A stretch of 36,476 nucleotides of DNA. Source: Patescibacteria group bacterium. Its GTDB lineage: Bacteria; Patescibacteriota; Minisyncoccia; UBA11713; 2-01-FULL-45-33. Shown here in pieces: positions 1 to 36,476 of this stretch. The notes beneath the pieces are model-generated. The model had not been told where the DNA came from. It saw nothing but the letters and a program-made list of their open reading frames with translations, and searched no databases. How positions within the stretch are numbered: the first letter of the stretch is position 1; each line of letters begins with the position of its first letter. The DNA lies in the NCBI GenBank assembly GCA_038062255.1, contig JBBTXM010000013.1:1-36476 (forward strand). The letters are read 5' to 3'. Position numbers and translations under genes: made by a program.

Positions 1-1
1 C

Positions 2-1330
2 TGCAGACGCTATCCGGAAGAGGGTTTTTTGCACTCAATTGGTTTTCTTACGCGCAAAGACAACATCTTTCTTTCAACCGGAGCGAGCGGGCTCGAAGCT
101 TTGTACGATGAAATTTTAAAAGGAACTCCCGGAAAAATTATAGAAGAGATAAACGCCAAAGATGAATTGGTTGGATCTGGATTTTTGGTTGAAAGCCGAC
201 CTGGCACGGGGCTTATGACCTCTCTTGATTACGGCCTTCAGTTAAAACTTTCGCAGTCTATAAAATCTACGGCGGAGACCTATGGTTTTAAGGGTGGGGC
301 GGGAGTTGTTGTAAACCCCAAGACCGGCGAGGTATTGGCGCTTTCGAGCATACCGGAATTCGACCCGAATATTTTAATAGAAAACCCCAAAAAAGAAATT
401 GTAAACGCCTTGGTTAATGATCCCAAAAAACCATTTTTTAACAGGGCTGTTTCAGGCTTGTATCCGCCTGGTTCAATAGTGAAGCCGGCGGTTGCGGCGG
501 CGGCGTTGGCGGAGGGGATTATTGATTCCAAAAAAGAAATATTAAGTTCAACCCCAATTGTGATTAAAAATCCGTTTTCGCCTGATAAGCCGGATATTTT
601 TCCGGATTGGAAACAGCACGGGTGGGTGGATATGAAGAAAGCGCTCGCGATTTCAAGCGACATTTATTTTTATACCGTTGGCGGAGGGCATGAGAGTCAA
701 AAAGGCCTAGGAGTGTGGAATATAGAAAAATATTTCAGAGAATTCGGTTTTGGAAAAAAAACAGGAATAGATTTGCCGGGAGAAAAAGACGGTTTTCTGC
801 CAGACCCAGAAAAAGAAACAGGAGACGGCAGGAGATGGGGCATTGGCGATACTTACCACTTGGCAATCGGGCAGGGAGATTTGCAGGTAACTCCGGTGCA
901 AATGGCTTTTTATGCTTCGCTACTCGCAGGTTCCGGGGAGGCGATGTATCCGCACTTGGTTGAATCTATTTTAAATAAAGACAACAATATTGCCGAAAAA
1001 TTTTCTTATTCTTCTCATAAAGTCGATGGAGTAAGCAAGGAAATATTTGATGAAGTAAGAGAAGGCATGAGAGACGCAGTTAAATACGGCACCGCTGTTG
1101 GCCTTTCGGGGTACGGGCTAGATATTGCGGCCAAAACAGGTACGGCGGAAATTGGCAATACCGGCAGAGTCCATTCGTGGTCCATCGGATTTTTGCCGTA
1201 CGATAACCCCAAAATAGCCTGGGCGATAGTCATGGAAAACGGCCCAGTCGCAAACACAGTCGGCGCGACATTTGTAGCTTCTCAAATGCTCCAATGGATG
1301 ATTGCGAACAACTTTTTACAAAGCCTTTAG
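2..1330 (+). CDS. mrdA: Penicillin-binding protein 2 / peptidoglycan D,D-transpeptidase, 5'-truncated by the window edge
   Basis: The frame is open from nt 2 (..RRYPEEGF before the listed TTG at 29). Transpeptidase motifs are present: SxxK (PGSIVKP), SxD/N (ISSDIYF) and KTG (AAKTGTAE). Confidence 0.85.
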   Translation, partial: CRRYPEEGFLHSIGFLTRKDNIFLSTGASGLEALYDEILKGTPGKIIEEINAKDELVGSGFLVESRPGTGLMTSLDYGLQLKLSQSIKSTAETYGFKGGAGVVVNPKTGEVLALSSIPEFDPNILIENPKKEIVNALVNDPKKPFFNRAVSGLYPPGSIVKPAVAAAALAEGIIDSKKEILSSTPIVIKNPFSPDKPDIFPDWKQHGWVDMKKALAISSDIYFYTVGGGHESQKGLGVWNIEKYFREFGFGKKTGIDLPGEKDGFLPDPEKETGDGRRWGIGDTYHLAIGQGDLQVTPVQMAFYASLLAGSGEAMYPHLVESILNKDNNIAEKFSYSSHKVDGVSKEIFDEVREGMRDAVKYGTAVGLSGYGLDIAAKTGTAEIGNTGRVHSWSIGFLPYDNPKIAWAIVMENGPVANTVGATFVASQMLQWMIANNFLQSL

Positions 1331-1353
1331 ATTGGTGTATATTTAAATCTATT

Positions 1354-1830
1354 ATGACAAACCAAGACTCGGAGTATTTTAGCGAAGAAGGGCTTAAAAA
1401 GTTAAAGGACGATATCGAAACTCTCAAGACAAAAACCCGCCGGGAAATAGCGGATAGGCTCGAATATGCCAAAAGCCTGGGAGATTTATCCGAAAACTCC
1501 GAATACCAGGAAGCTAAGGAGGCGCAGGTTCTAAACGAAACCCAGATAGTCGAGCTTGAAGACGCTTTGCGAAGGGCTGTTGTTGTAAAAAAGAGCAACG
1601 GAAAAGATTATATAGATATCGGTTCGAGAGTGGTTCTGGAAAGAACCGACCAGCCGGGGACAAAATTGGAGTTTTTCGTGGTTGGTTCAAACGAGTCTTC
1701 TCCGGGGGAAAATAAGATCTCAAACGAATCTCCGCTTGGGGGAGCGCTTTGGAAGCGCAAAAAAAATGAAGTCGTCTCCGTGCCTACGCCAAAGGGCAAG
1801 GTCGAATACAAAATTTTAGAAATTTTTTAA
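1354..1830 (+). CDS. greA: Transcription elongation factor GreA
   Basis: From the ATG at 1354 the product reads MTNQDSEYFSEEGLKKLKDDIETLK..GDLSENSEYQEAKE, a GreA coiled-coil N-domain, followed by a C-terminal FKBP-like domain. The listed ORF start at 1294 overlaps mrdA and is less likely. Confidence 0.9.
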   Translation: MTNQDSEYFSEEGLKKLKDDIETLKTKTRREIADRLEYAKSLGDLSENSEYQEAKEAQVLNETQIVELEDALRRAVVVKKSNGKDYIDIGSRVVLERTDQPGTKLEFFVVGSNESSPGENKISNESPLGGALWKRKKNEVVSVPTPKGKVEYKILEIF

Positions 1831-1843
1831 TTTTAATTTCAAG

Positions 1844-3310
1844 ATGGCAAGTTCGGGAGAGGAAATCAGAAGTTTCCGCCTCAAAAAACTGGAAACCCTG
1901 CAAAAAAATGGGATAAATCCTTATCCTTCAAAAGTTTCTTTTAAAATTTCTGAAATAAAGGAAGTAAGAAAAAATTTCAAGAAACTCGAAAAATCAAAAA
2001 AATCATTGGGAATCGCGGGCAGGGTTATGGCCAAGAGGGAACACGGCGGTTCGATATTTTTTGACCTTTTGGCAGGAGAATCTTTCCAGGTTTTCATGTC
2101 CAAAGACAAAATTGGCGAAGAAAATTTCAATCTTTTTTCGGAAACCATTGATGTCGGCGATTTTGTCGCCGTTTTTGGGAAACTGTTTACGACCAAAAAG
2201 AAAGAGCCTACCATAGACGCCCAAAAGTGGGAAATAATTTCCAAATCTTTATTGCCTTTGCCGGAAAAATGGCACGGGCTTTCGGATGTCGAAGAAAGAT
2301 TCCGCAAAAGATATTTGGATTTGCTTATGAACAAAGAAGCTATGGGTAGGTTTGCGCGGAGGTCGGCCATAATTTCGGAAATGAGGAATTTTTTCGATTC
2401 CAGCGAATTTATTGAGGTGGAAACCCCCATGCTTCATTCGGTTGCCGGAGGCGCCTTGGCAAAGCCTTTTATTACCAGACACAATGCTTTGAATATCGAC
2501 CTTTATTTGAGAATTGCGCCGGAGCTTTATCTAAAAAAACTCCTGGTAGGCGGTTTTAAAAAAGTTTATGAGATCGGCAAGAGTTTCAGAAACGAAGGCA
2601 TAGACTCCAAACACAACCCGGAATTTACGACCATTGAATGGTACGCCGCGTACTGGGACGAAGAGGATATGATGCAGTTTACGGAAAAGTTTTTTAAGCA
2701 TATCGTAAAAAAAATTACCGGAAAATCAGAAATAGAGTACCAGGGAAAGGCCGTTTCTTTTTCCGGGAAATTCCAGCGAGTTACGTTCAAAGACGCGCTT
2801 GCGCGATACGCGCAAATTATAGATTACGACAAAGAGTCGCGCGAATCTTTTGGGCTTATCGCAAAACGTTTCGGAATAGAGCCGGAGGCGTATGAATCCA
2901 AAGCCAAAATTGCCGACGAGATTTTTAAAAAGGTTTGCAGGCCGCATATGCAAAAGCCGATTTTTTTGACAAACCATCCGCTCGAAATTTCGCCTTTGGC
3001 AAAAAAACATGAAAACAAGAACGAGGTTCGCAGATTTCAGCTTATTGCAGGCGGGCTTGAGCTTGTAAACGCCTTTTCGGAATTAAATGATCCGTTGGAC
3101 CAGTTGGAAAGATTCAAAGAACAGGAAAAGATGAAAAGAGCGGGAGAAAAAGAATCGCACCCGATTGATGAAGAATATACCGAGGCTTTGGAATACGGTA
3201 TGCCTCCCGCGGCTGGTGCCGGGCTTGGAATAGACCGACTAGTAATGCTTTTGACCGACGCAGAAAATATAAAAGAAGTTATTTTGTTCCCCACAATGCG
3301 GCCGAAATAA
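1844..3310 (+). CDS. lysS: Lysine--tRNA ligase, class II
   Basis: The 488-aa product has an OB-fold N-domain and class II motifs (YEIGKSFRNEG; GAGLGIDRLVMLLT). Confidence 0.95.
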   Translation: MASSGEEIRSFRLKKLETLQKNGINPYPSKVSFKISEIKEVRKNFKKLEKSKKSLGIAGRVMAKREHGGSIFFDLLAGESFQVFMSKDKIGEENFNLFSETIDVGDFVAVFGKLFTTKKKEPTIDAQKWEIISKSLLPLPEKWHGLSDVEERFRKRYLDLLMNKEAMGRFARRSAIISEMRNFFDSSEFIEVETPMLHSVAGGALAKPFITRHNALNIDLYLRIAPELYLKKLLVGGFKKVYEIGKSFRNEGIDSKHNPEFTTIEWYAAYWDEEDMMQFTEKFFKHIVKKITGKSEIEYQGKAVSFSGKFQRVTFKDALARYAQIIDYDKESRESFGLIAKRFGIEPEAYESKAKIADEIFKKVCRPHMQKPIFLTNHPLEISPLAKKHENKNEVRRFQLIAGGLELVNAFSELNDPLDQLERFKEQEKMKRAGEKESHPIDEEYTEALEYGMPPAAGAGLGIDRLVMLLTDAENIKEVILFPTMRPK

Positions 3311-3351
3311 CGCCACTTCTATGTTGTTTTAAGTTCTGTTATAATTATGTT

Positions 3352-3561
3352 ATGAAAACTATAACTATTCCAAAAAGAGTAATCAAAAATGACGATATTG
3401 TTCTTGTTCCCAAAAAGGAATACGAGAAGCTTTGGAATTTTTGGGCGAGCGCAGAATTTTTGACTAAGAGAGACAAAAAATCCATAGAAAAAGGTTTTCA
3501 AGAAATAAAAAATGGAAAATTTTTCAACTCCAGAGAAGTCAAAAAAGCACTGGGATTATAG
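3352..3561 (+). CDS. Putative antitoxin of the adjacent RelE/ParE toxin
   Basis: This 69-aa ORF lies immediately upstream of, and overlaps, a RelE/ParE-like gene. I recognise no family for it; the call rests on position only. Confidence 0.5.
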   Translation: MKTITIPKRVIKNDDIVLVPKKEYEKLWNFWASAEFLTKRDKKSIEKGFQEIKNGKFFNSREVKKALGL

Positions 3562-3796
3562 TCTTTCGGGCCAAGCTCTAAAAAATCTTAAGCGTTTTCC
3601 AAAGCACGAACAAAAACGCATTTTCAGAGTTTTAGAAAATATGAAATCAGATTTGTTTGGAGGAGATACAAAACCCATTCAAGGTGAAATAAATCTCTAT
3701 CGCAGAAGAGTTGGCGACTATAGAATTTACTTCAGGCCTATTTTAGAACAGAAAATTTTCTGTATTCCAAGTATTATTAGAAGACAGAGTCATTAA
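3512..3796 (+). CDS. RelE/ParE-family type II toxin (mRNA interferase-like)
   Basis: The product contains WDYSLSGQALKNLKRFP...LYRRRVGDYRIYF, which matches the RelE/ParE core (..yRlRvGdYRiiY..). The only in-frame start is the ATG at 3512, which gives a 50-nt overlap with the antitoxin ORF. Confidence 0.75.
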   Translation: MENFSTPEKSKKHWDYSLSGQALKNLKRFPKHEQKRIFRVLENMKSDLFGGDTKPIQGEINLYRRRVGDYRIYFRPILEQKIFCIPSIIRRQSH

Positions 3797-3824
3797 AAAG
3801 TAATTTAGCTTAGTTTGGCTTTGT

Positions 3825-3860
3825 AAAACAGCACGAGTTATCCACTTGTGCTGTTTTTAT
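3825..3860 (+). terminator. Intrinsic terminator after the TA pair
   Basis: The stem AACAGCAC (3827-3834) pairs with GTGCTGTT (3848-3855) around a 13-nt loop and is followed by TTTTAT. Confidence 0.6.
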
Positions 3861-3862
3861 AT

Positions 3863-3923
3863 TGTGGGATATTATATAAACGAGGTGGGAAAATGTGGAA
3901 AAACCTGTGGATAATGTGGATAA
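3863..3923 (+). promoter_or_regulatory. Direct-repeat GTGG[GA] array upstream of mraZ (MraZ-operator-like; also matches DnaA-box 9-mers)
   Basis: GTGGG or GTGGA occurs at 3864, 3885, 3895, 3907 and 3916, and the last four are 9-12 bp apart. The 9-mer TGTGGATAA occurs twice head-to-tail (3906-3914 and 3915-3923). A TATATAAA stretch sits inside the array. Confidence 0.55.
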
Positions 3924-4037
3924 GTTAGAGCTAGCGAGAATTTATCCATCTCGCCGAAGCCCTCGCCTTGCCGAAGCCTTCGGCGAAGCGCAGGTTGGCG
4001 AAGGCGGATTACACCCCAATTAATACGCTTTGCGCTT

Positions 4038-4475
4038 ATGCTAATCGGAGAATATCTACATACCATAGACCAAAAGAACCGCCTCTCAGTTCCTTCAAAA
4101 TTTCGCAAAGAACTTGGGAAGATTGTAGTTGTATCTCGAGGTTTGGATAAATGCCTTTTTTTATACACTATCGAGGCCTGGAAAAAACTTGCCGAGAAAT
4201 TGGCAACAGAACTGCCATGGGGGAAGGCTGAAAACAGAAGTTTTATGCGCACAATGATTGCCGGAGCTGCGGATATTCAGATAGACGCTCTTGGAAGAGT
4301 TTTATTACCGGAAAATCTTAAGAAGTTCGCTTCTTTGGAAAAGGACGCAATGGTTGTGGGGCTTTATAACAGGGTTGAAATCTGGAATCCGGAGATTTGG
4401 AAAGCGTACAGCGATTCTGCAAATCAAAATACAGAGCTTATTGCCGAGAAATTAGGAGAGTTGGGGATGTACTGA
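4038..4475 (+). CDS. mraZ: Division/cell-wall cluster transcriptional regulator MraZ
   Basis: The product reads MLIGEYLHTIDQKNRLSVPSKFR.. and contains a second DxxGR(V)xLP repeat (DALGRVLLPENL). It is the first gene of the dcw block. Confidence 0.95.
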   Translation: MLIGEYLHTIDQKNRLSVPSKFRKELGKIVVVSRGLDKCLFLYTIEAWKKLAEKLATELPWGKAENRSFMRTMIAGAADIQIDALGRVLLPENLKKFASLEKDAMVVGLYNRVEIWNPEIWKAYSDSANQNTELIAEKLGELGMY

Positions 4476-4476
4476 T

Positions 4477-5319
4477 ATGCATATTTCTGTTTTAACAAAT
4501 GAGATTTTGGAGCATTTTAATCTCAAGCCTGGGGAGAATGTGATAGACGCGACTTTGGACGGGGGAGGCCACAGCAAATTGTTTTTACGGGTTGTAGCGC
4601 CGAACGGCAAGGTGTTGGGCATAGAACAAGATGCCGGAATGATAAAATCTTTGAAGTCCGAACATTTGGAGAATTTGATTGTGGCCCAAGGGAATTTCAG
4701 GAATATTGTCGAGATTGCCAGAAAACATAATTTCAATCCCGACGCGATATTTTTCGACCTCGGAATGTCCACGTGGCACATTAAAGAAAGCGGAAGAGGA
4801 TTTTCGTTCCAAAGACTTGATGAGCCCCTGGATATGAGATTTTCCGACGAAGCCGAAATTACCGCCGCGGAAATATTGAATTCATATACCGACGATAAAA
4901 TCGCTGAAATTTTCAAAGAGTACGGAGAAGAAAAAAAGGCCAGATTTTGGGCAAAACGGATAGTTGAAAAGAGAAAATTAAGGAAAATATTAACCGTGGG
5001 GGATTTAATCGGCGCCTTAGGCATGAACCATCCAAAAGTTTTGGCCAGAATATTCCAATCCTTGAGAATTTTTATAAATGACGAATTAAACGCTTTAAGC
5101 GAAGGCTTAAGCGGAGCTGTAGAAATATTGAATGTCGGCGGGCGAGTTGCTGTTTTATCGTACCATTCGCTTGAGGACCGGTTGGTAAAGAACTTTTTTA
5201 AAGGTTTGGAGAAAGAGGGCAAGGGGAGTACATCCAAAAAGCCGATTGTTCCGTCAATTTATGAAGTAAGAATTAATCCAAGCGCTAGGTCGGCAAAACT
5301 TAGAATTTTTATAAAATGA
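4477..5319 (+). CDS. rsmH: 16S rRNA (cytosine1402-N4)-methyltransferase RsmH
   Basis: The product contains HISVLTNEILEHF..DATLDGGGHS and SYHSLEDRLVK. It follows mraZ after a single intervening nucleotide. Confidence 0.95.
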   Translation: MHISVLTNEILEHFNLKPGENVIDATLDGGGHSKLFLRVVAPNGKVLGIEQDAGMIKSLKSEHLENLIVAQGNFRNIVEIARKHNFNPDAIFFDLGMSTWHIKESGRGFSFQRLDEPLDMRFSDEAEITAAEILNSYTDDKIAEIFKEYGEEKKARFWAKRIVEKRKLRKILTVGDLIGALGMNHPKVLARIFQSLRIFINDELNALSEGLSGAVEILNVGGRVAVLSYHSLEDRLVKNFFKGLEKEGKGSTSKKPIVPSIYEVRINPSARSAKLRIFIK

Positions 5320-5645
5320 CAGATTTTTTAAACATATTAAATAACAACATGGCCAAAGAAAGGCTTGTGAAATTAGGGGGAGCTTCTCTTGCGCTGCTTT
5401 TTGTATTTTATTTGTATCTTGTGGGTTCCCTGGTGGGAGCCAAGGCCCAAGAGAGCCATTTATTGGGAGTTTTAGAAAAGGAAACCCAAAAACTTTACGA
5501 AGCCGAGAGCATGTTAATGGCGGAAGGCAAAAATTTACGTTTGTCGTTTTTCAAGGATTTGGGCTATGAAGAGCCTTTAAAATTTGATTTAATAAAGCCT
5601 ACTTCAAATGTGGCAGGAATCGCACAATCGTCTATCCACCAATAG
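5316..5645 (+). CDS. FtsL-like single-pass membrane/coiled-coil division protein
   Basis: It occupies the position between rsmH and ftsI. It has one TM segment (ASLALLFVFYLYLVGSLV) followed by a helical region, and an ATGA overlap with the rsmH stop. I see no sequence-level family match. Confidence 0.5.
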   Translation: MTDFLNILNNNMAKERLVKLGGASLALLFVFYLYLVGSLVGAKAQESHLLGVLEKETQKLYEAESMLMAEGKNLRLSFFKDLGYEEPLKFDLIKPTSNVAGIAQSSIHQ

Positions 5646-7218
5646 GATCAGGATCGCCGCTTTTTTTGTTTTGGCGGTTTTTTTATTCATAGGTTTTAAG
5701 CTTTTTAATTTGCAGGTTTGGGACTCCAAACGATTCAAGGAGCTTTCTTCGGACCTAATATTTTCTCAAAATAGAATCGAAAAAAGAGGCGAAGTCTACT
5801 TTTCTCCGCAAGGCGGGCGTCCATCCACCGCGGCATCTACAAAAAAAGGATATTTGCTCTATATAAATCCTAAAATTTTAGAAGATTCAGCCTCGGCATT
5901 TTTGGCGCTAAGTTCTTTTTTTGCCTTGGATGAAGAAGATTTTTTCGCGAAATCGCAGAAAAAGAACGATCCCTTTGAAATTTTAAAAAAGAGGCTCGAA
6001 AACCAAGATTCTGAAATTGTAGAATCATGGAAAATAAAAGGAGTTGGAACCGTGGAAGATAAATGGCGGTTTTATCCTGGAGGATCCGCTGCCAGCCATG
6101 TCCTGGGATTTGCCGCTGAAAATGCCGGGGAGTGGGAGGGAAAATATGGTATTGAAAAATTTTACGAAAATGAACTATCTTCTGGCGAAGACGTGCATTT
6201 AACGATAGAGCCAAGTGTCCAGGTTTTTGCGGAGCTGGAACTTAAAAACTTTATGGAAAAATGGAACGGCGCGAGCGGCGGGGTTGCCGTAGTGAACCCC
6301 AAAAATGGCGATATTTTAGCCATGGCTGCTCTCCCGAATTTTGACCCGAACAAGTTTCAGGAAGAAAAGAACTTGCAAGTTTTTTTGAATCCTTTTTCTG
6401 AAAAAATCTTTGAACTTGGTTCAATAATGAAACCGATAACAATGGCATCGGCATTGGATTCCGGCAGCATCTCTCCCAATACAGAGTACTTTGACAAAGG
6501 TTTTGTGGAAGTGAGCGGAAAGCGTTTGAACAATTTTGACGGCAAAGGAAGGGGATTGCGCAACATGACGCAAGTTCTGGAGGAATCGCTCAACACTGGA
6601 GCGGTATTCGCGATGCAGCGCATGGGCAAGGAAACTTTCAGGGACTATTTGCTCAAATTTGGATTTGGGCAAAAAACGGGAATAGATTTGCCCGGAGAAA
6701 TAAAAAGCAACTTAAGAAATTTGGATTCTGGTAGAGAGATTGAGTTTGCCACAGCTTCTTTTGGTCAGGGAATCGCCGTTACTCCGATTTCAATGATTTC
6801 GGCTCTTAGCGCGCTGGCAAATGGCGGCAAAGTGGTTTTTCCGCATCTTAAGGTTCTGGATTCAAAGAGCCAGGAAGGGGCGGAAGCAATAAGCGAAAAG
6901 GCATCGCAAAATATTTCCAAAATACTTGTCGATGTGGTGGATAATACTTTAGCCGGCGGAACTGCTAAAATAGATGGATACAGCATTGCCGCAAAGACCG
7001 GAACCGCTCAAATTCCGGATTATAAAAACGGCGGGTACGGGGATGAATTTCTCCATTCGTTTTTCGGGTATTTCCCCGCATATGACGCGAAATTTCTCAT
7101 ATTTTTATTTTTGGAGAAACCTGTGGGGGTTCGTTATGCTTCACAAACTCTTACAGAACCATTCACAAACATTACAAAATTTCTTATAAATTATTATACG
7201 GTTCCTCCGGATAGATAG
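5608..7218 (+). CDS. ftsI: Peptidoglycan D,D-transpeptidase FtsI (class B PBP)
   Basis: It has an N-terminal TM segment and the motifs SxxK (GSIMKP), SxN (ESLNTG) and KTG (AAKTGTAQ), and sits in the dcw position. Confidence 0.9.
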   Translation: MWQESHNRLSTNRIRIAAFFVLAVFLFIGFKLFNLQVWDSKRFKELSSDLIFSQNRIEKRGEVYFSPQGGRPSTAASTKKGYLLYINPKILEDSASAFLALSSFFALDEEDFFAKSQKKNDPFEILKKRLENQDSEIVESWKIKGVGTVEDKWRFYPGGSAASHVLGFAAENAGEWEGKYGIEKFYENELSSGEDVHLTIEPSVQVFAELELKNFMEKWNGASGGVAVVNPKNGDILAMAALPNFDPNKFQEEKNLQVFLNPFSEKIFELGSIMKPITMASALDSGSISPNTEYFDKGFVEVSGKRLNNFDGKGRGLRNMTQVLEESLNTGAVFAMQRMGKETFRDYLLKFGFGQKTGIDLPGEIKSNLRNLDSGREIEFATASFGQGIAVTPISMISALSALANGGKVVFPHLKVLDSKSQEGAEAISEKASQNISKILVDVVDNTLAGGTAKIDGYSIAAKTGTAQIPDYKNGGYGDEFLHSFFGYFPAYDAKFLIFLFLEKPVGVRYASQTLTEPFTNITKFLINYYTVPPDR

Positions 7219-7219
7219 C

Positions 7220-8503
7220 ATGATAAAAAATATGATAAAAAAAATTTTGGTATGGGAAGCAAAAGTTGCTTTGGCGCGCCACAAACCGCGCATAATCGGC
7301 ATTACTGGTTCGGTTGGCAAATCTTCCGCAAAAGGACTTATCGCCTGTGTTTTGGATAAAAGATTTAATGTCAGAGAAAGCCCCAAAAGCTACAATAGCG
7401 AAATTGGGCTTGCGCTTTCTATTTTAGGTTTGCCGACTTATTATAATAATTTTTGGGGTTGGCCAATGAATATAATAAAAGGATTTTTTGAAATTTGGAA
7501 TAAAAAATTTCCAGAAATTTTGGTGCTTGAAATGGGCGTGGACCGTCCCAAGGATTTTGATAGGCTTTTGGAAATTGCGCGGCCGGATATTGCCGTTGTT
7601 ACCGCGATTGGCGAGATCCCTGTGCATGTGGAATTTTTTTCGGGCCCGGAAGAAATCGCCCAGGAAAAATCAAAAATAATAAAATATTTGCCGGCAGACG
7701 GGCACGCAATTTTAAATTTCGATGATGACGTCGTTTGGAGCATGCATGAAAAGACCAAGGCGCATATCGTAAGTTACGGATTTGGCGAACATGCGGATTT
7801 TCTGGCTTCAAATTACAAGGCTACTATTGAGGGTTTAACGTTCAAAATGGACCACGAAGGTTCGTCGGTGCCAGCTAATCTTAAAAAAGTTTTGGGCAAA
7901 CATAATGTTTATCCTGCTCTTTCGGCTTTTGCTGTAGGGAAAATATTCGGGCTGAATTTGATAGACATATCCGAGTATCTTTCGCTGTGCGAATTTCCTC
8001 CCGGCAGGATGAGGCTTTTGGAAGGAATAAAAGAAAGCCGAGTGATAGACGATTCTTACAATTCTTCGCCGATTGCCTCGCATGCCGCTTTGGATACCCT
8101 GGGAGAGCTTGAAGCCAACCTGCCCGACGGCAAGGCGGGAAGAAAAATCGTGGTATTCGGCGATATGCTCGAAATCGGCAAATATACAATCGAGGCTCAC
8201 AGGGCAATGGGCGAAAAAGTTTCAAAAATCGCCGATTATCTTTTTACTGTCGGACCGCGCTCTAAATTTGTTTCAGAGGAGGCGCTGGAATTGGGCATGC
8301 CAAAAGAAAATATTTTTAACTTTTCAACGTCAAAAGAAGCTACACAAACCATAAAAAATTTGATTGAAGAAGGGGATTTGATTTTGGTGAAGGGTTCCCA
8401 GGGAATGCGAATGGAGCGCATTGTTGAAGAAATAATGGCGCATCCCGAAGATGCAGAAAAACTCCTAGTCCGACAAGACGAATACTGGAAAAAGAAAGAA
8501 TAA
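7220..8503 (+). CDS. murF: UDP-N-acetylmuramoyl-tripeptide--D-alanyl-D-alanine ligase
   Basis: It has the Mur-ligase P-loop GITGSVGKSS plus DDSYNSSP and VVFGDMLEIG, which are typical of MurF. Confidence 0.9.
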   Translation: MIKNMIKKILVWEAKVALARHKPRIIGITGSVGKSSAKGLIACVLDKRFNVRESPKSYNSEIGLALSILGLPTYYNNFWGWPMNIIKGFFEIWNKKFPEILVLEMGVDRPKDFDRLLEIARPDIAVVTAIGEIPVHVEFFSGPEEIAQEKSKIIKYLPADGHAILNFDDDVVWSMHEKTKAHIVSYGFGEHADFLASNYKATIEGLTFKMDHEGSSVPANLKKVLGKHNVYPALSAFAVGKIFGLNLIDISEYLSLCEFPPGRMRLLEGIKESRVIDDSYNSSPIASHAALDTLGELEANLPDGKAGRKIVVFGDMLEIGKYTIEAHRAMGEKVSKIADYLFTVGPRSKFVSEEALELGMPKENIFNFSTSKEATQTIKNLIEEGDLILVKGSQGMRMERIVEEIMAHPEDAEKLLVRQDEYWKKKE

Positions 8504-8531
8504 AATGTTATTTTAATTTTAAATTAACTTA

Positions 8532-8606
8532 GCTCTCATCGTCTAGCCTGGTCTAGGACACACGGTTCTCATCCGTGGAACACCGGTTCAAATCCGGTTG
8601 AGAGCG
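8532..8606 (+). tRNA. tRNA-Glu (anticodon CUC)
   Basis: The cloverleaf folds by hand: acceptor GCTCTCA/TGAGAGC, anticodon stem CACGG/CCGTG with loop TTCTCAT, and T-arm ACCGG-TTCAAAT-CCGGT. No CCA is encoded. Confidence 0.9.
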
Positions 8607-8608
8607 CA

Positions 8609-8935
8609 TTATTTCTCCTCCTCTTTTTTATGCATGTGCAAAATTATGCCTTTTTGCGCCACCAGAGAAATACTGTAGAGGGTAAGGGTTGTGGATAAAA
8701 TAATAAAAACTATTGTGAAAATTTTAGAAATTTCGTGGGAAGGAGTCAAGTCTCCGTAACCGACAGTCGATGCTGTGGATACGGCAAAATAAAGCGAATT
8801 TATAAGGCTCCAGCCTTCTGTGGAACGATAGAACAAAGCTGCCGCTGAAATTATCACGGCAAGCAAAAATAGCGAAAGTTTAAGGCGCAATTCTATATGT
8901 TTATGGTTATTGTGGATACGAAATGATTCCGCCAT
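8609..8935 (-). CDS. Minimal two-TM potassium channel (pore-only)
   Basis: The 108-aa product has a TM segment, a pore helix, the selectivity filter TVGYGD, and a second TM segment. No RCK or ligand domain is present. Confidence 0.8.
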   Translation of the reverse strand: MAESFRIHNNHKHIELRLKLSLFLLAVIISAAALFYRSTEGWSLINSLYFAVSTASTVGYGDLTPSHEISKIFTIVFIILSTTLTLYSISLVAQKGIILHMHKKEEEK

Positions 8936-8988
8936 GTCTATATAATGATACCATAATTATTTTAGTTGCGTTATAAATATCAAAGACA

Positions 8989-9462
8989 ATGATAAAACGA
9001 GGGTTCATAATTTTAATAACCGCCTTTTTTGCTCTGTTTTTGACGGCGGTATTTAAAAAATCCGGTGATTTGTTTTTGGAGTCATCGGCGTATCGGGCTT
9101 CTTCCGGGCAGAAAATGATTGTTAATATTTCCGGGCGCAAAGTAGAAGTTGACATAGCCAACAACGAAAAGGAAAGAAATAAGGGCCTTGGCGGAAGAAA
9201 AAATTTGCCTGAAGATTCCGGAATGCTTTTTATTTTTGAGATTCCCGCAAAATACTCTTTCTGGATGAAGGATATGCGGTTTCCAATAGATATAATTTGG
9301 ATAGAAGAAAACAAAAAAATTACGGCGATTTCGGAAAATATTGCTCCGGAAACTTATCCCGCGTCTTTTTCGCCATCCGAGCCGGTAAAGTATGTTCTTG
9401 AGGTAAACGCCGGCTGGGCGGATAAAAACGGAGTGAAATCGGGGGATTCTATTGAATGGTAA
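8989..9462 (+). CDS. DUF192-family protein with N-terminal membrane anchor
   Basis: The product contains GLGGRKNLPEDSGMLFIF..FWMKDMRFPIDIIWI..YVLEVNAGW, which matches the DUF192/COG1430 pattern. Confidence 0.75.
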   Translation: MIKRGFIILITAFFALFLTAVFKKSGDLFLESSAYRASSGQKMIVNISGRKVEVDIANNEKERNKGLGGRKNLPEDSGMLFIFEIPAKYSFWMKDMRFPIDIIWIEENKKITAISENIAPETYPASFSPSEPVKYVLEVNAGWADKNGVKSGDSIEW

Positions 9463-10030
9463 TATTTTCAATTACCACCCCCTCAATCGGTATTCCCATT
9501 TGGTCAACTTTGACTTTTGCGATTGCGTCCACAACTTCCATTCCAGAAATTACTTTTCCAAAAACCGGGTGTTTGCTTTCGATTGGTTCTTTGTCGTAAT
9601 CGAGTCCTATGTTGTCAGCGAGGTTTATAAAAAACTGGCTTCCTCCGGAGTTGGGCCTGCCGGTATTGGCCATGGAAATTGTCCCGCGGACATTGGAAAG
9701 ACCCTCGACAAATTCGTCTTCTATGGTGTATCCTGGCCCTCCTCTTCCATAAGATACTTTGTCTGTTCCTTTGGAATTCGGGTCTCCTCCTTGTATTACA
9801 AATCCCTGAATTACTCTGTGGAATTTTGTTCCGTCAAAAAAACCTTCTTCAGCCAATTTGATGAAATTGCCGGCGGTCTTCGGCATTTCGTTCAAAAACA
9901 ATTCAAGAGTTATATTGCCATTGTTTGTTTTCAGGATTACTGTTGGATTTGGCCCGTCTTTTTTAAACATAAAAAATAATGCTATTCCGATAATCGCTAT
10001 TGCAATCAAAACTATTAATTTTTTCACCAC
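9449..10030 (-). CDS. Cyclophilin-type peptidyl-prolyl cis-trans isomerase, membrane-anchored
   Basis: The product contains FHRVIQGFVIQGGDP..GTISMANTGRPNSGGSQFFI. It has a GTG start and an N-terminal TM segment. Confidence 0.9.
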   Translation of the reverse strand: MVKKLIVLIAIAIIGIALFFMFKKDGPNPTVILKTNNGNITLELFLNEMPKTAGNFIKLAEEGFFDGTKFHRVIQGFVIQGGDPNSKGTDKVSYGRGGPGYTIEDEFVEGLSNVRGTISMANTGRPNSGGSQFFINLADNIGLDYDKEPIESKHPVFGKVISGMEVVDAIAKVKVDQMGIPIEGVVIENITIQ

Positions 10031-10162
10031 GTTAGAAAATTAACCCAATGTCTGCTCGATTTATTCAGACTTTTTAAATATTTATATTTTTTAATACCCA
10101 TATTTATGTTTGTAGATTTTCGTACGTGGTTCATTTTCTAACTTTAGCATATAATAAGACTT

Positions 10163-11182
10163 ATGTTAAACACATTTTGGCATGTTATTTTGATTTTCGC
10201 CGCGTTCGGGGGTTTTTTGATAGCTTTTTATATAAGGCACAAAAAAAACGCCAACGAGAAGTTGGTTTGTCCGCTGGATGCAGATTGCGGGGCGGTAATA
10301 CACAGTGATTACTCGGTCTTTTTGGGTCTTCCGGTAGAAGTTTTAGGAATGGCATATTACGGAGTTGTTGCCATAGCCTATGGGGTATTTTTGATGTTTC
10401 CGGGCCTGGTTTCGACATTTTCCGTGTTTGCCGTTCTTGCGTTATCTACAGCCGCTTTTTTCTTTTCATTGTACCTTACATCAATCCAGATTTTCGCCAT
10501 AAGGCAAATATGTTCGTGGTGCTTGGTTTCTGCCGGGCTCGGAACCGCGATTTTTTTTACCACTTTGGCGGGTTCCGAATTCGGATTTTTGAGCCTCCTT
10601 GCGGAATACAAATGGATTATCCTTATGCTTCATCTTTTCGGTTTTGCGATTGGATTGGGGGCGGTTACGATTACCGATGTGCTATTTTTCAAATTTTTGC
10701 GGGATTTTAAAATTTCAGAATTCGAGGCGGATATTTTGCATACTCTTTCACAGATAATTTGGCTTGCGCTTGCCGTATTAATAATTTCCGAGGCCGGGCT
10801 TTATTTGCCCCAAATGGAAATTTTAAACCATTCCGGAAAATTTTTGGCGAAAATGACAATTGTCGCGATGATTGTTCTAAATGGAGTGTTTTTAAACATT
10901 GCCATTTCTCCGAAGCTGGTTAACATTTCTTTTGGGGGCAGGCACGAACACCAAAAAGGGGAACTTGCTAGATTGCGCAAGCTTTCATACGCTTCAGGAG
11001 CGTTATCGCTTACCTCGTGGTATTACGCTTCGGCTTTGGAAATGGCGCAAAATCCGCCTTTGGGATATTGGGGTTTGATTGTGATTTATCTTTTTATGGC
11101 CATTTCAGCAATTTTCATTAGCCAGCTTTTCGAACATTCTTTCTACAGAAAAACTCCACTTAGCAATCCGATTGCTAAGTGA
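10163..11182 (+). CDS. VKOR-family (vitamin K epoxide reductase-like) protein fused to an uncharacterised multi-TM C-terminal domain
   Basis: The N-terminal ~140 aa carry a loop Cys pair (CPLDADC) and a CSWC redox motif within 4-5 TM segments. The C-terminal ~190 aa form an additional polytopic region with no family I recognise. Confidence 0.7.
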   Translation: MLNTFWHVILIFAAFGGFLIAFYIRHKKNANEKLVCPLDADCGAVIHSDYSVFLGLPVEVLGMAYYGVVAIAYGVFLMFPGLVSTFSVFAVLALSTAAFFFSLYLTSIQIFAIRQICSWCLVSAGLGTAIFFTTLAGSEFGFLSLLAEYKWIILMLHLFGFAIGLGAVTITDVLFFKFLRDFKISEFEADILHTLSQIIWLALAVLIISEAGLYLPQMEILNHSGKFLAKMTIVAMIVLNGVFLNIAISPKLVNISFGGRHEHQKGELARLRKLSYASGALSLTSWYYASALEMAQNPPLGYWGLIVIYLFMAISAIFISQLFEHSFYRKTPLSNPIAK

Positions 11183-11196
11183 TTTAAATAAGAGAT

Positions 11197-12894
11197 TTAT
11201 ACTTCTATAATCACCGGCAGGACCATTGGCCTGCGTTTGGTTTTTTGGAAGAGGAAAAACCCAAGTTTTTCGCGGACGTTGTCTCGAACATGCGCCCAGT
11301 TTATTGGGTGCATTTTGTTTGTGGATTCCTCAACCACTTTCTTTACCAAAAATCTAGATTGCCCCAAAAGTTCCCTGGATTCTTTGAGGTACACAAAGCC
11401 ACGCGAGATTATATCCGGAGAACCCCTCAACTTTCCGGTTTGCGAGTCAACGGCGGCGATTATTACGAATATCCCGTCTTTTGAAAGCATTTGGCGGTCT
11501 CTTAAAACGACTTCCTGAACATCTCCCACGCCAAGCCCGTCAACCATTATCAAGTTAACCGGCGCCTTTTCTTTCGATTTTTGTATTGATTCCTTTGTCA
11601 TTTCAACTATTTCTCCATCTTCAGCAACCATTATATTTTTTTCTGGTACTCCAGCGATCTTAGCTAAATCAGCGTGGATTTTAAGCATAAAATAGTTTCC
11701 ATGCATTGGGATAAAATATTGTGGTTTTACAAGATGCATCATTTCTTTGAGTTCTTCCTGTTTTGCATGGCCTCCCGCGTGGATGTCCATGGAAAAGTAG
11801 TGGTAAATTTTACCCGCGCGCTTGTAGAGGATGTCTTTGAGGCGCTGAACCGTAGATTCATTTCCTGGAATTACTGAAGACGAAAATAAAACAGAGTCAG
11901 TTTGTTTTAAGACTATGTCTTTGTGTTCGTTATTGGCTATGCGCATAAGAGCCGCACGGTCTTCCCCCTGCGCGCCCGTGCACGCGATTGTAAGTTCTTT
12001 ATCTTTGTACTTGCTTATTTCCTTGGATTGAACGAACGTGCCCTTTTTTACTTTTATGTATCCAAGCTCGTGCGCCACGGCCACGTTGTTTTTCATGCTA
12101 GTGCCTATTATGGACATTTTTCGAGAATATTTTTCCGAAAGCCAAATTAATTGCTGGATTCGGGTAAGGAGCGACGCAAAAGTTGCCGCGATTATCCTTC
12201 CCGGGGCTTCTATGAAAATTTTTTCAAGGCCGCGCTGTATTTCGGTTTCAGAAAGCTGGCGCCCAGGAATTTCCGCGTCGGTGCTGTCGGACACCAAAAG
12301 TAAAACCCCGTCTTTTCCTATTTGCTTGAGCCGTTCGATGTCGGCCGGTTTTTCGTTTACAGGTTCGTGGTCGAATTTCCAATCCCCAGTATGAACAACG
12401 TTGCCAGCCGGAGATTTCAAAAGGACTCCTATAGAATCTGGGATATTGTGGTTTACGTGGAAGAATTCAACGTCGAATTTCCCCATTTTAACTTTGCTAT
12501 CGGAATTTACAATAATTATTTTAGGTTTCGGCGAGTGCGGAAATTCTTCTTGGCGTTTTAGAACTATTCCGCGCGTAAGCGCAGTCGCGTAAATCGAGGG
12601 ATTGCCAAGCCCTTCCAACAGGTGCGGAATGCCCCCAATGTGGTCGTAGTGGGCGTGGGTTATGATTATCCCGCGGATATTTCTTTTTTTGGGGCGCAAG
12701 TAGTCTATGTTGGGAATTATGTAATCAATCCCTGGCATGTCGTCTTCCGGGAATTGGAGGCCCATATCGACTATTACTATGTCGTCTTCGTACTCGTAGA
12801 TATAACAGCTTCTAGTTACTTCTCCGCAGCCTCCCAGCGCCAAAAATTTAAGCACGCCCTTTTTTGTTTTTGTAATTTGTTTTGTAGGATGCAT
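11197..12894 (-). CDS. rnj: Ribonuclease J
   Basis: The 565-aa product has the metallo-beta-lactamase motif HAHYDHIGG and a beta-CASP architecture with an RNase J C-terminal domain. Confidence 0.9.
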   Translation of the reverse strand: MHPTKQITKTKKGVLKFLALGGCGEVTRSCYIYEYEDDIVIVDMGLQFPEDDMPGIDYIIPNIDYLRPKKRNIRGIIITHAHYDHIGGIPHLLEGLGNPSIYATALTRGIVLKRQEEFPHSPKPKIIIVNSDSKVKMGKFDVEFFHVNHNIPDSIGVLLKSPAGNVVHTGDWKFDHEPVNEKPADIERLKQIGKDGVLLLVSDSTDAEIPGRQLSETEIQRGLEKIFIEAPGRIIAATFASLLTRIQQLIWLSEKYSRKMSIIGTSMKNNVAVAHELGYIKVKKGTFVQSKEISKYKDKELTIACTGAQGEDRAALMRIANNEHKDIVLKQTDSVLFSSSVIPGNESTVQRLKDILYKRAGKIYHYFSMDIHAGGHAKQEELKEMMHLVKPQYFIPMHGNYFMLKIHADLAKIAGVPEKNIMVAEDGEIVEMTKESIQKSKEKAPVNLIMVDGLGVGDVQEVVLRDRQMLSKDGIFVIIAAVDSQTGKLRGSPDIISRGFVYLKESRELLGQSRFLVKKVVEESTNKMHPINWAHVRDNVREKLGFFLFQKTKRRPMVLPVIIEV

Positions 12895-12940
12895 ATTATT
12901 TGTTAAATTTCTAATAAATAGTTTCTAATAATTTTGGCTG

Positions 12941-13024
12941 TGCCGAGGGGGAGATTTGAACTCCCACACCCTTGCGGGTACTACGCCCTGAACGTAGCGT
13001 GTCTCCCAATTCCACCACCTCGGC
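12941..13024 (-). tRNA. tRNA-Leu (anticodon CAG), class II
   Basis: The reverse complement folds as a cloverleaf: acceptor GCCGAGG/CCTCGGC, anticodon stem CTACG/CGTAG with loop TTCAGGG, a long variable arm, and T-arm GGGAG-TTCAAAT-CTCCC. Confidence 0.9.
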
Positions 13025-14632
13025 TTAGCGGGCAAACACTTTCCAAACGTATTGTTTTTTAAGATACCACTCGTGTATAGTTGAAAATCTTTCGGACCCC
13101 GTGCTTATGGTTTTGATATCCACTCCTTTGAGATCTTTTGGCACAGCGTATATATATGATGGCGAGAACAAGAATACCGCAGGAGTGTCTTTGTAAATTT
13201 CTTTTTGTATTTTTTGGTAGATCTCGGTTCTTTTTTGGTCTTCTTGGGTTGTCCGCACGCTTTCAAGCATCGTATCCACCTTAGAGTTTGCGTACAAAGC
13301 TATATTATAACCCGGATGCGTTCTTTGGGAAGAATGCCAGAAAGCGAACGGGTCCGGATTTTGTCCAACCACTTCTTCGCCGTACAAAAACGCGTCATAT
13401 CTTCTGGGGCCTATCACTAGCTGTTCAAGGTCGGTAAGGGCGAAAGATTGGATTTCTGTGGTTACTCCTATATTTTCCCACATTTTTTTTACGAAGTTCG
13501 CTATTTCCAGCAGTTCCGGAGTTTGGGCGGTTGTGATTGTAAGCGCAAGTCCTTTGGCTTTTTTCTCTATAGTTAATTTTGCTGTTTCCGGGTCAAAGTC
13601 GTTTTTGGCGTTGTCGCCGACGATGTTAGGCGGCAGGGGCCCGTCAATTACTTTTCCGTAATTTCCAAGCACTTCCTCCACCAATTTTTGCTTGTCAACT
13701 GCCATATCGAGTGCCTCGCGCACTTCTTTTGTAGAAAGAGTTTTATGTTTCCCGTGATTAAAGAATATTCCTATTATTCTTTGCAAGTCGATGCTTAAGA
13801 CTTGCTTTTTGCCCGAAATATCTTTTACGAATTTCGGCGAAAGCCCTCCGAAAGAGTCGATTGCCCCGTTTTTTAGATTTTTTACTGCTCCCTCTTCATT
13901 TTTGTAAAATTTCAGAATTACGTTTTTTATGTTGGGTTTTCCCAGTGAAAAATTTTCGTTCGCGGAAAGCTCCATTGATACTATCGAACCCAAAGAATCG
14001 TGTTCTATAGATTCTATTTTATACGGTCCAGCCCCTATTGGCTCTGTGTTGAGTTTGGAAAAAGAAATCTGCGACGGAGGCACCCGCTCCCAAAGATATT
14101 TGGGCAATATTCCCAATGTCAGGTTGTCCAAGAACGGGTAATATGGTTTTTGAAGCCTAAAACGCACTGTTTGGCCGTCCACCTTGCTTGCTTCGACTCC
14201 TTCCCAGTTTGCGCGCCTTGGGCTTTGCACTACGGGATTTTTTGCCAGCTGTATTGTGAATATTATATCGTCAACTGTGAGTTTTTTGCCGTTGGACCAT
14301 CGCAAATCTTCTTTTAATTTTATTGTGTATTCCATTCCGTCAGGGGATATTTCGTAGCTTTCCAAAAGAGCTGGAGTTAATTTTCCATCTTGGCCGTACC
14401 TCATAAGGCCGGTGTAGACAAGAGACACCACGTTTCTGTCCGCGTCGGTTTGCGAAAGAATCGGATTGATGAATCGCGGATTTCCAACTATTCCCTCCGT
14501 CAAAGTTCCTCCGAATGCCGGAGTTTCCACGGAGAATTTTTTATTTATCTCAAAGACCATTCCGAAAAACGAAATAAGCGCTATTACTACTAGCATTACG
14601 AGCACCAAAAGCTCGTTTTTTAGATAGTGCAT
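13025..14632 (-). CDS. ABC-type solute-binding protein, family 5 (peptide/nickel type), N-terminal anchor
   Basis: From the internal ATG at 14632 the product reads MHYLKNELLVLVMLVV.. (a TM segment), followed by ..GGTLTEGIVGNPRFINPIL.. and a typical SBP_bac_5 body. The start overlaps the secG stop (TGATG). No permease or ATPase gene is nearby. Confidence 0.8.
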   Translation of the reverse strand: MHYLKNELLVLVMLVVIALISFFGMVFEINKKFSVETPAFGGTLTEGIVGNPRFINPILSQTDADRNVVSLVYTGLMRYGQDGKLTPALLESYEISPDGMEYTIKLKEDLRWSNGKKLTVDDIIFTIQLAKNPVVQSPRRANWEGVEASKVDGQTVRFRLQKPYYPFLDNLTLGILPKYLWERVPPSQISFSKLNTEPIGAGPYKIESIEHDSLGSIVSMELSANENFSLGKPNIKNVILKFYKNEEGAVKNLKNGAIDSFGGLSPKFVKDISGKKQVLSIDLQRIIGIFFNHGKHKTLSTKEVREALDMAVDKQKLVEEVLGNYGKVIDGPLPPNIVGDNAKNDFDPETAKLTIEKKAKGLALTITTAQTPELLEIANFVKKMWENIGVTTEIQSFALTDLEQLVIGPRRYDAFLYGEEVVGQNPDPFAFWHSSQRTHPGYNIALYANSKVDTMLESVRTTQEDQKRTEIYQKIQKEIYKDTPAVFLFSPSYIYAVPKDLKGVDIKTISTGSERFSTIHEWYLKKQYVWKVFAR

Positions 14633-14847
14633 CAAATGATTAAATTTACTACCGCTGTAAGAGAAAATATAACCGCTAATACAATTGTAGCCCAAAATAG
14701 AATTTTTTCCAAGCCCCGCTTGGACCTGTAAATTTGGCCAGAGCCTCCAAAAGAAGCGCCTAGGCCGGTGCCTTTTTGCTGCAATAAAATCGCTCCAATT
14801 AAGAGCAAAGACACGATTATTTGTCCCCAAAAGAGTAGAGATTGCAT
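14632..14847 (-). CDS. secG: Preprotein translocase subunit SecG
   Basis: The product reads MQSLLFWGQIIVSLLLIGAILLQQKGTGLGASFGG.. from the ATG at 14847. The listed TTG at 14883 is a less likely start. Confidence 0.85.
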   Translation of the reverse strand: MQSLLFWGQIIVSLLLIGAILLQQKGTGLGASFGGSGQIYRSKRGLEKILFWATIVLAVIFSLTAVVNLII

Positions 14848-14889
14848 TGATTCTAGACTAGCACTTATTATGTTTTGGGTCAATTAAAA

Positions 14890-14921
14890 CCAGAAAATCC
14901 GCCCAATGGCGGGTTTTCTGG
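14890..14921 (-). terminator. Hairpin plus U-tract terminating the upstream small RNA
   Basis: On the minus strand, CCAGAAAACCCGCC pairs with GGCGGAUUUUCUGG (14 bp, one mismatch) and is followed by UUUUAAUU. The stem includes the encoded CCA of the RNA. Confidence 0.6.
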
Positions 14922-15106
14922 TGTGGATCGAGGGGGAGTTGAACCCCAAAAAGCAAACTGGCTAGGATGCTCCCAGAACCCTCTGGAACTCGACCCTCGT
15001 CCACTAAATTAGCTTATCAAAATGTTTACAAAAACGACAAAGGACTCCGTTAAAGAGCCCTTTGGAGCGCCAGAAGTTCTATTCATAGCACCCTAGCCAG
15101 TCTTAT
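14919..15106 (-). ncRNA. Unclassified structured small RNA with a tRNA-like (tmRNA-TLD-like) 3' domain
   Basis: It has its own promoter and terminator, the T-arm GGGG-UUCAACU-CCCC, a 3' end ..GAUCCACACCA, and a 15-bp long-range helix (15101-15087 with 14971-14957). That helix has a G.U pair only when read on the minus strand. See findings. Confidence 0.6.
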
Positions 15107-15111
15107 TTTCC

Positions 15112-15139
15112 ATTGTACTCTTTATATTATTGCTGTCAA
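15112..15139 (-). promoter_or_regulatory. Sigma70-type promoter for the small RNA
   Basis: On the minus strand, TTGACA (15139-15134) is followed by a 16-nt spacer and then TACAAT (15117-15112). Confidence 0.55.
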
Positions 15140-15157
15140 TAGTTGGTGTGGATAAGA

Positions 15158-16465
15158 TTAGGACAAAGTTTTTCTGTGCGATTTTCTATAGTGCTTTATC
15201 GCGAATCTATGGGCTTCGGAGTCCAGGTTCAATAACAAATTTCTAAGGGGCGAGGGGATAGCGTTTAACGGCATGGGGTCTTTTTTGTCGGAAATATAGA
15301 TATGGTCGCCAATGTGTTTTTTATTTTTGGTTAAAGCGATGATCTTAACCTCACCCCCTCGTACTGCATTTAACTGCTGTTTCCCGCCGTCGACTAAAAT
15401 AACTTCCGGTAACGGCCATTCTTTATGCGAGAGCCTCCTACTAATTATTTCTTTGAGCATTGCTACGTCGTTTGCCCCGGTAACGGTTTTTATTTTAAAA
15501 ATTCTGTATAAATCTTTTGCCGGAGCGCCGTCGATAAATACCACCATCGAGCCGTAGGCATATTTTCCTTGGATATTGGCTATGTCGTACGCTTCTATTC
15601 TTTTTATATTTTCGATTTTTAAAATTGACTCGAAGTGGCGCAAAGCCTTTTGGGATTCCGCAATATTGTCTTTCGATACTATTTCTTTATGCGCGAAAAC
15701 TTTTTCCAAAGCGCGGATTTGATTGCGGATTTTCCCAGCCTCCTCGTATTTTTGTGCGGACGATAATTTTTTCATTTCTTTTTTGAGGGTTTTCAATAGA
15801 GATTTATTTTTGCCGGTGAGAATTTTTTTTATTGAAGAGATGTTTGATTTGTAAACCTCACCCCCTCGTTCCCCCTCTCCTTCGTAAGGAGAGGGGGAGG
15901 GGGGAGAGGATATCATTCCCTTCTCCTTACGAAGGAGAAGGGTTTGGGATGAGGTTAAGCAACAAAACCCCAAACACTTCCCAATTCTTGCGTTAAGACA
16001 CAGGTTTTTATGCACCCTTTTACATGTGCAATAGGGAAAAGCCCGGCGAAGAAGTTTTAAAACAGATTTTATTGCCCCACCGTCTGTAAATGGGCCTATG
16101 TAATCTGGGCCATTTGGGGTCTGGTGAGTTAGGTATATTCTGGGGTATTCTTCTTTTGTAAATGCGGCGAAAAAATATTGCTTGTCGTCGCGCATTAAAA
16201 CATTGTATTTGGGCGAGTGTTTTTTTATAAGTTCAGATTCTTTGATAAGCGCTTCTGTTTCTGAATTTAAGATTTCCCACGAAACGGCCGAAGCTTCTTT
16301 CAGCAAAGACTTAGTTTTGAGGGAAGCTTGATTTTTTTGGAAATACGAATTTAGGCGGGCTTTTAAATTATTCGCTTTGCCCACGTATAAAATTTTGCCC
16401 TTAGAATTTCTGAAAAAATAGACTCCGGGAGATTGGGGCGCTTTTTGTTGCATTTTTACCGGCAT
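15158..16465 (-). CDS. uvrC: Excinuclease ABC subunit C, short form lacking the C-terminal (HhH)2 domain and carrying an in-frame palindromic insert
   Basis: It has a GIY-YIG domain (GVYFFRNSKGKILYVGKANNLKARLNSYF), a UVR motif (KYEEAGKIRNQIRALE) and an endonuclease domain (RIEAYDIANIQG..LVDGGKQQL). It stops just after RFAIKHYRKSHRK. Confidence 0.9.
   Translation of the reverse strand: MPVKMQQKAPQSPGVYFFRNSKGKILYVGKANNLKARLNSYFQKNQASLKTKSLLKEASAVSWEILNSETEALIKESELIKKHSPKYNVLMRDDKQYFFAAFTKEEYPRIYLTHQTPNGPDYIGPFTDGGAIKSVLKLLRRAFPYCTCKRVHKNLCLNARIGKCLGFCCLTSSQTLLLRKEKGMISSPPSPSPYEGEGERGGEVYKSNISSIKKILTGKNKSLLKTLKKEMKKLSSAQKYEEAGKIRNQIRALEKVFAHKEIVSKDNIAESQKALRHFESILKIENIKRIEAYDIANIQGKYAYGSMVVFIDGAPAKDLYRIFKIKTVTGANDVAMLKEIISRRLSHKEWPLPEVILVDGGKQQLNAVRGGEVKIIALTKNKKHIGDHIYISDKKDPMPLNAIPSPLRNLLLNLDSEAHRFAIKHYRKSHRKTLS
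15854..15955. repeat. GC-rich nested-palindrome element (MITE/RPE-like) inserted in frame in uvrC
   Basis: The terminal inverted repeat is AACCTCACCCC (left) with GGGATGAGGTT (right). Two internal perfect hairpins are present: CCCCCTCTCCTT-CGT-AAGGAGAGGGGG and CCCTTCTCCTT-ACG-AAGGAGAAGGG. The 102 nt equal 34 codons. Confidence 0.8.
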
Positions 16466-16493
16466 AACGCTATTCTAATCGCAGATTTTGATA

Positions 16494-17069
16494 ATGCAAA
16501 GCGAGGTGATATTTGTGGCAAAACACGTGATTTGCGATACACAAAAACGCTTTATTTATATCAGAGGCAAAATTGAAGCAATAACATTTACTTTGGTAAA
16601 AAATTCCGTTGCTAGACTTGTTAAACGCGACTCCAAAAGTCCCATAACTGTTTTTTTGGAAAGCAAAGGCGGAGATTTTTACGCATGTCTATCTATTTTT
16701 GAACTTTTAAAAAATTTTAAAATAGATGTTTTTACTGTTGCTGTAGACTGTGTTAGATCTGGCGCATTTTTTATTACTCAAGCAGGCAAAAATCGGTTTG
16801 CCGTAGATAAAAAAACCACGTTTGAATTTCATATGTCGGTTAAAGATATTCCAAAAGATATGCGCTTTAATGCCATAGAACTGACAGCGTTAGCGATAAC
16901 TCTTCAGTCTATAGATGCCCAACAGCTTTTAATATTTTGCGAGCGGGGAAGGCCGGTATCCCAGATTCAAAATTTATTTTTTAAAAATACCCGAATTTCC
17001 GCGCAAATGGCGAGACAACTTAAACTTATCGACGGCATTTTGCCAAAAAGCAAGATTCCCAAAATTTAA
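16494..17069 (+). CDS. Divergent ClpP-like (S14/ClpP-crotonase fold) protein
   Basis: It aligns by eye to ClpP: ..ITVFLESKGGDFYACLSIFELL.. against ..[20 protein letters not shown]... A Ser (VRSGAF) and a His (EFHMS) sit at the catalytic positions, but the Asp position appears to be substituted. The ATG at 16494 is preferred over the TTG at 16488. Confidence 0.55.
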   Translation: MQSEVIFVAKHVICDTQKRFIYIRGKIEAITFTLVKNSVARLVKRDSKSPITVFLESKGGDFYACLSIFELLKNFKIDVFTVAVDCVRSGAFFITQAGKNRFAVDKKTTFEFHMSVKDIPKDMRFNAIELTALAITLQSIDAQQLLIFCERGRPVSQIQNLFFKNTRISAQMARQLKLIDGILPKSKIPKI

Positions 17070-17101
17070 CCCTTTCAACCACAGTTGAAGGGGTTTGTTT
17101 T
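17070..17101 (+). terminator. Intrinsic terminator
   Basis: The hairpin CCCTTTCAAC-CACA-GTTGAAGGGG is followed by TTTGTTTT. Confidence 0.6.
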
Positions 17102-17175
17102 CAAAATTCGACGTTTATTTGCTATAGCAGTGAAATGTTGAATTTTGTTGGACAAATTTTTTTAAATATGTTATA

Positions 17176-17196
17176 CATTAAATTAGAAATTTAATG
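17176..17196. promoter_or_regulatory. Perfect 9-3-9 palindrome (operator-like) upstream of the zinc-ribbon gene
   Basis: CATTAAATT-AGA-AATTTAATG lies between a TATACA -10-like box and the GGAGG ribosome-binding site. Confidence 0.35.
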
Positions 17197-17212
17197 TAAA
17201 TACGGAGGCAAG

Positions 17213-17557
17213 ATGTACATTTCAATTCTATGCAAATCGTGCAATAAGTGGGCGCAAGGGAGAAGAGACGGATTTTATTGTATCTATTGTGGGCATCGCT
17301 ACTTTTCCGTAAACAATTATTTGGACCAGCTGGACCGGTTGTCCAGCGCGCGCGCTGGTCAATTTCCGCGGACGATGCTTGCTTTATTTTGCCCGTTGAT
17401 CGGATTTTCATTTTTGTTTTCTTGGTTAGGTTTTTCCAACAATGGTTTTTATTTTGCCGATGCTTTTAGGCACTCTCAGCGCATTTATCACTATGCGCAA
17501 ACTAGAAAAGAAAGAAAGATTAGATTTTGCCGATTTGCATTCAAACGCAGAAGTTAG
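17213..17557 (+). CDS. Zinc-ribbon membrane protein, function unknown
   Basis: A GGAGG sits 5 nt upstream of the ATG. The product has CKSC-N13-CIYC, then a hydrophobic segment (MLALFCPLIGFSFLFSWLGF) and a basic tail. Confidence 0.6.
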   Translation: MYISILCKSCNKWAQGRRDGFYCIYCGHRYFSVNNYLDQLDRLSSARAGQFPRTMLALFCPLIGFSFLFSWLGFSNNGFYFADAFRHSQRIYHYAQTRKERKIRFCRFAFKRRS

Positions 17558-17614
17558 TTTGAATTCAAGCCACGATAAAAATCTGAATAAATAGGTCTGA
17601 TGCGAAGTAAAATT

Positions 17615-17650
17615 CCCCCCGACACTGATCGGGGGCTTTTCTTTTTCTTG
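17615..17650 (+). terminator. Intrinsic terminator
   Basis: The hairpin CCCCCGA-CACTGA-TCGGGGG is followed by CTTTTCTTTTTC. Confidence 0.6.
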
Positions 17651-17673
17651 ACAACTCCGTATAATGAATAGTC

Positions 17674-20460
17674 ATGGCACAAGGTGATGAACAAAAGTAC
17701 ATAAAAGTACGGGGCGCTAAAGTGCATAATCTCAAGAATATCAACGTTGATATTCCCAAAAACAAGCTTGTGGTAATTACGGGGCTTTCCGGTTCGGGAA
17801 AGTCGTCTTTGGCTTTTGACACAATTTACGCGGAGGCGGAGAGAAGGTTCGTTGAATCTCTTTCAAGCTACGCCCGCCAATTTTTGGGGGTCAAAGAAAA
17901 GCCCGATGTTGAGTCGATAACCGGCCTTTCGCCTTCAATCGCGATTGACCAAAAAAGCATATCTCGCAACCCTCGTTCGACCGTTGGAACTATTACAGAA
18001 ATCTATGATTACTTAAGAATCCTATTCGCGCGAGCGGGGATTCCTCATTGCCCGAAATGCGGGAAAAAAATCGGCAAGCAAAGCGCGGATGAAATTTTGC
18101 GCCAAATTTTGAGTGTTTTTTCCGGCAAGCAAATTGCGGTTTTAGCTCCTATAGTGCGCGGAAAAAAAGGAGAGCACAAAGGGGTGTTGGAGGAGGTTCA
18201 GCGCGGAGGATTTTTGAGAATAAGAATAGACGGCGATATTTTAAAAATTGAAGACTCTCCGTCTCTAAGCCCAAAAAAGAACCATTCAATAGAAGTTGTC
18301 GTGGATAGGCTTTCTATAGATAAGGAAATAGATAGGCCCCGCTTGAGAGAATCTTTGGAAATCGCTTTAAAAATTGGAAAAGGGCTCGCGGTTATTTCGG
18401 CGGAAGACAAAGATTTTTTATTTTCCGAAAGTCTTGCGTGTCCGGAGTGCGGAATTTCTGTGCCGGCTTTGGAGCCTAGGCTTTTTTCTTTCAACAGCCC
18501 GTTCGGCGCTTGCAAGTATTGCACGGGACTTGGTTCTACGATGGAAGTAGACCCGGGTTTAGTGGTGCCGAACCAAAATCTTACTTTGGCAGAAGGGGCG
18601 ATTCGCCCGTGGGCACCAGCCTCGACTAGATCGAGTCTAGGCGGGCAATCTTGGTATTGGTGGATGCTTTCGGACCTTGCGGAAAAGCATAAATTTTCTT
18701 TGAATTCACCGTTTAAAAGTTTGCCGTTGAATCTAAAAAAATTAATATTGCTGGGCGATTCGGACGCTCCGGAAAAATACGAAGGAGTGGTCCCAAACCT
18801 CAAACGCAGATGGAAAGATACTGAATCTGATTGGACCAGAGAAGAAATAGAAAAATATATGAAAATAGAAACTTGCCCGGAGTGCCAGGGCAAACGGTTG
18901 CGCAAAGAAGCTTTGGGCGTGACTTTTGGCGGAAAAAATATCGCGCAGATTTGCGAATTTACAATATCCGAAGCCGGGAAATTTTTTAAAACATCAACAA
19001 TTCCCAAAGCTTTGGAACCCCTTTTTAAAGAGATTTCGCGCCGGCTGAATTTTTTGTTGGATGTTGGGTTGGTGTATCTTACTCTCGAGAGAAGCTCGCT
19101 TACTCTTTCGGGCGGGGAGGCGCAGAGGGTAAGGCTTGCTACGCAAATAGGTTCGTCTCTCACAGGAGTTATTTATGTGCTCGACGAACCTTCTATCGGG
19201 CTTCATCCGCGAGACCACGAGAGGCTTATAGATACTTTAAAATCCCTTCGAGATTTGGGAAATACAGTATTGGTTGTGGAGCATGACGAAGAAACAATGA
19301 AAGAATCGGATTGGATTTTGGATTTAGGTCCTGGGGCGGGAAAACACGGGGGAGAGGTAACATTTTCTGGCACGCCGAAGGAAATATTAAAAGCTAAAAC
19401 TCTAACGGGAGAATATCTTTCAAGGAAAAAAGAAGTGAAAATTGATAAAGGTCTAGGGGCGATGGACAAGGAAAAAAATATTATTATTTTTGGCGCCAAA
19501 GAACATAATCTTAAAAATGTTGATGTAAAAATTCCACTAGGAAAATTTGTTGTGGTTTCCGGAGTCAGCGGTTCCGGAAAATCATCGCTGGTGGACGATA
19601 TTTTGGCGCGTTCGCTTTTGAAATACTTTTACGGCTCTAAAGAAGAACCCGGAAGACACGAAAAAATCGAAGGATTGGAGCATATAGATAAGGCTGTGCT
19701 GGTGGACCAGTCTCCGATTGGCAGAACACCAAGGAGTAACCCAGCAACGTATACTGGAGTGTTTGGACATGTTCGGGAAATATTCGCGCGCACTGTTGAG
19801 GCGCGTTCTCGGGGATATAAAACCGGACGATTTAGTTTTAATGTGAAAGGCGGAAGATGCGAGGTTTGCGAAGGGCAGGGGACAAAAAAAATAGAAATGT
19901 ATTTTTTGCCCGATATTTATGTTGAGTGCGAAGAGTGCCGGGGCCAGAGGTACAACCGCGAAGCGCTCGAAATTTTGTACGAAAATAAAAATATAGCTGA
20001 TGTTTTGGCGTTGTCCATAGAAGAGGCGCACAAGTTTTTTAAGGATATTCCGCAAATCGAACATATTTTGTGCACAATCGTGGAAGTGGGTTTGGGTTAT
20101 ATGAAACTAGGCCAGCCGGCGACAACTCTTTCAGGCGGAGAGGCGCAAAGGGTAAAACTTGCTTTCGAGCTTTCCAAAAAGGCGACCGGCAATACTTTGT
20201 ATATTTTGGACGAACCCACAACTGGTTTGCATTTCGATGACATTAAAAAGCTTCTAAAAATTTTGCGCGCGCTTGTGGACAACGGCAATAGCGTTGTTGT
20301 AATTGAGCACAATATGGATGTTTTGAAAAATGCGGACTGGATAATCGACATGGGCCCGGAAGGCGGAGAAGGCGGAGGAAAAATTATTGCCGAAGGCTCT
20401 CCCGAAGAAATAGCCAAAAATAAGATTTCATATACCGCCAAATGGCTTGCTAAAACTTAA
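17674..20460 (+). CDS. uvrA: Excinuclease ABC subunit A
   Basis: The 928-aa product has two ABC ATPase modules ([14 protein letters not shown]; [11 protein letters not shown]), LSGGE signatures and zinc-finger Cys clusters. Confidence 0.97.
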
Positions 20461-20497
20461 TCTCGGTTGTATGTTATCCTTGGAAAAGGAGTGCTTT

Positions 20498-21052
20498 ATG
20501 ATCACGATTTTGGTCTACAGTTTCGCGATTTTTATTACATTAATTTATGGCGCATATATAGAATGGTATGTGCATGGCGAGGATATCATGCACTCAAAAT
20601 CAAAAGTTATTTCTAGATTGAAAAGTTTCCTGAGAGACGACCACTTGCGATCGCATCATGGTGATTTTCCGCCGCACAAATACAAAAATAAGGATCATCC
20701 TGCAGGCAATGTGCATTTGCCTTGGTGGGTAGGAACAATTTTTACCGGCCCAGTAGTATTTGCGACAATACCGTTCTCATGGTATTTTGAACGACCAGGC
20801 TTGCTTCTCTCGACTTCAGTAACAGCAGTATTGCACTTCATCGCTTACAACTATGTTCATTCGTGTTACCACGTACCGAAAGAGAGATGGTTTGAAAGAA
20901 TAAAGTTGTTTATGTGGATGGACGCGTTCCATAGAGAACACCATGTGCGCCATGGACAAGGGAAATCAGTCAACCTGGCTGTTGTTCTGTTTTTGTTTGA
21001 TGTCATAAAAGGTACGGCAGTCTTTCCAAGAAAAGATGCGATGATGACTTGA
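20498..21052 (+). CDS. Small membrane protein of the fatty-acid hydroxylase/desaturase (His-box) superfamily
   Basis: An AAAGGAG sits 6 nt upstream of the ATG at 20498. His boxes are present: HLRSHH, HSCYH and HREHHVRH, within 3-4 TM segments. Confidence 0.6.
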   Translation: MITILVYSFAIFITLIYGAYIEWYVHGEDIMHSKSKVISRLKSFLRDDHLRSHHGDFPPHKYKNKDHPAGNVHLPWWVGTIFTGPVVFATIPFSWYFERPGLLLSTSVTAVLHFIAYNYVHSCYHVPKERWFERIKLFMWMDAFHREHHVRHGQGKSVNLAVVLFLFDVIKGTAVFPRKDAMMT

Positions 21053-21109
21053 CAAGGGTTTGTAGATTTGTTATCCTTAGCAGACATCACAAAACAAGGA
21101 GAAAGCTGA

Positions 21110-21337
21110 TTGAACATGATTCATATTGCAGAGTCTGATATTAAGGATATTCCAGATGGCCGGGTAGTGAGGGTGAGATGCGGCAAAAGGCTGATTTTCC
21201 GCTCCCATAGCGGAAAACCCCAAGGAGGAAGGATTTGCCTGATATGCGATGGCCCCAAAATAACCGGAACACCACCGCATATCCTCGCGGTTTATGAAGA
21301 AGAAAAGCCGTTGGCGCATAGCGCCATGGTGCAATAA
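21110..21337 (+). CDS. Hypothetical 75-aa Cys-containing protein
   Basis: An AAGGAG (21096-21101) sits 8 nt upstream of the TTG at 21110, and a strong terminator follows directly. I recognise no family. The antisense ORF 21077..21334 is the alternative reading. Confidence 0.4.
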   Translation: MNMIHIAESDIKDIPDGRVVRVRCGKRLIFRSHSGKPQGGRICLICDGPKITGTPPHILAVYEEEKPLAHSAMVQ

Positions 21338-21340
21338 AGT

Positions 21341-21378
21341 AATCCCTCTCCGACCACGGTCGGAGGGGGATTTTTGTT
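21341..21378 (+). terminator. Intrinsic terminator
   Basis: A 14-bp stem pairs AATCCCTCTCCGAC (21341-21354) with GTCGGAGGGGGATT (21359-21372) around a 4-nt loop and is followed by TTTTGTT. Confidence 0.7.
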
Positions 21379-21382
21379 ACTC

Positions 21383-21443
21383 TTGACCTATATTTTTGGT
21401 TTTGCTAATATGTGGATTAGCAGTCATAGGTCGCGACTGCCAA
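21383..21443 (+). promoter_or_regulatory. groESL promoter plus CIRCE (HrcA operator) inverted repeat
   Basis: TTGACC (21383-21388), a 17-nt spacer and TAATAT (21406-21411) form the promoter. TTAGCAGTC-N9-GACTGCCAA (21417-21443) compares with the CIRCE consensus TTAGCACTC-N9-GAGTGCTAA. Confidence 0.7.
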
Positions 21444-21468
21444 ATATTTAGAAGTCAGAAATTAAATT

Positions 21469-21771
21469 ATGATAAAAATAAAACCGCTTGCCGATAGGGT
21501 TTTGATTGAGCCGTTGTCGGACGAAGAGCGAGTTAAAAAAACAAAATCAGGAATTATTATTCCGGACACCGCGGAAAAAGAAAAACCGCAGGAAGGAAAA
21601 ATTATCGCGGTGGGGGAGGGTAAAATTTTAGAAAGTGGTCGACTTACGCCATTGAGCGTGAAAAAGGGCGATAAAGTTTTATTTTCCAAATACGGACCTT
21701 CGGAAATAAAAGTCGATGGAAAAGAATATTTAATTGCAAAAGAGGAAGATATACTGGCGATTATCGATTAA
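21469..21771 (+). CDS. groES: Co-chaperonin GroES
   Basis: The product reads [26 protein letters not shown]-type sequence and is 100 aa long. Confidence 0.97.
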
Positions 21772-21836
21772 ATAATTCAAATCAACGAATGATATGCGAA
21801 TGCAACATATTAGTATCATTCGAATAATATTAGTAG

Positions 21837-23498
<1,662 letters not shown>

Positions 23499-23522
23499 TC
23501 CGCAACTGGTACAATAAGACCT

Positions 23523-24086
23523 ATGAACGCTTTATACATAGTACTGGGCATCATAGGGCTTATTATTTTATGGGTAATAATTGCTTATAACTCGTTGATT
23601 CGCCTGCGATTCCGCGTAAAGGAGGCGTGGAGCGATATCGATGTCCAGCTCAAGAGAAGATACGATTTAATTCCAAATGTTGTTGAAACCGTAAAAGGAT
23701 ACGCTTCTCATGAAAAACAGGCTTTTGAAAATGTTACGGAGGCTAGAGCTAAGGCATTGGGTGCGGAAGCAAAAGGAAATCCAAAAGAAATGGCGCAGGC
23801 GGAAAATGCCTTGTCCGGCACTCTTAAAACCCTTTTTGCTATTGCAGAAAATTATCCCGATCTCAAAGCCAATGTTAATTTTTTAGATTTGCAGAGAGAG
23901 CTTTCGGATACCGAAAATAAAATACAAGCTTCACGCAGGTTTTACAATTCAAATGTAATGGAATTCAATACGCGCATTCATCTTTTTCCCACAAGCATAA
24001 TCGCCGGGGCTTTCAAATTTGAAAAAACCGATTTTTTCGAACTTCAGGACGGCAAGGAAAAAGAACCGATTCCGGTTAAGTTTTAA
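23523..24086 (+). CDS. lemA: LemA-family membrane protein
   Basis: It has an N-terminal TM segment followed by YNSLIRLRFRVKEAWSDIDVQLKRRYDLIPN..YPDLKAN..RRFYN. Confidence 0.9.
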   Translation: MNALYIVLGIIGLIILWVIIAYNSLIRLRFRVKEAWSDIDVQLKRRYDLIPNVVETVKGYASHEKQAFENVTEARAKALGAEAKGNPKEMAQAENALSGTLKTLFAIAENYPDLKANVNFLDLQRELSDTENKIQASRRFYNSNVMEFNTRIHLFPTSIIAGAFKFEKTDFFELQDGKEKEPIPVKF

Positions 24087-24959
24087 ATGAACCTATATTC
24101 TCACAAAGATTCTAATATTCGGAAAACTTGGCTGTTGATGACGGTTTTTTTGGGAGTTGTGGTTGGGGTAGGCTGGGTTTTTGCGCAAGTTTATCAAACA
24201 CCGAGCGTCCTATATTTTGCGGTATTTTTCAGCGTTTTGATGAATATAATAAGCTATTGGTTTTCGGACAAAATAGTTTTAAAGATGCACAAAGCAAAGG
24301 AAGTTGATTTAAAATCTCACCCTGAACTTTATAGAATTTTAGAAAATTTGAGCATAACGGCTGGATTGCCGATCCCGAAATTTTATTTGATTGACGACCA
24401 AGCTCCAAACGCTTTTGCAACCGGCAGAAATCCCAATAACGCCGTAGTTGCCGTAACATCCGGCCTGATTAAAATTTTAGACAAATCAGAACTCGAAGGG
24501 GTTCTGGCGCATGAGCTTTCGCACATAGGAAACCGCGATATGCTTGTTTCCACCGTGGCGGTAGTTCTTGTTGGGTTTGTGGCGATTTTGTCGGACATGT
24601 TTTCGCGGTCTTTGATATGGGGGCGCTTGGGCGGAGACAGGGAAGACCGCGGAGGGCATGGAGCTATAATCATAGTCGGAATTTTGCTTTCAATTTTAGC
24701 CCCAATAATAGCGTCGCTTATCCATTTGGCGATTTCCCGAAAGCGCGAATTTTTGGCGGATGCTTCCGGAGCCCTGCTTACCCGGTATCCGGAAGGGCTC
24801 GCAAAAGCTTTAGAAAAAATATCAATGTATTCACGTCCCCTTAAAACAGCGAGCAACGCCACGGCGCATTTATTTTTGGTAAATCCCAAAAGTATTGTAA
24901 GATTATTTTCAACTCATCCGCCGGTTGAGGAGCGTGTTCGCGCGTTGCGCGGTACGTAA
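24087..24959 (+). CDS. htpX: M48-family zinc metalloprotease HtpX
   Basis: It has the HEXXH motif (AHELSHIGNRD), four TM segments and the C-terminal STHPPVEERV. Confidence 0.9.
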   Translation: MNLYSHKDSNIRKTWLLMTVFLGVVVGVGWVFAQVYQTPSVLYFAVFFSVLMNIISYWFSDKIVLKMHKAKEVDLKSHPELYRILENLSITAGLPIPKFYLIDDQAPNAFATGRNPNNAVVAVTSGLIKILDKSELEGVLAHELSHIGNRDMLVSTVAVVLVGFVAILSDMFSRSLIWGRLGGDREDRGGHGAIIIVGILLSILAPIIASLIHLAISRKREFLADASGALLTRYPEGLAKALEKISMYSRPLKTASNATAHLFLVNPKSIVRLFSTHPPVEERVRALRGT

Positions 24960-24964
24960 AATTA

Positions 24965-25054
24965 GGAGGGTTCGCATAGCGGTCTAGTGCGCACGCTTGG
25001 AAAGCGTGTAAGGTGTTACAGCCTTCGAGAGTTCGAATCTCTCACCCTCCACCA
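24965..25054 (+). tRNA. tRNA-Ser (anticodon GGA), class II, with encoded CCA
   Basis: The cloverleaf has acceptor GGAGGGT/ACCCTCC, anticodon stem CACGC/GCGTG with loop TTGGAAA, a long variable arm and T-arm GAGAG-TTCGAAT-CTCTC, followed by ACCA. Confidence 0.9.
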
Positions 25055-25084
25055 AGTTTTTGGAATTAGTGTATAATATAAACT

Positions 25085-26143
25085 ATGGATTTAAATAAAC
25101 GATTTTTGGGGATTATTGCGATTATTGCCGGAGTTATTTTGGTAATCCAATTTATTGGATTGGATAAAATAACGCAGTTAATAAAACCAAGCATGGTTCC
25201 CGGCAAAGTTTACACAATAGGCATGCTTAGGTATATTCCTCAAACTTCCAAAGTCGAGGACGGACTTTATACAGGAATGAAAGAACTGGGGTATGAAGAA
25301 GGCAAAAATATTCGATATATAATTTCTCCTTACGGAGAAAGCCCGGAAAAAATGCAGCCTTTGGCGCAATCGTTGATTGACCAAAACGTAGATCTTATTT
25401 TTGCGATAACGAGCGTTGCGGCGGGCGGGGCAAAAAAAGCTACGGAAGAATCTGGCCGGACTGACATTCCTGTCGTTTTTACCCATTCAAACCAGCCGGA
25501 CAAACAAGGGCATATAAAAAGTTTTCAGTCCTCCGGCAATAATTTAACCGGTGTGGCTATTAACTTTGAAGAGGTAACTGATAAAAAGCTCGATTTTCTT
25601 AAAAAAATAAATTCTTCAATAAAGAGAGTGGGAACCCTTGATGCTGTCCATACCGACGCGGCGGGCCAGTTTATTTTGGGCGCTTTGCGCGCCGGGGCCC
25701 CGAAATTCGGCATGGAAGCTGTTTCATATAAAGTGCAAAGCAATGTCGGCCCGGAGGCGACCGCGGAAATTGCAAAAATTATGGCAACTATCAAACCAGG
25801 AGAAATTGACGCGTTTTTTCACTTGGCGGGGCCTATTTCAAATCCTCCCTCAAATGTCCAGCTGATTATCGACATGGTCAAACGCTTAAAAATTCCCGCG
25901 GTGTATTTAGTTGAAACTCAAGTAGAGCAAGGAGGGCTTATGTCATACGCCCACGACCAAATCGCGATGGGCGGGCAGACAGCCGTTATTGTAGATAAGG
26001 TGCTAAAGGGCCAGCTTCCCGCGAATATTCCGGTGGAATTCCCGAATAAAAATTCACTGGTAATAAACTCAAAAACTGCCGAAGAAGCTAGCATTACAAT
26101 TCCGCAGTCGTTGTTGCGAATAGCGGATAAAATAATTAAATGA
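25085..26143 (+). CDS. ABC-type substrate-binding protein, COG2984/ABC_sub_bind-like, membrane-anchored
   Basis: It has an N-terminal TM segment and a pattern typical of this family (..GNNLTGVAINFEEVTDKKLDFLKKINSSIKRVGTL..). Confidence 0.7.
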   Translation: MDLNKRFLGIIAIIAGVILVIQFIGLDKITQLIKPSMVPGKVYTIGMLRYIPQTSKVEDGLYTGMKELGYEEGKNIRYIISPYGESPEKMQPLAQSLIDQNVDLIFAITSVAAGGAKKATEESGRTDIPVVFTHSNQPDKQGHIKSFQSSGNNLTGVAINFEEVTDKKLDFLKKINSSIKRVGTLDAVHTDAAGQFILGALRAGAPKFGMEAVSYKVQSNVGPEATAEIAKIMATIKPGEIDAFFHLAGPISNPPSNVQLIIDMVKRLKIPAVYLVETQVEQGGLMSYAHDQIAMGGQTAVIVDKVLKGQLPANIPVEFPNKNSLVINSKTAEEASITIPQSLLRIADKIIK

Positions 26144-26259
26144 CAAAGTGCCCAAACTGCAAAAGAAATATGGTCAAAACCTGTCCGTGGTGCAAAAAAC
26201 CGATAGCTCCCAGGCAATCTAAGCGCAAAGTTGCCAGAAGCGAAAAAAGGAAAAGATAA
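26140..26259 (+). CDS. Unlisted 39-aa zinc-ribbon protein with a basic tail
   Basis: Its ATG overlaps the upstream stop (ATGA). The product is MTKCPNCKRNMVKTCPWCKKPIAPRQSKRKVARSEKRKR, with CxxC-N8-CxxC. The stop is at 26257-26259. At 39 aa it falls under the 60-aa minimum ORF size seen in the provided track. Confidence 0.45.
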   Translation: MTKCPNCKRNMVKTCPWCKKPIAPRQSKRKVARSEKRKR

Positions 26260-27306
26260 TTATTCGGTTTCTACTTTAACTTCTGCTATCGAAATCATTG
26301 AGCCTGGAAATACAAACCCAGCTTTTTTGGCTCTTGCCATATGCAGCGTAAGAATATCTTTTGAACCAAATTCTATAGGAATATCCGATGGTTTTGTTCC
26401 TTTGAAAATTTTGTCTATCATAATAGCAGCTTGTTTGGCGGATGCTCCGAAGTCATCGGAAAATGCGAAGTTTCCTCCGGACGGCAATCCTTCTCCCAAC
26501 GGAAGCAAATCTTCGGAAGGCGCGGCCATTGGTATGCCCAAACGATTCGCAAGTTCGCTTTCTGCGTGTTCCTGAGGTCCGAAAAAGTGACCCGCTATAT
26601 GAAATAGTCCGTGTATTTCTCCCGGTTTAATTTTATTTGCAATTTCGTTCCAGGCTTTTTCGGCATCCGGAGGAGCCGCAGTTGTAGTGTACTCAACTAT
26701 CGCAAGTCCCAAATTTGGACTCTGCTTTTTTAGTTCCGAAAGGATTATATCTCCGAAGCCGGGGATCATGAATCCTTTTCCAAAAACTCCTATTTTGTTT
26801 GCCTTCGGATTTATTTCTTTAAAGAACGACAAGGTTTTTTGAATTGTTCTCGGGATATCGGTTGCTACGCCGGTCGCGTTGTTGCCAGAAGATTTATATG
26901 ATTGCGCGATTCCGTAATCTACGGGGTCGTGAAATCTAGTCATAAACACAATCGGCATGTCGATACCGGCTTCCTTGGTAAGCTTAAGAGCTGTATTAGC
27001 TTGGTGTTCCATACTTACAAACATTACATCAACTTTATCTTGAATCATTTTTTTGACTCCCGCCTCAACGTCTTCAAAAAAAGTTGGCCCGGGGATAATA
27101 AGAAATTCATCAAAAATAACTTTTTTATCGCTATACCCGAGTTCTTTTATTCCTTTTCTGAGGCCGTTATAAGCGTCAATATGCTGTCTCAAATATACGG
27201 CTCCGATCACTTTTGGTTTCATAACCTGCAGATTCGCGGGCATGTATTTGTACGCCAAAAATCCGCCGATTGCCACTAATATAGCGATTATTATTGTTTT
27301 TTTCAT
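26260..27306 (-). CDS. ABC-type substrate-binding protein, COG2984/ABC_sub_bind-like (paralogue of 25085..26143)
   Basis: It has an N-terminal TM segment and ..GNNATGVATDIPRTIQKTLSFFKEINPKANKIGVF.., the same architecture as its neighbour. Confidence 0.7.
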   Translation of the reverse strand: MKKTIIIAILVAIGGFLAYKYMPANLQVMKPKVIGAVYLRQHIDAYNGLRKGIKELGYSDKKVIFDEFLIIPGPTFFEDVEAGVKKMIQDKVDVMFVSMEHQANTALKLTKEAGIDMPIVFMTRFHDPVDYGIAQSYKSSGNNATGVATDIPRTIQKTLSFFKEINPKANKIGVFGKGFMIPGFGDIILSELKKQSPNLGLAIVEYTTTAAPPDAEKAWNEIANKIKPGEIHGLFHIAGHFFGPQEHAESELANRLGIPMAAPSEDLLPLGEGLPSGGNFAFSDDFGASAKQAAIMIDKIFKGTKPSDIPIEFGSKDILTLHMARAKKAGFVFPGSMISIAEVKVETE

Positions 27307-27336
27307 AGATTTTAATCATATCACGCCTTTTCAAGC

Positions 27337-29580
27337 GTGGGTATATCTGGGATAATTAAAAAAGTGAAACGTTTTAGATTGCGCTTTAAATTTGTCGTTT
27401 TATTAAGCTTTGCCTCACTTGCGCCTTTGGCGATAATGGGGCTTCTGACATTTGTGCGCTTTCAAAGCGCACTTCGTGAAGACGCCGAAAAATTTGGCAG
27501 CCAACTTACCGAAACCGCAGCGGCCGAAGTTCGGTCGTTTATTTTGTCGCAAGTGAAAGTGTTGGACACGATTTCAACTCTCTATAATCCGGAATTTCCC
27601 ACGGAACAAAGTATTGTTAAACGCATCGTAGAGCGCACTCTTTTTAAAAATGATAATTTTACGGATATTTCCATAACTGACGCGGGGGGGCAAGAAATCA
27701 TTCGTGAAAATAGGGTTCTGGTTATTACTCAAAAAGATTTAAAGAATATTCAAAATACCGAGGCTTTCGCGGCGGTCAAGGGTTCCGGTCTTTACGTGGG
27801 TCCTTTGTACATTGACGGGGGGAAGCCTTTTTTCGACATCGGGCGCTCCATAGTGGATTTCCAGGGAATATTTTTGGGAGGAGTTTTCGCGCAAGTTGAC
27901 GCAAAGGTAATGAGGGGAGTATCTGAAAGGGTTTCCAAAATTGCCGGATTAGGCGGAAGGGTATTTATAGTAAATGAAAATGGAATTGTAATAGCGCATC
28001 CAGATTTGTCATATATTCTTTCGGAAAAAGATCTTTCCAGTATTCCTCCCATCAAAGAAATTATTTCTGAAAAAAACGATATAGTTGGGGCTCAACGCTA
28101 CTCAAATGAAAATAATGAAGATGTTTTGGGCTCCGCGCTTCGCATTCGCATAGATTTGCTGGATTTCCGGGCGCCAATACCCTTTCCTATTAATTGGTTT
28201 GTCGTAGCCGAACAGAGCGCTGACATTGTTTTTGCGGAATCGTTTCAGCTTGCCATATTTTCAGGATTGATGATGCTTTTGGTAATGGCGGCGGCTGTTT
28301 TTGGAGCGATTTTTTTCGCGCGTAAAATTTCAAAGCCGGTTGAAGAACTGCATACGGCGACAAAAGAGTTCGCGAAAGGAAATTTGGCATACCGGCCCAA
28401 GGTGGATTCCAATGATGAGCTAGGAGATCTCGCCAAGAGTTTCGTGGCCATGGCTTCTACGCTGTCAGAATCGATTGAAAGAATAAAGAAGGAAGAGCTA
28501 ATAGCTTCCGCCGAAAGAAACAAGCTGAGCATTATTCTTTCAGGCATTACGGATGCTGTTATTGCCGTAGATATGGGCAGAAATATAATACTTTTCAATA
28601 AATCTGCTGAAACTTTGACCGGTTTGAGCGAAGCTTCCGTAATCGGCAAGCCAATTCAGGAAATACTGAGAATTTTTGACCAAGAAAACGAATTGCTCGC
28701 GGAAATTTACTGCCCGGTAAATCCCGATCTTCCGGAGGGAGTTACATTCAGCAAGAATAATTTGAAATATGTAAACAGCAAAAATCAGGAACATTACATT
28801 AATGTTATCGCCGGGACAATAACCGAAGGTTTGGCGATAGGCCTAGGCTGCATTTTAACTCTGAACGATAATACTAGAGAGTTTCTTTTGGAAAAAACAA
28901 AAGTAGAGTTTGTGTCTGTTGTGGCTCACCAGCTCCGCACTCCCATAACCGGAATAAAATGGGCCTTCAAGGCGATGCTCGAAAAAGAATTCGGACCCAT
29001 TTCGGAGGAGCAAGAAAAGGTGGCGAAAGGCGGGCTTGAAACTTCTCTGCATATGATTGATTTGATAAATGATTTGCTGGATACAGCACGGATAGAAGAA
29101 GGCAAGTTTGGGCTTAAGCCAACGAAACAGTCGTTTTCGAAAATTTTGGAGTCGGTCGTGGAAGGGCAAAGGCTTGAGGCCAAAAACAAAGGAGTTGAAG
29201 TTTCAATGACTGTTCCCTTGGATCTCCCATTGATGAATCTTGATAACGAAAAAATGACTATTGCGCTGGACAATATTATCGATAATGCCATTAAATACAC
29301 TCCTGCCAAAGGAAAGGTTGTAATAAATGTTTCTGCTGATTCAAAAAACGTCAGGTTGGATGTTAAAGATTCCGGCATAGGCATTCCAGCGGGCAAGATA
29401 GACCGGGTATTTACGAAATTTTTCCGCGCTCCCAATGCGTCGCATGTGTTTACTTCCGGAAGCGGACTCGGGCTTTACATAGCCAAAAACATTATCGAAT
29501 CCCACGGAGGAACAATAAGCGTAAAAAGCGTTGAAGGTTTGGGCACGACTGTATCAGTTGTGTTGCCAATAGCGAAATAA
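27337..29580 (+). CDS. Sensor histidine kinase (extracytoplasmic Cache-like domain, HAMP, PAS, HisKA, HATPase_c)
   Basis: Two TM segments flank a ~270-aa sensor domain. It has a HAMP domain (..ELGDLAKSF..), a PAS domain (ITDAVIAVDMGRNIILFN), the H-box VAHQLRTPIT, and the N/G boxes DNAIKYTP and GSGLGLYIAKNI. It has a GTG start. Confidence 0.9.
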   Translation: MGISGIIKKVKRFRLRFKFVVLLSFASLAPLAIMGLLTFVRFQSALREDAEKFGSQLTETAAAEVRSFILSQVKVLDTISTLYNPEFPTEQSIVKRIVERTLFKNDNFTDISITDAGGQEIIRENRVLVITQKDLKNIQNTEAFAAVKGSGLYVGPLYIDGGKPFFDIGRSIVDFQGIFLGGVFAQVDAKVMRGVSERVSKIAGLGGRVFIVNENGIVIAHPDLSYILSEKDLSSIPPIKEIISEKNDIVGAQRYSNENNEDVLGSALRIRIDLLDFRAPIPFPINWFVVAEQSADIVFAESFQLAIFSGLMMLLVMAAAVFGAIFFARKISKPVEELHTATKEFAKGNLAYRPKVDSNDELGDLAKSFVAMASTLSESIERIKKEELIASAERNKLSIILSGITDAVIAVDMGRNIILFNKSAETLTGLSEASVIGKPIQEILRIFDQENELLAEIYCPVNPDLPEGVTFSKNNLKYVNSKNQEHYINVIAGTITEGLAIGLGCILTLNDNTREFLLEKTKVEFVSVVAHQLRTPITGIKWAFKAMLEKEFGPISEEQEKVAKGGLETSLHMIDLINDLLDTARIEEGKFGLKPTKQSFSKILESVVEGQRLEAKNKGVEVSMTVPLDLPLMNLDNEKMTIALDNIIDNAIKYTPAKGKVVINVSADSKNVRLDVKDSGIGIPAGKIDRVFTKFFRAPNASHVFTSGSGLGLYIAKNIIESHGGTISVKSVEGLGTTVSVVLPIAK

Positions 29581-29595
29581 TGGTATAATTTAGAC

Positions 29596-31305
29596 ATGTC
29601 TTCACAGATTGAAGATGTCAAAAGCCGCGTCGACGTGGTTGATTTATTGGGTTCATATTTAAAACTCCAGAAGGCTGGAGTTAATTTTAAGGCGCGCTGT
29701 CCTTTTCATAATGAAAAAACTGCTTCTTTTTTTGTAAGCCCTGCAAGGCAGATTTGGCATTGTTTTGGGTGCCAAAAAGGAGGGGATGTTTTCAAATTTA
29801 TAATGGAAATCGACGGCTGCGAGTTTAAGGAAGCCCTTCTGTCGCTTGCAGGGCGCGCCGGAATTGAACTCAAAAGAGAATCTCCAGAAATCCAAGACGC
29901 AAAATCAAAGGAGTTTGCTATTTTGGAAGAATCGACGAAGTTTTTTGAAAAAAATCTTTTTGAAAACAATGAAGCTTCAGAATATTTAAAAAATCGCGGA
30001 CTTTCTGTTGAAACTATCAAAGAATTTCGACTCGGTTATTCTTTGGATGACTGGAGAACATTATTTAATCATCTTTCAGCTCAAGGACACAAAGCCGAAG
30101 ATGCGGAAAAAGCAGGGTTAATTATAAAATCGGAAAATAGTTATTATGATAGGTTTAGGGGAAGAATTATTTTTCCTATATTCAATCAGTCCGGAAAAGT
30201 TGTCGCGTTTGGAGGACGATTGTTTGTCGATTCTTCTGGAGGAAAGTCGGCCAAGTATGTTAATTCTCCGGAAACCGCGCTTTATCAAAAAAGCAAAATT
30301 TTGTATGGACTGCATAAATCAAAAATAGAAATCTTGCGAGAAAATTCATGCGTCTTAGTTGAGGGATATATGGATTTTTTGAGCGCTTACCAGGCGGGTA
30401 CCAAAAATATGGTCGCGGTTTCCGGCACCGCTTTAACTTTAGACCATCTTAAAATTTTAAGCCGAATTTGCGAGAAATTGATAGTATCTTTCGATATGGA
30501 CGAGGCCGGAGAGGGCGCCACCAGGCGGGGGATTGATTCGGCTCTAAAAGAAGGACTTGATATTAAAGTAATCAAGTTACCGGATGGCTTCAAGGATCCG
30601 TCGGAGGCTATTTCCGCCGACCCGAAATTTTGGGCCGACTCTTTACTTGGCGCCCGCCACATAGTACAATTTTACATTGATTCGGCTCAAAAGAAGTTTT
30701 TGGCCGGTTCTCCGGAATTAAGCCGGGAGATACAACGAAGTGTTTTGCCCGCGGTAGCTTCATTAAGTTCCGATTTGGAACAAGCCCATTGGGTAAGGGA
30801 AATTACCGCGATTTTAAATATAAAAGAAGAAGTGGTGTGGGGCGCTCTTGGTAAAATCCGAAATCATAAATCTGAAATTCTAAATAATCCAGAAATCCTA
30901 AATGCTAAAAAATCTCAAACCAGGAAAGAGCTTTTAGAAAACAGGGTTTTGGGAATTGCCGCCAAGTACCCGGAACTTTTGGGAAAACAATCGGCGGATT
31001 TAGAACCGTCGTTGTTTTCTGGAGACAAGCAAACGGCTTTTGCCGAAATTCGTAATGGGTCTGGCGGGGGATTGAAGGACTTTATATCACGCTTGGTTTT
31101 GGAGGCCGAGCTGTTTTTGGAAGGAGTGGAGAACGCGGAAGCGGAATTTATAAAATGCGCAAGAGAGCTTAATCGCGAGCATGTAAAGGAACAAATGAGT
31201 TTGCTTTCGGCAAAAATAAGCTATGCCGAAAAAAATAAAAAAGAAAATATGCCTTCGCTTTTGGCGGAATTTAAAAATTTATCGGATAAGATAAATAAAA
31301 TATGA
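29596..31305 (+). CDS. dnaG: DNA primase
   Basis: It has the zinc finger [21 protein letters not shown] and the TOPRIM motifs [18 protein letters not shown]. Confidence 0.95.
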
Positions 31306-32486
31306 AAAAAAAGAAAGTGAAAAAACTAAAGCCCAAAAAAATTAAAAAAGCCAAAAAAGTTTTACACAAAAAGGTTTCTAAAAAGCTGAAGCCGGTTCCA
31401 ACCGGAAAGGTTACAAAAAGCCAGCTAAAGGAAGAATTTTCAGAAGAAAGAGTTGGGGCGATTTTAAAAAAAGGCAAGGACCGCGGATTTATAACATACG
31501 CCGAAATTTTAAGCGCTTTTCCCCATATTGAACACAACATAATTTTTTTGGAGGATTTGTATTCAAGATTCGAAGCTGCCGGAGTTGATATTTTGGAAGC
31601 CAAAGAATTTTTGGATTTGGGAGATAAAACAAAAGGGCCGAAAAAAGAAGAAGAATTTTTTGCCGATTCCGTCCAAATGTACCTAAAAGAAATCGGCCGC
31701 ATACCACTATTGAAAGGCGAAGAAGAAAGGGAACTGGCAAAAAGAATAGAGCAGGGCGACAAAGACGCCAAAAACAAGTTGGCGCAGGCAAACTTGAGGC
31801 TCGTAGTTTCCATAGCCAAAAAATATGTTGGCCGTTCGCCTAATCTTACGCTTTTGGATTTGATTCAAGAGGGAACTCTAGGCCTTTTCCGCGCGGTTGA
31901 AAAATTTGATTGGAGAAGAGGATACAAATTTTCCACTTATGCCACTTGGTGGATACGGCAGGCGATAACCAGGGCTTTGGCAGACCAAGCCCGCACTATC
32001 CGAATACCTGTGCACATGGTTGAAACAATTTCAAAATACCAACAGGTGCGACGCCGTCTTATTCAGGATTTGGGCAGGGATCCTTTAGCTGAAGAAATTG
32101 CTTCCGAGATGAATATAGATGTGGAAAAAGTCCACCATATCCAGCAAATTTCCCAGGAAACCGTATCGCTTGAGGCTCCGGTTGGCGAAGACGACGAAGA
32201 TTCGGTGCTTGGGGATTTTATAGAAGATGAAAAAACCCTTTCTCCCGCTCAAGAAGCTTCGCGCAAGCTTTTAAAAGACCACTTGAAGGAAATAATGATT
32301 GATTTAGCTCCTAGAGAACAGAAAATTCTCCGCATGCGTTTCGGTTTGGACGATGGAATTACCCACACCCTAGAGGAAGTTGGCGCGGAATTCGGAGTAA
32401 CCCGCGAGAGAATCCGCCAGATTGAAGCAAAAGCTTTGGAAAAGATCCGCCAGCACGACAAGATTATAAAACTTCAGGGATATTAA
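31302..32486 (+). CDS. rpoD: Primary RNA polymerase sigma factor RpoD with a poly-lysine N-terminal extension
   Basis: Region 2 is [36 protein letters not shown] and region 4.2 is [19 protein letters not shown]. It has an ATGA overlap with dnaG. Confidence 0.95.
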
Positions 32487-32490
32487 AATC

Positions 32491-32522
32491 AAACACTCCC
32501 CGACCGCGGTCGGGGAGTGTTT
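32491..32522. terminator. Bidirectional terminator between the convergent rpoD and RRM genes
   Basis: A perfect 14-bp stem pairs AAACACTCCCCGAC with GTCGGGGAGTGTTT around a 4-nt loop, with A-runs and T-runs on either side. Confidence 0.7.
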
Positions 32523-32541
32523 GAAATCTCTGATATAACGC

Positions 32542-32841
32542 TTACCAGCTGTTTTGCCTTCGGAATCCCCCCCCTGTTCGCGGGGGTCTCGCTTCCATTG
32601 GGCGAGCTTCGTTGACCGTTATTTTTCGGCCCTCGAATTCTGTTCCATTGAACATTTCGATAGCTTTTTGAGCTTCGTCGTCATTTGCCATTTCCACAAA
32701 ACCAAAGCCTTTTGACCTGCCAGTCATTTTATCCATTATGACTGTGGCGGTATCAACAGAGCCTGCTTGTGAAAACAAGCCTTTCAAAGATTCCTCGGAG
32801 GTGCTGTAAGAAAGCCCTCCAACGTATAATTTCTTTGCCAT
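32542..32841 (-). CDS. RRM-type RNA-binding protein with Arg/Gly-rich tail
   Basis: From the ATG at 32841 the product reads MAKKLYVGGLSY (RNP-2) ..KGFGFVEM (RNP-1) ..RPPRTGGGFRRQ. Confidence 0.85.
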   Translation of the reverse strand: MAKKLYVGGLSYSTSEESLKGLFSQAGSVDTATVIMDKMTGRSKGFGFVEMANDDEAQKAIEMFNGTEFEGRKITVNEARPMEARPPRTGGGFRRQNSW

Positions 32842-32949
32842 TTGTATTGTCAAAAAATTGCTAAAAAGAGTAAGTCGACCAACCAATGCTTATTAAAACG
32901 AAATAAGTTGCTTACTATAAAATAAGAATACTCTTTTGTGGAAAGAAAG

Positions 32950-33717
32950 TCAATTAAGCACAACCAGCCAGAAAATAACGGCCAAAAGTATGCGGTATAT
33001 GCCAAATGGGACAAAATTATGCTTTTTTATAAAGTTGAGCAGAAACTTGATGCTTGCAATTGCGACCGCAAAAGAAACAATAAATCCAACTGCCAAAACA
33101 AGAAATTGATCTTTTGAAAAAGCACCCGCGTTTTTTGCGAGGTCCAGCGAGGTTGCTCCAAGCATTGTGGGGACTGCAAGCAAAAAGGAAAATTCCACGA
33201 TTGTTTTTCTGTTGAGCCCCAAAAACAATCCGCCTATGATTGTGGCGGCAGAACGAGAAACCCCTGGAATCATTGCCACAGATTGGCAAATTCCTATAAA
33301 AAAAGATTGTTTATACGAGATGCGCGTTATATCGCTTTCAGCGGAGGCGGGTTTGTGTCGGAATTCAAAAATTATAAGCGCTACGCCTCCCAGAAAAAGA
33401 ACCCACAAAACTAGGTTTTCATTTCCAATAAGATATGTTTTAACGGCTTTGTAGAGGGCAAAACCGATTATGCCTGTCGGTATGAAAGCGACTAATATTT
33501 TTTTTAAGATTTCAGCGTTTAAAAACGACTTTCCATATAAAACAATAACCGATAAAATTGCTCCAAACTGGATTATTATCTCAAAACTTTTTGTAAAATT
33601 GGATTGGCCTATATGCAGAAATTTGCTCGCAAGTATCAGGTGGCCGGTGGACGATATCGGCAAAAATTCCGTAATACCTTCTACTATTCCCAATATTAAG
33701 CTCTGTAGAATTGTCAT
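32950..33717 (-). CDS. uppP: Undecaprenyl-diphosphate phosphatase
   Basis: The product contains GIVEGITEFLPISSTGHL and PGVSRSAATI and is a 255-aa polytopic protein. Confidence 0.95.
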   Translation of the reverse strand: MTILQSLILGIVEGITEFLPISSTGHLILASKFLHIGQSNFTKSFEIIIQFGAILSVIVLYGKSFLNAEILKKILVAFIPTGIIGFALYKAVKTYLIGNENLVLWVLFLGGVALIIFEFRHKPASAESDITRISYKQSFFIGICQSVAMIPGVSRSAATIIGGLFLGLNRKTIVEFSFLLAVPTMLGATSLDLAKNAGAFSKDQFLVLAVGFIVSFAVAIASIKFLLNFIKKHNFVPFGIYRILLAVIFWLVVLN

Positions 33718-33750
33718 GTTTGATATTGTATCAGAAAAATTTTGAAATAA

Positions 33751-33780
33751 AAAAAGCCGGCGCTAGTCGCCGGCTTTTGT
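33751..33780. terminator. Bidirectional terminator hairpin
   Basis: The hairpin AGCCGGCG-CTAGT-CGCCGGCT is flanked by A5 on one side and TTTTGTTTTT on the other. Confidence 0.6.
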
Positions 33781-33782
33781 TT

Positions 33783-33995
33783 TTATAATGCGCCGTGCCA
33801 TTGGCAATAGGCGGGATCATGGCAGTTTTCACGAGTGTGCATTTCGGAGAAGTTGTGCCACCCAAAACAGCTCCGATTAAAATGTATCCTTCTTCCGGCC
33901 CAGTTGAATTCAATATTAATTTCCAAGTATCCGCGGAGTCCTTTTTTAAAACGCAGTTTCAGAGTTTTGAAGAATTTAAACAAATTTTTCTTCAT
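33783..33995 (-). CDS. Orphan 70-aa protein with a basic N-half and a Cys/His/Trp-rich C-half
   Basis: An AGGAG sits 8 nt upstream of the ATG at 33995. The product is MKKNLFKFFKTLKLRFKK...CFGWHNFSEMHTRENCHDPAYCQWHGAL. Hairpins flank the gene on both sides. Confidence 0.5.
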   Translation of the reverse strand: MKKNLFKFFKTLKLRFKKGLRGYLEINIEFNWAGRRIHFNRSCFGWHNFSEMHTRENCHDPAYCQWHGAL

Positions 33996-34012
33996 AATAT
34001 TTTCTCCTTTCC

Positions 34013-34044
34013 AAAAACAAAATAGCACCTTTGGTGCTATTTTG
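34013..34044. terminator. Hairpin with flanking A/T runs (terminator-like)
   Basis: The hairpin is AATAGCACC-TTT-GGTGCTATT. On the minus strand it is followed by TTTGTTTTT. Confidence 0.4.
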
Positions 34045-34180
34045 TCAAGTTAAAAATCTCCTCAAAGCTCCCTCTGTTGAATGTGTTTAGAACTATGGAT
34101 TGGTTGAAAATTAAATTTGAACTCACTATGTTTGGTTTTATATAAAAAAGAAGCCCGCAAAGAGCGAGCTCCTTTGGGGC

Positions 34181-34279
34181 TTACAGGCGTTTTATAGCAT
34201 CCAAAAACTCCCCGTTGTTATTAGCCCACTTGATGCTTTTAGCAATCTCAAAAAGCTTAAAAGTTTCTTCATTTGGCAT
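34181..34279 (-). CDS. Unlisted 32-aa ORF with a strong RBS
   Basis: A GGAGGTG sits 4 nt upstream of the ATG at 34279. The product is MPNEETFKLFEIAKSIKWANNNGEFLDAIKRL. A terminator (AAGCCCcAAAG..CTTTGcGGGCTT plus T6) follows on the minus strand. Confidence 0.4.
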   Translation of the reverse strand: MPNEETFKLFEIAKSIKWANNNGEFLDAIKRL

Positions 34280-34447
34280 ACACACCTCCTTAAATAGGAT
34301 AGCACATTTCTGTACTATCTGTCAATGGTTCCGCATTGTAAACAATATTAGAACCATTTTTGAGAGGTAAAATGAGTATATTCACATACCAGATTTAAAG
34401 TGTTACTATCCATAGCAGTACAGACCTTTTATAAAAAGGGGGTTGAG

Positions 34448-34849
34448 ATGTCAAAAGCGGTAAGGCTTTTTGATCTGGACAAGAGAGATTACCCAAGTGA
34501 ACGAGGCGATACATTTAGGAGCCTACAAGTATCTGAATGTTGGGTATGCGGAGCCTTGAGTAACAGAGTTGTGATGGGCGGTTACCCAGGATATGGAGTG
34601 AGGGTTGTCTGTCCGAATAGCTTTGAGTGTTGGCACCACGAACTGGAAAATAAATTGAAGTGGCTGGACAAACCTCATCCGCTGTCATACAAGAATGAGC
34701 TCCAAAAAGAAATTGACGAGATGAAGAAAAAACATCAAGCAGATGTGAAAAACGATTTGGAGGGTAATCCTGACATGAAACTAAAGCATTGGGTAACGAA
34801 TACCCGCTCTTTCAAGCCAGGTAGTGCTTGTAAACATTTCTTGGAGTAG
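34448..34849 (+). CDS. Orphan 133-aa zinc-finger-like protein
   Basis: An AAGGGGG sits 5 nt upstream of the ATG at 34448. The product has CWVC-N20-C-N5-CWHH followed by a charged helical tail. Confidence 0.55.
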   Translation: MSKAVRLFDLDKRDYPSERGDTFRSLQVSECWVCGALSNRVVMGGYPGYGVRVVCPNSFECWHHELENKLKWLDKPHPLSYKNELQKEIDEMKKKHQADVKNDLEGNPDMKLKHWVTNTRSFKPGSACKHFLE

Positions 34850-34855
34850 AGAACC

Positions 34856-34886
34856 AAGCCCGCATAGTGCGCGGGCTTTTTCTTTT
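34856..34886 (+). terminator. Intrinsic terminator
   Basis: The stem AAGCCCGC pairs with GCGGGCTT around a 7-nt loop and is followed by TTTCTTTTC. Confidence 0.6.
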
Positions 34887-35054
34887 CAAAAAATGAGTTC
34901 GTATCTAGTTTCTTGGCTCCCCGGATGGGACGATTTTCCTTGTCCGCCGAAGCTGATAGCGAAGGTGGAGAACCATAAGATGGGAGGAGTTGTTTGAGTT
35001 TCCTGAAGCGAGTTCACAACAGATTAAACACTTGCTTAAAGTTTAAAGCACATT

Positions 35055-36275
35055 TTACCTTTCAAATTCAGTTGGATTTTTAAATTCCCAAGGGCCACTA
35101 CCACAGCTGATTGCTTCCCTTCCTTCAATTTTTAATGTTTCAGAGTCTTTTAGTTGAATGATGATTACTTTTTGCTCATACTTGTTATACGTATTTGAAG
35201 TTTCGTAACAATAAACATTTCCATCCGGTTTTACTTGAGAAAAATCAAGATTGATAAACCCCGACTGGGTTGGGGTAAAGTAATAAAGCCCCATTTCAAG
35301 ATTACTCTTTTGAGTTGAGTCTCCATTTGAAAAAGCCTGCAAAGACTGGTCAATGTGCGTCTGAACGAGAGCTAAATGTGGAGGCTCGTGGCCAGAGAAA
35401 GCCGTATCAATATTGGGAGCAAACCAATTGCCTTTGGCAGTACCTGGGATATCTTGGATCACTTTTCCGCACGTTGGTGATTTCGTAGAAGTATTTGAAT
35501 GACCAAACTCAGAAAAACCTCCAAGTTTTTCGTTAAGTTGTCCGGCAAGCGGTTCTTGAAAATAATCAAGAGGACAGACGTTATAAAGAAGTTCACTTCT
35601 AAATTGTCTTTTGGGACTGGCATAGTTATTAGGTTTTATGCGCAAGTCATATGCCCCAAGGTCAAGTATTGGTATTGGTGCTTGTTCACTACCGCCCGCG
35701 TAACCGATCAATTCTCCCTCAGAAACCCTAAGATTTACTTTTTTGTTGCACTTTTTCCAATCAACCGGTCCGTCTTTATAAGTGAGTGTGTATTCGTCAC
35801 AACGATCCACTTTTGCCTCGTCAAACGCCTTTTTTAATTTTGGCGTCAGGTCAATTACATGGTCAAAGTAAACTTTAAATTCGGAACAAAGTCCAAATAG
35901 AATCGCCGCGTCATCTATAATTTCAGGCCGGTTGGTAGCCTGAATGATATCTATTCGGACAATAGTCATGTTTGCCGGTGCGTATAATGGGGTCTTTTTT
36001 TCCATTCTGAAATATAGGTGCGGAGCCGGAAAAGTGTGCGCTGTTGGCGACAAAAGACCTCGTGGGTCTATTGTTGCAAAGCTGTCTAATGCGATTGGTA
36101 GTGTAGTAAAAAACTCCTTTTTATCTCCACAAGATGGGAGGTTAGCAATATCATCAAAATAATGGTCTTTCTGAACGCCGAGACGTTTTGTTATTAAAAA
36201 AGCACCGCCAGCACCCATGAGAACAATGGCGACAATAATTCCAATGAGTATATTTGAAAATCCTTTTTTATCCAT
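35055..36275 (-). CDS. Orphan membrane-anchored extracytoplasmic protein (406 aa)
   Basis: From the ATG at 36275 the product reads MDKKGFSNILIGIIVAIVLMGAGGAFLI (a signal anchor), followed by a 370-aa soluble body with several Cys. I recognise no family. Confidence 0.65.
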   Translation of the reverse strand: MDKKGFSNILIGIIVAIVLMGAGGAFLITKRLGVQKDHYFDDIANLPSCGDKKEFFTTLPIALDSFATIDPRGLLSPTAHTFPAPHLYFRMEKKTPLYAPANMTIVRIDIIQATNRPEIIDDAAILFGLCSEFKVYFDHVIDLTPKLKKAFDEAKVDRCDEYTLTYKDGPVDWKKCNKKVNLRVSEGELIGYAGGSEQAPIPILDLGAYDLRIKPNNYASPKRQFRSELLYNVCPLDYFQEPLAGQLNEKLGGFSEFGHSNTSTKSPTCGKVIQDIPGTAKGNWFAPNIDTAFSGHEPPHLALVQTHIDQSLQAFSNGDSTQKSNLEMGLYYFTPTQSGFINLDFSQVKPDGNVYCYETSNTYNKYEQKVIIIQLKDSETLKIEGREAISCGSGPWEFKNPTEFER

Positions 36276-36306
36276 GTTTATGACTTTGGCGGGAGAGATC
36301 AGGACA

Positions 36307-36476
36307 CTATCTAGCCGGAAAACCCTCGTTTTCGATCTTTTCAACTTCCTTGTCGGTAACAAACTCCCGCACATTCCATGGTGCAACACCACGCAAGTCA
36401 TAATCAGCCGGGTTAAGACCCGCTTCTCTAATCTTACTTTCAATAATTTGCCGTTCGACAAGTTTATATACATAAA
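36307..36476 (-). CDS. 3' end of an upstream gene (partial, runs off the window)
   Basis: In a frame different from the listed 472-aa ORF, the minus strand reads ..YVYKLVERQIIESKIREAGLNPADYDLRGVAPWNVREFVTDKEVEKIENEGFPAR and stops at TAG 36309-36307. This looks more protein-like than the listed N-terminal extension. Confidence 0.4.
   Translation of the reverse strand, partial: YVYKLVERQIIESKIREAGLNPADYDLRGVAPWNVREFVTDKEVEKIENEGFPAR

Follow-up and report, generated by a model that had tools for sequence, protein, structure and literature searches.

In the window, that is, the whole 36,476-nt stretch of Patescibacteria DNA that was analysed, uvrC and secG are separated by a block of roughly 310 bp which, as read from the junction sequences, runs on the minus strand from the uvrC stop codon to the secG ATG (14848..15157) and contains a promoter, a small RNA gene, a terminator and a 40-nt spacer. 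Because uvrC abuts secG in relatives, with a gap of 0-5 nt, the block can be regarded as an insertion, and by this comparison of junctions it is a lineage-specific one: abutment is seen in five of the seven closest relatives examined, and two of the seven carry unrelated insertions at the same junction (loci L085 and L220). The uvrC-secG regions of relatives, which a first-pass annotation of this DNA had proposed to compare, could be read, but the RNA is absent from them: by synteny at the uvrC-secG site it is missing from all seven nearest UvrC relatives, and it is also absent in the eight UvrC relatives looked up (64-74% identity). A UvrC alignment scan of genome contigs covered 80 loci, each of at most 47% identity. 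Given its absence from the seven nearest relatives, the RNA gene could be a young or a decaying acquisition. The neighbouring genes are core chromosomal and form no mobile island, an RpoD gene is present within the window, and neither a toxin-antitoxin system nor a transposon adjoins the RNA gene; an exact-sequence look-up of the 71-aa SecG returned no record.

Transcription is predicted to be driven by a sigma-70-type promoter (15112..15139, minus strand) in which a TTGACA -35 element (15139-15134) and a TACAAT -10 element (15117-15112), separated by 16 nt, match the consensus at 11 of 12 positions, in agreement with the first-pass annotation, and would start at about 15106-15104. The intrinsic terminator (14886..14922, minus strand), composed of stems followed by U-runs, likewise lies where a hairpin and U-tract had been reported, with an inner GC stem at 14912-14899 and an outer stem formed by 14922-14914 and 14897-14889. 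It folds at -23.9 kcal/mol (z -5.85), forms in each co-transcriptional truncation tested and, together with the promoter, bounds a predicted primary transcript of approximately 190-215 nt. The suggestion that the CCA is encoded as a tRNA-like end does not hold for this transcript, in which the CCA at 14921-14919 sits in the terminator stem; one of the three tRNA genes in the window encodes CCA, and the cell must therefore add CCA post-transcriptionally.

The structure of the 186-nt RNA exceeds chance: the minus strand folds at -76.6 kcal/mol as compared with -53.4 +/- 4.4 kcal/mol for 200 shuffles, none of which is as good (z -5.29), while the plus strand reaches only -58.3 kcal/mol (z -3.6). 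Approximately 100 nt at the 5' end form a stable hairpin domain. A 15-nt helix between 15101-15087 and 14971-14957 had been noticed previously and is recovered both by folding and as an inverted repeat; its 15 bp are perfect, with a strand-specific G.U, and the minimum-energy fold lengthens it to 17 bp (H1; 5' strand AGACUGGCUAGGGUGCU, 15087..15103, inverted repeat I2; 3' strand 14955..14971; both minus strand). It is also detected as a 23-nt inverted repeat (83%). H1 joins the extreme 5' end of the transcript to the site where an anticodon arm belongs, and its 3' strand, taken alone, offers a 5-bp stem (14972-14968 : 14955-14951) with a 12-nt loop in that position. Between the two strands lies Hp1 (15038..15064, minus strand), an 11-bp hairpin with UAA in its loop, followed by UCGUUUUUGU and itself terminator-like. 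When the full transcript is folded without pseudoknots, the structure of lowest energy is a rod that lacks the acceptor stem, and the alternative rod pairing of GAACUUCUGG with CCAGAGGGUUC described earlier is indeed present.

Downstream of this domain, the analysis bears out the prediction that the minus strand encodes an RNA with a tRNA-like module at its 3' end. The module spans 73-86 nt and has no anticodon arm. Its T-arm (14933..14947, minus strand) is as first described, with a 4-bp GGGG/CCCC stem and the loop UUCAACU, which is also the T-loop of E. coli tmRNA. The 3' acceptor strand, CUCGAUCCAC (14923..14932, minus strand), has two partners because the 5' strand is a 7-nt tandem repeat, GGACGAG|GGUCGAG. 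In register (i), GUGGA and CGAG (14996..15004, minus strand), which overlap the first repeat copy (GGACGAG, 15002-14996), form 9 bp with a bulged A14928; the discriminator would be 14922, followed by the CCA at 14921-14919. In register (ii), GGGUCGAG (14989..14996, minus strand), which contains the second copy (GGUCGAG), pairs with CUCGAUCC (14932-14925) over 8 bp, A73 being 14924. If the interior is kept constant, the registers are isoenergetic (-28.5 kcal/mol for register (ii) and -29.0 kcal/mol for register (i)), and the claim that GUGGACGAGGG is the only partner of the 3' acceptor strand has to be withdrawn. The pairing CGAGGG:CCCUCG cannot fully form either, because C14933 is already the last base of the T-stem; only CGAG:CUCG fits.

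Register (ii) places an 8-bp acceptor flush with the 4-bp T-stem, yielding a 12-bp branch of the rare "8/4" type, and defines a module of exactly 73 nt. On minimum-energy folding this module adopts a cloverleaf, and the 3' segment taken in isolation (73/78 nt) likewise folds into one with four arms (-30.2 kcal/mol, z -2.56). A D-arm-like hairpin, CCAGA-GGGU-UCUGG (14973..14986, minus strand; 5 bp and a tetraloop), can be extended to 7 bp (14988-14971) and alternatively pairs with leader bases at about 15080-15071 in the rod fold. The D-arm and T-arm are only 23-25 nt apart, a distance filled by the 5-bp stem, its 12-nt loop and a UUU linker. With its 8/4 branch, G3.U70, A73 and length of 73 nt, register (ii) is the more tRNA-like of the two. 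When the full transcript is required to form an acceptor stem, the best nested folds reach -62.4 kcal/mol with register (ii), which excludes H1, and -68.9 kcal/mol with register (i), as compared with -76.6 kcal/mol for the rod; these values cover nested folds, and the combination of H1 with an acceptor stem, two long helices that cross as had been recognised from the start, is a pseudoknot outside them.

The choice of register bears directly on charging. The pairs of register (ii) are G1-C72, G2-C71, G3.U70, U4-A69, C5-G68, G6-C67, A7-U66 and G8-C65. Among the fetched loci, G3.U70 occurs in 11 of 11 tRNA-Ala and in 2 of 207 other distinct tRNAs, and Patescibacteria tRNA-Ala genes share GGG...UCCA acceptor ends. 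The statement in the first-pass annotation that pair 3:70 is G-C is correct for register (i) only; register (ii) has G.U with A73, and one of the earlier arguments against alanine charging is thereby removed. In one of its two isoenergetic registers, then, the module would carry the alanine identity set (G3.U70, A73). Overall, the sequence features listed in that annotation stand, whereas its acceptor partner, its 3:70 pair, its CGAGGG pairing and its free CCA do not.

Comparison with known families gave no assignment. No Rfam family reaches its gathering threshold with this RNA; the best match is tRNA-Sec (RF01852; 23.9 bits, E 0.0038, threshold 47), whose model aligns with register (ii), the D-arm and the 4-bp T-stem, with the variable and anticodon arms deleted. 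The tRNA model RF00005 (threshold 29) is outscored in its clan by these 23.9 bits. The Tymovirus TLS (RF00233) has the second-best score (21.1 bits, threshold 40), mascRNA remains sub-threshold at 14.6 bits, and the tmRNA model (RF00023; 12.5 bits, threshold 47) matches the T-arm only; alpha, beta and cyano tmRNA families are not among the matches listed, which within the tRNA/tmRNA clan comprise only the best overlapping one, such that a weaker one would be hidden. ARAGORN calls no tRNA at its default threshold or with plain -ps, and with -ps80/-ps60 it proposes just two, both low-scoring and implausible: a "tRNA-Gln" of 73 nt that falls within the leader, and a "tRNA-Pro" of 86 nt that is shifted by about 5 nt relative to the module. 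Its tmRNA search is negative for the window, also when thresholds are lowered, and for constructs rearranged to the standard order. A tRNA with an intron was considered and rejected. The Rfam and ARAGORN comparisons that had been recommended therefore place the RNA in no standard family above threshold and uphold the original view that it fits neither a tRNA nor a canonical tmRNA, permuted forms included. As measured by covariance models, its tRNA-likeness rests on sub-threshold scores.

Searches for homologues were similarly negative. With nhmmer, the RNA matches only itself (L001, same population) in 2.0 Mb of fetched loci, apart from a weak match to a tRNA-Leu T-arm; a duplication of tRNA-Leu(CAG) was rejected, the similarity being confined to CCCCCUCG and the T-arm. 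When a covariance model was built from this one cloverleaf sequence and applied to 0.98 Mb of mostly Patescibacteria loci, it found tRNAs only (at most 21 bits). In metagenome contigs, the matches listed for a GGGTCGA..T-loop..ACCA pattern are ordinary tRNAs and coding sequence only, GGGTCGA being a common tRNA 5' end and hence a poorly discriminating pattern. Three pattern scans of viral contigs, the first with a gap range that excluded the query, give chance matches only; blastn finds nothing in phages and only terminator-like 35-nt matches in plasmids, and a six-frame pseudo-protein search, aimed at miscalled ORFs over homologous RNAs, finds no homologue. On the collections searched, the RNA is an orphan, a single sequence with no homologue.

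The closest analogues are the allo-tRNAs, which were discovered as false positives of the tRNA-Sec model and are defined by a 12-bp branch of the 8/4 or 9/3 type and a long D-stem with tetraloop (PMC5389517). Like them (Mukai et al. 2017), the RNA has an 8/4 rather than a 7/5 branch, at least in register (ii), register (i) having 9 bp and a bulge followed by the 4-bp T-stem; its hairpin has the tetraloop and long D-stem that allo-tRNAs share with tRNA-Sec, and can be aligned with the D-arm of the latter; and it was matched, though below threshold, by the tRNA-Sec model. Some allo-tRNAs carry G3:U70 and are alanylated, and irregular, inactive ones have been suggested to be non-translational or regulatory (PMC5389517). 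Unlike allo-tRNAs, the RNA has no long variable arm, and in place of their 6-bp anticodon stem and 7-nt loop it has a 5-bp stem and a 12-nt loop complementary to the leader; lacking the long variable arm and the 7-nt anticodon loop, it is therefore not a bona fide allo-tRNA. It further differs in being embedded at the 3' end of a structured transcript of approximately 190 nt, and in its host, allo-tRNAs having been reported from Clostridia, Proteobacteria and Acidobacteria (PMC5389517). By analogy, the 8/4 branch, the long D-stem with tetraloop and the tRNA-Sec best match suggest a closer resemblance to irregular tRNAs of the allo-tRNA type than to the tRNA-like domain of tmRNA.

Other known RNAs share individual characteristics. 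With tRNA-Ala the RNA has G1-C72, G2-C71, G3.U70, A73 and a canonical T-loop in common, but it differs in its lack of an anticodon arm, its irregular D-arm and its 8/4 branch; the loop standing in the anticodon position has 12 nt, as compared with 7 nt in a tRNA. It differs from tRNA-Sec, with its UCA anticodon, long variable arm and G73, in having A73, no UCA loop and a score of 23.9 against 47 bits. As in the Tymovirus TLS and mascRNA, a tRNA-shaped module is found outside decoding. YrlA and the B. cereus tRNA-Other are further bacterial tRNA mimics (see also PMC5389517). The Tymovirus TLS has a pseudoknotted acceptor and YrlA closed ends, both unlike the RNA described here.

We favour, with a probability of about 45%, the reading that the locus holds a lineage-specific small-RNA gene of a Paceibacteria-type Patescibacteria chromosome, predicted to yield an accessory, non-decoding tRNA mimic from a structured precursor. 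Under such a scheme, the 12-bp branch would be recognised by tRNA-maturation enzymes, RNase P would cleave on the 5' side of G14996 (or G15004), and removal of the 3' trailer would go along with exposure or addition of the CCA. The product would be a non-decoding tRNA mimic, possibly charged, most plausibly with alanine, which may stay hybridised to, or be regulated by, its own leader, and which could act as an accessory RNA of the allo-tRNA or irregular-tRNA kind, whether regulator, decoy or aminoacyl carrier. Should expression and processing take place in this manner, the range of irregular 8/4 tRNA-like RNAs would come to include the Candidate Phyla Radiation, and the locus would exemplify a tRNA mimic in which an alanine-type acceptor is combined with the lack of a decoding arm and with a precursor leader that pairs with the body. 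Such an architecture would be informative on the routes by which tRNA genes give rise to tmRNA-like RNAs and to regulatory RNAs derived from tRNA, and would supply a compact test case for the recognition of non-canonical substrates by RNase P and AlaRS. For a single orphan sequence, this importance is potential rather than demonstrated.

Of the alternatives, the one that survives best, though we consider it unlikely, is that the gene is a decaying relic, either an irregular tRNA gene or allo-tRNA-like gene that has become a pseudogene, or a piece of some acquired fragment, perhaps transcribed and without function. Confinement to one lineage, at a junction that bears unrelated insertions in L085 and L220, would be expected of a relic, as would the tandem duplication of 7 nt that the acceptor strand carries, what may be a duplicated CA ahead of the CCA, and the lack of a usable anticodon arm; allo-tRNA pseudogenes that are inactive and have disrupted stems have been described (PMC5389517). 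However, decay would be expected first to erode precisely those elements that are intact here, namely the near-consensus promoter, the terminator, the perfect 15-bp helix with its strand-specific G.U, all four arms of the cloverleaf and a fold with a z-score of -5.3.

Considerably less probable is a cis-regulatory role, in which the RNA would be the leader or attenuator of a secG-SBP operon and the terminator would be conditionally read through, possibly in a manner coupled to translation of an ORF. No promoter-like site is present between the terminator and secG, and expression of secG thus seems to need read-through. The 25-codon ORF reported earlier (MNRTSGAPKGSLTESFVVFVNILIS, 15009..15086, minus strand) is present, is rich in Phe, Val, Ile and Leu and ends in FVVFVNILIS; the leader, the terminator and the D-arm hairpin all contain the CCAGA/UCUGG motif; and Hp1 resembles a terminator. 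Against this stand the folds themselves: in truncated folds, which mimic co-transcriptional folding or ribosome occupancy, no antiterminator competes and the terminator 5' arm is unpaired throughout, and the terminator is present in all full-length folds. A leader-peptide attenuator was rejected on these truncation folds. Furthermore, secG of the relatives lies directly behind uvrC and is leaderless, and attenuation would leave the T-loop, the 12-bp branch and G3.U70 unexplained.

A relationship with tmRNA is less probable again. A tmRNA would be expected once per genome, partnered by SmpB and conserved in relatives; its tRNA-like domain has a 7-bp acceptor with G3.U70 and A73, a 5-bp T-stem and an unstemmed D-loop, and its tag frame, flanked by pseudoknots, closes with a degron that is usually Ala-Ala and has its stop codon in helix 5. 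In permuted tmRNA genes the order is P2-3', T-arm, 3' acceptor and CCA, an intervening segment, and then 5' acceptor, D-loop, P2-5' and coding sequence. The present RNA could be conceived of as a non-canonical two-piece tmRNA analogue, in which RNase P would separate a tag-coding piece from an Ala-charged piece, H1 (as P2) would tether the two, and SmpB-assisted trans-translation would follow. In accordance with this, G3.U70 and A73 occur in register (ii), acceptor and T-arm are combined without an anticodon arm, H1 has the position and polarity of P2, its 5' strand leading away from the module and into the ORF region, and one stable hairpin has a UAA in its loop, comparable to helix 5 of tmRNA; like the two-piece tmRNAs of Alpha- and Betaproteobacteria and Cyanobacteria, the precursor might be cut by tRNA-processing enzymes into paired halves.

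The points against are more specific. The segments follow one another as P2-like 5' strand, ORF, 5' acceptor, D-arm, P2-like 3' strand, T-arm and 3' acceptor; this a-b-a'-b' order cannot be obtained by circularly permuting tmRNA, the two strands of the acceptor are both located at the 3' end of the transcript, and there is no internal CCA end. In the module the branch is 8/4 instead of 7/5 and the D-arm is stemmed, where tmRNA has an unstemmed D-loop; the tmRNA model reaches only the T-arm and ARAGORN is negative; PK1-PK4 are unrecognisable by eye; and, as noted earlier for the main ORF (...NILIS*), no frame has an Ala-Ala ending (the others end ...QRAL* and ...DKLI*). The length is, as first observed, about half that of a usual tmRNA, and the proposed resemblance of the 5' part to tmRNA 5' ends dissolves in register (ii), where GGGUCGAG becomes the acceptor strand itself. 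The 36-kb window contains no SmpB gene. CDS-less mini-tmRNAs of 65-75 nt, comparable in size to the module, occur in phage DS6A, jakobid mitochondria and some plastids and, together with permuted forms, demonstrate that the family tolerates rearrangement (PMC11915505), but Patescibacteria generally carry standard tmRNAs, 5252 in 6765 genomes or 0.78 per genome, the same as in other MAG-dominated phyla (PMC11915505, Table S2), and the gene is missing from close relatives. The two-piece idea is for these reasons unlikely, and the RNA is probably not the tmRNA of the organism. We give just as little credence to the broader proposal that RNase P yields an Ala-charged, anticodon-less 8/4 mimic together with an H1-bound partner of approximately 100 nt, the pair serving as a non-permuted two-piece tmRNA analogue or as a tethered aminoacyl carrier or regulator encoded by a 310-bp cassette acquired in one Patescibacteria lineage.

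Least credible of all is a gene for a 25-aa protein with incidental structure, or a known rod-shaped RNA such as 6S or SRP: there is an AUG ORF and the minimum-energy fold is rod-like, but the peptide has no homologue among 5.8 billion proteins, its hydrophobic tail does not have the length needed for a membrane helix, its Shine-Dalgarno-like GGGUG is buried in H1, the ORF is probably not a gene, and 6S and SRP models give no match even at E<=10 with lax filters.

Two origins by mobile elements were considered and rejected. A MITE whose terminal inverted repeats form H1 would have its boundary crossed by the tRNA-like module, and an integrase att-site or target-site duplication would have to be read from an exact 10-nt direct repeat, ATCCACACCA, whose orientation and position do not fit tRNA-targeting islands. 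A 10-mer repeat within 480 nt has an estimated chance of roughly 10%, which leaves the significance of this one uncertain; its upstream copy lies at 15144..15153 on the minus strand, and its second copy is the 3' end of the RNA itself (14928-14919).

All the sequence features by which the first-pass annotation had delimited a ~190-nt RNA between uvrC and secG are indeed present on the minus strand. Specifically, these include a promoter (TTGACA-16-TACAAT, 15139-15112) matching the consensus at 11 of 12 positions, a terminator-like hairpin (-23.9 kcal/mol with its outer stem, z -5.85), the T-arm GGGG-UUCAACU-CCCC, a 25-codon ORF, an alternative rod-like pairing, and a long-range leader-body helix (H1; 15101-15087 with 14971-14957), which the minimum-energy fold extends to 17 bp and which was also detected as a 23-nt inverted repeat (83%). 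Consistent with the proposal of a structured minus-strand RNA, the 186-nt molecule folds at -76.6 kcal/mol, compared with -53.4 +/- 4.4 for shuffled sequences (z -5.29), while the opposite strand reaches only -58.3 kcal/mol (z -3.6). Promoter, terminator, strand, exceptional stability, and a tRNA-shaped 3' module are evident from the sequence of this RNA, and its leader-body helix crosses the acceptor helix. Inside the 25-codon ORF, an 11-bp hairpin (15064-15038, minus strand) followed by UCGUUUUUGU, with a tail to ~15028, scores as intrinsic-terminator-like, and a short RNA of ~75 nt from the same promoter might end there. Additionally, complementary CCAGA(R) and (Y)UCUGG motifs recur on the minus strand in the leader, both arms of the D-like hairpin, and both arms of the terminator outer stem (approximately 15071-15077, 14981-14986, 14973-14978, 14914-14921, and 14890-14897), allowing several mutually exclusive pairings.

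Two imperfect 7-nt copies in tandem, GGACGAG and GGUCGAG (15002-14996 and 14995-14989), make up the 5' acceptor region, which therefore offers two partners to the 3' strand CUCGAUCCAC, for which a sole partner had been claimed. The two registers are isoenergetic when given the same interior (-29.0 kcal/mol for register (i), that proposed originally, and -28.5 kcal/mol for register (ii)). Register (i) combines GUGGA:UCCAC and CGAG:CUCG into 9 bp with one bulged A and a 3' tail ACCA, and here pair 3:70 is G-C, as had been stated; the statement fails in register (ii), where GGGUCGAG pairs with CUCGAUCC over 8 bp stacked directly on the 4-bp T-stem, giving a 12-bp branch with G1-C72, G2-C71, G3.U70, and discriminator A73. 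Register (ii) runs from G14996 to A14924, exactly 73 nt, and is the structure of lowest energy when the 73- or 78-nt segment is folded on its own, forming a four-arm cloverleaf (-30.2 kcal/mol, z -2.56). Among tRNAs of the fetched loci, G3.U70 is specific to tRNA-Ala (11 of 11, versus 2 of 207 other tRNAs), and GGG...UCCA acceptor ends are common to the RNA and Patescibacteria tRNA-Ala genes. The CCA previously taken as an encoded end (14921-14919) sits at the base of the terminator stem and thus does not lie free in the primary transcript. Three tRNA genes occupy 8532-8607, 12940-13024, and 24965-25054 of the window; among them tRNA-Ser(GGA) alone encodes CCA, and tRNA-Glu(CUC) and tRNA-Leu(CAG) lack it, so this cell must have a means of adding CCA post-transcriptionally.

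As anticipated from the sequence, neither Rfam nor ARAGORN assigns the RNA to a family. Across the whole window, only the three tRNAs reach the Rfam gathering score. When 94 nt were searched with permissive filters, the top match was tRNA-Sec (RF01852; 23.9 bits versus a gathering score of 47, E 0.0038), in an alignment that uses register (ii), CCAGA-GGGU-UCUGG as a long D-stem with tetraloop, and a 4-bp T-stem, and leaves the anticodon and variable arms unmatched; the Tymovirus tRNA-like element (21.1 bits versus 40) and mascRNA (14.6) scored lower. ARAGORN returned no tmRNA at any threshold tried, no tRNA for the RNA at the default threshold or plain -ps, two implausible low-score tRNA calls only at -ps80/-ps60, and nothing for constructs mimicking standard tmRNA, in which the 5' acceptor strand was shifted to the 5' end. 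None of the membership tests applied makes the RNA a tmRNA or a tRNA. From the tmRNA model, the T-arm alone was matched (12.5 bits versus 47). In the tRNA-like domain of tmRNA, the branch is 7/5 and the D-loop is unstemmed.

The closest known kind is that of irregular tRNA-like RNAs. Allo-tRNAs, first picked up by the tRNA-Sec model as false positives, combine a 12-bp acceptor branch (8/4 or 9/3) and a tRNA-Sec-like long D-stem with tetraloop; some carry G3:U70 and are alanylated in E. coli, and irregular members are translation-inactive and have been proposed to be regulatory or tied to mobile or toxin-antitoxin elements (Mukai et al., PMC5389517). The 3' module resembles allo-tRNAs in its 8/4 branch, its type of D-arm, and G3.U70, but has neither a long variable arm nor any 7-nt anticodon loop; by analogy it would work like this class, yet for want of these two elements it is no member. 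We read the locus as a genuine orphan structured RNA gene whose 3' end would form a tRNA mimic of alanine type, irregular and allo-tRNA-like. The main sober rival, a decaying relic, we consider unlikely. Far less probable, though possible, is a two-piece tmRNA: CDS-less forms consisting only of the tRNA-like domain (~65 nt) occur in a phage, mitochondria, and plastids, but 6765 Patescibacteria genomes hold 5252 standard tmRNAs, a rate (0.78 per genome) equal to that of other MAG-dominated phyla (Nawrocki, Petrov and Williams, PMC11915505), and with ordinary tmRNA present in the phylum the RNA is unlikely to substitute for it.

For the orphan tRNA mimic, RNase P and 3'-end enzymes would recognise the 12-bp branch and free a non-decoding molecule of 73-86 nt, which in register (ii) would bear the identity elements for alanine. 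The leader, ~100 nt long, may stay bound through H1 or hinder the mimic from folding. From H1 to the T-arm, the U-rich linker measures 9-11 nt (~50 Å), by estimate just long enough to bridge a helix of 15-17 bp. Alternatively, the leader could lock the RNA in its rod form, the nested minimum-energy fold. When the register (ii) acceptor is forced, the best nested fold is -62.4 kcal/mol and H1 is impossible; forcing register (i) gives -68.9 kcal/mol.

In relatives whose UvrC is 64-74% identical (P0004, P0006, P0009, P0005, and P0007; loci L082-84, L086-87, L218, and L219), uvrC adjoins secG with a gap of 0-5 nt. Two others carry unrelated insertions: two small opposite-strand ORFs with no assigned function in L085 (3594-4643), and, in L220 (2814-3041), an ORF on the opposite strand that the contig end truncates. 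Together with the window, three different insertions occupy this junction across related lineages, and the ~310-bp minus-strand cassette (14848-15157) is therefore a lineage-specific insertion at a repeatedly hit site. One copy of an exact 10-nt direct repeat, ATCCACACCA, immediately follows the uvrC stop and precedes the -35 box (15144-15153, minus strand); the second, 225 nt away, makes up the 3' acceptor end plus CCA (14919-14928). The chance occurrence of such a repeat in the region is estimated at ~10%, its orientation does not fit the mark of a tRNA-targeting integrase, and no conclusion is rested on it. An attenuator of secG was considered, but in folds mimicking co-transcriptional stages and ribosome occupancy no structure captures the 5' arm of the terminator, and the terminator forms in every case. 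As no promoter-like site lies between terminator and secG (14847-14890, minus strand), secG and the downstream solute-binding protein gene may, since the insertion, rely on terminator read-through.

Homologs of the RNA were found neither by nhmmer on 2 Mb of loci, by a covariance model of the cloverleaf run over ~1 Mb of loci, most of them from Patescibacteria, by BLAST against phages and plasmids, in scans of viral sequences, nor among 5.8 billion proteins queried with six-frame pseudo-proteins; a metagenome pattern scan gave ordinary tRNAs and no homolog among the matches listed. This absence is weak evidence, and a nearest database UvrC only 74% identical indicates a poorly sampled lineage. 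At least nine unrelated metagenome contigs among the matches listed (L125, L131, L140, L164, L174, L175, L183, L206, and L211) hold a near-identical 73-nt element, GGGTCGACTCGAAATCGACTTGTCC...GGGTTCGAATCCCACCCTCTCCGCCACCA, with a T-arm and terminal CCACCA, a candidate for the acceptor piece of permuted tmRNA or for some other tRNA-like RNA.

The window is ordinary core chromosome rather than a mobile island, encoding PBPs, MraZ/MraW, a Mur ligase, a class II aaRS, RNase J, a family-5 solute-binding protein, SecG, UvrC, ClpP, UvrA, GroES/EL, DnaG, and RpoD alongside its three tRNAs; SmpB is not found in it. A 'Patescibacteria group bacterium' MAG encodes a protein 100% identical to UvrC (15158-16465, minus strand), after which the closest relatives are Paceibacterota and Giovannonibacteria; Hain_H51, the sample name of a contig from the same population, is read as Hainich groundwater. 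The tRNA-Leu(CAG) gene lies downstream of secG and the solute-binding protein gene, a synteny shared by several relatives (L003, L008, L010, and L082). A 94-aa ORF upstream of mraZ (3512-3796, plus strand) matches a ParE toxin at borderline strength (23.2 bits, cut-off 23); it lies 11 kb from the RNA, and no link is drawn. UvrC usually comprises ~600 aa with a C-terminal helix-hairpin-helix region; here it is short (435 aa, and 403-510 aa in all relatives), matches GIY-YIG, UVR, and RNase H-like endonuclease domains, and seems to be missing that region.

What the first reader, a model, noticed from the sequence alone, without database searches (positions are those of the whole stretch)
15854..15955. 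A 102-bp GC-rich nested palindrome is inserted in frame inside uvrC, similar to Rickettsia palindromic elements
The sequence is AACCTCACCCC-CTCGTT-[CCCCCTCTCCTT-CGT-AAGGAGAGGGGG]-AGGGGGGAGAGGATATCATT-[CCCTTCTCCTT-ACG-AAGGAGAAGGG]-TTT-GGGATGAGGTT. Its structure has three levels:
- Terminal inverted repeats match at 10 of 11 positions.
- There are two internal perfect hairpins, of 12 bp and 11 bp.
- The two hairpins are inverted copies of each other (loop CGT against ACG), so the whole element is one long imperfect palindrome.

The element is far more GC-rich than the surrounding gene. On the coding (minus) strand it adds exactly 34 codons (TSSQTLLLRKEKGMISSPPSPSPYEGEGERGGEV). These fall between the Cys-rich segment (..CLGFCCL) and the ..YKSNISSIKKILTGK.. 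helix, a place where canonical UvrC proteins are contiguous (C-x-G-x-C..eeY...v..L.G). The reading frame is preserved.

This is the behaviour described for Rickettsia palindromic elements, which colonise ORFs in frame. I saw no second full copy in this window.
Basis: partly seen in the sequence, partly recalled or inferred. Interest (0 to 1): 0.65.

Follow-up and report, generated by a model that had tools for sequence, protein, structure and literature searches.

The report
Triplex-type palindromic repeat inside uvrC
A 103-bp G/C-rich palindrome sits in frame in the DNA-repair gene uvrC of a groundwater candidate-phyla-radiation (CPR) bacterium; it is a copy of a widespread hairpin/triple-helix-forming repeat family of the BoxC/PIT kind, translated as a floppy protein loop much as Rickettsia palindromic elements are.

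Summary
A nested palindrome at 15854-15956 (103 bp, not 102) lies in frame in a short UvrC of a Giovannonibacteria-like CPR bacterium. An independent assembly carries it unchanged.

The Rickettsia palindromic element (RPE) comparison describes the behaviour, not the identity.
- **Structure.** The element is two inverted units of an intrastrand-triplex motif repeat: pyrimidine arm, loop, purine arm, loop, mirror-image G-rich third strand. Triads are 12/12 and 11/11 compatible. This is the class published as BoxC/PIT/TM_ECO, but a different sequence family.
- **Distribution.** The same core and tail occur in Cyanobacteria, CPR, Bacteroidota, Armatimonadota, Chloroflexota and viral contigs, mostly between genes.
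- **In-frame copies.** They sit in Dus, TsaE, FemAB, UvrD, GcvP and UvrA.
- **Orthologues.** The closest UvrC orthologues lack the element. Others carry intact, variant or eroded copies at the same linker and at a second site. This window keeps only a 16-nt tail there (15347-15362).
- **Protein.** AlphaFold2 scores the insert as low confidence.

Most likely this is a translated passenger repeat in a permissive linker. How it spreads is unknown. I rate it a new variant of a known kind.

The parts
15158..16465 (-). Host gene: short UvrC (435 aa) with GIY-YIG, Cys motif, UVR and RNase H-like endonuclease domains. It has no C-terminal HhH2 domain.
   Evidence: ORF. Pfam: GIY-YIG 13-88, UVR 221-255, UvrC_RNaseH 281-423. 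5763 homologues, the best-named being Candidatus Giovannonibacteria/Paceibacterota. An independent Hainich groundwater assembly, L125, has the gene with 0 of 1308 mismatches.
15854..15956 (.). Composite 103-bp palindromic element. It encodes residues T171-V204 (TSSQTLLLRKEKGMISSPPSPSPYEGEGERGGEV) plus one base of the L170 codon.
   Evidence: GC is 0.563 against 0.394 for the rest of the gene. Only 1 of 3 frames is stop-free in this orientation, and 2 of 6 overall.
15854..15897 (-). Triplex-motif unit A on the coding strand. Read 5'->3' on the minus strand: Y arm CCCCCTCTCCTT (15897-15886), loop ACG, R arm AAGGAGAGGGGG (15882-15871), loop AACGA, reverse-Hoogsteen domain GGGGGTGAGGTT (15865-15854).
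   Evidence: 12/12 Watson-Crick pairs and 12/12 purine-motif triads (G.GC, A.AT, T.AT). The same core plus tail occurs in L001 and L002 and across phyla.
15918..15956 (+). Triplex-motif unit B on the non-coding strand: Y arm CCCTTCTCCTT (15918-15928), loop ACG, R arm AAGGAGAAGGG (15932-15942), loop TTT, reverse-Hoogsteen domain GGGATGAGGTT (15946-15956).
   Evidence: 11/11 pairs and 11/11 triads. The G-to-A change in the arm is mirrored by a G-to-A change in the tail.
15873..15910 (+). Second third-strand option for hairpin 1 on the plus strand: CCCTCTCCT / AGGAGAGGG / GGGAGAGGA, 9 triads. This makes unit A a symmetric ('palindromic') triplex motif.
   Evidence: Found by an ITxF-like scan with 0 mismatches. 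Only 3 of 60 Markov-simulated windows had any hit of this size.
15911..15917 (.). Spacer TATCATT between the two units.
   Evidence: Read directly from the sequence.
15347..15362 (-). Remnant of another unit at UvrC 'site 2', after DGGKxQLxA. Only loop 2 plus the third-strand tail survive (minus strand ACGAGGGGGTGAGGTT, encoding RGGEV).
   Evidence: 16-nt exact repeat of the element terminus. Orthologue L002 has the complete 55-60-nt unit at this exact position; ours lacks 45 nt, which is 15 codons. L123 keeps what looks like the opposite half.

Best explanation
The element is a composite of two units of a dispersed, G/C-rich palindromic repeat family. It has the anatomy of a class II purine-motif intrastrand-triplex motif: pyrimidine arm, loop, purine arm, loop, mirror-image G/A/T third strand.

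A copy, or two nested or adjacent copies, became fixed in the flexible linker between the Cys motif and the UVR (UvrB-binding) domain of uvrC. Only an insertion that kept the frame and avoided stop codons could survive. It is now transcribed and translated as a Pro/Ser/Gly/Glu-rich, probably disordered, surface loop. It is a tolerated passenger, not a functional domain.

At the DNA level, single-stranded copies can fold into hairpins or triplexes. That makes them unstable, so copies erode by in-frame partial deletion. This explains the tail-only remnant at site 2 and the assorted intact, variant and decayed copies in orthologues.

**Shown:** the anatomy, family membership, presence/absence among orthologues, in-frame copies in other genes, and identity across independent assemblies.

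**Inferred:** triplex or hairpin formation in the cell, translation of the insert, neutrality, and the still unknown way the family spreads.
For: **Anatomy**
- Triads are 12/12 and 11/11 compatible, with loops of 3-5 nt.

**Family**
- A capped scan of species-representative genomes gave 119 loci holding the same hairpin: 53 cyanobacterial, 17 CPR, plus Bacteroidota/Ignavibacteria, Armatimonadota, Chloroflexota and others.
- Forty-two stretches of viral contig DNA also hold it.
- 133 of 143 hairpins carry the ACCTCACC / GGTGAGGT tail on one or both sides.
- 144 of 375 strand-oriented units have a third strand that is at least 90% compatible, against 1 of 375 after shuffling.
- The arm position A/G co-varies with the mirrored tail position: 106/1/0/25, Fisher 4e-26. 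These sequences are not phylogenetically independent.
- 78 of the tailed hairpins have a tail on one side only, so that tail has no complementary partner nearby to form an outer stem with.

**Literature**
- BoxC/PIT/TM_ECO are conserved, abundant repeats with conserved stems and variable loops. They occur singly or as inverted pairs, form a triplex in vitro, and are locally unstable. They are also abundant in cyanobacteria (PMC4666352).

**Insertion and erosion**
- Orthologues at 70-80% identity have unrelated 10-13 aa linkers.
- P0010, P0014, P0016, P0025, P0031, P0032, P0035 and P0036 carry family members at the same spot.
- P0011 has a full unit at site 2, where this window keeps 16 nt.

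**Other in-frame hosts**
- Dus, TsaE, FemAB (twice), UvrD, GcvP and a Ser/Thr kinase.
- UvrA in L001 and L168.

**Not an artefact**
- The gene is identical in assembly L125.

**Structure**
- The insert has AlphaFold2 pLDDT of about 39-56, with residues 183-201 below 50. It lies between the Cys motif and the UVR helices.
Against: - No mobilising enzyme, target-site duplication or autonomous parent element was found.
- A RAYT-like Y1 transposase occurs in only 2 of 169 loci and is flanked by different hairpins.
- The window holds no other copy outside uvrC, and the rest of the source genome could not be scanned.
- Identical 23-nt cores at the same linker in UvrCs only about 60% identical could also mean selection on the DNA, or a strong target preference, rather than neutral passengers.
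- TM_ECO did not show a stable triplex in vivo (PMC4666352).
- The published TM_ECO consensus itself does not match.
- Translation of the insert is untested.
Confidence: 0.72

Rival explanations
1. The structure is a selected cis-acting element, not a passenger. The hairpin/triplex DNA, or the SD-like AAGGAG hairpins in the mRNA, would tune uvrC replication, transcription, mRNA stability or translational pausing between domains. The linker sequence would then be kept by selection at the nucleic-acid level.
For: The identical core CCCTCTCCTTACGAAGGAGAGGG occurs at the same linker in UvrCs only about 60% identical. The two-hairpin architecture (CGT loop, then ACG loop) recurs with different stem sequences in P0016, P0025 and P0031. 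Family inserts recur in uvrA, uvrC and uvrD. REPs have also been reported inside uvr, rec and pol genes (PMC3733652).
Against: The distribution is patchy: the nearest orthologues (70-80% identity) lack it, and others hold eroded halves. The same motif is mostly intergenic elsewhere and sits in unrelated genes. PIT/TM elements showed no promoter, terminator or expression effect in E. coli (PMC4666352).
Confidence: 0.12
2. The palindrome arose locally by slippage, template switching or low-complexity expansion within an R.Y-rich linker. It would not be a copy of a dispersed element.
For: The region is low-complexity purine/pyrimidine. Neither a target-site duplication nor a transposase was found.
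Against: Near-identical cores plus tails occur at other sites in the same gene, in other genes and in other phyla. Template switching does not produce the mirror symmetry between arm and tail. The element's terminus is repeated exactly at site 2.
Confidence: 0.07
3. It is a true member or homologue of the Rickettsia palindromic element (RPE) families.
For: The behaviour is the same: a palindromic repeat of about 100 bp translated in frame within a housekeeping gene.
Against: The host is a CPR bacterium. The element is G/C-rich R.Y triplex-type and belongs to a family shared with cyanobacteria and others. According to Di Nocera et al., RPE-4 and RPE-6 are CGTC-tagged REPs; the units examined here carry no such tag next to the core hairpin.
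Confidence: 0.02
4. It is an assembly or sequencing artefact, such as a chimeric join or a hairpin-induced error.
For: Palindromes can cause assembly errors. The source is a metagenome.
Against: The exact protein is recorded on 3 contigs. An independent assembly of a Hainich groundwater sample has the gene with 0 of 1308 mismatches. The frame is intact, and related elements occur in many other assemblies and in isolate genomes.
Confidence: 0.02

Closest known systems
BoxC / PIT elements / TM_ECO intrastrand-triplex motif repeats (Bachellier 1990s; Hoyne & Maher 2000; Holder et al. 2015, PMC4666352)
   Same: Both have class II purine-motif order (Y arm, loop, R arm, loop, reverse-Hoogsteen G-rich strand). 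Both are G/C-rich with stems of 9-12 nt and loops of 3-6 nt. Stems are conserved and loops variable. Copies occur singly or as inverted pairs on opposite strands. Both are present in many genomes, including cyanobacteria. Copies are often partly deleted.
   Different: The stem sequences differ: CCCCTCTCCTT / AAGGAGAGGGG / GGGGTGAGGTT against CCCTCNCCC / GGGNGAGGG / GGGNGAGGG. The TM_ECO pattern has no match in the window or in 169 loci. The hosts here are CPR, Cyanobacteria, Bacteroidota, Armatimonadota and Chloroflexota rather than Proteobacteria. TM_ECO is 'always intergenic' in E. coli, whereas here copies are translated in frame. Holder et al. found no link to phages, whereas this family occurs in 42 stretches of viral contig DNA.
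Rickettsia palindromic elements (RPE; Ogata et al. 2000)
   Same: Both are palindromic repeats of roughly 100 bp inserted in frame into conserved genes at permissive sites and translated as extra peptide segments. In both cases several families colonise the same small genome.
   Different: The host phylum differs. No sequence relationship has been shown. This element has G/C-rich R.Y triplex-type anatomy and belongs to a family that spans phyla.
REP/REPIN elements, including intragenic REPs in DNA-repair genes (Di Nocera et al. 2013, PMC3733652; Bertels & Rainey 2011, PMC3116915)
   Same: Both are short palindromes with a conserved unpaired flank. They occur as single units and inverted dimers. 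Intragenic copies have been reported in uvrA, uvrB, uvrD, recBCD and polA, encoding 20-30 aa.
   Different: This family has no GTAG/CGTC tag; its conserved flank is an 11-nt mirror of the stem. No RAYT is associated in the window, only a distant RAYT-like gene in 2 related loci.
Bacterial MITEs (Nezha, Correia, RUP, ERIC)
   Same: Both are small, non-coding, strongly folding repeats with apparent terminal inverted repeats. Both show filled and empty sites among relatives.
   Different: This family has no consistent target-site duplication and no parent IS with matching ends. Units are shorter (45-60 nt). Many copies have only one 'terminal repeat'.
H-DNA-forming homopurine/homopyrimidine mirror repeats
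   Same: The R arm plus tail is a 22-24-nt purine-rich mirror repeat.
   Different: Here the mirror repeat is embedded in an inverted repeat, and it is a dispersed family rather than a simple tract.

Membership tests
Intrastrand-triplex motif repeats (class II purine motif; ITxF definition, Holder 2015) | Order Y arm, loop, R arm, loop, third strand on one DNA strand; stems 6-15 nt; loops 1-6 nt; at most 1 mismatched triad (G.GC, A.AT, T.AT) | tested here: met
   Minus strand 15854-15897: 12/12 triads, loops 3 and 5. Plus strand 15918-15956: 11/11 triads, loops 3 and 3. Plus strand 15873-15910: 9/9 triads.
Intrastrand-triplex motif repeats (class II purine motif; ITxF definition, Holder 2015) | Repeated and conserved across genomes, with conserved stems and variable loops | tested here: met
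Loops vary while stems and tails are conserved. The tail mirrors the arm: 106/1/0/25.
Intrastrand-triplex motif repeats (class II purine motif; ITxF definition, Holder 2015) | Actually folds into a triplex (CD/NMR in vitro) | not testable with these tools
   Only sequence compatibility could be computed. TM_ECO was shown to fold in vitro but not in vivo (PMC4666352).
TM_ECO / BoxC sequence family | Consensus CCCTCNCCC N3-6 GGGNGAGGG N3 GGGNGAGGG | tested here: not met
   0 matches in the window and in 169 loci. No blastn match to E. coli genomes.
TM_ECO / BoxC sequence family | Intergenic location | tested here: not met
   The element lies inside the uvrC ORF, in frame.
Rickettsia palindromic elements | Resident in Rickettsia genomes | tested here: not met
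   The best-named homologues are Candidatus Giovannonibacteria/Paceibacterota. The source is groundwater.
Rickettsia palindromic elements | Sequence similarity to an RPE family consensus | not tested
   No RPE sequences or Rickettsia genomes were available in the collections still open to scanning.
Rickettsia palindromic elements | Palindromic repeat inserted in frame in ORFs, at several genes | tested here: met
   In frame in uvrC here. Family copies are in frame in UvrA, UvrD, Dus, TsaE, FemAB and GcvP in other genomes. The same-genome census could not be done.
REP / REPIN (RAYT-mobilised) | GTAG or CGTC tag next to the palindrome | tested here: not met
   The conserved flank is GGGGTGAGGTT / AACCTCACCCC. 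No tag is present in the units listed.
REP / REPIN (RAYT-mobilised) | Cognate RAYT gene in the genome, flanked by the repeats | tested here: inconclusive
   None in the window (tblastn). A distant RAYT-like gene lies in L169, with a homologue in L046. The L169 gene scored 36 bits against NCBIfam REP_Tyr_transpos (cut-off 80) and is flanked by different hairpins.
MITE | Terminal inverted repeats plus target-site duplication | tested here: inconclusive
   Apparent terminal repeats match at 10/11. L002 is flanked by CAA/CAA and ours by TTA/TTA, but there is no consistent duplication across 55 full copies, and 78 copies have only one 'end'.
MITE | Parent insertion sequence with the same ends | tested here: inconclusive
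   No recurrent transposase was found among 1656 ORFs around 119 loci; only kinases and ABC ATPases recurred. This was not a genome-wide search.

The most novel reading that the evidence does not exclude
This AAGGAGAGGGG/GGGGTGAGGTT triplex-hairpin family may be a still-active mobile DNA that crosses phyla and is carried by phages, moving through a folded single-stranded intermediate with an unidentified enzyme. In gene-dense CPR genomes it may persist preferentially inside nucleotide-excision-repair genes (uvrA, uvrC, uvrD). It might do so because it modulates, or escapes, the repair system that would otherwise process non-B DNA. That would make it a bacterial case of a structure-forming selfish element interacting with its own surveillance pathway.
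Probability: 0.12. Interest if true: 0.8.

Novelty: new variant of a known kind. Interest (0 to 1): 0.55.

Why it matters
Three things follow if this holds.
- **RPE-like colonisation outside Rickettsia.** In-frame colonisation of housekeeping genes by palindromic repeats also happens in the candidate phyla radiation. Several repeat families occupy the same UvrC and UvrA linkers there. This explains much of the length variation (400-510 aa) of these proteins. It also warns against reading such segments as domains or as markers of shared ancestry.
- **Triplex motifs inside genes.** Intrastrand-triplex motif repeats were described as strictly intergenic in E. coli. A distinct, cross-phylum sequence family of that class can be translated.
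- **A test system.** The filled, eroded and empty sites in uvrC orthologues give a natural series for studying how structure-prone DNA is gained and lost. They also allow a test of whether repair genes are favoured hosts, as was suspected earlier for REPs.

Tried and rejected
- **Rfam.** No family covers the element. Only sub-threshold miRNA-like hairpin hits appeared, and 11 other loci gave nothing relevant.
- **Literature search by sequence strings.** Nothing relevant.
- **Literature on CPR palindromic or in-frame repeats.** Nothing.
- **Elhai's cyanobacterial small dispersed repeats paper.** Not held in the library.
- **Neighbouring-gene association.** Clustering 1656 ORFs gave only kinases and ABC ATPases.
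- **Target-site duplication.** No consistent signal.
- **blastn against plasmids and E. coli genomes.** Two weak cyanobacterial plasmid hits and no E. coli hit; the low-complexity filter limits this test.
- **Peptide searches.**
  - A 56-aa concatenated query found no candidates.
  - HMMER of the 34-aa insert against 1.84 billion representatives returned only 4 unrelated repetitive proteins. Short units cannot reach significance there.
- **Family HMM on the window.** No copies outside uvrC.
- **RNA-level function.** Judged unlikely, because purine-motif triplexes do not form in RNA (statement in PMC4666352) and it is the stems, not the loops, that are conserved.
- **Intein or intron.** Rejected: 34 aa is too short for an intein, and there is no Rfam intron match.
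- **SD/anti-SD mimicry as the cause of cross-phylum conservation.** Considered but not supported beyond resemblance.
Full report
**1. The observation**

Window 15854-15956 reads AACCTCACCCC-CTCGTT-CCCCCTCTCCTT-CGT-AAGGAGAGGGGG-AGGGGGGAGAGGATATCATT-CCCTTCTCCTT-ACG-AAGGAGAAGGG-TTT-GGGATGAGGTT.

The repeat finder reports:
- a perfect 13-bp hairpin at 15870-15882/15886-15898;
- a perfect 11-bp hairpin at 15918-15928/15932-15942;
- 92% complementarity between the two 25-nt hairpin blocks;
- the outer inverted repeat.

Either strand folds far better than shuffled sequence. RNA gives z -6.1 and DNA z -6.9, and 0 of 200 shuffles do as well. The hairpin pattern has zero chance expectation in the window. 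The element is 56% GC against 39% for the rest of the gene.

The minus-strand ORF 15158-16465 (435 aa) reads through it as T171-V204. Pfam finds GIY-YIG, UVR and the UvrC RNase H-like endonuclease domain, so the gene is a short uvrC.

In this orientation only one of the three frames through the element is free of stop codons. The intact frame is therefore not automatic.

**2. Not an artefact; the host organism**

The exact protein is on three contigs. An independent assembly of a Hainich groundwater sample (L125) has the gene with 0 of 1308 mismatches. The best-named homologues are Candidatus Giovannonibacteria and Paceibacterota, which belong to the candidate phyla radiation (CPR).

**3. Orthologue comparison**

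I aligned 42 UvrC homologues.

*Site 1, the linker between CxGxCC and the invariant Tyr205.*
- It is 10-13 aa and unrelated in the closest relatives (70-80% identity: P0002-P0007, P0011).
- It is filled by related peptides in others:
  - P0010: PFLLTKEKSWSEIY
  - P0035 and P0036: SPLLTKERGWGEVY
  - P0014 and P0032: SPPYQGGDQGEVY
  - P0016, P0025 and P0031: LTPT..GLPLRKGEK...PFPLTKGEGGEVV
- Ours is the 34-aa version.
- The element therefore makes up the whole linker, a net gain of about 21-24 codons. It is not an insertion between contiguous residues.

*Site 2, after DGGKxQLxA.*
- P0011 carries PPLLTKERGRGGEV.
- Ours has only RGGEV.

*DNA of the orthologues.*
- L001 and L002 share the core CCCTCTCCTTACGAAGGAGAGGG with ours.
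- L124 has a decayed unit.
- At site 2, L002 has a complete unit: AACCTCTCCCCCC-AA-CCCCCTCTCCTT-ACG-AAGGAGAGGGGG-CGA-GGAGGTGAGGT.
- Ours lacks exactly 45 nt of that unit and keeps CGAGGGGGTGAGGTT.
- That remnant belongs to a 16-nt exact repeat of the site-1 terminus, at 15347-15362.
- L123 keeps what looks like the opposite (left) half.

The gene thus shows filled, eroded and empty states at two sites.

**4. The family is not lineage-specific**

- **Genomes.** Of these, 53 are cyanobacterial (Nostoc, Rivularia, Calothrix, Scytonema and others) and 17 are CPR. The rest are Bacteroidota/Ignavibacteria, Armatimonadota, Chloroflexota and others.
- **Flanks.** Of the 143 hairpins, 133 are flanked by ACCTCACC upstream and/or GGTGAGGT downstream, allowing one mismatch. 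55 have both, 33 the left only, 45 the right only, and 10 neither.
- **Viral contigs.** The motif also occurs in 42 stretches of IMG/VR viral contig DNA.
- **Databases and literature.** Rfam has no matching family. No paper contains the sequence strings.
- **Mobility clues.** No recurrent neighbouring gene was found, and no consistent target-site duplication.

**5. What the anatomy means**

The conserved tail is the mirror image, not the complement, of the hairpin's purine arm: AAGGAGAGGGG|GGGGTGAGGTT. Read antiparallel, every position gives an allowed purine-motif triad (G.GC, A.AT, T.AT).
- Minus strand 15854-15897: 12/12 triads.
- Plus strand 15918-15956: 11/11 triads.
- Plus strand 15873-15910: a third option with 9/9 triads.

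Across the family:
- 144 of 375 strand-oriented units have a third strand that is at least 90% compatible within 1-6 nt, against 1 of 375 after shuffling.
- The variable arm position co-varies with the mirrored tail position: 106/1/0/25, Fisher 4e-26. The sequences are related, so this reflects a few subfamily events rather than 132 independent ones.
- Hairpins with a tail on one side only have no partner nearby for an outer stem, so the tail is more than half of a helix.

This is the published class of intrastrand-triplex motif repeats: BoxC, rediscovered as PIT elements and later named TM_ECO (Holder et al. 2015, PMC4666352). According to that paper:
- the consensus is CCCTCNCCC N3-6 GGGNGAGGG N3 GGGNGAGGG;
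- there are 3610 copies in 262 proteobacterial genomes;
- G/C-rich motifs are also abundant in Microcystis, Anabaena and Nostoc;
- stems are more conserved than loops;
- units occur singly or as inverted pairs;
- the triplex forms in vitro but was not seen in vivo;
- copies are often deleted or mutated between strains;
- in E. coli they are always intergenic and not linked to mobile elements;
- purine-motif triplexes do not form in RNA, which points to a DNA-level property.

Our element fits the class definition. It does not match the TM_ECO sequence, so it is a different family of the same class.

The 103 bp is one symmetric unit (hairpin 1 with a tail on each strand) plus one half unit (hairpin 2 with its tail).

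**6. In-frame copies elsewhere**

Most cyanobacterial copies are intergenic; 4 of 53 cyanobacterial loci are genic. By contrast 7 of 17 CPR loci have the motif inside, or at the end of, a long ORF.

Pfam confirms real host genes:

| Host gene | Organism group | Locus |
|---|---|---|
| Dus | Nomurabacteria | L011 |
| TsaE | Giovannonibacteria | L032 |
| FemAB | Moranbacteria | L040, L046 |
| UvrD, which also holds an intein | Moranbacteria | L091 |
| GcvP | Runella | L083 |
| Ser/Thr kinase | Cyanobacteria | L062 (also tested: NB-ARC/TPR protein, L102) |
| M1 peptidase, C-terminus | Paceibacterota | L033 |

UvrA of L001 and L168 also carries family inserts: PSPLLTKEG, APLLVKEGKG..PSLRRRGGGEV and IPLLTKEGVGGGG.

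Other palindromic insert families occupy the same UvrC and UvrA linkers in relatives, for example AQVLQDLAQRDGASRAIRQQANMRVLAK. Colonising ORFs in frame, the hallmark of RPEs, is therefore real in this CPR clade.

**7. Protein context**

An AlphaFold2 model built from the 42-sequence alignment has mean pLDDT 73.8. The insert scores about 39-56, with residues 183-201 below 50. It lies between the Cys motif and the UVR helices. This is consistent with a disordered linker, although low confidence is weak evidence.

**8. Interpretation**

Best explanation (about 0.7): a translated passenger copy of a dispersed triplex/hairpin repeat sits in a permissive linker, kept in frame by purifying selection and prone to erosion.

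Rivals:
- **A selected cis-element (about 0.1).** Identical cores at the same spot in distant orthologues, and the recurrence in uvr genes, keep this alive.
- **Local de novo origin (under 0.1).**
- **RPE homology (very unlikely).**
- **Artefact (very unlikely).**

How the family spreads is unknown. One distant RAYT-like Y1 transposase lies next to uvrA in L169 and has a homologue in L046. The L169 gene is flanked by different hairpins and scores below the NCBIfam cut-off.

**9. Comparison and novelty**

Intragenic REPs, many of them in uvrA, uvrB, uvrD, recBCD and polA, and RPEs are already documented (PMC3733652; PMC3184786). Triplex-motif repeats are documented too (PMC4666352).

I found no description of the following:
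- this cross-phylum sequence family;
- its translation in frame inside conserved genes;
- RPE-like colonisation in CPR bacteria.

I therefore rate it a new variant of a known kind, of moderate interest.

Noticed in passing
window 14884-15157 (minus strand): The uvrC-secG spacer is 274 nt here, against 6-30 nt in L123 and L001. It folds very strongly (-102 kcal/mol, z -6.35). It ends in a tRNA-like T-arm/acceptor (GGGGUUCAACUCCCCCUCGAUCCACACCA) followed by a terminator-like hairpin. ARAGORN finds nothing and Rfam gives only weak tRNA-like hits. It may be an unclassified structured or tRNA-like RNA.
   Followed up: partly
window 32489-32524: A perfect 18+18-nt palindrome with no spacer (TCAAACACTCCCCGACCG/CGGTCGGGGAGTGTTTGA) lies between convergent ORFs 31302-32486(+) and 32542-32886(-). 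It may be a bidirectional terminator or another repeat.
   Followed up: no
L001 7138-7320; L003 1656-1835; L168 uvrA (6846-9854); UvrC proteins P0022, P0027, P0031, P0034, P0035: A second, unrelated insert family of about 90 nt encodes AQVLQDLAQRDGASRAIRQQANMRVLAK. By eye its DNA is an inverted repeat. It sits in frame at UvrC site 1 or site 2 and in the UvrA linker of relatives. Further recurrent insert peptides (FKNRLALPRNKS, GGSDASQK, STSSGQAE, KNYKLST) suggest several more families.
   Followed up: partly
L001 1104-1159 and 2267-2299; L168 8387-8420 (all inside uvrA): In about 93 kb of Giovannonibacteria loci outside uvrC, all three triplex-motif sites fall in uvrA, which is 12.6% of that DNA. 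Together with the UvrD copy in L091, this hints at a bias towards nucleotide-excision-repair genes.
   Followed up: partly
L169 6225-6872 (minus strand): A RAYT-like HUH/Y1 transposase (motifs NHFHLLL and YIHLNP; NCBIfam REP_Tyr_transpos E 5e-9, below the cut-off) lies between uvrA and an M16 peptidase gene in a Giovannonibacteria contig. It is flanked on both sides by a different short hairpin (..ACTTAGTTTCGGTCA). A homologue is in L046.
   Followed up: partly
L128 (IMG/VR contig, 7283 bp) 1908, 3753, 4409, 6608, 7217: One viral contig carries five copies of the half unit (AACCTCACCCCC-..-hairpin), all in the same orientation.
   Followed up: no
window 15158-16465 and homologues P0001-P0120: UvrC in this clade is only 400-510 aa. 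Pfam finds no C-terminal helix-hairpin-helix domain in the window's UvrC.
   Followed up: no
L091 833-4228: A Moranbacteria UvrD helicase carries both an intein (Intein_splicing/Hint) and an in-frame triplex-motif insert (DLTPSPSPYKGEGS).
   Followed up: no
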